Shown here: one piece after another, positions 1 to 64,000 of the stretch
Layout of the letters: each line of letters starts with the position of its first letter
How positions within the stretch are numbered: the first letter of the stretch is position 1
Origin: Nymphaea colorata
Lineage: Eukaryota
Length of the DNA: 64,000 nt
Reading direction: 5' to 3'
Assembly (NCBI RefSeq): GCF_008831285.2
Contig: NC_045138.2
Coordinates: forward strand, 38,068,001 to 38,132,000
The notes under the pieces: generated by a model
The model's database searches: none
What the model saw: the letters and a program-made list of their open reading frames with translations, nothing else
Told to the model about the DNA's origin: nothing
Translations under genes and position numbers: made by a program

Positions 1-1129
1 ATAGATTGCAGCTTGTCTATTAATACTGAAAGCTGAGCACTTGAAGCAGGCATTGTTTTTTAACTAAAACTAAGGGAGTTTATTATGAGCGTGAATTGTA
101 TGGTTTCTCTAGCTAGATGGTTTGATTGGATTCACAAAATACGAGGAAAAGAAAGCAATAAAAGTAAAAATAAAAAGAGGCAAGACTAATAGGTGGTGTG
201 CTCTTCCCTCTTAAGTCTGTATATATGAAAACTTTGTTGCTTGTGCCTGTACAATGAAGGACATAAAAACTATTGTGTTGCTGGGTGTGAAGAGGCTGGA
301 TCATCATCTGTGGTATTTAGCAGGTTGACTTTAGGCGAAGTTGTTTGTTCTGCACTGAGCCTTCGACTGCAATCTCCAGTAGTAAGTTGACTATAACTAA
401 AGATTGAGTTGTTAGATGTTATCAACCACCCATCTGTTCGGATTCTTTTGTTATACCTTTCAATATTTTTTGGTTTATTTCAACCAAGGAAAGGAATAAT
501 TTGGAAAAGCTCCTGTGTTATTCATATTTCTTAAAACCTTTACCCGAGTTAGTGCAGTTCGCAAGTAACATCTTCTGGTATGTTCTTGCAGTAACCATCT
601 CCTGGTATGTTCTTACTTTTGCATAGTGTATGGTTGTTAATGATTGACAGTTAGATATACAAGTGACGGTCTGCAACAATCTGTGAGTGCGTTTTTGTGT
701 GTTTGAGTTGCTCGCGTACCTTGTGTGTGGGGTGGGGGAGGGGGACGAGGTGGCACAGAAAATGTTAAAAAGATATTTGAAATTATGCGTTTACGTTTAC
801 CTTTTATCTTCACATTATGTGCACTGCTTACTGCAAATAGTTTGGATTCGAGACGAATCTTTCCTTTCCAAACTTGTTTGATTAGATTTTAATATAATTA
901 GATTGGGATATGGACTCAAGTTCAATCATTATTATTTATAACCAAATTTGGATCCAACTAGCATGAGATTCGAGATGTATAACTAACCGAGTAGAAATTT
1001 GTCGGATCCTTACAGGGTATTTTGCTAATAAATTGCATGTCAAGATTGAATCATACCTGACTAGATTGATCCAATAATTGGATATATTGGATTCATTTAC
1101 ATCCCTATCTTACTGGGGTTGAACCTTTG

Positions 1130-1134
<5 letters not shown>

Positions 1135-1186
<52 letters not shown>
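1135..1186. repeat. (TC)n microsatellite
   Basis: About 26 uninterrupted TC units. Confidence 0.95.
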
Positions 1187-1188
<2 letters not shown>

Positions 1189-1921
1189 GTTGTGATGGCA
1201 TTGAGAGACTGTCTGGTTGAAGGGTTCCTCTAAATAGGATTGTTTTTAAGTAGATTGCTTTTATTTCTACTTCTCGTCAATAAGAAAGAGTACTGGTGGG
1301 ACTGATCAAAAGGAGGAGTCTTTTTTATAGGGCTGGACAAGAATGAAATTTCAGATGAAGTGGAAGTGACATAGAGTGAAAACTTTATAAATTAGGAACT
1401 CATAAAGATCATGAAACAAATTTTAAAATGACGACAAATAATTGAAATTCTTAAAGTTGCTTTCAGTGTGTATTTGTACTTTGTCTGTTCATGCCAATTA
1501 AATGATTCAAATTTGTTTCTTTGGGCTCTCTAATTTCATGAGCTTTGACTTTCTGCTCTTTTTTCAACTCCTTATATATGAAAAAAGAGGAGGGGAAGCT
1601 CTTAGTTAGTTCTTGTTATATGTATGAAGAGTTGTTGAGCCAGTTCCTTGTAGAATGAGGAGGAAGGACAGTGTCTAGGTGCTTGATGAGGCTATTATGA
1701 GAAAAGCTCTTCGGCCCTCTATGTTGTGCCACCTAGAGAAGCCTTTTGTACATAATTTTGAGAGACCACCCCTTAATGTCATCACTAACCTTAGTAGCTA
1801 CCTTTCAGTTTTATGTGTCTCAATCTCAGAGCTTCTCTTTCAAGACATCCGATAAAGTTGGAACGATACCGCCATAGGGCTTCATTTTTGCCTTGCTAGA
1901 TCACCGCCATGGATGAAAACC

Positions 1922-2146
1922 TAAGCCTGGGCACTGCGTACCCAACGGGTACTTGGTACTCTGCCCGATAAGTTGTCATGCAGCCCGATGGGTTTGATCA
2001 ATCAGACCATTTTATTTAAATATTATTTATTATAATTAATTATATTTATATATTATTTTATATTAAAAATATATTTTTTAGTGTTAATCGGGTCCACTAG
2101 AATTCCAGTTCCAAGTCAGGCCGGGCCGGCCCCATGCATAGGCCTA
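1922..2146. mobile_element. Degenerate hAT-type MITE
   Basis: Imperfect TIR TAAGCCTGGGCA / TGCATAGGCCTA. Flanks ATGAAAACC and ATGAAACC resemble an 8-bp TSD with one indel. AT-rich core with GC-rich ends. Confidence 0.6.
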
Positions 2147-3525
2147 ATGAAACCTGTACTTGTATTGTATATCGGATTTCAACAATTTAGAGCCTAATCA
2201 CTTCCAACTGGTCCCTGGGCCATAGCTATGGTCTGGATCCAAATGAATGAGGCCAAGAGGAATGAAATCTTGGACCAATGGAAACCCACGTTGTCTAACT
2301 TGGGTTTTTCTCATTTCAAGAATATTTGCTTGCATCGCAAATCTCCTTTTGCATCTTTTTCAATCGTCAACTCTGCGTTCCATAGAGAACCTGATGCAGC
2401 GATTAAAATTCTTCTCCCTAATCGTCGCAGAGATGCAAAGTAAGAAAAGCAAACTAATGAAAATAAAGAGAAGAATAAGAAAGAGGAAAGGAATTAGGGC
2501 TCTACAATCAAATGATATTTCATTTTCCTCAAACGAATCCCCTTAAAATGGGTTTTTCCAAATGGTTTTGGATCTTGCATCCAAATACAAATGCAACAAA
2601 TGATAATCAAAAGGTTCAAACTTAACCAAACAAAGTGAAAGCTCAAAATAAAACTAAGCACCCTGTGCGTTAGGGCACAGGGCAATCGGACGATGGCCCG
2701 ATTCCGGTGTTCCGGCGGACGTCCTGTTCATACCATTGATGGGGGGAAAGCTCATTCTTAACAAATTTTCAAATGTTATCACAGGAAATGCTAGATGGTG
2801 CAATTGCGACTAAAAGGAATTTTAATTTGAAAAGGTTATGAGCACCGAACTGTTGCCTGAGTTTTCTTCAGGAACTGACCACTACAGGTAAATCTATTCT
2901 AGTTAATCATCCATCCCATCCTACTTCTTGCCCAACTACAAATCAACTATGCTAACTAAGTAAATTGCTTGGGAGAAATATGCGTTGGTATCAATGCTGA
3001 AAAATATATGCTCGACATTAGAAGCTAAAACTCTTTGCACATAGAAAACCAGAGGACAGACAACAGGGAAAGGAAGAGATGTTACCTGGACCTCACCAGC
3101 TTTCAGGCTGCCATGAACATGATGCTTCTTTACGGAAGCGCAAAGAAACTCCAAACCGTCCCTGCATAATGAGTAAATTGATTTCCAGTAGGAATATGCT
3201 GGGGAGAAAGGCCCCCTTCATCCTAAACAAGTTGCGCCGTGATGGTGGGGAGCCTGTTAAGGAACTTCAACCTGCACGCGTTTTCTTTCACTTCCTTCCA
3301 TTGTGCAGGGGTACCCCTTCTAGAGAGGGCTATTTGCAGGCACCTATGCCAACTATTGTTGTTGGTTATGACCTTCTTGATGCCTCCAATTTCTCCCATT
3401 CTAGCGACTTACTGAGAAAAACCAACTCTGCATCATCTTTTCTTCCTCCCCTCCCTGTACTGACGCCTCACAATTAATCGTTGTCCTCTGTTGGTTTTTT
3501 CCTAGCTGCAAAAACTACCACTAAG

Positions 3526-3947
3526 TTCATTTCAGCTCTTGTTGGGAGTCATCAATCTTCTTGTTCTTTCATCCAAATTTGAGAATGTGCTGTGTGCTTG
3601 TCCTTCGTACATTGACTCGATATCATCAAAATCCTCACTGCGACTGCCGTCTGTTCTTCCTTCTATGTAGCCACGCATGCCACATTTTTTTGGGAGCTTC
3701 ATCCATAATCTTCAGATTAATGATATTTCCCTGGTGCATGTAGTAGGAGTATTTGATCGCAAGTACAACAAAAAAAAGCGAAAAAACATGTTTACCATGT
3801 TCAGCGATCTGGAAGCAGGAAATGTTATCGCAGTGATACTGAGGACTTTGGTGATTTGGAGTCCATGTATGAAGGACAAGCACGCAGCATATTCTCAAGT
3901 TTGGATGAAAGCATTGGGAAGATTGATGCCTACTACCGTGAAATGAA
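3526..3947 (+). ncRNA. Candidate hairpin RNA / young MIRNA precursor formed by inverted duplication of a PHO2/UBC24-like N-terminal coding fragment
   Basis: 3566-3637 pairs with 3840-3911. The first 47 bp have no true mismatch on the + strand (4 G:U). Outer helices are 3550-3560/3918-3928 and 3526-3534/3939-3947, with a ~185-nt loop. Transcription and processing are not demonstrated. Confidence 0.6.
3541..3670 (-). pseudogene. Second, inverted decayed PHO2/UBC24-like N-terminal fragment (5' arm of the hairpin)
   Basis: The minus strand reads SEDFDDIESMYEGQAHSTFSNLDE, then a 1-nt frameshift before KIDD. Confidence 0.65.
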
Positions 3948-3975
3948 GCAGCAAAAAATCAGTGTTCTGTTGTAA
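3788..3975 (+). pseudogene. Decayed fragment resembling the PHO2/UBC24 N-terminus (3' arm of the hairpin)
   Basis: The frame from 3841 reads EDFGDLESMYEGQARSIFSSLDESIGKIDAYY, then diverges to a stop at 3973-3975. It resembles the recalled plant PHO2 N-terminal motif (YGGxAQxIxSxL[DE]E[ST]IGKID). The upstream ATGs at 3788 and 3797 are out of frame with it. Confidence 0.7.
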
Positions 3976-4750
3976 AGGCAGAAAGGAACGGGTTCTAAGA
4001 AAAAATTATCTTTAAAAGGTCTTTCTCTTATCCTTGAGAAATTCTTAGCAAAAATGAAGAAACTTTTCATTGCAAAATTTTTCTGTTGAATGAGAAAAGT
4101 CTTGTCTAGGCCTTATGAGTTTCTTGAGTTTAAAGAGTCTTCGACTAATTAGGGTTCTAATGGCTTTTTGAAGATTCGGAAGTGCTTAGTCGCCCTTTGA
4201 TTTGCTAAAAAAGAAGAACAGCAACATCACCTAACTCGATATGGCGAAGCTTTAGGTTGGATCGTAATAACGACAAGTGTCCTCTACTTTATACTCATCA
4301 AGCGTGTTATATTTCACTTCTCAAAACAAAGGAAGTTACTTGTTCTTTAAAAAAAAAAAAAAAACTCATTCCTAATGTTCAAATTAAAAATTTGAATATG
4401 GGATATTGAGTATACGATATTTATTTAAAAATATTTTCGATCCAAATCAGGATCCGGATGATATTTACTTACTTTTAAATCCGATAAGATGTAAATCTGA
4501 ATCATGTCTGATTTCTTAATCAGATATCATTTTTTTCATATCCATTTTTTAAATTTAAGTTATTCCTATTAGATTTATTGACATCCCTGGTGTCACATGC
4601 GTCAAATCAATGATATTTTTATCTGAAACTGAATCTACCATATACGGGTAATCTGGATCGGGTGAATTCGTTCAAAATTGTTATGCATAAATAATTTTAT
4701 TTTATTTTATTTTTCTATCCACAGAAGATGTAGATCTTGAGGATCACTAA

Positions 4751-5120
4751 AGGGGTGTTTGATGAGGCTGAAATTATGGAATTGTAGAATTGAACTTTTT
4801 ATTTTTTATGAAGTGGGAATTGTATTATCAAACAAAGAATTTTGATTTTGGAATTATAGGCTCATGTTTTAATTAAAATTTTTGTGATTAGAGATGGAAT
4901 TATGATTTCAGAATCATGGAATTTTTTTCATATCTCTATAAAGCATATGTGATGATAATTTTGATTCATCAATTCTAGAATGTTATTTTTTATCGCAGTC
5001 ATTTTCAATTGTAGAATCAAAATTGTGAACTGCCAAACACAATGAAAAACTAGAAGCGAAATTTTCATTCCAATTTCAATTTTAAGTGAAATTTTGTTTC
5101 TAGAAATTTAATTCTAAAAT
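4751..5120. mobile_element. Tourist/PIF-Harbinger-like MITE remnant; a homologous fragment lies at ~55257-55380
   Basis: Starts AGGGGTGTTTGATG, with an internal CCAAACAC. About 120 nt align with 55257-55380 (shared TATCAAACAAAGAATTTTGATTT). Confidence 0.5.
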
Positions 5121-5774
5121 CAAAATTTAAAGAGCAATATTATAATAACAATAATATAATAATAATGTAATAATAATAATAATATCATTAATAATAATAA
5201 GGAACGATAGCAAGCCCCAAAACTGAAAGAAATGAATGAGCTTTATCGATGTCTTCCAAAGCGACCATGGACGAATCTGAGGACTTTCCGCTTTTTACCC
5301 AAACCCTCCCATCTTAGTCCTCCCCTAATCCTTAATTTCATGTTCCCCTTTTATTTTGTATAGTTATTTAAGAGAGCAGCATACTTTTCAATAATTAAAA
5401 ATCGTCACCCAAAAAAATAAATTCACACGCCCAAATTTAGTTTTGATTGGGCAAAATTATACCCTTTTGGCTCCTTTACTTAAGAAAGAAGTATTAAGTT
5501 GCACCATCGTTAACGAGTTCATGTTTGGCCGTCTTACCTTCATTCTTTTTTTTTTTTTTCTCCTTGGAATGTTCATTTGGAAAAACTTTTACCGTGAACT
5601 TTGAAACAATGTTTGCATCGGATTGATTAAGCAAAAATTAGTGACACCATATGGAAATGTTAGCTTTTGTTGGTTGTATCTGAATAATAAAAAGCGTTCA
5701 GGTAACGTTTTGCGTAGCTTCCCCGTTACTTTGTGAGTCTCGCCAACTAAGTCTCTCTCTCTCTCTCTCTCCCC

Positions 5775-8700
5775 ATGGATCGGAAACGCCTCTGCTGTTC
5801 TCCCTCCTCCAAGTTAGCGTAAAGTTGCTTTATCTCTTCCCTCTTTCGTTTTCTTAACTTTTCACCGAAATTCTGGTTTTTTATGAGTCACGCATGCCTC
5901 GTTCTGATCGCCTGACTTTGTTCTTGTTCCATCCCCGTCTTTCCTTTGGTTTGCTCATCCCAGTGATTGCTTCGTGGGCATGTCTGCTTCTTCCTCCTCC
6001 TTGCCTGGCGACGTGTTCACCGTCGACGAGGACCCCAATCACCAGAAGCGGAAGAAGAATATAGTAAGAAGCCCATAATCAAATTCTTCTCCTGCGATCC
6101 TTCACTCTGTTGATCAGTATTTTTTTTTTTCGGTTGTTTCGGGGATGATTCCGTCCTCACTCTGTTGATCAGTATTTTCCTTTTTCTCGGTTGTTTGGGT
6201 GATGATTCCGTCCGACGATCTTTTTGCGGACCATGCGGGTTATTCTTTCTCTGTTTTTTTTTTTTTTGGGTGAGAAGAGCGTCCTTCACATCCCTCCGTT
6301 TAGGTTTGCCTACTGGCGAAGGAATTCACATTTTTCTTGACTTTTGTGGTCTTCCCTTTTCGTTGCGTAGTGAATTATGGTGGGGCCGTTGGTCCATACT
6401 TTATTTTTTCTTTTTCTTTTTCTTTTTTTCTTAACCTTTTCCGTCAAGTGTTTTTTCCTTCTGTCTTTTTTCTTTTCTTTTTTTTTTTTAACTGCAGCGT
6501 GCTTAGGTTCGAAAGTTGGTTATCAGTACAGAATGGCGTGCTGAATTCACTGTTTGTCAGGTTCAGTCGAGTTGGTGGACTTGAAGTCTTATTGGGGTTT
6601 CTCTCCGTTGTATCGCTATGTTGATCTGGGTTTCTATTATGCACATACTTTAACTTTGATCTTTCACCGCTGTTGACCTCTTTTATTGTGTTGCTCTTAA
6701 CTCTATTTTTGCGGTGTTCAGTTCCTTGTTCTTAATCTTTGTTTATTCTGTGTGTGTGGGGTTCGTCGTTTCCTTTACCTTAATCGTCCGAATGAGATTT
6801 CATCTGTTCTGGATGTTTTTTGAGGGTGTTTTATGTCGGTGATTAAGCAGTACGTACGCGGTTACTAACTTTGCGAAGTGGTCTGTTCATATTCTGAATC
6901 CAAGCAACCCGTTGGAGGCAGTAGCCGAGCCGCTCTTTGCTAGTTTTGTTCATAATTACTAATATTGAACTCCGCATGCAAGGAACAATGCCGTGATGAT
7001 CTAGGTTTCAGGAAAATTTAGGAGAAAAATATTGAAGATATAAAAAATTAAAGAAGGATAGAATAATAAAAATGGAATTAAAAATGTATAAAATATAGAA
7101 AACAATTGAAAATGTTATACCTCTCTTGTTAAGTAGTCATACTACAACAACAAGATCGTGACTATATTGTTTACAAATGTCCCCTGTTACCTGCGTCAGA
7201 GATTGATTAACCGAAAAGGGTTTTTTTTAAATACCAGGGATGTCTATGGTCATTGTTTTGTTTTTCTATCCCTATCTTAAGCCTTTCAGAAGGTACCGAC
7301 TTGCCAATTTCTGAAAAGGACAACTTAGGAGTTGAGAGACCCATTTGGTTTAAATGTTGCTTATGCTATGCAATGATGCTTATACTTTATCATGGGATTA
7401 GAAAATTAATCATAAGACCGCATTTTGATTCTAAATTAATGGAAGTAACTAATAGACCATCTTTTGAATCATGAATCTTTGCTGTTACGTGATTGTGATC
7501 CACTAAAAGCTCATATTCGTCAATATAAATAGCTATGCATAAAGCTAACCAGAGGAGAAAGAAAATGAGCAGAAGCCTAAACATAAGGAAAATAAAAATG
7601 AATAAGGAAATGCAGTTCCGATAAAATTGACAAGAAAATTTCAAACCACCACAGACAACTAAAATCATAGTATCTGGGGTGATCCCCATCCACTTATCTT
7701 TGGTAGTTTAACAATCACGTACTTGCTGATTTCATCTGCATGGGCTTGTAAACTGGAACTTGTAACTGTTATCAACCTGGTCGTTTTGCAATTGCCAAGA
7801 CTGAAAGTCTGGAATTATGTTGTACAGAAAGAGATCGTGCTCTTTTTGTGCATAACAGATTCAAATCATTAGGATTTATGGACTTGATTGTGCCAATAAT
7901 CACTATAAAGATGCAAGCTTGTAACAATTTTTAAGCAACAAGGTCAGTGAAACTCTTCTGCTAACTTCCACGAAGTAACAAAATGACTGAATTCTTTAGT
8001 CTTAATATCTATCCCGTAAAGGGCAGTTAATATAAACAAAACTCTCCCATGTCAACTGAAGAAAAGTGATGAAGGCTTTCATAAATATCTCACTGTAACC
8101 ATGCTAGCTAATGATTAAAATTGTGTTACCCTATCATGAATTTTATAGTAAACTTAAGTTATCTTCCGCCTTCTAGGGATCCATGATTTCTATTTTCGTC
8201 ATATTTTGCTCAAGGCATTAGAACTATGCTCAAGCAAGTCAATATATTCATATACCTATCATGACTAATATAACTTGTACCTTTCATGTCTTGTTTTAGC
8301 AATAAAATCACAATAAGAAAAGTTCTTCAAACTTAATTTGATAACTCACTTTTGTAGTATGGTAATCCTTTCTGCACAATGGCACTTCTTCAGAACTGTT
8401 CACATTGGGATATTGATATTTTATACTTATGCAGGGCGAGTGTGGAGCTTTCACTATTCCTCCAGATGAGGTTATTCAGATTGACGATGATGACGTTCCT
8501 CAAAATGGAATCATAATTGGTGGGAGCAGTGCTTTTTCAATGTTTCAGGGGAAGAATGAACCCATGGTGCTTCCTCATGGTGGAGAGAAGGTTACACCAG
8601 ATTTTTTATCCTTTGGCATGGCCATATGTGTTTGGGCTGCTCCGTCTAATTGAGATATTTGCTGAAGAAACTAATGTTGTTCTACTTGCTTCCTTTCTTT

Positions 8701-11157
8701 CAGAGGGATGTTGCAAAACTAGCAGAGAGTTCCTGGGAAAAAAAAGTAGCTGTTCTTCTTAGTGATTACAACTTGTCATATCTGGATCTGGACCCTTGTG
8801 ATGGCCAAAGACTTGTGGGCAGTCAACCAACAAGCACAATCTCAAATGATTCTGATGAATACATGGGTGTGGAAGAAGATTATGAGGTTGCATATGTTTC
8901 AGATGGCGATTCTTTATCTCCTTGGACAGCGGATATGTTTGCACATGAGCCTGATCCAAGCTCATCAGCAGGACCAAGCTGTCCAAGTCTGATAGAGCAG
9001 ATTGAAGCAAACATTGCGAGATTTAGAGAATTCAAGCAGTTCGACACTGTTGTTGATCATTCAGATAATCACTTCGATAAATTACAAAATCCAGGGAAGT
9101 TCTCTCTTTTCAATACAGATAACTTACATCCTCAGGTGGGCAAGGAACTTTCAAATGTTTCTTCCTCCTGGGTCTTCCATCAGTGACTGATTGTATATGC
9201 ACCTTTCTCAGCCACGGCAAATGACTTCAAAAGAATGGACAAGACACATACAGCAGGAGTGGAGCATCCTGGAGAAGGATTTGCCAGGTACGACATAGCC
9301 ATATTTTATCTTAAAAATGTTACGTGTTAGTTATGTATTTGCTAGACTCTTAGTTTACATTTTCTATTTTCATTTGTTGCTTATTTAGTCATTTTTTAAT
9401 GTCTTCTTATTAGTTCCTCTTTTATCTTATTTTTACCTAATTTTTAGGATTTCTTTTTTTAAAAAAAAATTGCTGAGATTATCCTGAGAAACATAACTTT
9501 TTTCATATTATACCAGAGAAAAACTTTGCCGTTTAATAACTGTAAATGATATATGTCTCCATAGCCTATAACCTGATTAAATGGTTAAGGAAATAACTCA
9601 TCGAGCATAAAAGTAAAGTCAAACCGTTTGAAACATAATCCTGCAGCTTTTTTGGCAACTCTTAATCCATGACTCTGTCAACCATTTACAAATTTGCAAG
9701 AGCTTGATGTTCTTAGTTCTTACATGAAAATGCTACCACTATCTGTCATAAGCATCATGGAATTTCCTAAAATGCTTGATCCTTACGTATGGACAAGTGT
9801 TGAAAACTTGAAATAGCATGGCTGATTATTTTTATATTCTTGGGACAACCATTTTTTTTACGGAACTTCTTATTTTCTAATTTGGCAGATACAATATATG
9901 TTAGAGTGTATGAAGAAAGAATGGATCTTTTGAGGGCTGTCATTCTAGGGGCTGCAGGAACTCCATACCATGATGGTCTTTTCTTCTTTGACATTTCTTT
10001 CCCACAAGACTATCCATACAGCCCACCGGTAAGTTTTTTCTTAATAGGGTGCTCTTCATGTGTGCTTTTGTTATCATTTGCAAGATTTTAACGGCTTGTT
10101 GACTGATTGTTTTGCAGTTGGTTCACTATCACTCTTTTGGCCACAGGATAAATCCAAACTTGTATGAATGTGGCAAGGTCTGTCTTAGCCTTTTGAATAC
10201 TTGGCATGGCAGCCGTGCAAACAGTGAGACATGGATACCAATGAGATCCACTGTTCTTCAAGTTCTGGTTTCTATCCAAGGTCTAGTTTTGAATGAGAAA
10301 CCTTACTTTAATGAGCCTGGATACGAAAGATCAGCAGGCAAGAAAGAAGGTGAGAGCAAGGCGAGGGACTATAACGAGCAGACTTTCCTTTTATCTGTGA
10401 AATCTATGTTACACCTTCTGCGGAATCCCCCAAAGGTTGGTTCAGACTGCATAAATGTTTATTATGTCTTGCTGAATTTCTTTGGAATTTTATTGCATAA
10501 TTTGTTGGAAGAGCTTCAGATGTTTGAAATCTGTTTATTGCCTGCCTCTGACTTGAATCGTTATGATATCTAAATAGCTATGTGGTTCTCGAGCATAATA
10601 GTGATGTGCAAATTGGCAGCTAGCCTGATTTTAATGGATGCCAACACTTGGAGGAACTTGATATGTGACTAACTGGAGGTGCCTCCATGTCCCGCATTCA
10701 TCAGTCTTCCCCTTGCTGGCTGGATCTTTCAGTTGCTTGATTAACTTTCTAGAAGCAGCTTTGCTTATCTAGTTCTAATGATGTTCAGACTTCTGGAATC
10801 TTCTCTTTGAGGGTTGATGATGAGAGAGATTAAGTTCTTTTTTTTTTCCTTTCTATTTATTTTTTCCAGCATTTTGAATCATTTGTTGCCGGGCATTTCT
10901 ATGTGCATGCACCGTACATTCTGGAGGCATGCCAAGCATACATGCAAGGAGCACAGGTGGGTTGTCTTGCAGCAGGCGGCATCCAGGATGTGGATCAGGG
11001 AGACAAAAGTTGCTCTGAAGTTTTCAAAGCATCACTTTCTGATCTCTTCCCAAAGTTGGTGACAGCATTTACTGATAATGGAAGTGATTGCCAGAAATTT
11101 GTCCCCAAGCCAAAAGAACCACGCGAGCGGAAACTGATAGTGAAAACCTGGGACTGA
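5775..11157 (+). CDS. UBC25: Ubiquitin-conjugating enzyme E2, UBC25/26-like (UBC23-26/PHO2 family UBC domain), ~515 aa, 8 exons
   Basis: Exons 5775-5812, 5964-6063, 8435-8590, 8704-9135, 9212-9287, 9889-10028, 10118-10435, 10870-11157, all GT-AG and phase-compatible. UBC domain: IQQEWSILEKDLPDTIYVRVYEERMDLLRAVILGAAGTPYHDGLFFFD...HRINPNLYECGKVCLSLLNTW (catalytic Cys)...LNEKPYFNEPG. The C-terminal GAQVGCLAAGGIQDVDQGDKSCS resembles plant UBC25/26. The first three exons are less certain than exons 4-8. Confidence 0.9.
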
Positions 11158-13463
11158 TTTTAATAGCTATTTGAAATGGCATTATTGTATCACGTCACCT
11201 TATTTTTGTAAAATCTCCATTTGGGTCATGAATGACCTAGAACTGTTGTCTAGATGCTTTTAGCTTTCAGATACTTCCACTGTAAATAGGTTGTTGATCT
11301 AGTGGACTATGCTTCTGGTCAATTAATATAGGAAATTTTGGCAGTAAAGTGGCGCACAAATGTTATAAATGAGACAGCTATGACTGATATAGTGATATTT
11401 GTTTTCTTTTATCAAATTTCGACCCACATGCCTTCTTGATTCTTTTTTTTCTAAGAACAAAATATAGTGTCACCTTCTTTGGTTTCTCACCATGGTCAAT
11501 GCATGCTAGAAAAGTGTGCAAATCTGCTTTTCCAGTATTTTTTTTCACAGGGGTATGCTGAACAAAATTAACTTCTCACCGGAGCTTGGCCTTTCTTTTC
11601 CATCTCCTTGTAAAATTTACAGTGCTTCCCTCTTTTGTTTGATCTAGTAATCAGTCAACATTGTTCCAATAAGGCACATCATAGTGTTAGACCAGACCAC
11701 AAAGCCGATGTGAAGTTTAGAGCAGGGAAGAAGTCTTTAGTTCATTCTGCATTGTCAGCCAATTTTGCTGTCACATTTCGGAAGGCTTTGTTCCATGAGA
11801 GCCCGCAAGGTTCTACGTTAAGTGCACCTAGTAATCGAGCGAGCGTCAATAACTTTATTCTCCACAATATATAAAAATTTTGTGCAGCTGATGGGTTCGA
11901 GATTTCTTGATGGGAGCTGCTACAATTACTGCTAGGTGTACAAGAAACCTGAGTATGCTAAGTTTGATTTGTGTAGCACTCTTATTCTAATATGGTAAAG
12001 CAGGAAAACCAAACTCCAGTTCATACAAGGAAGGCCCTCTAAGAGCCACAGCTGGGGAAAGAATGGATCAAGGTAATCATGGTGTCATCTTGCTTGAGAA
12101 CAAACCATGTTTCTACGTATAGCTATATCATGGAGGTTAAGAGCATGCATCTAGACTTATTTAGCAACAAGAATCTTCATGCTTTCAAAGCTTTACGAAA
12201 ATCTAATTTTCTTGAAAGGAAAAGGGGCAGCCTCTGTATGAGAATGAATCTTTTTTGTATTCTAAACGCAATTCTGATGGTAAGATTACTTTCTAAAGTG
12301 AGCGAATTGGGGTACCAACAGGGATGTATGGGAACATGATTTGATAAATGTAACCCAAATTCATTGTTAAGCAAAGAAATGCGGGTTCTTAACATCGGTT
12401 CTGTCACCCCTTTTGAGTTTTATTTTGTTCTTTCTTCCACATTCAGCGACTATTTGCTACTTTGAATTCACATCCGATTCAAAGCGGGCAACTTAAGATA
12501 AATAGTGATTTCGAGAGGTAACACGTCCTGCTGAGCGGGCAAACTTCAAAGTCCAGGTACTTTTCCTTTTCAGATTTTTTAACTGTGTTAGATATAACAA
12601 AGCTTATCGATAAAAAGAGGAGTTAGATTTTCATATGCAAATTAACTGTACTTGAAGTACAAAGAACTATGAGCACCAACATCATCAAACAATCAAAATG
12701 ACCAAAAGGTTTACAAGATGGTAAAATAACTTTTAGAAAGGATAACAACAGTAAATTTAATTTTGAAATGTTGTTTATTGGGCGGAAGACCTCGTCTTGC
12801 TAGTTTAAACTGCAATACCAAAGCATGATGGGGATGGTAACAGCAAAGCCATAGCAGGGTTTGAATTCACAAAACAGACTCAAACCGAGGTACCGCAAAT
12901 TCAAGAAAAAAGCTAGTGCCAAAAGACAACAATTCACAATTGCCTTTAAACCGAAAGAAGTAAAAAGTAAAAAAGGAACCATTGTCCTGTTGTACACCGA
13001 CAAATTTGAAAAAGTAAAAAAATAATAATAATAATTTTTAATAAAAAATCTCTAAATAAAACCAAAGAATACCCTTTAACAAAAGAAAGAAACGCTACTC
13101 AAAATTTAAAAGTTAAAATGAAGGGGCCTCGCATCAAGTATCAACAGTGCATTATTGAGTTCATGAAAAATTGCCGAATTTGGTTTTGAAGTTCTTACGA
13201 GAGCCGTCGTAAAATTCTCCAGGTCTTTTTCTATCTAATGGGAAATGTTTTCGTAATTTTTTCCGTATCTGCGGAAGATGTGGGAGGTGGTGTACGTCAA
13301 TTAACGCTCACAACGAGACCGGATCCGAACCGTTTATGCACATTCAGGGACATTATCGTCTTTGAAAACAAGCCTGTGCCTTTTATAAACCCTTCCAAAA
13401 CCCTAGTGTGCTGGTCGTTTCTGAAACCCCGGAGAAAACTCGAGAGAGAGAGAGAGAGCAAGA

Positions 13464-13838
13464 ATGTGGCGGCGATCTGCAGCATCCGCGCTCTCACCGG
13501 TCATCCTACGGAGAGTGGCGTCTTCTGCTGCTGCGCCTTCGCTGTCCCTCCTTCCCGCCCTCTTCCTCCCACCCATCTCCTCCGCACCTTTGTATCTGCC
13601 ACCCCCCGCCACCCTCGCTCGATCCGCCTCCTTCCAGTTCTTCGCCGGCGGCCCACGCACTTTCGCCACCCGTGGCCGGAGGGCGGCGCCCGACAGCAAG
13701 GATGAGGACAAAGACGACTTCGATGGCGATAGCGACGACGACGTCGACGAGGGCATGGCGAAGTTCTCCGAGTTCGATGGCTCTGACGACGACGAGGACG
13801 ATGATGGGATTGATTCTGATGAAATGTCTGATGATTGA
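13464..13838 (+). CDS. Single-exon 124-aa protein: putative mitochondrial presequence plus highly acidic low-complexity tail, function unknown
   Basis: GC-rich ATG-started ORF. The first 76 aa contain no D/E and are R/S/A/L/P-rich with an R-x-F-A-T cleavage-like motif. 27 of the last 48 aa are D/E. Preceded by a TATA-like TTTTATAAA (13381), a telo-box AAACCCTA (~13398) and a GA-rich leader, and followed by T-rich 3'UTR-like sequence. Confidence 0.75.
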   Translation: MWRRSAASALSPVILRRVASSAAAPSLSLLPALFLPPISSAPLYLPPPATLARSASFQFFAGGPRTFATRGRRAAPDSKDEDKDDFDGDSDDDVDEGMAKFSEFDGSDDDEDDDGIDSDEMSDD

Positions 13839-15053
13839 TACGTCAACGGCCCCTTCTTAGTTGTTTGAGCCCTTTTTAAGTGATGAAATTCTGCTTAGGG
13901 TTTCAGAAGTTTAGGCTATGGTCCCTTGAGAGTGAGAGAGAGAGATACTTCTGTTGTAGGGTTTTTGTGTTAGAAATGTGGTTTCTGTCTTAGTGAATGC
14001 TTCCGTTACAATAATTTCCCTTGTTTCTTTTGTGTGTAGTTTTTGCAGTTCGCCTCTCTCGTTTCATGTGCTGATCGGAGGGAGGAAGAAAGAAGATTTC
14101 CTCAGTTTTCATCCGAAATTCATGACAAGTGACTGAGTGAGGCTCTTACTGGAAAGGTCGCGAAATTGGTCCCTTTTTTGCCTACGAGCCAAAATTTCCT
14201 TGTTATGTTTCAACCTGTCTGGTTTCATCAAAGAATCATTCTCCGATATTAGTTTTTAGAACCGGGTATTGGCAAGTAAAAGAGAATGGGTCTATAAATT
14301 TCAGATGCTATCCAGATCCAAATTTGAAACTGAAATCAATTAAAGATCGAGATGTACGCGCTGTAGTAGCATAGATTCCGTTTGACTGGGTTGTATTGGA
14401 ATGTTACGACAAAAATGGATCTGGGCACAACTTACTTATTGAATCTCGTTTTGACTAATCTGGTCACAACTTACTTATTCAATCTCGTTTTGACTACTGG
14501 ATCCAACTTCCTATCCAGATCCAAGACGGGCATTACGAATCGTTCGGGTCGAAGAGCGACGCCTAACAACCAGGAAATGCTTTGAAAGAAAGCTCAAGAA
14601 TGAATTGGGTCTCTATCCAAACAGTTTAAGCCACCGTGAGACTTGAGAGAAAATTAGAGCGACTCTAAATTCCAGTTTTTTTTGGACGAAAGCTAGCTGG
14701 ATCTGATCTCTTCGTTCAAAAACTTTGAAATCACCAAATATTACCATGTTTTCCTCTAAAGAAATCAAATATTATAACACTCAACCGTCCAAACTATTTT
14801 TTAGCCTATACAATCTGGTTTATAAATCGATAATGCATGCAATTTATGTTGATTACGTATGTTTTTTGGGGGTGGAGATCACTTTTCTAGAGTTTAAGAA
14901 AAACTTGTTAAAGTGATTTGAGACATTTTTCAAACGCTACATATATTATATTATTCTTTCAGTTTCATTCTCTAACTGCATACAGTAGAACTCATAGGTA
15001 GTCCCAACTGGTGGATAAGCAGAGAGAAACAGAGCCTTTGAAAGCTATCATGT

Positions 15054-16184
15054 CTACACAGAGCAGTGGAACTTCTCCAATGAGCGGAGGAAGTCAAGAG
15101 CTGCCTCCCTGGCCTTCTCCGGCGGCGGCACATCAGGGTTCAACGGCTCAAAATCTGCCTTCCATTCAGCCTTGCACTTTTTCTGCTCATAGCCGGGTTC
15201 TGGCATGAAAGTAAAGGTGATCTTGTATGGATCATACATGTTCCTGAGCTCACCATCAACCAGACTGTAACTCACCAACCGCCCGTTCTCAACCTTCTCT
15301 ATCTTCTGTGTTGATTCCTTAACGAAACCCCGCAAAGCTAATTCAACATCAAACAAGTGTTAAGATCTTCATTCTGCATATTGTGGTGCTAGTGTATGAA
15401 CACAGCTACACATTAGGTATGTGTATGTGTGTGTAACAACATTGAATGGCGACTTACTGACTTATGAGGGTCATCCAGTCTATCATGATGAACAGTTGGA
15501 AAAAAAAAAGTGGAGAATATTTTTATTTACTAATATTAGCTTGCACTTTTTTTGTTTGTTTTTCTTTCAACTGTCCATCTTAAAGGATAAGACGATCCTT
15601 ATAAGTGAGTTAGATTACTTTCGATAGACATATATGTAGACACACACCCATTTTTGTGCTTGGTATGTTCGTATGTAGCATGTATTTATCACCATGCGTG
15701 CACGAATTCACAAAAGATGTGAGCATCCGTGCTACTCAGAGCACGGACCTGCTGCTGGCCCGAGCTGGCCATGTTAGATCCCGTGGGACGAAGATGAGTT
15801 CATGTTTATCTCTCTCTCTCTCTCTCTCTCTCTCACGCATTACATTTCATGTAAGTCGGAAACAGCCGAAGTGTGCGGGACTTGTGGACCTGGTCGACGT
15901 ACATTTGCCGTAAATTTTCAGGTTAGGATCATGTTGATTATGTTATCTAATTGATAACAGAGACGACAGGAAAATACGAAAAGGAAAGTATATTATAGCT
16001 CCAGAAGATTACCAGGTCCTAGCTTGAAATGGCGCAAGCTTCCGGGTGACCCATCTCCTTGGAGATACTCTGCTTCAGCAAGGAACTGAGGATTTATTTT
16101 GCTAACAACCTCGTTATTCATAAACATTCCCCACGCAGTAGGAGCAGGGACATTGATCATCACTTCTCCTTTGAGGGTTCTCAT
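15054..16184 (-). CDS. Major latex protein (MLP)/Bet v 1 (SRPBCC) family protein, 151 aa, 2 exons
   Basis: Exon 1 16184-16013 (MRTLKGEVMINVPAPTAW...EYLQGDGSPGSLRHFKLGP, glycine-rich loop GDGxxGS). Exon 2 15337-15054 (ALRGFVKESTQKIEKVENGRLVSYSLVDGEL...CKAEWKADFEPL). Phase-1 intron typical of the family. TATA-like TATTTAA at ~16256-16262 on the minus strand. Confidence 0.92.
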
Positions 16185-18146
16185 TGTCACTTCCTCTCTC
16201 CTTTCCTGTAAGGCTTTGTTCTGCAAGTTGCTGATTCTAGTGCACGTTGTGGTCTTAAATAGGCCGCTTGAACCCTAGAAAGGGACACAAGAAAGCACCA
16301 AATAGATTAGAGAATGATATGGTGAATATATCTTTTCTTGTCAGTTCTTGTTCCTGTCTACCTTTTATTGATTAAGAAGCACGACCAACTAATTGATCAA
16401 GACCACATACAGATAATGATTCTATTATAAAGCAGATTCCCTATAAAGGGCATGGCTCATTGCACTTTATACCTTCAGCCTACTATAAAAGCTGCAAGCC
16501 TGCAATTTCAAAGATTACCCAAACAACTTTTTACTATGAGAGCTACAGGAGAATGGTTTCCCGGTCTACTATAATGCATATACTAGCTATGTAGTAAATG
16601 GTCAACATGTATATAATATTCCTACCGTACAGCATCAGCGTTATTATGTATATAACTAGGTGCAATCAGAGTTCATGAATGTGCTTCCAGCTATGTGCAT
16701 TTTGGAGTAGAATCTTTAAACTATTGAGCAATTATTATAAAAAAAAAAAAGGTTGCCAAACGAATCTTTTATTTGGTAAATAATAGCCTTTATGTGACCT
16801 AAATGATATAGACCTTGTTAGGTTTCAAGGTCAAGTTCTCTTTTTGTTCCATATAGGAATACCACCAATGAAAAATTATGATAAAATAAAAATGGCGTGG
16901 AATTATAGGGCCTGCGTCATGTCCTGCTTTCTATGAAGAAATTCATTCCGTTGTTTTGGAATTATGGCAAAGGACACGGTCCGATATTGGACCATCGATT
17001 TCTTTAAATTTTAAGGCTGAACAAAGGTACATAGGTGTTGTTTGAGGAACAACTTATACAAGACGTATCCTGAATACACAAAAAGGAATTCCCGAGAGCA
17101 TCTCGAAATTTTATGGACAAGAAAAAACTTTCGATGTTTAATCTCCCCTTTCTCTATCTAGAATTTGTGAACAAACTATTTAGGGTAGAGTTCATTATAA
17201 TTCTATCAATTTATATTGAAATTTTTTCTTTTCTCGGTGTCCGCCTTTAATTGCATGCATTGCATTTGCATAATTGCTAATCACCAAGTATTAGAGTTGT
17301 TAAAAAAGTTGTGATGCTAACACAAATGTAGTCCAGTTCATGTTATTTTACTTCATTAAGAAATCAAATAATAAATTATAAACTCATTTCTGTAATTCTT
17401 CCCTTTTTGTTACGTTTATAAAAATCCAAAATGTTCACCTACCGTAATTTTATAATTTCTTCCACCGGAATTCGTCACCTTGCGCAGCCATCAATGTGGA
17501 CAACCCGGTTCTAGTCACATCTGAGGGACCAAATAGCACCATGGACGGCAAAGATGCCCAAATCTTGTCAATCGAACAATGCAAAAGTGAGATCGGAACA
17601 TGCCGGGGGTCGCGGAGAAGGCTGTCTGCTTTCGTGCCAAGTCTCCCATAAAGTTTTGCATGCTGCATCTTCCCATTTTGTCAACTAGCGATGAAGTGAA
17701 TCAGGTTCTCTAACAATGATATGAGACGTGATATTTCACTTGAATGCTTCGTCTCTTTCGAACTCTTAGAGTATGCTAAAAATATGGCATTTAGGCCACA
17801 AACTGGCTTCACAGGTGCGTAGATTGAATTTTATAGAAGCATTTTAATCAACAATCTTATATTAATGGACTCGAAAATTTAGTCTGCACTTCAAAATTTT
17901 GCAATCGCTTTGAAACCCTCTCTCCGAAGTGTCGGTCGAATGCAGAAGATAGAGGTAAACATGAAAAGAAAAGAGGATTGCAACACAGAGAACCGGAGAA
18001 CATACGAATGCCATAATCGGCGCATATGTAATGATCGGCCATGTAAAAATATCGTCGGAATGACCTGTGCGGGATAAATTTCATAAAAGGGTGCAACAGC
18101 GTGATCCGTTTGGCATAGACCCAATTTTTCCTCTTTGATCCCTTAT

Positions 18147-18257
18147 CCATTTCTTTTCTTGCTCCCGGTGGTATCAAGATGCCAATGTGTTGGATATCTT
18201 ATATTTCTTTTCTTGCTCCTGGTGGTATCAAGATGCCAATGTGTTGAGATATCTTAT
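18147..18257. repeat. ~55-bp tandem duplication
   Basis: ATTTCTTTTCTTGCTCCYGGTGGTATCAAGATGCCAATGTGTTG..ATATCTTAT occurs twice. Confidence 0.9.
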
Positions 18258-19702
18258 CTGTTTCTTAAAAAAATGAACATAGATACCTCCAGAAAAGATT
18301 TTCAGTTCAATTTTTTTTTTTTTTTATTTGGACCAATCCACCTATTTGGCTTCTTGTATTAAACATAATTTGTGTATCAAATCCAATGATACTATTGTTC
18401 CGTACCATCATGGATGAAGACCCGGGCAAGATATGGACTTCTTCGGGTGCAAGAGACGGAGAAGGCCTCTTACCTTAGAACAGCCATGGGGTCCTCGTTT
18501 TCTCATTAAGGTTTTCTGGGTTTCATTCACAATTTTCCAACCCAAATTCAACATCATCCGTGCCAAGCACCATTTTTTTAACAAGAAAAAAGGATTCGAA
18601 TATAAAATGAGAAACATGGAGTACTCTGAAAAAGATAGTCAATTGACTTTCTCGAAACTTTAATCTCCACAGAAACCAGAAATTTGCCTCCAAGAAGAAT
18701 TTGCTAAAGAGAGGAAAACTAAAAGCCATACTTAAAAAGGACCGTCATTCAAGGGATACGCTCCAAAGGAAGAAGGATCTTTCAAAAACTTTGGAGAAAA
18801 CCTAACTTACCCCGATCAAGTCCTATTGGCCTAGCTAAGAGCTTGTTCAAAAAAGTCTCCAAGCGGAAGAGGTTATTACTATAACGCGGTGTAATTGGTA
18901 CAACTGTGAGGACTGGGCCTATTTTCCTGTTCATCCGTTTTCAGCTGTATTTTTGCAATAAAGGTGACAGGCCTAACCTCCAGCAGGGCTGCTGCTTCTT
19001 CTGTGCCCAGCAAATCCAAGCTCCAGGCTGACCCATTTAGATTCCCTAACTCTGCAGTTCAACAGTCCAAGCCCTAACTAGAACCCTAACCCAACCCAGA
19101 GAGAGGGGCAGAAAGATTCAGTCTAGCCATCCATATACGTGAAAATCAGACAAAGATTCAATAAGAAACCCAATAGTATCTGCATCCAATTACTAATTGG
19201 ATGTGAAATACTGAAATTTCTTATTGAATACTACCTGACTTGGGATCAAGACGACAATCGGATTATATAAAAAAACATGGCCGCCCTTTGTGATAATGAA
19301 GGCAAATCTTTTCCAGTGGTTAATACAGGTCGTTGTCAAAAGGTAAGATTCGCTCAACATACCAAAAGCCAATGAAGCTTTGGAGAGAGACGTGGTCTTA
19401 GGGACAGACGACTATAAATAACAGATGCAATCTCCATGAAGAATGTCCAACTAACATGCATAATAGGTGCTCAAATTGATGCATTACACGAGACTTGTAA
19501 GAAAAGCAAAGGGAACGAAGGTATAATCACATCTATCATTCTAATGACTTTGCAGGTACACTGTACAAGAACACATATAATTGATAGAAACAGCAATCAA
19601 GCAAGAAGAGAAAAAAAGAAAACTAATATAGGTCACACAGATCAGGATACTCGCACTTGCATCAACAAGTATATATAGAAGGGAAACCAGGAGAAACTAT
19701 GA

Positions 19703-22247
19703 CTAACATCCATTATTTTTTTCTAACTCAGCACTTAGCATATGATGGAGCAAAATATGTACTCTGCCGCTCCTTTTTGAACTGCAGCAAAGGATTAGAG
19801 GAGATGATGAATGCAAAAATTATTCTAAATAAAGACAAGATGTCTTCTTAAAGAAAATGTATACTAGAATAGTGAAGATGGTGGGCTGACATACCTAACA
19901 CGCAATTGTGGCACAAAGGAACTCCTTCGATCCTGACAAAATAAATTTGAAGAGTCAAGTGCCATAAAAATGCAACAAGTTAATCTTTAGAAAATTGAAA
20001 TAATCAAGCACAATGAGGTTGCACCAATGAACGATGTTGATTTTCTTATCAGTGAATAAAAAATTAGCAGAGACAATAATGAATTAAACGAGATGTTTAA
20101 GTAACCCTTTTCTAGCAGAAGTATACCCAAGATTACTAATGAACTTGAGCAAAGAACACGGCAAGTATGAGACATTGTGACAAAAGTATTCATATGTGCA
20201 GTCAAAAAATGAGATTTGTTGGCAGATCACGTATGTGCCCATCAACGTAGACAATTTTTATTTTGAGAAGATACCAAGAGGCCCCGCTTTATTGGTAGAA
20301 AAGGTTTGCATTAGGCAAAATTTGTCTCTGCAAAAAATTATGGAAGTTGGAACCTTGGCAAAAGTTCTGCCTCTTTTTGGAGGAAAGGCACTTTGCATCT
20401 TCTCCGGTTACCATGTTAAAGCTTTAACCATTGCATAAGGAAAAGCTGTCTCCAATCAAACAGCCAATAATTCCTGACATGAATGTGACAGAACCAACTA
20501 CAGGTACTTCCTCATACTAATTATGACATGCAAATTAAAGACAATTCTTTCTATTCAAAAGAACAATGAAAGAACCTCACTTTTCCACAGATCACTATTC
20601 ATGAGGACCATTAATGGCGGCTAAGCCACCTCTTTCCAAATTATAGTCCAGTTTATCAATCAGAACCATGATAACAGCACAAAATCGGTGATGTCTGAGC
20701 AAGAGAAAAAGTAAATTTTGTTTACAAATTTGAATACATTCATAGTTCAACCAAGGTGAGCATATATGACACTTTAATAGCAGAAAACGATATTACTCCT
20801 GATAGCACCCTGACCTTTCTATTTTCATCTTGTGTACTCTCCAGCTCCATTTCAGCAAAAAAGGCCTCCAACACGAATGCCACAATCTACAATGTATCAA
20901 CCCAAAAAGTAAATCAGAGCAGTAAAGACCCAGTGTTTGGAACATGAAAGTTTGACACTTGAAAGACTTAACACCCTATGTTTAGTAAGAGCCTGGGTGA
21001 TTCTATTCAAGCTCTGCATGAGTTTTTCAGCATAGTTAGAGCTGGTCTTTCCACATACATCATAATGAAAAGTAATAATAATAGTGTGTATCGGCAACCA
21101 TTAATGCTAGGTGGTGTAAAATATTTAAGTTGTCCATCTAAACAAATAACCATCCTAAACTAGATAAGAATAGTCAATAGATAAAGGATTGAAATGTGAA
21201 ACTTTCATTTCTAAAAACCTAGTCAAACGCAAGTAAAAGGAACATCAGTTTCAGGGACACCAGCATATTCTACTGTTTAATATTGCAAATTGCAAAAATT
21301 TGTGAAAATGCACATTGGATATTATCTATTAGATGCCCACCATTGCTGACAAAGATAATAATTAGAGATAACAAGAGAACTGAAAGAAGTAGGGTAGCCA
21401 ATGAAGAAAAAGAAGGCCCATATATATATATATTCAATAAAATAAGTTACATTACCAGATTTAACAGCATCAGGACTGTAATGACGTAAAAACTTGCAAA
21501 GAAGACTATTGCCCATGATGTTCCAGTCAATTCCACGTAGCTCTAAAATATAAAATCAGGCATAAGCAATTTCAGGCACGTGAGAGAAAAAAGAGGCACT
21601 TTTCCAGAAAAAATAAACTCATGAATTTGCAAAAAATAGAAAAATTGAGCTATCCGATAAACAATTGTTTTACTTCTTTTGCAATGTGACATGTGACCTC
21701 CAAAAATTTTAAAAAATGAAAAATTTGAAGCATATGTTCCATTATCAGCTAACAAACAATTCAAAGCACATCTATAATAATGAATTGGCTGGTAAGAGCT
21801 TGGCCCCTACTCCAAGATTAATCTTGATGCAGTCTCAAAATTTCTTACTGAAGACAACATATCCTCATAATATGTAAGAGCCTGCTAGTCAAAAGTTGAT
21901 CCAAGCCTTGGATATAGCATTTCAAAAGTTTTAGTCAGCTAATCAGTAATTCTATCCAGATACACTTGGGTAACAATCGGGTGGAAATTTTCACTGTCTC
22001 AGGCAAAAATCAAACTGGTTCGGGTGATAAACACCATTATTGCTACTTTCAGGGGCAGAGACAAGGTGGGCTGGCAAAGGCCACCCCCATTCCCCTTAGA
22101 TTTTGAAAAACAAAACTTTATCTTTTCACGTTTTCAAAAATTTTACCTTGGTCCATGTAAAAATTTTGAAAAATGTAATGGGCCCTGCCGAAAATTTTCA
22201 GAGATTACATTTAGGACATCAACTTGATTTCTAGTTTTTGGGGCCAT

Positions 22248-22293
<46 letters not shown>

Positions 22294-25200
22294 TACACAC
22301 ATGTCAGCCCCTCCAAGAAAAAATTGTATCTGTGCCCCTGACTACTTTCCGCCATTTAGTACTACATTCTATTGTTGTTTGGAGACAGACAATCTGAATC
22401 TGTTCATTCATAGAAGCTACGAGGCAAGAACAGAAACACTGCCAATGAAAGACTGATTCAGGTGTCAAGACCACCCATCAACCATGGTTGGTTTTTGCAT
22501 ATTACAGCAATGTGGATGGACTACATCCACATCAGCCTTTAGATATTGTTCACGAAGTGTTCAGATGTCCTAAAGAGTTTTGCTTCATCCAGTGATAAAT
22601 TTAGCAATATCCTCAGACATAAAAGTATAAAATAAACTTTTATTCATATTAAAAGGTTGGCACTAGTACATAAGTAACTCCAAGTTTAAGAGGATGAATC
22701 TTCAGTATTGGTCAAAGTACCTGCATCCATACTTGCCAATTGCCCATAACAAGCAGATTGAATAGTGTCACCATTCCATTTGGATAATCATTGAAATTGA
22801 AAAGTAGATAGCTACTTGTATTAAGGAAATATGATGACCAACAATGCTGCTTTTTAAAATAATATTGTAACACCTTCATCACATAAGAAAAGAACTAAAA
22901 TCGAACATTAATCATCATACAGCCCTCACTGACAAGATCAATGAACAAAGTAAAATGCAGTTCTAAAAATGGATCAGCCAGCCTATAGCAACTTGAGAAG
23001 GATACTCATCATCCCAAAGGTCTGTGCTCTCCAGTTTAGGGTTCCCTGAATAGACAAGGCCGCCAAAGAGCTGAACAGTGAAAAAAAAAAGTCTGTATAA
23101 GCAATATTAATTGATCGAATTACTTCAGAGATGAGAAAAAATTTATCCCTGGAGTTTGCAAAACTTTCAAGAGTCGCATCATATTCCTGTCAAGCTAACA
23201 ACAACTCATACACAGAAAGCGCTAATATAAGCAGAGTTGTCTCACTGCATCTAGCACCAATTTTGGCTAAAAGAATATTGTGAAGCATGTACGATCCATG
23301 AAGTACTATTAACAGGAGCACAACATAATTCAGTTGCTAACCTGACAACAATTTTCATGTAAGCATATGAAGCAAAAAGACCCTGCCAATACATTCACTG
23401 AATATTTGCCTATTTAAAATCATGCAAAGCCATACTAATGACACAAAACATACATTACTTACAAAGTGACCACTTGGAACGGAAAAAATGGCAAGATCAT
23501 TTCAGATAAGAAAAAGCATATCGATGAAAATACACTGTGAGGGTTTACTATAGCAATATTTCCAAATTGTTGTTTTATGAAACAAAACCATGTTCACAAG
23601 AAGAAGTCAGATGCCTTAAGTAATCATAAAGAAGATTCTCAATTTTCATAATGCAAACATATCAATCTTGACGCTCCTCTCCACAGGATTTCTGACATCA
23701 GATTCTTTCTTTCCTGATTGTAGTTGTTTCCTTAAGATAACAGTTCGGGATGATGCTGATACACATTTGTAAAATTTCTTTCTCACAACAACCTCTTTTC
23801 TCTTAGGAACTATATATCTACATCTATATTTCTCAAATTTACTTCAGTGTTGTCTTTATTTTTCACATCTCTCACTCCTACGACAAACTTCGCACCGATT
23901 TGTATGGCCATTTATGCCCAAAACAAAAAAATTCAGTTCCATATATTTTTTTTGGGAACCTTTTTGCAAGATGAGATTTTCTTGGGAAAGTATTGGGAAA
24001 GCTGTGGCATTTTAGAACTTAAAAGCAATGTTGTAAAAAGTGCAGTGTTGTACGTATCGTACGATACGAGCCCGTATCGTACGATACGTATCCTATTGAT
24101 CACATTTTACGATACGATACACCCCCCGTATCGTAGATGAGGGGTGTATCGGCCCTATATCGCACGTATCGTGCGATACAAGGCCCGTATCATACAATAC
24201 GGGGCGATACACCCTGTATCGCACGATACGTGCTAATTTTTTAGGAGACATTAAACAACCAAAAAGTAAAAACCCTTCGATGCCCGACCCTTCTCCTTCC
24301 TCTCTCTTGACTTTCAACAGTTCCGGTGGGTGTTTGGGCAGCTACAGACCGACGGCGACCGACAACCAGTGACGGATGGAGAATGGCAACGGACGGCGAA
24401 TGAAGGGATATGGGTGAGAAACCCTCCCTCTGCTCCGTTTCAGAAGATAGCGAGACGAAGGGAGGACCGTCGAGCCGTCGATGGGAAAGAGAGAAGAAGA
24501 AAGCAGGGCTGCCCGGCGGTCTGCTCTTCTTTCTTCTCCGCCCCCTTCTTCTGCCTTTACCTCACTTCTGCTGCCGCTTGATGCGCCATTGGCCGTCGCC
24601 ATTTTCGTTGTGCTGGGCATAGAGAATAAGCTGGCGGTGCGTGAAGGGTAACAGTGATAGGTTGCATCGGGCGGCTCCATGGCGGGAGAAGGCGATCGGT
24701 GCCTCACCCACCTTCACATAGAGGAATGAGCATTTGAAAGCCCTAATTTTTCATTTAGCTCGGCCTCCCGGTTTTGCATATTCAAAGTGGATCTTACATC
24801 CAAATCTGATAGGATCCAATGAAAGTGATGTGCATAATTTAGACATAAGTCTCCATTCGGCTTTGAATTCCAATGGTTTGGATTTGAAAGTCTTCCACAT
24901 TGAAATTTCATGGATTGAAGAACTTATTATTTTTTATTTTTACTGATTTTTTAAGAATTTTTTGAATTATTTTTTGATTTTTTCTTGATTTATTATTATT
25001 ATTTTTTTAAAAAATGCGATACGGTTACGATACGGTTACGATACGTTACGATATTTTACGATACGGCGTATCTTAAAGCCCGATCGATACCGGTTACGAT
25101 ACGTTTTTTACAACATTGAAAAAGTGTATCATAAACCGTATCGGTCTGGCTTTAAGATACGTCATATCGTAAAATATCGTAACCATATCGTTTTTTTTTT

Positions 25201-28200
25201 AAAATAAATCAGAAAAAAATTAAATAAGAAAAAAATCGAAAAAATCATTAAAAAATCAGTAAAAATCAAGAATAATATGTTCTTCATAAAAAACATGTTT
25301 GACAGAATGACAGACTTATTATTGCTATAAAGTTACGGTTTATCATTCGTAAACATCAAAATTCATAACAATATCAATCTAGAAAGCACAAGTCAACAAT
25401 TACATAACGTATATCATAATTTCATAACCATAGATTCATAAGTCATAAGGTCCATAAAGTCTATGAGATACCACATCAAAAAGCAAGTTTGAAATGTTAT
25501 ATATTACATCACAAGATGATAATGGAATTGTGAAAATGTTCAATGTCAACACATATAAAATGAAAGCACTCTCGACCCTCATTCATAATCTTCATCATAC
25601 TCATTCCCATCCTCATCTCCATCTTCATCTTCATGATTTAAAAAACCTCTTTCCTCCCAACAGGAATAAGCCACCCACGCACAAATCCATAGTTTAATCG
25701 ATGATTTCATGGTGAAAATCGATGATTTCATGGTGGAAATCGATGATTTTCCTCCAAGGCGGCACAATCTCTAGGTTAGAAATGAAGAAGAGGCGGGTTT
25801 TTATGAAGAAAAATCGAAAAAGGGGGGTTTGGGCCCCCCTTTTTTGAAATCAGCCCGTATCGCACGATACGGGGGCCTGTATCATATGTATCGTACGATA
25901 CAAGTATGATACACCACAATTTACGATACGGGAAGTGTATCATATCATGTTTCCTAAACGATACGATACGTATCATACGATACGTACAACACTCCTTAAA
26001 AGTATAAAAACAAAGAAAAAGTTACAAGATAATAGGTTTTCTAATTACTTTCTTGCAAAAATCATTAGAGAAAATCAAACGAAATTCATGTTTAAAAACG
26101 AAGCTTCCTGAATGCCTGATAAAAATATCAGAAATATAACAGGATAATATCACAGTAATTTTCTTTCAATGATCTTCTAAAAAATATTGGGATATTTCTA
26201 GCTGGCTGCAGATGACCACAGCAATGGGGTATTTTCAAAACATTCTTGAAGCACATAGAAATTGTTACTTAAGCTACTCTATAAGAAATTTCCCAAACAA
26301 AAGGCCGGACAATAAAAGAAGAACCAGTATGGCACTAGTACCTGCAACCCAAGAGAGCAAGAAGCACATAGAAATTGCTACTTAAGCTACTCTATAAGAA
26401 ATTTCCCAAACAAAAGGCCAGACAATAAAAGAAGAACCAGTATGGCACTAGTACCTTCAAATTTACGATACGGGAAGTGTATCATATCATGTTTCCTAAA
26501 CGATACGATACGTATCATACGATACGTACAACACTCCTTAAAAGTATAAAAACAAAGAAAAAGTTACAAGATAATAGGTTTTCTAATTACTTTCTTGCAA
26601 AAATCATTAGAGAAAATCAAACGAAATTCATGTTTAAAAACGAAGCTTCCTGAATGCCTGATAAAAATATCAGAAATATAACAGGATAATATCACAGTAA
26701 TTTTCTTTCAATGATCTTCTAAAAAATATTGGGATATTTCTAGCTGGCTGCAGATGACCACAGCAATGGGGTATTTTCAAAACATTCTTGAAGCACATAG
26801 AAATTGTTACTTAAGCTACTCTATAAGAAATTTCCCAAACAAAAGGCCGGACAATAAAAGAAGAACCAGTATGGCACTAGTACCTGCAACCCAAGAGAGC
26901 AAGAAGCACATAGAAATTGCTACTTAAGCTACTCTATAAGAAATTTCCCAAACAAAAGGCCAGACAATAAAAGAAGAACCAGTATGGCACTAGTACCTGC
27001 AACCCAAGAGAGCAATAAATACACAGTACACAAAAGACGGTTCCAAGGTATGGCATCAGGCTCGGAATAAGAGTAAAAAATGTAGCCACAAATGCCCTGT
27101 AGCGGTGCACATGCATCAATAGTCTAGTTAAGCGCAGCATCCTTGCAATAAGAAGGTAACGGATCCTGAAAGAAGAAAAAAAAAGATATATCAAGAATTG
27201 CAGAACATATTTTGAAAGGAGGAAAACAGATATTTCAGGACTTGCAGTCTCGTAGCTAGCAGTTAATGTAATTAGAACAATAAAAGTTTTACAGATTTTT
27301 CTTTCAGTGCTAGAGATAATGGACCATTTATTTCATGAAAACATCTGTAACACGAGTACGGCTCTAAAAGAGCAGTACCTGTATCGTACTGGTACGTACT
27401 TGGATACATCCTAGGTATGTGTCTGACCATATCGGATACGGTCAACGTACCCGTGTACGTATCCGGTATTTTTCAGACTTGGTCAAAGTTGACCAAGTCC
27501 AACTTTGGATTAGGTTTTGGTTTTTCCTTTTCTTACTTTTAAAGAAAATGCAAAGCCCTTGACTTTTGTCAAGGGCCGTGCGTATTACCCATTGTAGCAG
27601 CAGATGTTTGGTTCTTTGGTGACGTTGGTGCTCGGTCGACTGGTTTCTGGCAGTTTTCAGTGAGAGGTAATGCCTCTGGCGAAGGACGACACAGCTGCAG
27701 TTGTTCACCGACTTCACCGACTGATTTGGGCATTTTTTTGTTGAAGCTTCATATTTAAGTTTTTTTTTTCTTTTTTGGCGGACTCCCATCATCCAACAGT
27801 CTATCTGTTCACTTCCGGCAGCAGGTTTAGAATCGTCCTCCCTTCTTCTATGACCTACATAAACTACTCTCCTTTTTCTTCTTCGAAAATCATAGTGTTT
27901 GCCCTTTCCCTTTTGTATTTATATGCAACCATATTTTTTTCAGTTAACAGTGCACCGTGCCTTTTTTATTGTTCGATTTGAACCGGTTTCTTCCTCTTTT
28001 TTGTTGTTTCATGTGTGCTCCTATATTATTTTCTGTAACTGACCTGTAACCCATTCCATTTCAGCATTTAGCACTTAGATTCCAGTTCCACATTGCTGAG
28101 CTGTGGTTCATATTTGACTGTCTAAGGGACTGGTCAGTTGTTTGGTAGATGATTTTCCTCATTCCATTGCAACTTTGCAATATGTGCAGCAGATGACTTT

Positions 28201-28367
28201 GGCATTGATATGTATTAGTATTATATCTATATGCTTAAAGTTTTTCATAGGTTTCTTAAACAAACTGCTGCAAGAGCCGTAGGTATATATTTTCTTTGTT
28301 GTTTACTTGTCATAGATATTTTTATGTTATTTACTTGTTTATCATTTCTTCCTACGTTTTTTTTGTG

Positions 28368-28446
<79 letters not shown>

Positions 28447-30749
28447 GGCCGTACCCCCTCACCCGAGTTTTTTGAAAATAGTTTGTACCCGTACTCGCAC
28501 CGGTACCCATACCAGCACCCGTACCTATGTGACATAGCTGTAGCCACACTAGTGGCTTCAGTTTGTTAGTGTACACTACAGCAATTCAAGGCGGTCGCCT
28601 ACAGTGTCTAAAACTAAAAGATAGCATTGCTTGGAAATTTTTTGCAAGCTTTTTGATGAAGATTGGCATATTTTACACAATAAATTGAGTAGGGGATTTT
28701 GCATGTGTGTGTCCCTAAACAAGGAAAAAGTATAATGATAAAAAATGCATGCCTTTTACAAAATTTGCCTTCCCCTAAGCCAAAGCATTGGCCACTATGG
28801 TGACCGCACTTCAAGTGGAAAAGGGTCTTAGACAAGGTAAAGAAACAGTAGTGATGATTCAAAAACTTTGTTGAACACATTCTTCAGGTTAATTTGCTAA
28901 AGCTAGAGTAAAAATTGAATCCAGAGATGATGGATCATGGATGTTAATATCCTATATGTTAACTTATTTTTCAGAAGACAATGTCATGAACACATGCAGC
29001 ATATAGTGAATGTGTGAAGGCTGGCCTACCATGGAGACCTAGTGTTTGATGCAACTAAAACATCCTTATTTTACATGGAATGGAAGGAAATACAGAAGGA
29101 GAAAACAAAGTAATATGTGCATTCTTAGATATAGAAGTTGAATATAATCGTATAAAACTTTCTTCAGAACTTTGGATAGATCCAAACTCCATTAATCAAT
29201 GAAACATACCATTCACCATTTGAAAGAAAATCAAGCCCATGAGGTGCTGTAAATGAAATTGTTTCGCCAATAACTGCAAAAAAGAATAACCAAATGTAAA
29301 AAAGATAAGCAAATGACATGTAAAAATTGCATGAAAAGAATCGCCAATAGCTCTCTCTCTCTCTCTCTCTCTCTCCCCTGCCTCTTATATCATCTTTTTT
29401 CCTCATTCATTCAACTAATGCAGCCACTAGCACATAATCTGAGAAAAAGGAACAGTGCTCATATTTAAGAAGTATGTTGGAAATTAAGAATTCCAATTTG
29501 AAGTTCCAAATTGCCATTTTATTTTTTGTTTTGCAACATAGCTATATAACAAGTAACCTTGGCAGAGTGGGGTGATCAGTAAAGCAATCATATCAATAAG
29601 GCAAGATGGATACTGGAAATGTATAATTTTTCTCATGTTCGGGCACACTTTTACACCTGCGAGAAAGATGTAGCACGTTTATATTTACCTATTACCCATG
29701 TGATCACAAAATCAAAACGATTTGGGCCTTCCCTCCAATAATTATCAAAGCCATATGAAAACACCTTCAGAGCCATCTCCAGAACATATATCCAACCTGC
29801 ATAACATTATATAACTATCCAGGTTATGCCAACCATTTCTAAGTTTATCAAGAAGTGAAACCTCCACAAAGTAACCTTCATATTTATTTCTAAAAACATC
29901 AGGTGAGATATGCAAGAATGCTCAGATTTATTGGAAATATTTCTTTGTTGATCTTCCAAGAGTTATTGGAAACTCCACACAAGTCAAAGCCCGCTGAATA
30001 ACCCAGTCACCAAATTGATATAGAATTACCATGAAATGCAACAATCATAAGATGCATGTGCAGTTGTGCACAAACTTACAAACCTTCAACAAGCACGTTT
30101 CCTAAACCCACCCACCCCCCCCCCCCTCTTCCCCTTCCCTTTTCTTCCCCACTTCTCTCCATAAAACTCCACATGCGCACACACAATAACACACTGCAGC
30201 AGCATGTCAGATGCATTTGGAAACTTGTCAAAACCAGGTTGTTGGTCTCAATCAGCTCTCTGGTACCCCAAAAAAACCACCAGAATAGCTGACAAGTGGC
30301 AATACACAGCCAGATCATCTGAAATTTTTAGCATGACTGCTGAGTCTTGTAAACAGATTTTTACTGTCTGAAATATATAAAACTGTGCACGAGTTTGTGT
30401 ACAGAGAAACACATACACATTTACATATGTAATTGTGCATGTATGCAGTACGCACATAGATAAATTGTAACAAATAATTAGAATAAATATGTCACTAAGA
30501 GCTTTATCCCATATGCATGTATACATTTAGTATGTGTTTCGTATAGTGTACTAGTTATCTATGCACTATAGACATCCTATGTACATATGTAAATTATATC
30601 TAATATAAAATATGCAGTTGTCATGACCCAAGCAAGCCACCAAGTTGATCCGGCAAGTCAAAAGGACAAACCATCTGCAAATCAAGTCACAAGTCTTTGA
30701 GCTTAGAACTTTTATATGTCATGTGTGTGTGTGCGCATGCGCGCGCGCG

Positions 30750-30807
<58 letters not shown>

Positions 30808-33313
30808 AGGGAGTAACCCAAGGTACGAGAGTCATAACAATAAAATAGCAAAAGCCAGAGTACAACAGGAAACTGAAAAAAGGAATATATACCAGAAAAC
30901 AAGAAATGGATGAAGCTAGACATTTACATATACTTACCAAAGAAAAATTCAACCTTTTGCCAAAATTTTTGAGAAGAATTGTTTTCAATATCCAACTACA
31001 GAAACAATAATGAAATATGATATTAATACAACCAAGGTCGTGAATATGGTAAAGGCAACTCCAGACCATTAAGCTCAAAATGTTCTGAGTAGAACAAAAC
31101 TAAAAGCAAACTAAAAGCAAAATCAGGCTACAGAAAATCAACAGAAGAATCCATGAAGAATGGGAACTTAATGATACAGAATCATCGAAAATTTTAGCCC
31201 TATGAGAAGTTAAGATATCCTTTTTGCAGCTTCTTCCATGGACCAGACATCCCATCAAATGGAAGTTCTCTAGGCCTTTCAAAAGTTCTTTCGACCCTCT
31301 ACATTTTGGTACCATGCTATAGGGACTCCATTTCAGAGGAACAGATATATGGACAGAGCAAGAAGTATGAAACAAGAATAGAAGAGCAACAAGAGGCACA
31401 AATGGAAATTGGAAGGATCTCACGAACGCAATATTCATTTCTATTTTCTAGCCTGCAAAAAGTTTGCATTACATGGGATATGAAATCATATGGATGCATC
31501 TAAAATTCCTTACAGACACCTACAAGCATATTCCAGGGGCTACAAAGTAAAATAACATGAAAAAAAATCCCTTATATAATTTTCCATGCATTGATTATAG
31601 CTTGTAGTTTGTAAGCATCCTGAGCTCATATCTACATGCTTCATAGTTCATCTACAAGGGAACAATTTCAAGTTTCCTAAAGAGTTAAGTTGTCCTCTCC
31701 ATCCAAGCCAGATCCGCTAACCCACAAAATTGGCTAATTGACGTGCACATGTGTTGGATAACATTCTGCCCAATCTTCTGGCGATTCTCCAGTCAATCAG
31801 AGCCAATACACAAAACAGTGGATGTTCTAAACAAAAGGTTGTAATTAAAAATCTATTTAACAATCCAACAGAAACCAATTTCAAACTGATCATAGCACTG
31901 TGGTTTTAATTTTCCAAGGCTGCACAAGAGGGTTCTAAAGATCTCATCATACTTCAAATTGGATGGTGATGGTATAGAAAGGTGTATTTACGGCACTATT
32001 TCAGTGAGAAGTGGAAAAAAAAATTAAGTATTACACTTCAAACTGGTGCCACCAAATGATTGTCACTTACCGTTGTTTCAATGATAACAGTGACCAAATT
32101 AAGTGCTAATATGGAAAAGATTATGTATCCAAATATTGAGCTCCTCACAAATCCTTTCAAGTATTTGCACAAAGCAGAGTGATAAAATGAAGGATATTTC
32201 TCGAACCAGGAAGGCTGCAGAACAGATGAAATATCTAAGCGTCCAGATAAACAAAAGCTATATGATACAAATTGACCAATGTAACGCACCGAAGCCTCCT
32301 TCTGAAACTGTAGGGATATTGCAAGGCAGAGATCGTAAAATTCATCCAAATTAATCTGCATAAAAGCAAAAGATGATTGAAAATCACCATAACAGAAACG
32401 CAATTTGATTCTTAACTGACCCAAGCAACAAAGTAATTTTTTAGCTTAAGTCACCTAATAATTTTTCCTGGATTTTTCTTTTTCAAAATTAAAAAGAAAA
32501 GGAACAACATCGAGAAGGGAAAATACTAAGATACGTTAACTGGCCAATTTTTGGCAAAAAAGTAGCTAATTAGACACTATGAAGAGGCCAGACGTAGGCA
32601 AAAAGATCATGATTAACATACGCGTCAAGGTCATAAGCTATTTGCAGGGTTGCAAACAAGCAGATGCCTCTTTAGCTTCATCAAGTTTGAGGGTGGCATG
32701 TACATTTATTTATGAATTGGGTAGCATACACATCAGGTACGGCATCAGCATTTGGATGCAGAAGCTAATCATATTTATGTTCCTCGAGCTACTTTCTTTA
32801 TTTGTCAATGCACTAAGTTTGCCTTAAAAAATGTATCAACTGTCTTCAAGCATTAGCTAAGGAATTGTTAGAACCATTTTGAAGACATGACAACAAAGTG
32901 AATGACCAAATGGATGCACTTAGATATGACTACATTGTATCCTAAAGGGTATGCCCCTTTTCATTTACGTCCACCATGGATTGATTAAACCCTTAGATAT
33001 GACTACTTCGTAAGGGTATACCCCTCATTTTCATCTCCACTTTTTTAAGGTTCTAGTTTACTACTTGTCCTCTGGTGATTTTAAGCTGGTATTTCACAAG
33101 ACTTGCTCTCTTGTGATTCTTTTAGGTTTTTCATGGATCTATGTTTAGCTTGTACAGGATGCTATTCTCTTGAGATATCATTTCATTACAGCCTTCCCCT
33201 GATGACAGCAGGCGCCCCCATTTCCAGTGAATAAAATATGCATGAGTAGCCAAACAATCCAGAGTTTGGCTCTTAAATGGAGAAAAGCGGTAGGTCATGC
33301 CCATCTCTCTCTC

Positions 33314-33347
<34 letters not shown>

Positions 33348-36300
33348 CATGTGAACATAGGGACAGGAATGGTAGACACAGAAATTGGAAGGCGCTATAT
33401 ATATATATATATCAGAATGATTCATACCCTGCATACTCTTTTATGCTCAGAAATAAAAGAGCGTGTGCATAGTTGAACATGCCATGCTCCGGGACAAAGG
33501 AGCACACACAAAGGAGTACACACACTACCATGTGCTATGAGACATTACCCAAGACAGAAGTGTCAAACATGGCATTTAGTAAAATCTGAGACATTTAGCC
33601 ATTACAAACAGTCATAAAATTTACAGACTATTCTAAAGAACAACAAAAGAAATTAGTACCTTGAAATCACCACTGTCGTCCAACTCATAAAAAATATATT
33701 CAAAATCCTCCCTTGAGATCCGTGGCAAGGTCCTAAGGAAAACATTTTAATCTTAACAAAAAAAATGTAGAATAATAAAAACATCCTAGGTAGAGAAAAA
33801 TACACACCCGCCCACACACACAAACAAAAAAAAAATGTTTAAGATTGAAAATCTCAATATGCCACCAAAACATTTTAAAATCAACAAAAAATTGGCAGCA
33901 ATTTCCATCTACTTGGACAACAAGTTCTCATCAAAGATCTTTCTTTTTTTTTTTTTTTTCAAAATAGCACTATCACCTTAGCATCATGACATCCTGAAGT
34001 GAAAAGTTCTGTTAGTTTACATGAAAAAATCAATCCTACATTGACTGAAAAGGTTCCAGAACTGAAAGTAAATTCAGCAACAATTAAGAAGGTTCCATAT
34101 AAGAACTAATTTTTCATACAAATATAACGAAAATAACCACTTGATGATGATAAATACATTCAAGATAAAAATTAAAAAGAGAGAGTGCATTGGCTTATAA
34201 TCCTATCAAAAAACATGCAAGTAGTGATAGACTACATTAGCATATAATCCTACTGTCAGAAGAACACCATTTTGCTACTTCATGTCAAGTATATAAACAA
34301 AACAAAGAGATTTCTTACGTAAACATTGTGACAGAAAAAACTAGAACACATACTCGCTGATCACATTTATCCATGCAAATGCCACATAGTGACATATACG
34401 CATGAAGTGGATTCACATGAATTGCGATAGCATAAAATCTGAAGGCACGCTTTAGATATTTCCACAAAACAACTCTTACAAGCAGAAAGTCCTTGTGCTA
34501 AAGGCCCCAATCGTTCAGGATGACTTATATGTCTGAATAACTCAAACAATAAGCTAATAATGTACACCAAAGTAAACTATGCTAGAGTATTCAAAAGTAG
34601 ACTACCAGTTGCACATCATATTCCATAAGGACTTCGCTTCAATAAGCAAATCGGCGATGATATATTCTTATCCCATCCAAGCATCACTTGCTAAAGCAAC
34701 ATTCAGTTTCTCTGACTCATAAGTTTTTTCAAAAACAGTTTATTTTAAACCTTTTTGGATTTATTTTAACATTTTAATGATAATTTATGAGTTTTAATGG
34801 CTTTGCAAGAAAATCCGTTTAAAAACTATAATGCTTTCTTTCTTATTTCTTACAAATTTTTAATTTTTTGAATTACAAAGATTTTTCCCAAGAACAACAA
34901 ACTTTCCAATTAATACAAGTAAAAAACCTTGACTACAAAATCCTAACAATGGTATATGTCAAATGGATTACACCCTCCAGAATTGTAGCCATCACCAGCT
35001 ATTCATTGTTTAAATTTCTGATGAACCGCAATGCGGCTCATTGGCAGTTCAACATTCACAATTTAGTCTCAAAGTCATGTGATCATGCACTCACAAATTA
35101 CGATTCATGAATAATTGGCAAGTTCTAGTGTGATCCTCCGTTTGAAAGAGAGTGAACTAATGATGGTACTGAGTGGATAAGGGATAGGTGGAATGAAAGA
35201 ATAAAAAGAATGAACTTGCAGTCACAGAGCGAGAGAGAGAGAGAGAGAGAGAGTTACAGATAAAAAGTAAAATATGATAGAAAAATAATAATTATCCAAA
35301 ATATAAAAATATATACATATAAATAGTGGCATTTGATTTAAAGTCATATTGATTAACAAGTGTAAACTGATCATTCTTAAGATGAATAAATATTTATGCA
35401 TTATGAATCATTAATTTCTGCATCCATTTTCTCATAGTGACTTGAATTTATATATTTTGTTAACTACTATGTGTCTCCCGGTAGCACAAGCTTCTTTCTA
35501 CCCTTTTTATTAGTTTCAATATTTGTTTCATCATATCACCTTGAAATTCTATTTCATTTCTTTGAATTGATATGTCTCCAAGAGGCACATCATATCGATC
35601 AGGTATTTTTTATTTTTCTTAGTTAAGGACTAAGGAGTTGTTATTTCATTTTTAAGAGCATGTCCAACTTTTCTAAGTTTGTAATCAATTCATAGCAATT
35701 TTTAACAACAATTCGAAATTGCTGATTAATTACAATTTCTAATTTTTCAAATACTCTGAGAAGGAGAGTACATTTGCCAAGACTGGCTTTTCCACCGATT
35801 AGTCACAATTCAATGAGAATAAAAGCTTATTAGTAACTGACTAACTGTACTAGATGAATTCACTTACTACGACCACCACATTATTCAGGAAAAAGTATCA
35901 TATGTTGTACCACTACCTGCAACCAATACGGCATCACACAAAACCTTAGTTTCATTGTTTTCTAAAGTTTGGCAAAGAAAATGTGTTCGTTTGGAAACAC
36001 AAACACATGCCTGACCTATCTTTGCAGTCTGCAGATCATTGTAATGTTTCAGTGTTGACTTCATCAATAACATTTAGTTAACAATATTCCAAAAGGTATA
36101 ACTTCAAGTCCACATTCATCTATGTACCCCGTTAAGCCATGTGAAGAGCAGGTTGAACCTCCACTGGTGAAGGTGTCATCTAACAAAGATTAGAAAAAGA
36201 AAAGGGAAAAAAAATGTTTCCACTTTCATCATACACGTTTTTATGTATGAAAAGAATGATAACTTCTCCTGAGCAAAAATAATTAAAACTTGTAGCGAGA

Positions 36301-39300
36301 GGAAAAGATCCAAAAAGCCCAATGGCAGTGCAATAAACACAAATTCTCATAACCTCATGCAATACTCACCAGTAAAAATCTGTAAGGATTAATTCAAAAC
36401 TATAAAAAAGATCAATGATCAGAAATGTTCCAACATGCTGTCTTGTCAAGACAATGCAGACAACATTTCTCTGGTAAGGCAATAAGTAACTTGAAGATGA
36501 TAGCAAGAGCACAACACCTGTACTTCGTTAACTCCTCTAATAGATGAATGCACTGATCTTTATCAATGAAACCACGCTTCTGCTCTCCATACAAAAAGCC
36601 CAACATATTGCATATAGTTGAAAAAAAAGCTGGTCAAAGAGGAGCTTAGTAATAAATGATGAACGCAGCAAGAATTCTTCAATGATTGAAAAGTCTCTTT
36701 TTAAATTGTCATTCTCAAATAATTAATATTAGAATAGTTAGCTTACAAAATAAAAGTCAACAAATCATGTAAATCCGTCCTCAGACAAGTTTTGATGTAT
36801 TGAATCACTTGCCACAACAAAAAATTATCAAAAATCTTCAATGATGCTATTCAACTTACTTGATCATCAATTAGCTTAAAGGCTAAACTTAAATTGTGTT
36901 TCTGCATGGTATCCGTCTGAGCTACTTGTTTGGCAAGCTGCACAAGGTCAACCGTCAATAGGTAACAGTCAAGCTTTTTTATTTTAACGAGTCACAAACT
37001 AATTACGTCTTTTTTTTTGCACAAGTTGTGCCACTGTTAATCATACTAGTCAAGGAAAGCAATTTTCAGGATGTATAAAGTCATAGACTACATCTCTCTG
37101 ATATGATACAATCATACAAATTAGAACCATAAGAAGCACCTGATCTTTGAAGCTGTCGTAGACTACGGCAAGAATAAGGTTTGTCACAAAATATACTCCC
37201 AGCAACACATAAAGGACAAAGAAAAGAGAATACCAACGTGATGTCCTGTGCAAAAGAAAGAAATGCTAAGGGATCTCTCAGAAGGCAAAAGCTTGTAACT
37301 TGTAAGATGAATTAAGTTAAAACTATTTATTATATTGTCATTTTTAGATGTGTCCTTAAATAGGGTTCCTGAGTAAAACAGCAACAGCCTCCTAATCTGC
37401 TTGGTTCAGAAGATGGTTCAACTATTTGAATCACACACTGAACCAAGAGACACCCAAAAAAGTTGATGGAATAGCCACCAGTATGAGTCTTCCGGGCAAT
37501 CACACACAAAATATCAGCTGGTTTACTTTACTTTGACCGGGTTTTGTTGCTGTTCAGTCCAGCCAGTTTAATTATCCAAATCAGTTTCATTCAGAACATC
37601 AACCAGTAATTTTGCTAAAATTAGAAGTGCATATAAAGGGGAATTGATAGAAAAAGTCCACATCAATCAAGACACCAAGCGACACAAATTGTCTTACTTG
37701 TATGCAGGAATCCACACATCGGGATTGTTGGATGTTGTAAACAGAACAAACATTTGATATAAAGTGGCACCATAAGATTTGAATATCTTCCCTTGACTAG
37801 TATCTTCAAATATGACATATGCTAACCAGCTACAAATTAGCAGAAACAAAATCCAGAGTGCCTGCATTAATAAAAAGAAAGTATTGAACAGAAATAGAAG
37901 AAAGATTAAAAAAAAAAGTATGACAAATTATATCTTAACTTATATCTTAACGGAAACACTAAGATGATGAATTTGGACAAGTTTCAGCCATGACTGACTA
38001 GTATAATTTCCAGTCAGATCCTACAGAATCCAAGGGGATTGAGAGAGTGGGGTAGGCCATAGCTGTCAAATGGTAGTCAAGTTTTGAATACTTGGAGTGC
38101 TATTCCCTTGCAGAAGCCAAGTCCCAGGCTCCAAGAATAGTCCCCGGGATGGGTTTCTATTCATGGTTTTATGCTGCCAGAATGGCAACTAAGTATCAAT
38201 GACCATGTGTGGTTTTGTCCCGCCCCTTACACATACCAACCACCCCCCCCCCCCCAACCCAAAAAAAAAAAAAAGAAAAGAGGGTTAGAAATCTACACGA
38301 ATCAAAACGTAAATCATTACCACAATATCAAGGAAGACACTGATCATTCCGGCCAACGTAAGCATACATGCTCGTAGTTCCCTAGTTAACAAAGCAAAAC
38401 TGAAGGATCAGCCCAAGGACTCATACTGATACAGAAAGCAAAAGACTGATTTGTTGCAAGAACATGAAACTGAACATGAATATAAAGTGCATGATGACTA
38501 TAATATGATTATTCCTTTTTTTCTTATAAACACATTTAGCTCCTTTTGGGACACTGAAGACCAGATATCATTGATACACAAAAAGGTCACCAATCCAAAT
38601 ATATGTCTTAAGAAGCTCAAACATCAAAAGAAACCTTAGACAAGAATATTTCAATGCCTGAGGAACACGTCATGATGATATCACAGGTTTCCAAAAATCT
38701 CAAGGGACAAATTCTGAAACCGACTGCTCCTCTTTTGAATGCTTTGGGGTTAAAGTTGGATCTGAGTCTCTGACAAGGTACTGGATTTGACAAAGTTCAC
38801 TCTGAAAATAAATTAAGAATTTTCTTTCCAGAATGACCTTCATGGATGCTGTTTCAGAAAATTATTTCTTTTTTTATTAAAAAAAATGCATTTCTCTCAG
38901 AGATGACTGAGACATAGCCAACGTTTGCAAGTTAGACCAGCATTACGTAAATGAACTGCTAAAAGCCTAAAATGCATGTCACTCACACTCACATGCATTA
39001 CTGATAGACACAGGTAAAGAGCATCAGGTTAGAAGAAGAGCATACCTAACATTCAGTATAACAATGATAACACGAGCGTATGGAGCAATTCTTAATGGCA
39101 ATGACATAACAGGTCCAGGGGTCACATAGAGTACATCAACCACTAAATCAGCAATCAAAATGAAAAGAAAAACGACCTGTACATGTCAAGCAAGAATCAG
39201 GAAGAACTTCCTATTAAAACCAATATGATAATAAAGTTCAGACGATTTCAGAGTAATAATTATTCTGAAAATAGACAAATAAACGTGCACTATAACAAAT

Positions 39301-42133
39301 ATAAAGGACACAAAGACTTGTTTGGTCGAATTTTTCAGGGAGTTGACAGTACTGTTCTTGAACATTTTTTTTTAGCTAAAATATCCTTAGAATACAGCTG
39401 CTAGTGGAAAAGTTGTTATATATGCACAAAGAGTACTTTTTTGTTCATACAAAACAAAAAGGGAGTGTGCAAACTGCAAACACCTCTCTAGGACTAGGAG
39501 CCGATTGCAGAGGATTGGTTCTTTTGTTTTACCAATTTTCTGACTCCCTCTTATGCACTTCTCTCAGAAACAAATTGGAAATAAGGATCTAATGGAGTCA
39601 TAAGATGCCAACCTTGCTTTTCCATTTCGATTTTACCTTTTCCTGAAGCCATTAGACCAACCCAAGCTCAAGCTCAAGCCCAAGCATTCACTATCAAGTT
39701 ACTTTGTGCACCAAAGAAGACTATAAAAACGTTTTTATTACTTGAGGTAAAGTAAGATAAAAGGACAAACTGGCTTAAGCACTAAAGATTGGCTGGTCAT
39801 TTGGTCTCAAGTAGGAGCCCCAAGTATTTTATAAATTGCGATCAATTTATTTTGTCCTCAAATGGACACAGGATTCATATATTGAAAGATTCACTTCAAT
39901 TAATACTTCTTTTAATATAAATCCCAGCAGCTTGAGGACTCCCTACACTCGGTTTCTATGATTGTTATTTGTTACAGGCCGTATGCTTACCACATCATAA
40001 GCCCAAATTAATGAATATAATGCATGTCTTCAATACTTAAGCTAAACAATCTGGATGAATTCATATTGAAGAGGCAACAAAAATCACCATGAACAGGAAA
40101 TTGTTCTTTGATTTCAAGTGCCTCGAGGGTCCATAGTCCATACACATAGATTGCTCATAAGAAGGTGGTGCATGCATATGTCAGCTGAGTCCCACACATG
40201 TAAGATATGTCCAGTCCAGTAACTGCAAGGTAGCTTAATTCCAAACCAAGTACTCAAGATAGCCTTGTGCAATAGCCTTGTGCAATAACCAACCATATGA
40301 AAAGTGACTATAACGCAGAAGGTCATGCATGCAAGCCTAACCATATTGCAACACATCTTAAAAGTAGAAGTCTAGCCAGGGAAAACAACATCAAGAGAAA
40401 AAAAGAATGACGCGACAGAGTCAAGCAGAATTACAACTTAATCTATCCTTCCTTGGCATACCTAGTGATAACTAAATAATCAAATACATTTGAATAAAAC
40501 AGCCATATTCTTCAAGCATAGGTAACCACCTTTAATTTGTTCACGTCATTCTTCCAGAAAAGATGTGTTCCCATATAGACAAGCGGGAGGAACACCTGCA
40601 GAATGAGTATGAACAGAGTCGAACCCTGCATTAAAGAAACAATTGACAAAAGAAAATGTAAGGAGAGGGGAAAAGGAATTCCCAATTATATTGGTAGCCA
40701 CACTTTAGAAGTCCATGACCCATGAGATCCATTTCAGTAGCCAAGCATAACACATAAAAACAACGTTTATAATGACTATAGGCATTTGTTTAATCAATTC
40801 CCAAAAAAAAAAAATATCTCTCTCAACAGATATTAACAATCGTAGGCAGGTTCCGAGTTACTTAAACCTCGAAAAAAAGGGATTGGGCGGGGGTCAGGTA
40901 AGGGAGCTCCCCAAGGTAATATTTTGTTCTGTCATTGCAGACGTTTGATGTGCCTCTGGAGCACCACAATGGCATCTATAGACAGCATAGAACCAAAAAT
41001 TCAATTCTATAACTTATTTCAAGGTACACATTTATAACAGAGATGATGACACTGACTTTCCGCAGGAAATATTAATATGGAGAGGTCGCGAAATACCTCT
41101 AGGAAATTAAGCACAATCAGTGCAAAAAGATTAAGGGACCAGAGAAAATTGATCTTATTAATCATCAAGTACAATCTTGCCGTCCTGTCAAAATTATGCT
41201 CGTCTAACACTTCAACAGGCAAACCAATACCATCTTCAGCCTGGAAAGGAAGAGAAAGAGGGAGTTCAGTAAGGCATCAAGAGCATATAAACACATGGAT
41301 GCACGGATTCGCACACAGACGCACAAGTAATCTCAGGGTTTTCGGAATCAAAAAGCAGAAAAGTTAAGTTTCAACTTAAAAGTAATGTTACTAGATGACC
41401 CAAAAACAAAAGACTATTTAAAAAAAACCTTGGGCATTTTTTGCAGAAATCACCGTTCTAATTACTATCATCTCGCCACTTCCCGAGTTCTCAAGTCTCA
41501 ATATCTTCAAAAAACTTTTCCTTGACTAGCAATAAACCACTCGGGATCTTCATCCGCGGAATCAAGAATTCTTGAGCTCGGAATGTTCCGAACTTAGGAT
41601 CAAATGCCCCAGCCACGGCCTCAAGTATGGCCATGAAGTAAATTACGAAAACTATTTCGCAAAAGAACAAAGTATCCATCCGTGCTCTTTTTTCTGCCTC
41701 AGCAACATAGAGCTGAGCTCCAATTTTCGACAGGTCTTGGTCCGAGAAAAGAGAATCCCAACTACAGTTTACACAATAGGAGAAGCTTATCGAGAGCACC
41801 ATTTACCATATTTGTTCTACCGAAAACTCTCGGCGATTCACGAGAGTAAAACATATCCAATCAAAACCTAGACTCGACAAAAAAATAATGCAGAAGACTT
41901 CAATCAGCGGTTCATTTTCCTAAGAACTGTCAAAATCGAGCGAGTAAACAGATGTCCTAGCCTGGGAATAGGAGAGCCGGGGGTCGAAATGAACATACGA
42001 GATCGACGAGCGCAGCAGCCTTCTCGTAAGTCGTTCCGTGGGCGATGGCATCTGACCGTCGCGGCGGAAACATCCGCCGGAATCCACTTCTTTCGCTGCT
42101 GCTGCTTGGTTTGTCGATGAATGGATCTTCCAT
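19703..42133 (-). CDS. TPC1: Two-pore calcium channel 1 (vacuolar SV channel), ~732 aa, 23 coding exons
   Basis: Exons (high-low): 42133-41999, 41240-41097, 40975-40868, 40625-40530, 39176-39046, 38381-38321, 37861-37698, 37245-37140, 36937-36860, 36579-36518, 33732-33660, 32355-32290, 32214-32071, 30995-30938, 29796-29689, 29273-29210, 27165-26997, 23070-23006, 22811-22721, 21542-21456, 20886-20815, 19932-19895, 19781-19703 (2199 nt, in frame). Motifs: [16 protein letters not shown], pore-1 [16 protein letters not shown]-hand loops [12 protein letters not shown] and DDSGDFKINLDE, S10 [16 protein letters not shown], pore-2 [13 protein letters not shown]-terminal [10 protein letters not shown]. 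Confidence 0.97.
22050..22340. mobile_element. 291-bp hAT-type MITE in TPC1 intron 19
   Basis: TIR CAGGGGCAGAG / CTGTGCCCCTG. 8-bp TSD GCTACTTT (22042-22049) / ACTACTTT (22341-22348) with one mismatch. Internal (TA)n(CA)n. Confidence 0.8.
24026..25994. mobile_element. Non-autonomous hAT-type DNA transposon (outer element) in TPC1 intron 17
   Basis: Ends CAATGTTGTA (24026) and TACAACACTC (25994). Perfect 8-bp TSD CTTAAAAG at 24018-24025 and 25995-26002. Subterminal CGATA/TATCG repeats and no transposase ORF. Confidence 0.85.
24043..25118. mobile_element. Non-autonomous hAT-type element (inner, nested, opposite orientation to the outer)
   Basis: Ends CAGTGTTGTA (24043) and TACAACATTG (25118). 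Perfect 8-bp TSD AAAAAGTG at 24035-24042 and 25119-25126. Dense ACGAT/ATCGT subterminal repeats and a GC-rich core at 24300-24710. Confidence 0.88.
25918..27014. repeat. Near-identical 542-bp tandem duplication containing a nested 113-bp tandem duplication
   Basis: 25918-26456 is repeated at offset 542. Within each copy the unit GAAGCACATAGAAATTG...GTACCTGCAACCCAAGAGAGCAA repeats at offset 113. Confidence 0.95.
27345..28537. mobile_element. Probable non-autonomous DNA transposon relic in TPC1 intron 16
   Basis: Both ends carry clustered GTACC/CGTAC subterminal motifs (27350-27470 and 28445-28530), with ...GTGACATAG at the right end. No clean TSD found, and the boundaries are approximate. Confidence 0.45.
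28371..28445. repeat. (AT)n microsatellite
   Basis: Long AT run with a single AC interruption. Confidence 0.95.
30722..30802. repeat. Compound (TG)n(CG)n(GA)n microsatellite in TPC1 intron 14
   Basis: TGTGTG...GCGCGCGC...GAGAGA seen directly. Confidence 0.95.
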
Positions 42134-45100
42134 CTCTCTCCCTCGCTCTCTCCGTCTCCTTCAGCAAGAGACCGCCCTTGTCTTTCCCCACTCCCCCGAC
42201 TCTCCGGCACTCCGGAGCCAGGCGAATGGCGGGAGAGGCCATCAAGACTAGAGGGAGCAGTAGGCGGGCCCCGCTTTCTTGGCGTTTTCTATCCACGTCG
42301 GCCATAAGCAAATGAGACAGCTTTTTTGCATCGTTTACGTTCATGCCACCATCGATCACATTCGTGCCACTGTTTTTCTTTTTTCTTTCTTTTTCTTTTT
42401 TGGGACCGACGGGCGACGGCCGACTTCATGTTTTTTTAAAAAAAAAAAAAATGTCTGCTAAACACCCAATTCAAGTTTCAAGGGCTACAAATTTTTTTTA
42501 GCGCACTGTTCATCCAAATGCTGATTAAGTGTTAGGCACAAGAAGTTACCTGATTTTAACTTATTGTTTCTTTAGTAATCATCAAATGTATGTACTGCTC
42601 AAACATAACGCATGGTTTACATGACAAAGCTATTACCAAATGTTTTTTGGTTTTGAGCTCCGTTGACGAAGCATGCCATATGATTTATATACATATGTGA
42701 TTTGTAACAATTATAATCCAATGGCACCTAGTAGACCAATGTTGACATTGTAAAATCTCACTTTTACGAAAGAAAAACCACAAGTCTGATTGATATAATT
42801 ATGTGAAACCGGTTGAATGGAGTGTACATGTGATCTATTAAATTATGTATTTAGTTGACTTCAATTGGTTATGATTCATGAGACCCATTTTTGATGTAAA
42901 AATTGAATTATGATGCAAAAAAACTTAAAATTTTCAGCAATTATTTTTTTGAGAATCATCATATAGATCAAAACAAAAAAAAAAAGATTGTACTTTAAGT
43001 GTTTCTCATTGTTTTAAGGGTATAACATAGCTGGTTGGACACGTGAGCATGTAAAAGGTATATCGTCTAATGTAAATACTTTTTTTATGTATTGTAAAAG
43101 GTAAGATTGCAACGTTTAAGTTAAAGATATATCATACCCTACTCAACTCAGGTATCCACATGCAAAAACAAGAGAGAACACGCTCTAACCAATGAAGTAA
43201 CCTCCGGCTCACTTAAAGAATGCTTTTTACCATAATTATGTATTTATATTTGACCAAACTGTGAGTAATCTATCCATCAAACGCACGCAAAGCCGGTGTG
43301 GACATTACTATGCATGTGAATCTACTGGCCAAATAGACAAAGTGCATGTTTACGTGTATTCGTAAACATCTCCAAGTTTTTGTAGCAAGAATTACCCATC
43401 AAAAAGATCAAATGAAGAAAAAAATTTCAAATGTCCAAAATGTTTTTACGTTGATGTTGTTGAATTTTCATTATTTTTATATTTACTAAAGTAACTGTTA
43501 CAAACAGCGACTGGAGGGCAAGTAAAAGGGGAACATGAAACTGCTCAAACCTGTCGTTACGAGGACGTAATGGTGAGAAAAAACCAGTTCCGCGTGTTCC
43601 AGGAAGCGGCCATTCCACATTGGGCCGCGTTTGTCCTGCAGGTTCTCCCGACGGCAAGATGAATGGTCTGACAGGGACAGCTCTGTAATTAAAGCGTACT
43701 TTGAAGGCTAATTTTCCTGGCCTTATCCATACGGCGTGGACATGTGAACATCAAAGCCGTTGTGCCGCATCGAGGGATGTCGGTGGTGTAAAAAATGTAG
43801 AGTAACAAAAATACCCTCGCCTCTGTACCAAGTGGACATTAATGCCGTTTGACTTACGGAACAGCGCTCGGAGGGGAGTGGCCATAACGGTAACTGTCGA
43901 GCGCGGGAGCACGCCGACCCCACGATCGTGTTTTCTGACGCTTAATTTCAGACGTGTTGGCATCTCAAAAACTCATCCGTTCTGTGTTTCTGTTGGCAAA
44001 TCGGACTCCTCATAAATTCAATGTCTTTTTTTTTCTGATCAACTGTCCTTACCTTTCTTTCAAATATCTGAAATATTCTTGGAAATTTTTTTCTCAGACT
44101 ATACAGGCACATTTTGCTTGGTATCTTAGTAGGATGAAATATTAATTATGTGCACGTAAAGAAACAATTTGTCAATCGCCGCAAGTAAATGAATGTGTGA
44201 AATATTCTCCTTTCATGCGTTTTAGTTTAGTCAATTCAATCATGTACACATATTTTCTAGTTAAATAAACTTATTTTTCCAAGTACACCATTTATAGCAA
44301 GTTGTTTACCATAGCAAAGTAACAAAATTGTATTAAGCATAGATCAGAAATTGATCTGCCAGTTAACAAAGGCAATGCTAGTTATCAAAAGTAGAATTGG
44401 AAAGAGGAAACCCATTATTTTCATGCACGATCTCTAACAATGTCTTTGTAAGAGGGAGATGATTTGAGGGTTAGGGAAATGCTCATGTTGTGGGATGAAC
44501 TCTAGGTGTCGAGCTTTAACCTAATTTTGACTTGAAATCTTACATCGGATAGCATAAAGTTTTTGAAAGCTGTGTGCACAATGCATTGGTGCCAAAATTT
44601 GCCAGCGCCATAATATGTGCAAAAAGTCCGGTGCAAGTTCCTCACCTTATATCAGACATGACTCTAAGTTGCATTTAGCATAGTTTTTTTTTATGGTATG
44701 TGTCACATTAAGCTTAATTTTATAGATGTAAAACAAGTCTTAGCATGCTATTGAATCTTGCTACCTTGGGAGCAATAAATAATTCAATATTAGCCATACC
44801 ATGCGAGGCGACGATTTCCTGGAGACAATCATGGTGCGCGAGAACCAGTTGTACATATACCACCTCCTGCAATGTCATGAGCACTGTACAGCTAGTGCTT
44901 TGTGCTTTGGCCTCAATGAGCAAAGCCCTAACACTTCACTTTGATTCGCTTTGCATAAAGCATGCACCCGCAAAGCAGCAAAGCACTCGCAAAGCAAAGA
45001 GGGTGGTCATGTGACATAATGAGCAAAGCCCTATGCTTTGCGGGTTCTTTGCAGCAATTTGAAGTTGCAAGTGCTTTAACAAAGAACCAAGGCAGGGAAA

Positions 45101-45995
45101 CAAACGAAGGATTTCTCAACCAACTGGCATAGATATGACACCTTGTTCCATCTGTCCTGAGTGAGGATTTGAAGGCGGGTATGGTCGAACTAACAACATG
45201 GTATAATACAAATATCAGATCTGAAGGGACATCCTTCCTCTCTTTTAACTGATCCAGCTCCTTTTCGAGATCTTTGTGTGCTGGCTAGGTTCAAAGGAGA
45301 CTCTTGGCTCTTCTAAAGAGTCCCATACCGGCTGTCATCTGGACGGCGAAGCCCTAGGAACCTCCCTATGATGCACTAAAGTTTTGAGCTCATCGTAAAG
45401 GATGTCCTTCATGTATTTAGAACTCGCATCTCATCAATGGAAGCAAACTGCACGCAAATGGAATCAAGGAAAAAGTTTTGACTAAAACAAGGCTTAATTA
45501 ACTTGCATTTCAAATAGACACATGGTTCCCACGTATCAAAGAAGGACGATTTTGCAAGCTTCATGTCTTTGAAAGCTCATCCTGTTTTCAGTTTACCTCG
45601 GCTTTGCAGGAGAAAGCAGTTTCGATGGCTAGCTGGTTAGAAAGTACCGGTTTTCAGATTACTTCGACTTTGCAGGAAAAAAGAGATTTTGAATGTTATA
45701 ATGCTAGAAACTAATAAAAACCTCTATGAAGACATTGAATTGTCAATGGCTGCATATTTCAAGATGGCATCGTAATATGGGTTTGAAGATGAACTGGCAT
45801 TCCCAACTTAATCTATACTCGATGCAATGCTCAGCGAACCCAGACCCTCCCGAAAATTGAAGGCTGTTGAGGAAACTAAAATGCACATGTTACAACCTAT
45901 AGCACCTCCTAGTCCTCCAGCAGTGCACAAAAGACTCCAGTGATTCTAATGCATGTTTTCTCCTTTACGGCCGAATCCACCCATTCGCTGGCCTC

Positions 45996-46096
45996 CAAGA
46001 AACAGGAATCAACTATCCTTAAAAGGTCCATTGTGTAAAATTTCGTTCAAGAAACAGGAATCAACTATCCTTAAAAGGTCCATTGTGTAAAATTTC
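45996..46096. repeat. 52-bp-period tandem duplication downstream of ALG6
   Basis: CAAGAAACAGGAATCAACTATCCTTAAAAGGTCCATTGTGTAAAATTTC at 45996 and 46048. Confidence 0.92.
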
Positions 46097-46398
46097 CTTC
46101 AATTACCATGTTTTCATTTTTGTAAGCTGATTGCATATTACCATCATTTTTTGGTTAATAATTGATGGGGGCAATCCCGCCGCAGGTTTGCACCGGAAGT
46201 AATAATTACGTGAGAATCGTGGGTTGCTGCTCAAGTTATCATCAAATAAAATTTTGGATCAGGATACATGACATTCTATGTCTTTTCTCATACCAAGCAT
46301 AAGATACAGCAAACCGTTCAATAACATGGATCAATACGTCACAATCAGCAAGTCAAAAATAGTAATATTGATGATAATGTAACTCCCATTTAATTGTG

Positions 46399-49300
46399 TC
46401 AAAGCCTCTTTTTTTCTTTGCTCTCATACATAAGCACATCGGATAACATCCATTGCTTGACATTGGAATAAGCTGCAAGAGCTAAATACTGAGAGAAGCA
46501 AAGAATCATTATAAGGGCATCAAATAGAAACGGATACTTCTGAGGAGGCCTAACAGATAAATAAGCGCCATAAAGAATAACAGAGAAAAGAAAGGAAATG
46601 GCCATCGGAGCTTTCAAACGGGAGGAAATCATTGGACCTTTACCATGCTGTCCACATCGTGCATAAGAAACAAGAAAGAAGAGGGAAAGAAGAGCAACGT
46701 GTGGCACTATCAACCCATCACGGCAAAGCAAAGGGTACATTGATAGAAGAGCATAGTAACTGAACCAGTTGAAAAAGGTCGTTTCTTCTAATGCCAGAAG
46801 ACTTGCAGGTAACAGAGGCAACAATATTGACTTCTCGTGAACTGCAAAGAAGACATCCAATCACCAATGAGGATGGGGAATGTAACAAAAGCATGGAACT
46901 GCACAAAGAAGCACAAGAAAGAACAATTTTTCTATTTTGCAGAGCAATAGGGTAGGCTCCTTTATATAAATAAAAATGTACAAAATATTTTGAAATCATG
47001 AATGCATCTTATGAAATCAATAAACTAAAGCGCACCTACAAGACTATGTTAGACTACTTTAAAAAATGCATCTCATGAAGTGACTAAAGCAGAAGAGAGA
47101 ATCTCTTTTTGAAGTCCAAGAAAAAAGGTTTTGAATTGAGGACTAAGACAACCTATGCATCCACAACTAAAAGCACAATCCTGTCAACGAAGTGTGTGAA
47201 TTCGTACCAGGCCCTTTCAAGTATGTTAAATAAAATAAGAAATTTTTTTTGCAGGTTACCCACAGAAAGTATGTCCCATATGCAGATTGTGGATTTGTGA
47301 TACCTTGGAATGAGAACAGATAGAAAGCAAAGGAACTGTTGACTAAAGCATAAAGGAACCCTCGACTGCTTGGAGCTTTTATCTGCTGTATCATTGATGG
47401 AGAAGCAGCAGCAAGGGTTGCAAGCAGGCTAAGCCATCGCAACTCCCTTATGCCGAACAACCGTTTCCACTTCACAAAAAAGGATGTACTACACCAAAAG
47501 TTAGCCACGTAATCCTCATAAATTCCCCTTTCAAATGGTGCTAAACGGGACAAAACCTGTTAGGATAAGAGACGAACATAAGGAGATAGCAGAAAAGAGT
47601 CATATGACAAGTCAGTGGAATGTTATATCATGCAGCCTTACCTCCAAGACTGCTTCCATGGAGTGAAGATAGGGCCACCAGATAACAATGAATGTTGCCG
47701 TGACTGTTATTCCCAATTTCAAGACCTCAAAAATTGGACTCCGATGCTTTAGGCATTTTCCCAAGAGATGGCCAAAAAACGCAGGAGCAAAATATGCAGT
47801 CATCTGTAAAAATACAAGAATGTGGTGATTGGCTTAGACAATGCGGCCTTGTAAATTTTCCTGGCATCAACAATAAGCAAAAACATGGGGAAATAAGAAA
47901 ATTCAACATAATGAATCACATGACCTCAAAACTGACATACCCTGCGAGAATAAATTATCAGAGACCCTTTCTATGTATTATTCGTCACATACATGGAAGT
48001 CTTTCGAAAGTAACACAATAAGAGAACAAACCTGCTTATGATTGAGTGCCAGACTGAAGAGAGCACAAGCAACTAGATCATTCTTGGACAAGATTGCAGC
48101 AATTGCTCCAAGTGTCAGCCCCAAGCTTATGCAGTTGTACTATTGGCAAATAGATGCAAGCCAAGGCAATACAGCAATAAAAAAAAATAAATATAGTAAG
48201 AAGCTATCTCTTAAATGGTTCATATGAATTGACAAGCATCATTAAATACCTGAAAGTGTCCATGATCTATTAAAATCAAACTTGGATTAAGTAAGATCAT
48301 AGCAAGAAGCCAAGCCATTTCTTCATCCTTGCGATTGATATAATAATATATCACAAAACAGACAGCAGCTGGAAAAAGTACAAGTGCATCAGATGATAAG
48401 ACGGTCCACCTCATCAGCAGCTTACTGCAAAATTACAACTCAAGCAATAAGCCAAAGGCACCAAAACGTTATTAAGAACAGATTGTTTAAGAAAACACAA
48501 CTCTCTGCTGCTTTGTGGCATAGCCCCCTTTTCTTTTGTGAGTTTTTTCGAGTTTTTTGTTGAACTATGTTGCATTGATGATGTATTTGACAAAATAAAG
48601 GGTATGATTATGTGCTTGATTACAACGAGAAATAGGTTTTCCTGTTCACATGCAGAGAAGTAGATGGTTGAAAAACACGCAGATGCAAGAAACGAGTTAA
48701 TCGAGTTAAAAGGAGGGAGCAAGAAGAGTTTTGTGGCGTAGATGCAGTAAACGAGTTAATCGAGTTAAGCGAGTCGAGCTGGACTCGGCTCATGTGCAGC
48801 CTACAGCAAACGTAGTTAGATGCAGAGGTAAAGAACTTGTAATTATCCATATTTGGTGCCTGAGCTGTTAGGTAATGATTTGTAAAGAAGCACAATGAGT
48901 AAGGACTAATGGAAATGATGGGAACTCTTTTATGTCATTTTTCTCTTTTAACTTTATATGGGCCAATCAACCACTTCTTCACATGAAAAATTGTTTTTCA
49001 CTTTTCAAGTGATTCCCCGCCCCCAACCCACCACTATTTTTTCCTCTTTAATTCTTTATTTCTACAAAGGAAATGATCGACAAAATCAAATAAATTTGAC
49101 ACCACAAAATTGAAACCTAAGAAAATATGTTGTTCACCTATTGAAGAAGGTAACAGCAAGTGTATGAGTCCGAGTTGCTAAAGTCATCTCAAGATAAGAG
49201 AGGGTTGCTAATCCCATCTTAAAAACATTGCTTATGAGTGATGACCCAGGAAAGATCTCCAAAAATATTTTTCCTTTGACATCAGATGACAAAAAGTATC

Positions 49301-50713
49301 TATCAAAAGGGTAAAACTATCCAGCTTCTCTCAAGAAGAGGTTTCTACTTTCACACATCCATTTGAACACATAGCAAAAACATGATATCAATTCTAATAA
49401 TATCACCATAATCTTTTCTCATTTCTTACAGAAGGAAACCACATCCAGTCTAGACTCCAGGTAGCAATTTGAAAATTTTAATTTCTATAGGATTCTTCCA
49501 AGCTAATGGTTACATGAATAAGAACACCCTTTAGAAAAATTTGGCTTTCTGAGATATGACAGACTACCTACGTGATTATGATTTCTAACAATAGTAATGT
49601 CTATCAGTTCACAAGAGTTGAACAGTTCTTTGCACTCAACTATGTTTACAGCTTTTTCCAAAAGGAAAACATCTTCCAAAAATATAGAACAGCAATAGAA
49701 TCTCCTTCCTAGCACCACAACAATTGGGTGTTGCTTTTGTTGTTATACTTGCTACCAACAAGCCATTCTATAATTGCTGGAATACAAGCATCAAGAACTC
49801 AAAAGTGGACATTCACCAAGTCTTTCCTTCCTGAGGTTGCTTAAAAATCATCTACCAACCTTAACAGGCAAGATAAAAAAAACCCTAAGAATGATCATAC
49901 TTTTGAAAATTATTTACACGCATCAGCCTGCTTACGTGCACTCAAATTAGACCATAAGAAGTAGTTAGACTCAAAGGCTCAAAGTACTCAGCTTACCAAA
50001 AAAAATGTGTGTAATGTTTGCTAACTAAATAGACATTTGTGGCCAATTGCAGCCACTCTATCTTCTAGTGCCACCAGGCCCCACATTTGAGTTTCGAATT
50101 CTACCACAACAAATCAGAATCATAAGAATTGGCAACAAAAGGATAGGATAAACACCTGAAGGGGGTTTCGTAACCCTTAGAAGAACCCAAAGCGACTGAA
50201 TCAGGGTCGAACTTATGAAGGAACAAGGAGTGCACGTAACTCTGGTATGCTGTAAGAGGAGGATAGTCAAGGCCCCAGTAAGCAAGATCATTGTATGTCG
50301 TGTTCCTATACCACTCTTTCATGGGAGTGTTGAGAGTGATCTCCATCCAATGCCTCTGTGCTTCATAATCTCCATACTTGGGTGGAATTCCTTCTCCTAT
50401 CATCATTTGCCAGCATGAAAGACAAAGAAAAAGGAATTAAAAATATGAACAGAAAATGGAAAGAAACACCAGCAAACCTAAATAGTGAAGAAAAGATTGA
50501 GGAGGAGGCAAACAAACCAGAGTGGGAACTCAAAGAAGTGAGAAGACGAACTAAGAAGGCAAACAGAAGGACCACACAAAGAGCTATAGCTCTTCCATGG
50601 AGAAACCAAGCAGATTGCAAATTCTGAGCAAGAGTTTCTCCTCCACTTCCTCCATTTTTGTTTTTGGCTCTTGCAAGAGATGATGATGAAGGTGGTGAAG
50701 GATAATCAGCCAT
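46399..50713 (-). CDS. ALG6: Dolichyl pyrophosphate Man9GlcNAc2 alpha-1,3-glucosyltransferase, ~525 aa, 7 coding exons
   Basis: Exons 50713-50518, 50396-50156, 48424-48250, 48139-48032, 47803-47642, 47556-47304, 46841-46399 (1578 nt, in frame). Motifs PPKYGDYEAQRHWMEIT, YWGLDYPPLTAYQS, LIDHGHFQYN, ALNHKQM, RLAPFERGIYEDYVANFWC, FQVHEKSILLP. C-terminal KKRL is a KKxx ER-retrieval signal. Confidence 0.96.
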
Positions 50714-51145
50714 TGCAATTACAGATGATGCATCAGAAAGCAGCTAAAATATGTGATGGAACAATTCTGTAATGGGTATGGACTATGCAAGAGGATCAAG
50801 CATTTGTTTGGACACACATATCACTGCTACTCTGAGGAGCATTAGATAAGGGGGTTCCCAACTGAGCAGGTAAGATTGAAGAAGCTGCCACCGCTACGGG
50901 CAAATGTACAAAAAGTCATTGTTTGCTGGTGGTAACTGGCCCGACATCTGCATGAGTTTTATCCAAAGAAAATGTTAAGGCTTGAACAAGTCAAAACCTA
51001 AGTGACATGTCAAAGTCCAAAAGATGCTAAGCATTATATTTCAAATGCACATCAGTTTGTATGCATATTTTTGTCTTCTGGCATTCCCTTTAGCCATCAT
51101 ATAGTTGTAAAATAAGATTTTCATGTACTAACCAGTTAGCAAAAA

Positions 51146-51628
51146 GCAGGAAAAAAAATTCTAATAACATACTATATCTGGTAGAATCAAATCAAAGAGC
51201 AAACAGGTGGTCTCAGAAACAGAGACAATGAATGGAAGGAACGATGTGCTTGGTTCAAATGGATTATATGATTATATCATTAGAAGTCACGAAATAAGCA
51301 ACATTTCAAGAGGCAGTACAATATATTGAAACCTCGAAGTCCAATTCTGTATCCTCATCAACCAATCAAGAATTGCCGATTCACTAAGCAGGGGAAAAAA
51401 AATTCTAATAACATACTATATCTGGTAGAATCAAATCAAAGAGCAAACAGATGGTCTCAGAAACAGAGACAATGAACGGAAGGAACGATGTGCTTGGTTC
51501 AAATGGATTATACGATTATATCATTAGAAGTAACGAAATAAGCAACCTTTCAAGAGGCAGTACAATATATTGAAACCTCGAAGTGCAATTCTGTATCATC
51601 ATCAGCCAATAAAGACTTGCCGATTCAC
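51146..51628. repeat. ~244-bp tandem duplication in the ALG6 leader intron
   Basis: AATTCTAATAACATACTATATCTGGTAGAATC...TGCCGATTCAC is present twice at offset 244 with few substitutions. Confidence 0.92.
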
Positions 51629-52410
51629 GATTCCAGTACATGCAGTATAAGGTAGACCTTTCCGGCATTGATTTGTTAAACAAGGAGGAGTTATGACTCA
51701 TGAATCAGATTTAAACATGCTGATCCATTCAACATTTACAAGATAAAAAGCTACACTCAGATATAATGGCAGGAAAATTTTAAGCACATTTGCAGGCTAA
51801 CATTAGGCATCACATTTTCATCAACCAAGGAAATTAGAACGAATAGTTAGCTAGTTCACGCGACTAACATGAAACAAACAGGTTCTCAAGTTAGTGGCAG
51901 AAAAATGATGCGAAGAATCGCATGCTCGGAGCAAAAAGATTTTTTAGGAGGGGCCAACATGCAGCCTTAAATTTCCAGAAGAGCAGCAAATGCATAATTT
52001 TCCTAGACTTTGCATTAAATATAATAATTTAACTCACAAATAAAACATAACCGCAACAACGGTCGCTCTTCAAGAAGATGAATGACAATATGAATGGCAA
52101 TAACAGGTGCACGTTCAAATCTTGTCCGAGTGTACCAAGGTGATACGTAGAGAGCCAAAAAAAGAATCACAAAGAGAACACAAGAGTCAACACTGTGTCG
52201 TCGATCTGGACATCACTAGAACTCTCTAAAGAATCTACTAAAGCTAAAATAAATCCGAATTATTGAACCCTAAGTGTTCACCTGAAATGCCAAAAGCTTC
52301 TATACAAATGCATACAAGAAAATGCTCTGAGAGAACCACGAACTTTGTGAAGAAGAGGAAGAAGAACAAATGAGGGAAAGGGAAAGAGAAAGAGAAAGAG
52401 CGAGAGTTAC

Positions 52411-52570
52411 TGGAGAAAATCCAAAATGACGCAAAAGGAAGTGAGAGGAAGACCTCGTTGGAGGAAACGCCGTCGCCGGAGACGCCTAGGGCACGGAGAG
52501 GCGGGCAGCAATGCGAGAGAGAAAGACGGGACAGAGACGGGATTTGCCGCGAAACCCGATACTCTCAAAC
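52411..52570 (-). other. Probable non-coding first (5'UTR) exon of ALG6, followed by a ~1.7 kb leader intron
   Basis: GC/pyrimidine-rich leader-like stretch on the minus strand ending at a CA|GTAACT donor (~52410). T-rich intron-like sequence follows down to a TTTAG acceptor at ~50744, ~30 nt before the ALG6 ATG. The TSS boundary is approximate. Confidence 0.6.
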
Positions 52571-52761
52571 TGGCCAAGATACCGACTCGATTGTCTGAAA
52601 ACTGAGATCGAGTAATGCCGAAAAGGCGGCTAAAATTTTCAAGCATTTTCAATATCCGGGTTCTTTGTTTAAGATGTTTTCGAAGTTCCTTGAATCGAAA
52701 TACATGAGAGGGCGCGAAAGGGGCGGACGTGATTCAATAGAATAGAATGTAGCATATCTAC

Positions 52762-52827
52762 CATTTAATAAGTAGTATTTCAAAAATCTAATGACATTTA
52801 ATAAGTAGTATTTCAAAAATCTAATGA
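52762..52827. repeat. 33-bp perfect tandem duplication upstream of ALG6
   Basis: CATTTAATAAGTAGTATTTCAAAAATCTAATGA x2. Confidence 0.9.
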
Positions 52828-54347
52828 TCATATTTGCAAAATCAGTCAGTCTGCTCAACCAACTATGTTATATTCTTGAGATAGTTGTAAATTTAGTTTT
52901 TTTTTTAAAAAAAAAATCGCCTTGATTACTTTTTAGTGGTTATTAACGGTTCTTTACTTTTTTTTTTAATTCATTGAATTACATAATTTAGTTATGGTTG
53001 TCTAACAGAAATTCTGGTTTCTCTTAGGGCATGTTTGGATGACAATTAAAATTGGATTCATGAAAAAAAAGGACCAGTTTTGTTAAAATGACGTTTTCGA
53101 AAGGGAGTTAACAATTTGACCCCCTTCGATTTTTCACCAAAAAATGCTGTTTGGTTGCCATGGAAACGCATAATTAAACTAACTTTCAAAAATTGATTAA
53201 AGGACCAATGTTTTAAAGTCCACACTCTTTTCGCTATCCTTACAAACGACGCTTTCATTATGCATCAACTTACATATTGATATCCTTCTTTTTTACAATA
53301 CAAAGAGTTGTCACTACGAAAGGTCAAAACTGAAACTGGCCACTCACCGGCCCAGCTCGGCCATTGCGCCAACTCCTTTATACATGCCATTTGGTAGTGG
53401 GTCGTATGTCCCTAAATTAGTTTTCATTTATATATTTTAGAAGATCGTGTTATGACGAGAGGTATGCTCGATCACATGTGGAAGCGTTTCTCAGTATTGG
53501 AAGCACAGCTTTTGCGTTATGGTGCCTTTAAGAAGCTGGCCAACGTGAGGCCGAAAGAATCGGATCATGTCGGCCGATAAAAGCTGATATATTGATAGAA
53601 AGGAGCTTACATTAATAAAAAGTGGACAAAAAAACAAAGTCATTTTAAAGGCCGATATGCTCCGATTTGAAATTTTGTGTGTTGCTGATGCGCATCATTT
53701 TCAATTTTCTTAATACGTCTGAAACTGATATTTACAACATTCCACTTCACATCAAATAAGTCCATTGGACAACTTGAGTTTATTTTATTATTTTTACGTT
53801 GCAGTCCCCGGCCTTTATTTTTCAACTAGCAAAAGAAAGTACAAAAATAACTAATTTGATAAATCTTTATCAATTAAGCACAACATGCTAGTCATGACCA
53901 TGAAACTAAATTGAATAAACAACACTTGCTGATAAAATGTCGGGAGCCTTTCATTTTCAGACTTATCTTTTGCTTATAATTTTTAAAAAGTCCTTTTTCT
54001 TTTGCACATTTTCAAGAAAACTGTCCTTACATTGCTAAATTATACTCTTACCCTCTTAGCTAAGGTTTACAGTTTCCCAATTAACAAAAGATTCAGTGAT
54101 CCAAATCTTTATTTGATAGTTTTCATGAAAAATGCAAAAGGCGACTTTGGATCGTAAATCATGCGGAGAAGGATGGCCTGAAAATGAAAAAAATTTCCCA
54201 AAATTTAAATTATAAACTATATTCATGAGAGAGAGAAGAGTTGAAAAAAAACTTGCATGACGTTCATAAGTTAAATTCGACGTGTTGGTGAGCTGATGTT
54301 CGTGTAGGCGTTGCGTCGTGTCCAACTCAGGCGTCCCGTCCGAGTTC

Positions 54348-56810
54348 GGGGAAAAATGCGATGGGTGACGTCCCACGACGCATATTCCATGTCAAATCTC
54401 CAATTAATAATCCCACTAACATTAGTGTGACATGCATATTCTTCGTCAACTACTCATTAGAAAAAGAAAACCCTTCTTTCAATATGTGTAAATCGATTCT
54501 CAGACTGAAAATAACGCCATAAAGTCGCTTTCCCGTTTTAATTTTTAAGAAGATGAATCCATTTTCAGCGAAGATCGAACCAATGGTGGAGCCAGAAACA
54601 TTTGAATGAGAGCACGTTAACTTGCAACTTTTATAAAGGGCAGCTAGTGTGTAAACAAGTAAAAATATAAGATATTAATATGAAAATAAATAGTTTATGT
54701 GGCACTGGTGTGGGCAATTGCCCACTTGTGCCTCACGCTGGCGTGGACCCTTGCTGTTTCGGGCAATGGTTGAATCGAGGGGCAAAAAAGTCATTTTACT
54801 TTTTAAAAAAAAGATATAATAATATTTATTTGATTGAGTTGTTTGTGAATTTGTAAAAAAAGACAAGGGCCTCTGGTTATATTGCAAAAAGTGAGGATCA
54901 ATTCATTATTCGCCCAAAGGTTCGGCTTCCTTTCCTAAAGGTTTCTATGATAAGCACTAATTGGTTTTTAATGAGGATCCAAGTTATGAAATCTGTTATT
55001 GAGATTTTTTTTTTTTTTTTTCCTTTGACCAAGTATACTCGGTTCGATTAGCGTAACCGTTCTCATTTGCTCGAGGTGCAAGCTACAATAATGTGATTGC
55101 AACCAAAGCAAATGCTGAAAAAAGGAACATCAATCTTTTATTTGTATGAACCATTTTGGAAGAAGGTCAATGACACTGTTCCGCCTTCTTGATATTGATG
55201 AAGAAGGTAATCCTTAAATTTATGACACAGGGGACTTCCATGTTTACGATACTAACAGGGCGTTTGATGAAGTCGAAATTGTGGAATTCGAGAATTAAAA
55301 TTCTCATTTTCATGAAATAAGAACTGTGTTATCAAACAAAGAATTTTGATTTCAGAATTATAGATTCATTCTTGAACCAAAACTTAGCTTGCATGAAGTC
55401 TAGATCCGCTGGTGTTACCTGTTGTATCATCACATATTAACAATTTAATGAGATAAGCTTCCCTAGAAGGCGTAAGATATACATGTTATACGAAACTTGA
55501 TCAAATCCAATGTTCAACGTATCGATCAAGTTATCCGAATTGGAGTTTTTTTTTTAAAGTTAGTTTCATCTTTAAGGAACAATGCTCATAGGTTACTTTC
55601 TTACCGGGTACTATCTTCATTATGATATCAAAATATAATCTTAATTATACATACTCGTAGCTCAAGCCAACAAACAATGGCTCTCTCATCAATGCAATTG
55701 GGCACTCTACGATTTTGAGATTTGAGTATTTCTATGGGCAGTTGCCCACACAAACTTTACTTATTTTTATGTTAATAATTTCATATATTTGGTTGTTTAT
55801 AAATATGGGTGCCCAAGTTATTGAACTAGTGCCCCTACTTCTGGCTCCATTAGAATTCCGACACGACATGCACTGAAGTAAATATCATGGAAGTCCGAAC
55901 CATTTACATTCTTAGCTTCATTGTCAAGGAAGGAACAGTGGCTTTTTGGTCGTTTAGTTCATTGAATTCAGGGAAAAATGCGATGGATGACGTCCCACGG
56001 TGCATATTCTACGTCAAAGCTCCACATTGATAATCCCACAAACATTAGCATGTGACATGCATATTCTAAGTCAACTACTCGTTTGAAAGGAAAACATTTC
56101 TTTTAACCTGTGTAAATCGATTCTCAGCCAAGTATCTGCTGAAAATATCACCAAACAGTCCCGTTCGTCTAAGAAAATCACGAAATTTGTCATTCAAAAA
56201 ATATTTGTTTTAGTGTTTCATGAATTTATCACATTTTTTAAAGCAAACTTACAATGTATTACTGCTGCCAAACTGCCCGTTCGTGTAACCTTTTATGCTT
56301 TCAAGTGTTTAAATTTGATCAAGGCGCGTACAAAATGTTACGTAATGTGATTGCATCCAAAAAAGAATGCTTTAAAAAAGTATCAATCTTGTCATTACAT
56401 GAATCAATTTGGAAAGTCAATGCTACTGTTGCGCGTTCTTAATATCGATGATGATGGAAACGTTTAAACTTATCACAAGAGCTTGCAGACAGGAGACTTC
56501 CATACATAGAGGCTTGCTATTCTTCTACATACATACACATGTTTATACAAATAAATAATTCATTTTATCAGAAGATCAGCTGCCCTTATGCTTAAAGAAT
56601 ATAAGCATTGTAAAACACTCGAACAAATTCAATGTTCAATGTTTTCAAGTTATTGGAATTCGAGTTCCCTTTGTCCTTACAGTTTCATTCTTAAGGAACA
56701 ATTATTAATGGGTCACTAATTTAACAACATATGAACTGAATGATATTCACGACTCAAGCCAACAAACAACAGCTCTCGCATCGATCAATGCAATCGGGCA
56801 CTTCACAATT
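54348..56810. repeat. Old, diverged tandem segmental duplication in the ALG6-MACPF intergenic region
   Basis: Collinear blocks: ~54348-54503 vs ~55971-56127; ~55070-55240 vs ~56320-56500; ~55490-55705 vs ~56615-56800. They are interrupted by MITE-like insertions in the first copy. Confidence 0.8.
55257..55380. mobile_element. Truncated copy of the Tourist-like repeat seen at 4751
   Basis: AGGGCGTTTGATGAAGTCGAAATTGTGGAATT...ATCAAACAAAGAATTTTGATTTCAGAATTATAG aligns with 4751-4860. Confidence 0.5.
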
Positions 56811-57143
56811 TGTAGATCATCGAAGCCCGAACAGTCTGTATTCTTAGCTTTATATCTTCAAGGAACTGCGGCTCGAAAGGTCAAGGGGGGAAAACCAGCG
56901 TCCTCATCAATGCGCTGCTATAAACGATGTCCGCCATTACCAAGATTCTTCTTGAGAACGAATCTTTTCAGGCGACGAAAATAACCAGAAGGTCGACAAG
57001 GAGTCATCACGAAATCGTCAGCTCACTTTTTCTTTCTCCCAACACGGCATCGTCATCCCCAGTGCACTTTTTTCTTCCTCTTTCAATTCTCGTTGCTGGT
57101 ACACCTGCGAGCTTATTCGTAATCCCATGGGCGGTGATCTCTC

Positions 57144-57184
<41 letters not shown>

Positions 57185-58086
57185 TCTAAATCATGTTCTG
57201 TGGGCTGTTAACCATGGGGAGGTTCTGAGTCAATGTTCAATATTCTCTGCATCTAAAACCAAAAGATCTACAAGTGGTACTTTTTTTCAACTATCCATGG
57301 CAGTTCGTAGATCCCATAACACTTTTAGTTTATATTAAAAAACTTTTTGTGAAGACAAAATTAAAAATAAAAAAAGTAAAAAGATTAAAGAGAACATTTT
57401 TTTTATAAATTACCAAAATATCCTTCTCTTCTTTAATGGGCACATACCTTTTTCTCGTTAAGTGTTGGTAATTACTTACATGAATTTTAAAAAGGATTTT
57501 ATTTTTATATTAAATTTTTAAATAAAATTTTTCATTCCTTAAAAATTAAAAGTTTATAATTAGTGTCCTAGAATTTTGATTTTCTGTCTGGGCGCCTAAG
57601 TCGAAGATAATTGAATAAAGCAGTTAAGTGGGGTTGTTGCTGGCTGCCCATAGGTATGATATGTAGATCAGCACGCGCGCAGATAAAGCTTTGTCTTAAC
57701 TCGTAACGGCAGTCAAGGTTGGCGCCTGCTTGACTTTGTGCTCCATCACGTCCTGCCAAGGTCGGCTTGATCTTTCAACATCAACCACGAGTCAAGCCCA
57801 ACAACGTCCAAAACCCGGAGCCATGTGTAGGGGCCAGCTGCAATCATAGACGCCATGGAGGCTCAATTGTTGGGTATTTGCAAACGGCTAGGCTCAAATA
57901 ATTATGGGACACTTAAAATGTAATTTTTCAGAGTCAGTGTAGGCAATTGCCCCCACAAACCCTACACCGAGGCCGACGTCGAGCACCCTTGCATTGAAAT
58001 GAAAGGTAAGCTTCTTTGATGTCATTTACATGATCTTGGAGATGCAAAACAATTAAACATTCCCTAACATACTAAAGGAAATACTC

Positions 58087-58123
<37 letters not shown>

Positions 58124-58519
58124 ACAAGTAAAAAAATGCCCCCCAATTTTTTGATGAATTTAAAAGAACTTGAAATTTTGATTTTAAATTGCCGTAACAT
58201 TTAATTTGTGCATCAAATTTTGATAAATCTTTTTTTTTTTTTCCATTCGCATAAAGTTTTTGAATACCTCCTTGAAGTGATCAAACTTAAGCCAGCCAAA
58301 TTCTAGACAAACTGGTTCATTAATGCCAGACGACGATAAATTAGTAGATCGAGTGGCATTAAATATACATAGGACCATTTAAGTCTCCATGGCAGATGTG
58401 ATTATCCACTTCATATTTACGTGGGCAGATGTGATTTACATAGAGAACAGGCGGCTTTTCCGGTGCAAACTTCTTCACTGAGAAAAAGAATCTTATTTCT
58501 TAAATGTTTTTCTTAAAAT

Positions 58520-58554
<35 letters not shown>

Positions 58555-61331
58555 CATTAATTTTCATGGCTATGGATTTGTAACAGTAACACCACAAATT
58601 TTTAGAAATATCAGATTGAGATGTTCATCGAACAGAGCCGCAAAATTCGCAATCTGGATCAAGCAAACAACGTGAACCAGTGTTATTGAAGTTTAGAAGA
58701 TATTTGAAAATAAGCTTGTAAATAAGACAAACTACCCAGAAGAACGAGAGGAGCGGCGTTGCTCGCAGCAGAAAGACAAAGAAAGAGTCAATCAAGACTT
58801 TGGACCAATTTGTAAGTAATACGACATTTACGTCTCTTTCCACGCCACCCAGGGCGGGGTCAGTGTCATCTTCTTCCTTCTTGGATTTCAACATGGCTTT
58901 TACGATTCCTATAGCCAGTTCTGGAATCTTCTTTAAAGCAAAATAACGAGAAAAAGAAAAAAAAAAATTAATGAGATGAACATTTTCAGGTTGAGCTTGA
59001 ACTCTGCATGATATGGCATCCACGATTAATGACGTTGATCCATTATTCTTTGTCAACAGTTAATTAACAATGAATATTCTTTGTCAACCTTCACTGACAG
59101 TTAAGTTTCTAATTAATTAATTAATTCCCATTTAATTAGAGTTTGACAATTTGTACAGCTTATTTTAACATGACATCTTTATTTTTTATTTAAATTGATG
59201 ACAAGGGAACTTCATGAAGATCGGCATCATCGTAGCTCGCTTCTGGCCTTATATGTAAGCTTTACATTCTTTCTAGGGCAAAAGGAGGTCGGTCCCCTGA
59301 AAGCGAAGAAAAACAAAAAAGTACCTTGAATATTCTTATCAACTAGAGTGCCATGCATCTACTATTTACCGTTTAGATGAGCAGCACTCATGGTGATCGA
59401 ACCAACAATCGGACTTTAAACGGATCACCAATCCGACCAGCTATGCTATGCCCCTCAGGTCTTCATGCAAGATGAGAGACATTGATAAGTAAAGTTTGTT
59501 TAATATGCGTGTAATTGGTTTTCATTGAGAGGTGTGACAATGACATATAAAGTTAAACATGTTTAATGTGGTTATGATTTATTGTGCGGATATTTTTATT
59601 GGATCAGACAAGAAAATGGGTGTGAATTTTCTTAAGTACTTGGAGTCTGATTCAGATCGAAATTCCGGCTAGCCACCGATAAATTATTTTTTAACCTTTG
59701 AAGTATTTTTTACCGACTTTTTGTTGAGTCGCACCGATGCATTTGCAGAATGTGAACATAAAAAAATAACCCATGTAGTGCAGGTCGCCATTTGACAGTA
59801 TCAGTCGTAAGTGACCTGAACTTGTAAAAAATCCTAAAGATGAAGCACTGTTTCGGGATTGACATAAAAATATTGGACCTTGTAAATTAGTATTTTATGT
59901 TTAACCTTATAGGCCGATGGTTACTTATTCGATTGAGTTGCGTGAAAAGATTAATTATGTTTTCTTTATTTTTTTTAATTAAGGTGGTCCGTGTCAGGTA
60001 GGTGGTAAAAGAAAAAAGGGGAACGGATTTTTTTTTAATGCTCAAATTTAGTCCATAGGTTTTCATATTATTTTATATATTTAATTCACAAATAGTGGCC
60101 GATTAATGAAATTCTAGTCGTCAATTTAATTTTTATAAGGGTTAAGTAAATACAAATGTATGACATTTTAGTTGAGATCCTGAAATGAAAGAGCTTTGAA
60201 CCCACGACACAGACAAACGTTAACCAGCTAATTTACATAACAAAAAATACATCTAAGCCTTGATTTCTTTTAATTAACGGGAGAAAAAAGGTAGTTAATT
60301 GAAAGAAATTTATATTTAACCATGTCCTTGTTATATAGCCAAAATTGGAGCATGCTTTTATGAAAAACCACAGCACTTTCGTTTACAATTCCCATTTCAT
60401 TAGAGCAGTGAGAAGCAACAGTTAAATCTGCTGCGGATAACATCTCTACAATCTCTCTTCTTTATAGAGAGAAGGCACAGAAACAACCATACGACAGACG
60501 AGCCTATTTCCATTACGCTTTCACATTTATTCTTTTTTGTTTTTTTAAATGTTTTTCAGAGAGCTCGGGAGGGCCGGCAGTGAAGAGCGGGACCGCTTCC
60601 TCTTTTCAACGCTTTCAGACGCTGGGTCTGAGGGAGGACCCACCGAGCAAATAATTTCTCTCTTACCTTAGCATCTCACGGAAAGTTTTGGTCTCGACGT
60701 CTGCATCAACCTCTGAAGAATAGATGGAAGGATGAGATTATTTCCTTCCAATTAACCCTTTAGTCTACCATCGCTACCCACTCTCTCTCTCCCTGTCTGG
60801 TGCCAAATTTTCTATAAAGCGTCGATATCATGGTTCCAATCGAGTCTCATCATCAATATCCCGGCTTCCTCCTTAAATGGTAGAGACCAGCCATCTCCCC
60901 TTCCTCTCAACACATCCACCATGTTCTTTCCAGTGAATGTCACTATGCCACCATTGATACCCCCATCTTTCTCCTGAATGGAGAAAACCCGTCCCTACTC
61001 CCTCCTGATTAAGAACATATTCTTAAAGCAAATGCCATTGTTCACGTCGAATCTCAAGAGCAGGAAGAAACCCATTTCCTGTCAAAACCCCATCTTCCCT
61101 CTGATTGTGGAGAACCCATCTCTCCTTTCCCCCATAGAAGCAAAATTCTCACACCCATCATCTTATTTTCCCAAATATCTTGTACTTCCATAGACAAGGA
61201 AGAGTACTCATTCGTCGTCTCCATTTAGTCTATACTACGCGCTCTTTCTGTCCTGTCCTCCTCCCCCTGGCGTAGGTGCTTCATTTGCTCGAGGAAAAAG
61301 AGGTTGGGAGCTGGGAAAAGAGGAAGAGAAG

Positions 61332-61974
61332 ATGGAGGTCCAACAGAATAGGCCGGAGATGGCAGCAGGCTGGGCGAAGCAATCGATTGGCATGGGGTAC
61401 GATTTCAATCAGGACATCAGCTTTCCGTTCTGCAAGGGAGCTGCCCCCCTCGTCCAACTGCACGATGAGCGCCGGACGGCGGTCGTTCCCGGCGGGATCC
61501 GCGTCCCGGACGTCTCCAAATCCATCAGGATTGTGGCCGGCGAAACACAGCGACTCACGACTGGCGTGCTATCCTTTGAAGAGGTTCGTCTCCCTTCTTT
61601 CGTTAAAATAATTTCTTGCCATCAGGCGCGCTTCTAAAGTACCTAATTACAGCTTTGGATTTCTTTTTATCAGAAAAGGAATCTCTCTGGACTTACGCTC
61701 TGTCCATGTACAGACTAGCGTTTCTGTATTTGATATTGGTTTAATCGTTAGATGAAACGTTTATGTTTTTTCTCAATAAATGGCGAATGAACCGATTGGT
61801 ACTTGGTCTAATTGCACTAAAACTTAGTTCTAGTTAAATTGACTAAGGACATGATTCCATTTGATAGCTTTCAGAAAATCAGCTGGACCCGTATGAAATA
61901 TTTGAGGCATGTTTTGGAGATTAGGAGCAAAAGATGACTCATGAATTGAAAACTTTCCATGAAAGTCGGAGAAC

Positions 61975-62015
<41 letters not shown>

Positions 62016-63701
62016 GTTCCTTTCCACGACCGAAGATCTTGTTTTCCATTTTTTTCAGCACGAAAGTTCGCCTCAGCCAGCCGAAGTTCTTTAGTCAAAA
62101 CTTCCTTTTGGTTCCTTTTTTTTCTCTCTCTTTTCTTTTCCTGATTTATCTTTTCTCGTGTTGCAGATGTCAAAAAAATTCAATAAAGAGCAGCTCAAAT
62201 TAACTGACAAAACCCCATCTGGTTTGTTTAATGCCATGTTTGGCTTTCATGGCCGTTGGCAAAATGATGCCTTTGCTACAAAGGGACTTGCCTTTGACGG
62301 GATTCACTCAGTACTTTACAGTATGGAGTTGGAAGCGGCAGATCTTAAATTACTGGATCACGTAAAGAAAGAAGTTCCATCTACATGGGATCCTGCTGCT
62401 TTGGCTAGGTAATCTCATTTCGTTCTTTCTACATATCAATTGAAAGTCCTCGTTGCTAGTTTTCTTAATTAGTATGCACTTTTTACATGATATTCTTATG
62501 AAGATGTTCCTTACTGTAAGTATTACCGAGTACGTCTTGGGTGATCTTTCTTTTCTTATGAAGATGTTCCTTAATGTAAGTATTACCTAGTACGTCTTGG
62601 ACGATGGTTTTTTATGAAAGGTTTTTCTTCATAAATAAATCAAATTGCTTTGTGTTCGGTTTTCATGGACTGCGTTAAACTTTTGCCAATTCTAATAGCC
62701 AAAAGAATCCATAAATACTAGGAAGCATATCTGACATAAATTAGACCTTTTAATGAATATTAAGGTTGTGAATCTTATGATACTCCACTGGAAAGGCTTC
62801 TCGGGAGATATAAAGACCAATCGATTCTTTTTCCCTCCATCTTTTCTTTTCCAAATCAGATTTTGTTTTGGGTGACGAGACTGTATATAGCACGTTATGG
62901 TACCTTAAGTAGCAAATTGGAACTAAACTCCGCTTTCAAGTTCTATATGTTTTTCCAAAGATGGAGCGGGTATCTGGGTCTGATACTTAACTTGTACAAA
63001 GGAATAATTAAATTAAAATTTAAGCAGAATAAGAAATCAGCTAATAATAACAGGGCTTTGAGCCATGTAAGGAGGGATAACATGAACCTTATCTTGGTTA
63101 GATATAGAATCTTTGAACGGTTAAACCTACCTATTATTACTTTTTCTCACTTCATTTGTTTACCTGCCATCTTAGTTATTTAATTTGTTTTTAGTTGGTT
63201 TCTTGTTTTTTCTAAATTTAGTTTGTCTCTGGTGTTCCCATCTTTAAGATCGTAATTCCTGCCATGCTCATGAGTTTACATGTTAAAGATTGTTTAAAGA
63301 AATTTTAGCTTAAATATAGCCAGTTTTTAAATTCTCTATTTCACGTAAACAAGATGTGTCGGCAGAGAAGTTTTCTTCTTCTTCTTCTTCTTCTTCTTCT
63401 TCTTCTTTTTTTTTTTTTGATTAAAGGATGCTTATGGCTAATCTCTTTGATCGATGCGTATAAGGCAACTTGATTTATTTTAATTTCTTGCCTCATCAGG
63501 TTTATAGAGAAATATGGGACTCATATTATAGTAGGTGTAAAAATGGGAGGTAAAGATGTTATTCATGTCAAGCAACAGTCCTGTTCATCCCTTCAGCCAG
63601 GTCATGTGCAAGAGCTATTGAAGAGGCTAGCTGATGATAGATTCTCATATGCTGATACTATCTCATCTGTAAACCAACAGGACCTGTCTTCAAGGATAGA
63701 G
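61332..63701 (+). CDS. MACPF (membrane attack complex/perforin) domain protein of the plant CAD1/NSL1/At4g24290 family, 5' part (truncated by window end)
   Basis: Exons 61332-61583 (SIGMGYDFNQDISFPFCK...GVLSFEE), 62167-62408 (MSKKFN...PSGLFNAMFGFHGRWQNDA...KGLAFDG...VPSTWDPAALAR) and 63500-63701 (FIEKYGTHIIVGVKMGGKDVIHVKQ). Contains the MACPF signature YGTH-x7-GG. A donor follows at 63702, so the gene continues beyond 64000. Confidence 0.93.
62493..62600. repeat. 60-bp-period tandem duplication in MACPF intron 2
   Basis: TTCTTATGAAGATGTTCCTTA.TGTAAGTATTACC.AGTACGTCTTGG occurs twice. Confidence 0.9.
63374..63418. repeat. (TCT)n microsatellite followed by poly-T in MACPF intron 2
   Basis: About 11 TCT units, then a T run. 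Confidence 0.9.
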
Positions 63702-64000
63702 GTAGGTCTGGTCTAAGATTTTATTGTGAACCTCATATTTCTGCATTAACTTGATACAGAAGGCACCGTTCACTTGTCGAATTTGCAATAATGAAATGAT
63801 CTACTAATCTCCAATCCTGAGTGCTTCATCCTTGTTTTCTAATGCGACAAGCTGTAATTAGTGTTGTCATCAGGCTTCATCTTGGAAGCTTAACAGGTTA
63901 TGATTTTCATGCTAGTTTCTCTGACTGGACGAGGATATCTATTGCTTTCTTGGATTATCTATCTTTGTTTTGGAGACGTCTTCTTTAAATTTATTACAAT

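Follow-up and report, generated by a model that had tools for sequence, protein, structure and literature searches.

The start of the PHO2/UBC24 coding region is present in Nymphaea colorata as an imperfect inverted repeat that lies 3.5 kb behind the gene from which it was copied, within a stretch of 64 kb (hereafter the window) for which no longer inverted repeat is listed. One of its two copies retains the end of a PHO2 intron, the arms form a long stem, complementarity to PHO2 mRNA has been kept and an orthologue occurs in RNA contigs that carry a second species label. Whether a rare RNA from this locus folds back and is diced imprecisely to 21–24-nt RNAs, some of them able to guide PHO2 cleavage, is in our estimation an evenly balanced question. 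A first-pass annotation, made from the letters of the window, had described the locus as a PHO2-derived hairpin and candidate MIRNA. The feature is real and was correctly identified, and it is better supported than that annotation could know, since the donor gene was found in cis and RNA contigs were recovered from two lineages.

The PHO2 source gene and its neighbour

The window opens with the last 11 codons and the stop (TGA) of PHO2/UBC24 (1–36, + strand), the source of the copies and their predicted target, whose gene body lies upstream of the window. The residues encoded by 1–33 are those of the C-terminus of KAF3779020.1 (11/11) and agree with residues 931–941 of XP_031474358.1 at ten of 11 positions. 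On the + strand, 3.5 kb separate the end of PHO2 from the hairpin downstream, and 1.8 kb beyond the hairpin begins the neighbouring gene, an E2 of PHO2-like class (5720–11157, + strand; Pfam UQ_con); both genes had been overlooked by the first-pass annotation. The product of the neighbouring gene is near-identical to residues 942–1478 of XP_031474358.1 (over 5720–11154) and reaches 93% with its N. thermarum counterpart, which is a separate protein named 'putative UBC E2 39'.

In the N. colorata RefSeq record XP_031474358.1 ('UBC24'), which has 1478 aa and two UQ_con domains, PHO2 is continued past its stop into the E2 gene, and the hairpin falls inside a modelled intron; to judge from the sequences, this record is probably a fused gene model, i.e., an annotation error. 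The N. thermarum models KAF3779020.1 and UBC E2 39 both lack a UBC-core exon of ~106 residues that is present in the N. colorata record, which is probably an annotation skip, and it is suggested that the PHO2 and E2 39 genes are adjacent in N. thermarum too.

Several other features of the window were recorded. A gene of the Bet v 1 / major latex protein family (Pfam PF00407) is located at 15054–16274 on the minus strand; nested inverted repeats with 65-nt arms (85–86% complementary, MITE-like) are found at 24916–25286; a dispersed repeat is present in two copies that are 78% alike (4713–4848 and 55251–55385); and 25918–27026 and 51149–51628 are near-exact tandem duplications, the first with a period of 542 bases and the second of 244, which are either recent duplications or assembly artefacts. 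A miR399-like site at 2335–2353 (+ strand, target orientation, three mismatches) was rejected as not significant, given that eight of 100 shuffles yield one, and P1BS-like motifs are no more frequent than by chance, with 13 found against 13.3 expected.

Origin and layout of the copied pieces

Both arms of the repeat were copied from the opening ~50 codons of PHO2/UBC24. The 3' arm translates into 42 residues, which matched two of three candidate proteins, both of them Nymphaea UBC24 (KAF3779020.1 and XP_031474358.1; E values of 3e-8 and 7e-8), with UBE2O SH3 and UQ_con domains. Alignment to PHO2 by tblastn gave 29/34 identities for 3832–3933, 24/34 for the minus strand of 3654–3553 and, in a different frame, 11/13 for 3788–3826 against PHO2 residues 1–13. 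The resemblance of the arms to the PHO2/UBC24 N-terminus, previously put forward from the letters of the window, is borne out by these matches, all of which are to Nymphaea UBC24, and the decayed peptides of opposite orientation read exactly as they had been given.

The 5' arm (3550–3654, minus strand) is an inverted copy of PHO2 codons ~14–49, onto which 23 PHO2 reads switch at a joint at 3654/3812. It is followed by a loop segment without assigned origin (3655–3714), into which the inverted copy is not significantly continued (876 of 5000 shuffles score equally); a decayed prolongation of that copy was dropped on this shuffle test. The rest of the loop (3715–3829, + strand) is a direct PHO2 copy composed of an intron end (3715–3739), part of the 5'UTR exon (3740–3787), the ATG (3788) and codons 1–14, with 15 listed substitutions, nine gap letters and a frameshifting 4-nt loss near 3825. 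The 3' arm (3830–3928, + strand) is a direct copy of codons ~16–48. Overall, the PHO2 homology comprises ~100 nt of inverted copy and 212 nt of direct copy, the extended homology that characterizes an inverted-duplication locus. When reads at 80% likeness were placed on 2700–4335, PHO2 mRNA fitted 3740–3926 and departed at both ends, and a contig of the DNA run X11 fitted 3715–3805, i.e., it extends into the intron end. Since the direct copy includes PHO2 intron sequence, it was made at the DNA level, and a retrocopy origin is ruled out.

The repeat adjoins a flanking block (2743–3445) that is multi-copy in organism I, the X11 depth being ~139 over the block and 37 on the PHO2 contig of the same run (about four times), and the contig of the other block copies diverges from the window sequence at 3445. 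A related copy of 2743–2887 was also seen in an RNA contig of run X17 at a depth of 62. The block bears short pieces of other genes that the first-pass annotation had overlooked: a short gene-like fragment at 2901–2944, and one exon plus intron end of a second, highly expressed gene at 3080–3177 (minus strand), of which mRNA reads and contigs cover 3080–3157 with 13 other letters while a genomic contig continues to 3177. The latter may represent a URM1 exon by its appearance, a name to which Pfam, PDB and protein searches with 3080–3177, all without a match, lend no support.

A Pack-MULE or Helitron would be expected to bring together short pieces of several genes, intron edges included, as is seen here with 2901–2944, 3080–3177 and the PHO2 pieces; no convincing terminal repeat, target-site duplication or element ends were found in 1800–4600. 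A high-copy MITE family was rejected: the arms consist of host coding sequence from PHO2 and not of MITE ends, no second copy occurs in the window, and the 3' arm is covered in X11 by the PHO2 contig only. The simplest account would be that the inverted duplication took place locally, next to a small gene-capturing repeat or inside it, and the other gene fragments in the flank allow for an origin by neutral duplication or by gene capture. Searches of a broader kind gave six Rfam matches on 2500–5000, all far below the gathering score, no match in a metagenome scan, and a single match among protein representatives, an unrelated efflux-type repeat protein that was discarded.

Folding and class of the hairpin

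The segments 3566–3637 and 3840–3911, which had been described as reverse complements, match at 63 of 72 positions (87.5%), and a repeat search stretches them to 3566–3647 and 3830–3911 (82 nt, 84%, with a spacer of 182 nt). On the + strand, the 82 stem positions comprise 69 Watson-Crick pairs, six G:U pairs, two A.C oppositions and five other mismatches, and 3566–3612 builds a helix of 47 bp without a mismatch. An unbroken helix of this length is a good substrate for Dicer-like enzymes. The fold-back proposed for the + strand was reproduced by folding (MFE -192.8 kcal/mol, z -13.2, 0/100 shuffles as low), and the minus strand reached -172.9 kcal/mol (z -12.3). The outer helices claimed to run to 3526/3947 were retained in part: the helix 3550–3563/3915–3928 is backed by PHO2 homology, whereas the outermost one, to 3526/3947, is not above chance (274 of 5000 shuffles score equally).

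The criteria for plant MIRNA annotation require a foldback of at most 300 nt, a duplex with at most five mismatches, at most three bulged positions and no large loop, as well as miRNA and miRNA* in sRNA-seq with a precision of at least 75% in at least two libraries (10.1101/213314). The hairpin foldback measures 346 nt (core) to 379 nt, and only the distance between an inner guide and the corresponding star (~250 nt) stays below 300 nt. The MIRNA class that had been suggested for it fails at this length, so the label of endogenous inverted repeat or proto-MIRNA is the safer one.

RNA coverage of the locus

Contigs specific to the locus in two RNA-type runs with different species labels, X5 and X17, outline a putative non-coding transcript of ~1.1 kb (2851–3998). 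X5 gave contigs over 2851–3223 and 3252–3659 without any difference from the window, at a depth of ~3 vs 50 for PHO2 (6%). X17 gave one contig of 1041 nt over 2966–3998 (~96% alike, differing by 43 letters, plus 24 gap letters) that covers both arms at a depth of 7.5 vs 180 for PHO2 (4%). X5 has no own-locus contig beyond 3659 and covers the 5' arm only, and both arms are joined only in the X17 contig, which is an assembly and not a molecule. Since the two runs contain spliced PHO2 contigs and their totals (48 and 62 million letters) are small against a genome of 410 Mb (PMC11437788), they behave as RNA.

Additionally, the region 4020–4335 has zero depth in all four runs examined, out of 24 listed, among which none is marked as small RNA. 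For 16 further rows of the list, shares of 0.2–0.4 could be accounted for by the multi-copy flank and PHO2 alone. On the basis of the spliced contigs, the small run totals and this drop in depth, DNA carry-over is a less likely source of the own-locus contigs than a discrete RNA of low level, and the unspliced contigs in the two RNA-type runs make it likely that the locus is transcribed at a low level. On the other hand, in the raw RNA run X22 (6% of the run) none of 196 reads was at least 99% alike to the locus and five were at 95–99%; nearly all of the 196 bear PHO2 or second-gene letters, and first mates are divided about evenly between the strands. A transcript, which the first-pass annotation had taken as a premise, is likely in view of the low-level contigs of X5 and X17, the latter over both arms, and finds no support in X22. 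PHO2 itself shows good expression in each of the three RNA-type runs. The DNA run X11, which shares the species label of X17, has no contig on 3446–3714 or 3927–4335, a gap that may reflect filtering or real absence in the sample. As for orientation, the + strand is the likelier RNA strand, as its six G:U pairs vs two A.C would suggest, although this difference is not significant.

Complementarity to PHO2 mRNA

Of the 47 positions of the 5' arm from 3594 to 3640, 46 pair with PHO2 mRNA, the PHO2 letters being those of RNA from other samples (three of 25 PHO2 differences in X5 are unlisted). The listed differences between PHO2 and the 5' arm are at 3613, 3641 and 3642, and the arm-arm comparison adds G:U pairs with PHO2 at 3578, 3587 and 3593. 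The 3' arm has seven listed differences from PHO2, all in 3837–3870, and none is listed in 3871–3926. Under position-class scoring, all 61 plus-strand 21-mers are predicted to match PHO2 with a penalty of at most 2.5, seven of them at 0, the cut-off used in a study of A. halleri being 3 (10.1101/2024.07.25.605110); the same 61 windows give duplexes with at most four mismatches and no bulge, within the limits for a MIRNA duplex. Among the minus-strand 21-mers, 35 of 62 score 3 or less, so either strand could give PHO2-directed RNAs, and a minus-strand RNA would likewise carry an arm antisense to PHO2. The earlier proposal that the 5' arm is antisense to PHO2 just after the start codon holds as regards the pairing, whereas the arrangement is not unique to the + strand. 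The 5' arm has not diverged too far to guide cleavage, the predicted site being at nt ~54–128 of the CDS, and products of the hairpin are predicted to be complementary enough to act on PHO2. For plus-strand guides that begin at 3617, 3614, 3609, 3588 and 3567, cleavage is predicted between CDS nt 67/68, 70/71, 75/76, 96/97 and 117/118, respectively.

Age and divergence

The X17 orthologue keeps the window letter at 3613, 3641, 3642, 3837, 3839, 3846, 3856 and 3870 and has the PHO2 letter at 3851 and 3858. Since it shares eight of the ten listed arm-vs-PHO2 differences (3/3 in the 5' arm and 5/7 in the 3' arm), the hairpin predates the split of the two species labels. It is slightly better paired in the X17 lineage, and each arm is ~7% diverged from PHO2.

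Mismatches avoid the 47-bp helix (p 0.014–0.02), and the 3' side contains a run of 56 nt (3871–3926) without a listed PHO2 difference (p 0.013). The arms differ from PHO2 at 13 of 178 positions and the loop copy at 15 of 91 (p 0.03), a comparison confounded by the faster-changing PHO2 UTR. The excess of G:U pairs is not significant, whether counted as 6/13 (p 0.08–0.28) or as 6/8, i.e., six G:U vs two A.C (p 0.14). Selection on the hairpin is suggested by these patterns, with tests that were post hoc and a pattern that gene conversion could yield identically.

Proposed function and alternative explanations

The start region of PHO2 was duplicated in inverted orientation at the DNA level 3.5 kb behind PHO2. 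It is proposed that a rare non-coding RNA of ~1.1 kb, the likely transcript of the locus, would fold into a stem of 80–100 bp, which Dicer-like enzymes would cut into 21–24-nt RNAs able to pair within the opening 130 nt of the PHO2 CDS. The processing would be imprecise, like that of an endogenous inverted repeat or proto-MIRNA, and would not release one clean miRNA/miRNA* pair. Through AGO-guided cleavage, PHO2 levels would fall and phosphate uptake would rise, independently of miR399. Separate degrees of confidence apply to the parts of this proposal: the production of PHO2-matching small RNAs could, as we judge it, fall either way, and it is rather unlikely that such RNAs matter physiologically, the effect on PHO2 being probably small or limited to some tissues.

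A neutral relic could account for the same locus. Duplication or transposon-type capture would have left two head-to-head PHO2 fragments whose leaky RNA yields no meaningful small RNAs, an explanation that we regard as possible, if somewhat doubtful. It fits the multi-copy flank of organism I, with its two other short gene-like fragments of which one has an intron edge, the divergence of the arms from PHO2, the two further 3'-arm changes that arose after the split of species labels A and I (one of which breaks a pair) and the lack of own-locus reads at 99% or above in X22. RNA contigs in two species labels that end near the hairpin, with no depth beyond it at 4020–4335, argue against a relic, as do the suitability of the 47-bp helix for Dicer-like enzymes and the clustering of the mismatches. 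None of the 46 N. colorata precursors in Table S4 of PMC11548254 matches the locus by eye, which is in keeping with a relic, but these precursors are only ~60–100 nt long, so that the table could not include a locus of this size.

If small RNAs are made, they might act through chromatin instead of slicing: mainly 24-nt siRNAs would direct methylation to the repeat and to the matching PHO2 exon, or change how PHO2 loops to the E2 gene. This seems improbable to us. The hairpin does have a gene on either side and a repeat next to it, such action is described for gene-proximal endogenous inverted repeats of Arabidopsis (PMC10827316), and young hairpins often begin with 24-nt AGO4 products (10.1101/2024.07.25.605110). 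Against such a route, 21 nt is reported as the main peak in Nymphaeales libraries (10.1101/2020.04.25.061721), and PHO2 is well expressed in the three RNA-type runs. A precise MIRNA with one dominant pair, from the + strand 5' arm (e.g., 3614–3640) or from the first arm of the minus strand (3926–3871), is very improbable: in 3607–3640 the 5' arm has one change vs PHO2 and its partner seven, as a guide and star would, the minus strand has the 56-nt run free of listed changes, and both options give duplexes with one to four mismatches, but the two patterns favour opposite strands, the foldback exceeds 300 nt, and long unbroken helices are said to tend toward mixed products (PMC10827316).

Imprecise dicing of the folded RNA, the reading preferred here, has a stronger form, according to which the PHO2-exon hairpin, retained and expressed in two or more Nymphaea lineages, is a second, miR399-independent small-RNA brake that slices the PHO2 CDS and is immune to IPS1-type mimics; we think this unlikely. 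PHO2 is the hub of systemic phosphate control. If the stronger form were true, a lineage-specific hairpin would provide a second input to PHO2 that bypasses the 5'UTR sites, and the locus would be a MIRNA caught forming, with its donor adjoining, in an early-diverging angiosperm.

Comparison with known systems

Young MIRNAs reportedly arise through inverted duplication of the target gene, a model ascribed to Allen et al. 2004. The hairpin is of a kind already known, both target-derived young MIRNAs and endogenous inverted repeats being described in several sources (10.1101/213314, PMC10827316, PMC12096063, 10.1101/2024.07.25.605110), and PHO2 as the target is unreported. A PHO2-derived hairpin was not found in the titles and abstract openings of the literature listed. 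ANAgdb holds 141 N. colorata miRNAs (PMC11437788).

The closest likeness is to Aha-miR217 of A. halleri, where the inverted-duplication route is reported to be rare, with two cases (10.1101/2024.07.25.605110). As in that locus, the arms hold target sequence beyond any 21-mer, with one direct and one inverted copy of a first exon, and the predicted sites fall within the copied first coding exon. Unlike loci of the Aha-miR217 type, which have sequenced miRNA/miRNA* pairs, the hairpin is known from sequence and contigs, measures 346–379 nt and has PHO2 as its source. The class of IR71 shares with it a foldback longer than a typical pri-miRNA stem and the formation of dsRNA without RdRP, which is predicted here; the IR71 stem has ~3 kb (PMC10827316), whereas that of the hairpin has ~0.1 kb, consists of host coding sequence and adjoins its source gene. 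Gene fragments captured by Pack-MULEs and Helitrons are reported to engage in siRNA cross-talk with their donor genes (10.1101/777037). Several gene fragments with intron edges in a multi-copy block recall these captures; unlike them, the locus has no terminal repeats or target-site duplication that could be found, and its PHO2 part is seen only here, beside the donor.

The comparison with the miR399–PHO2 module concerns the target itself, since the same gene would be under small-RNA control in both cases, a prediction in that of the hairpin. N. colorata has its own miR399a (PMC11548254), and in the reviews consulted the only RNA regulators of PHO2 that are named are miR399 and its mimics (PMC11393275). 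The lncRNAs IPS1/At4 and PILNCR1 inhibit miR399 (PMC11393275, PMC6296076). Unlike miR399, which acts on sites in the PHO2 5'UTR, the hairpin matches the start of the coding region.
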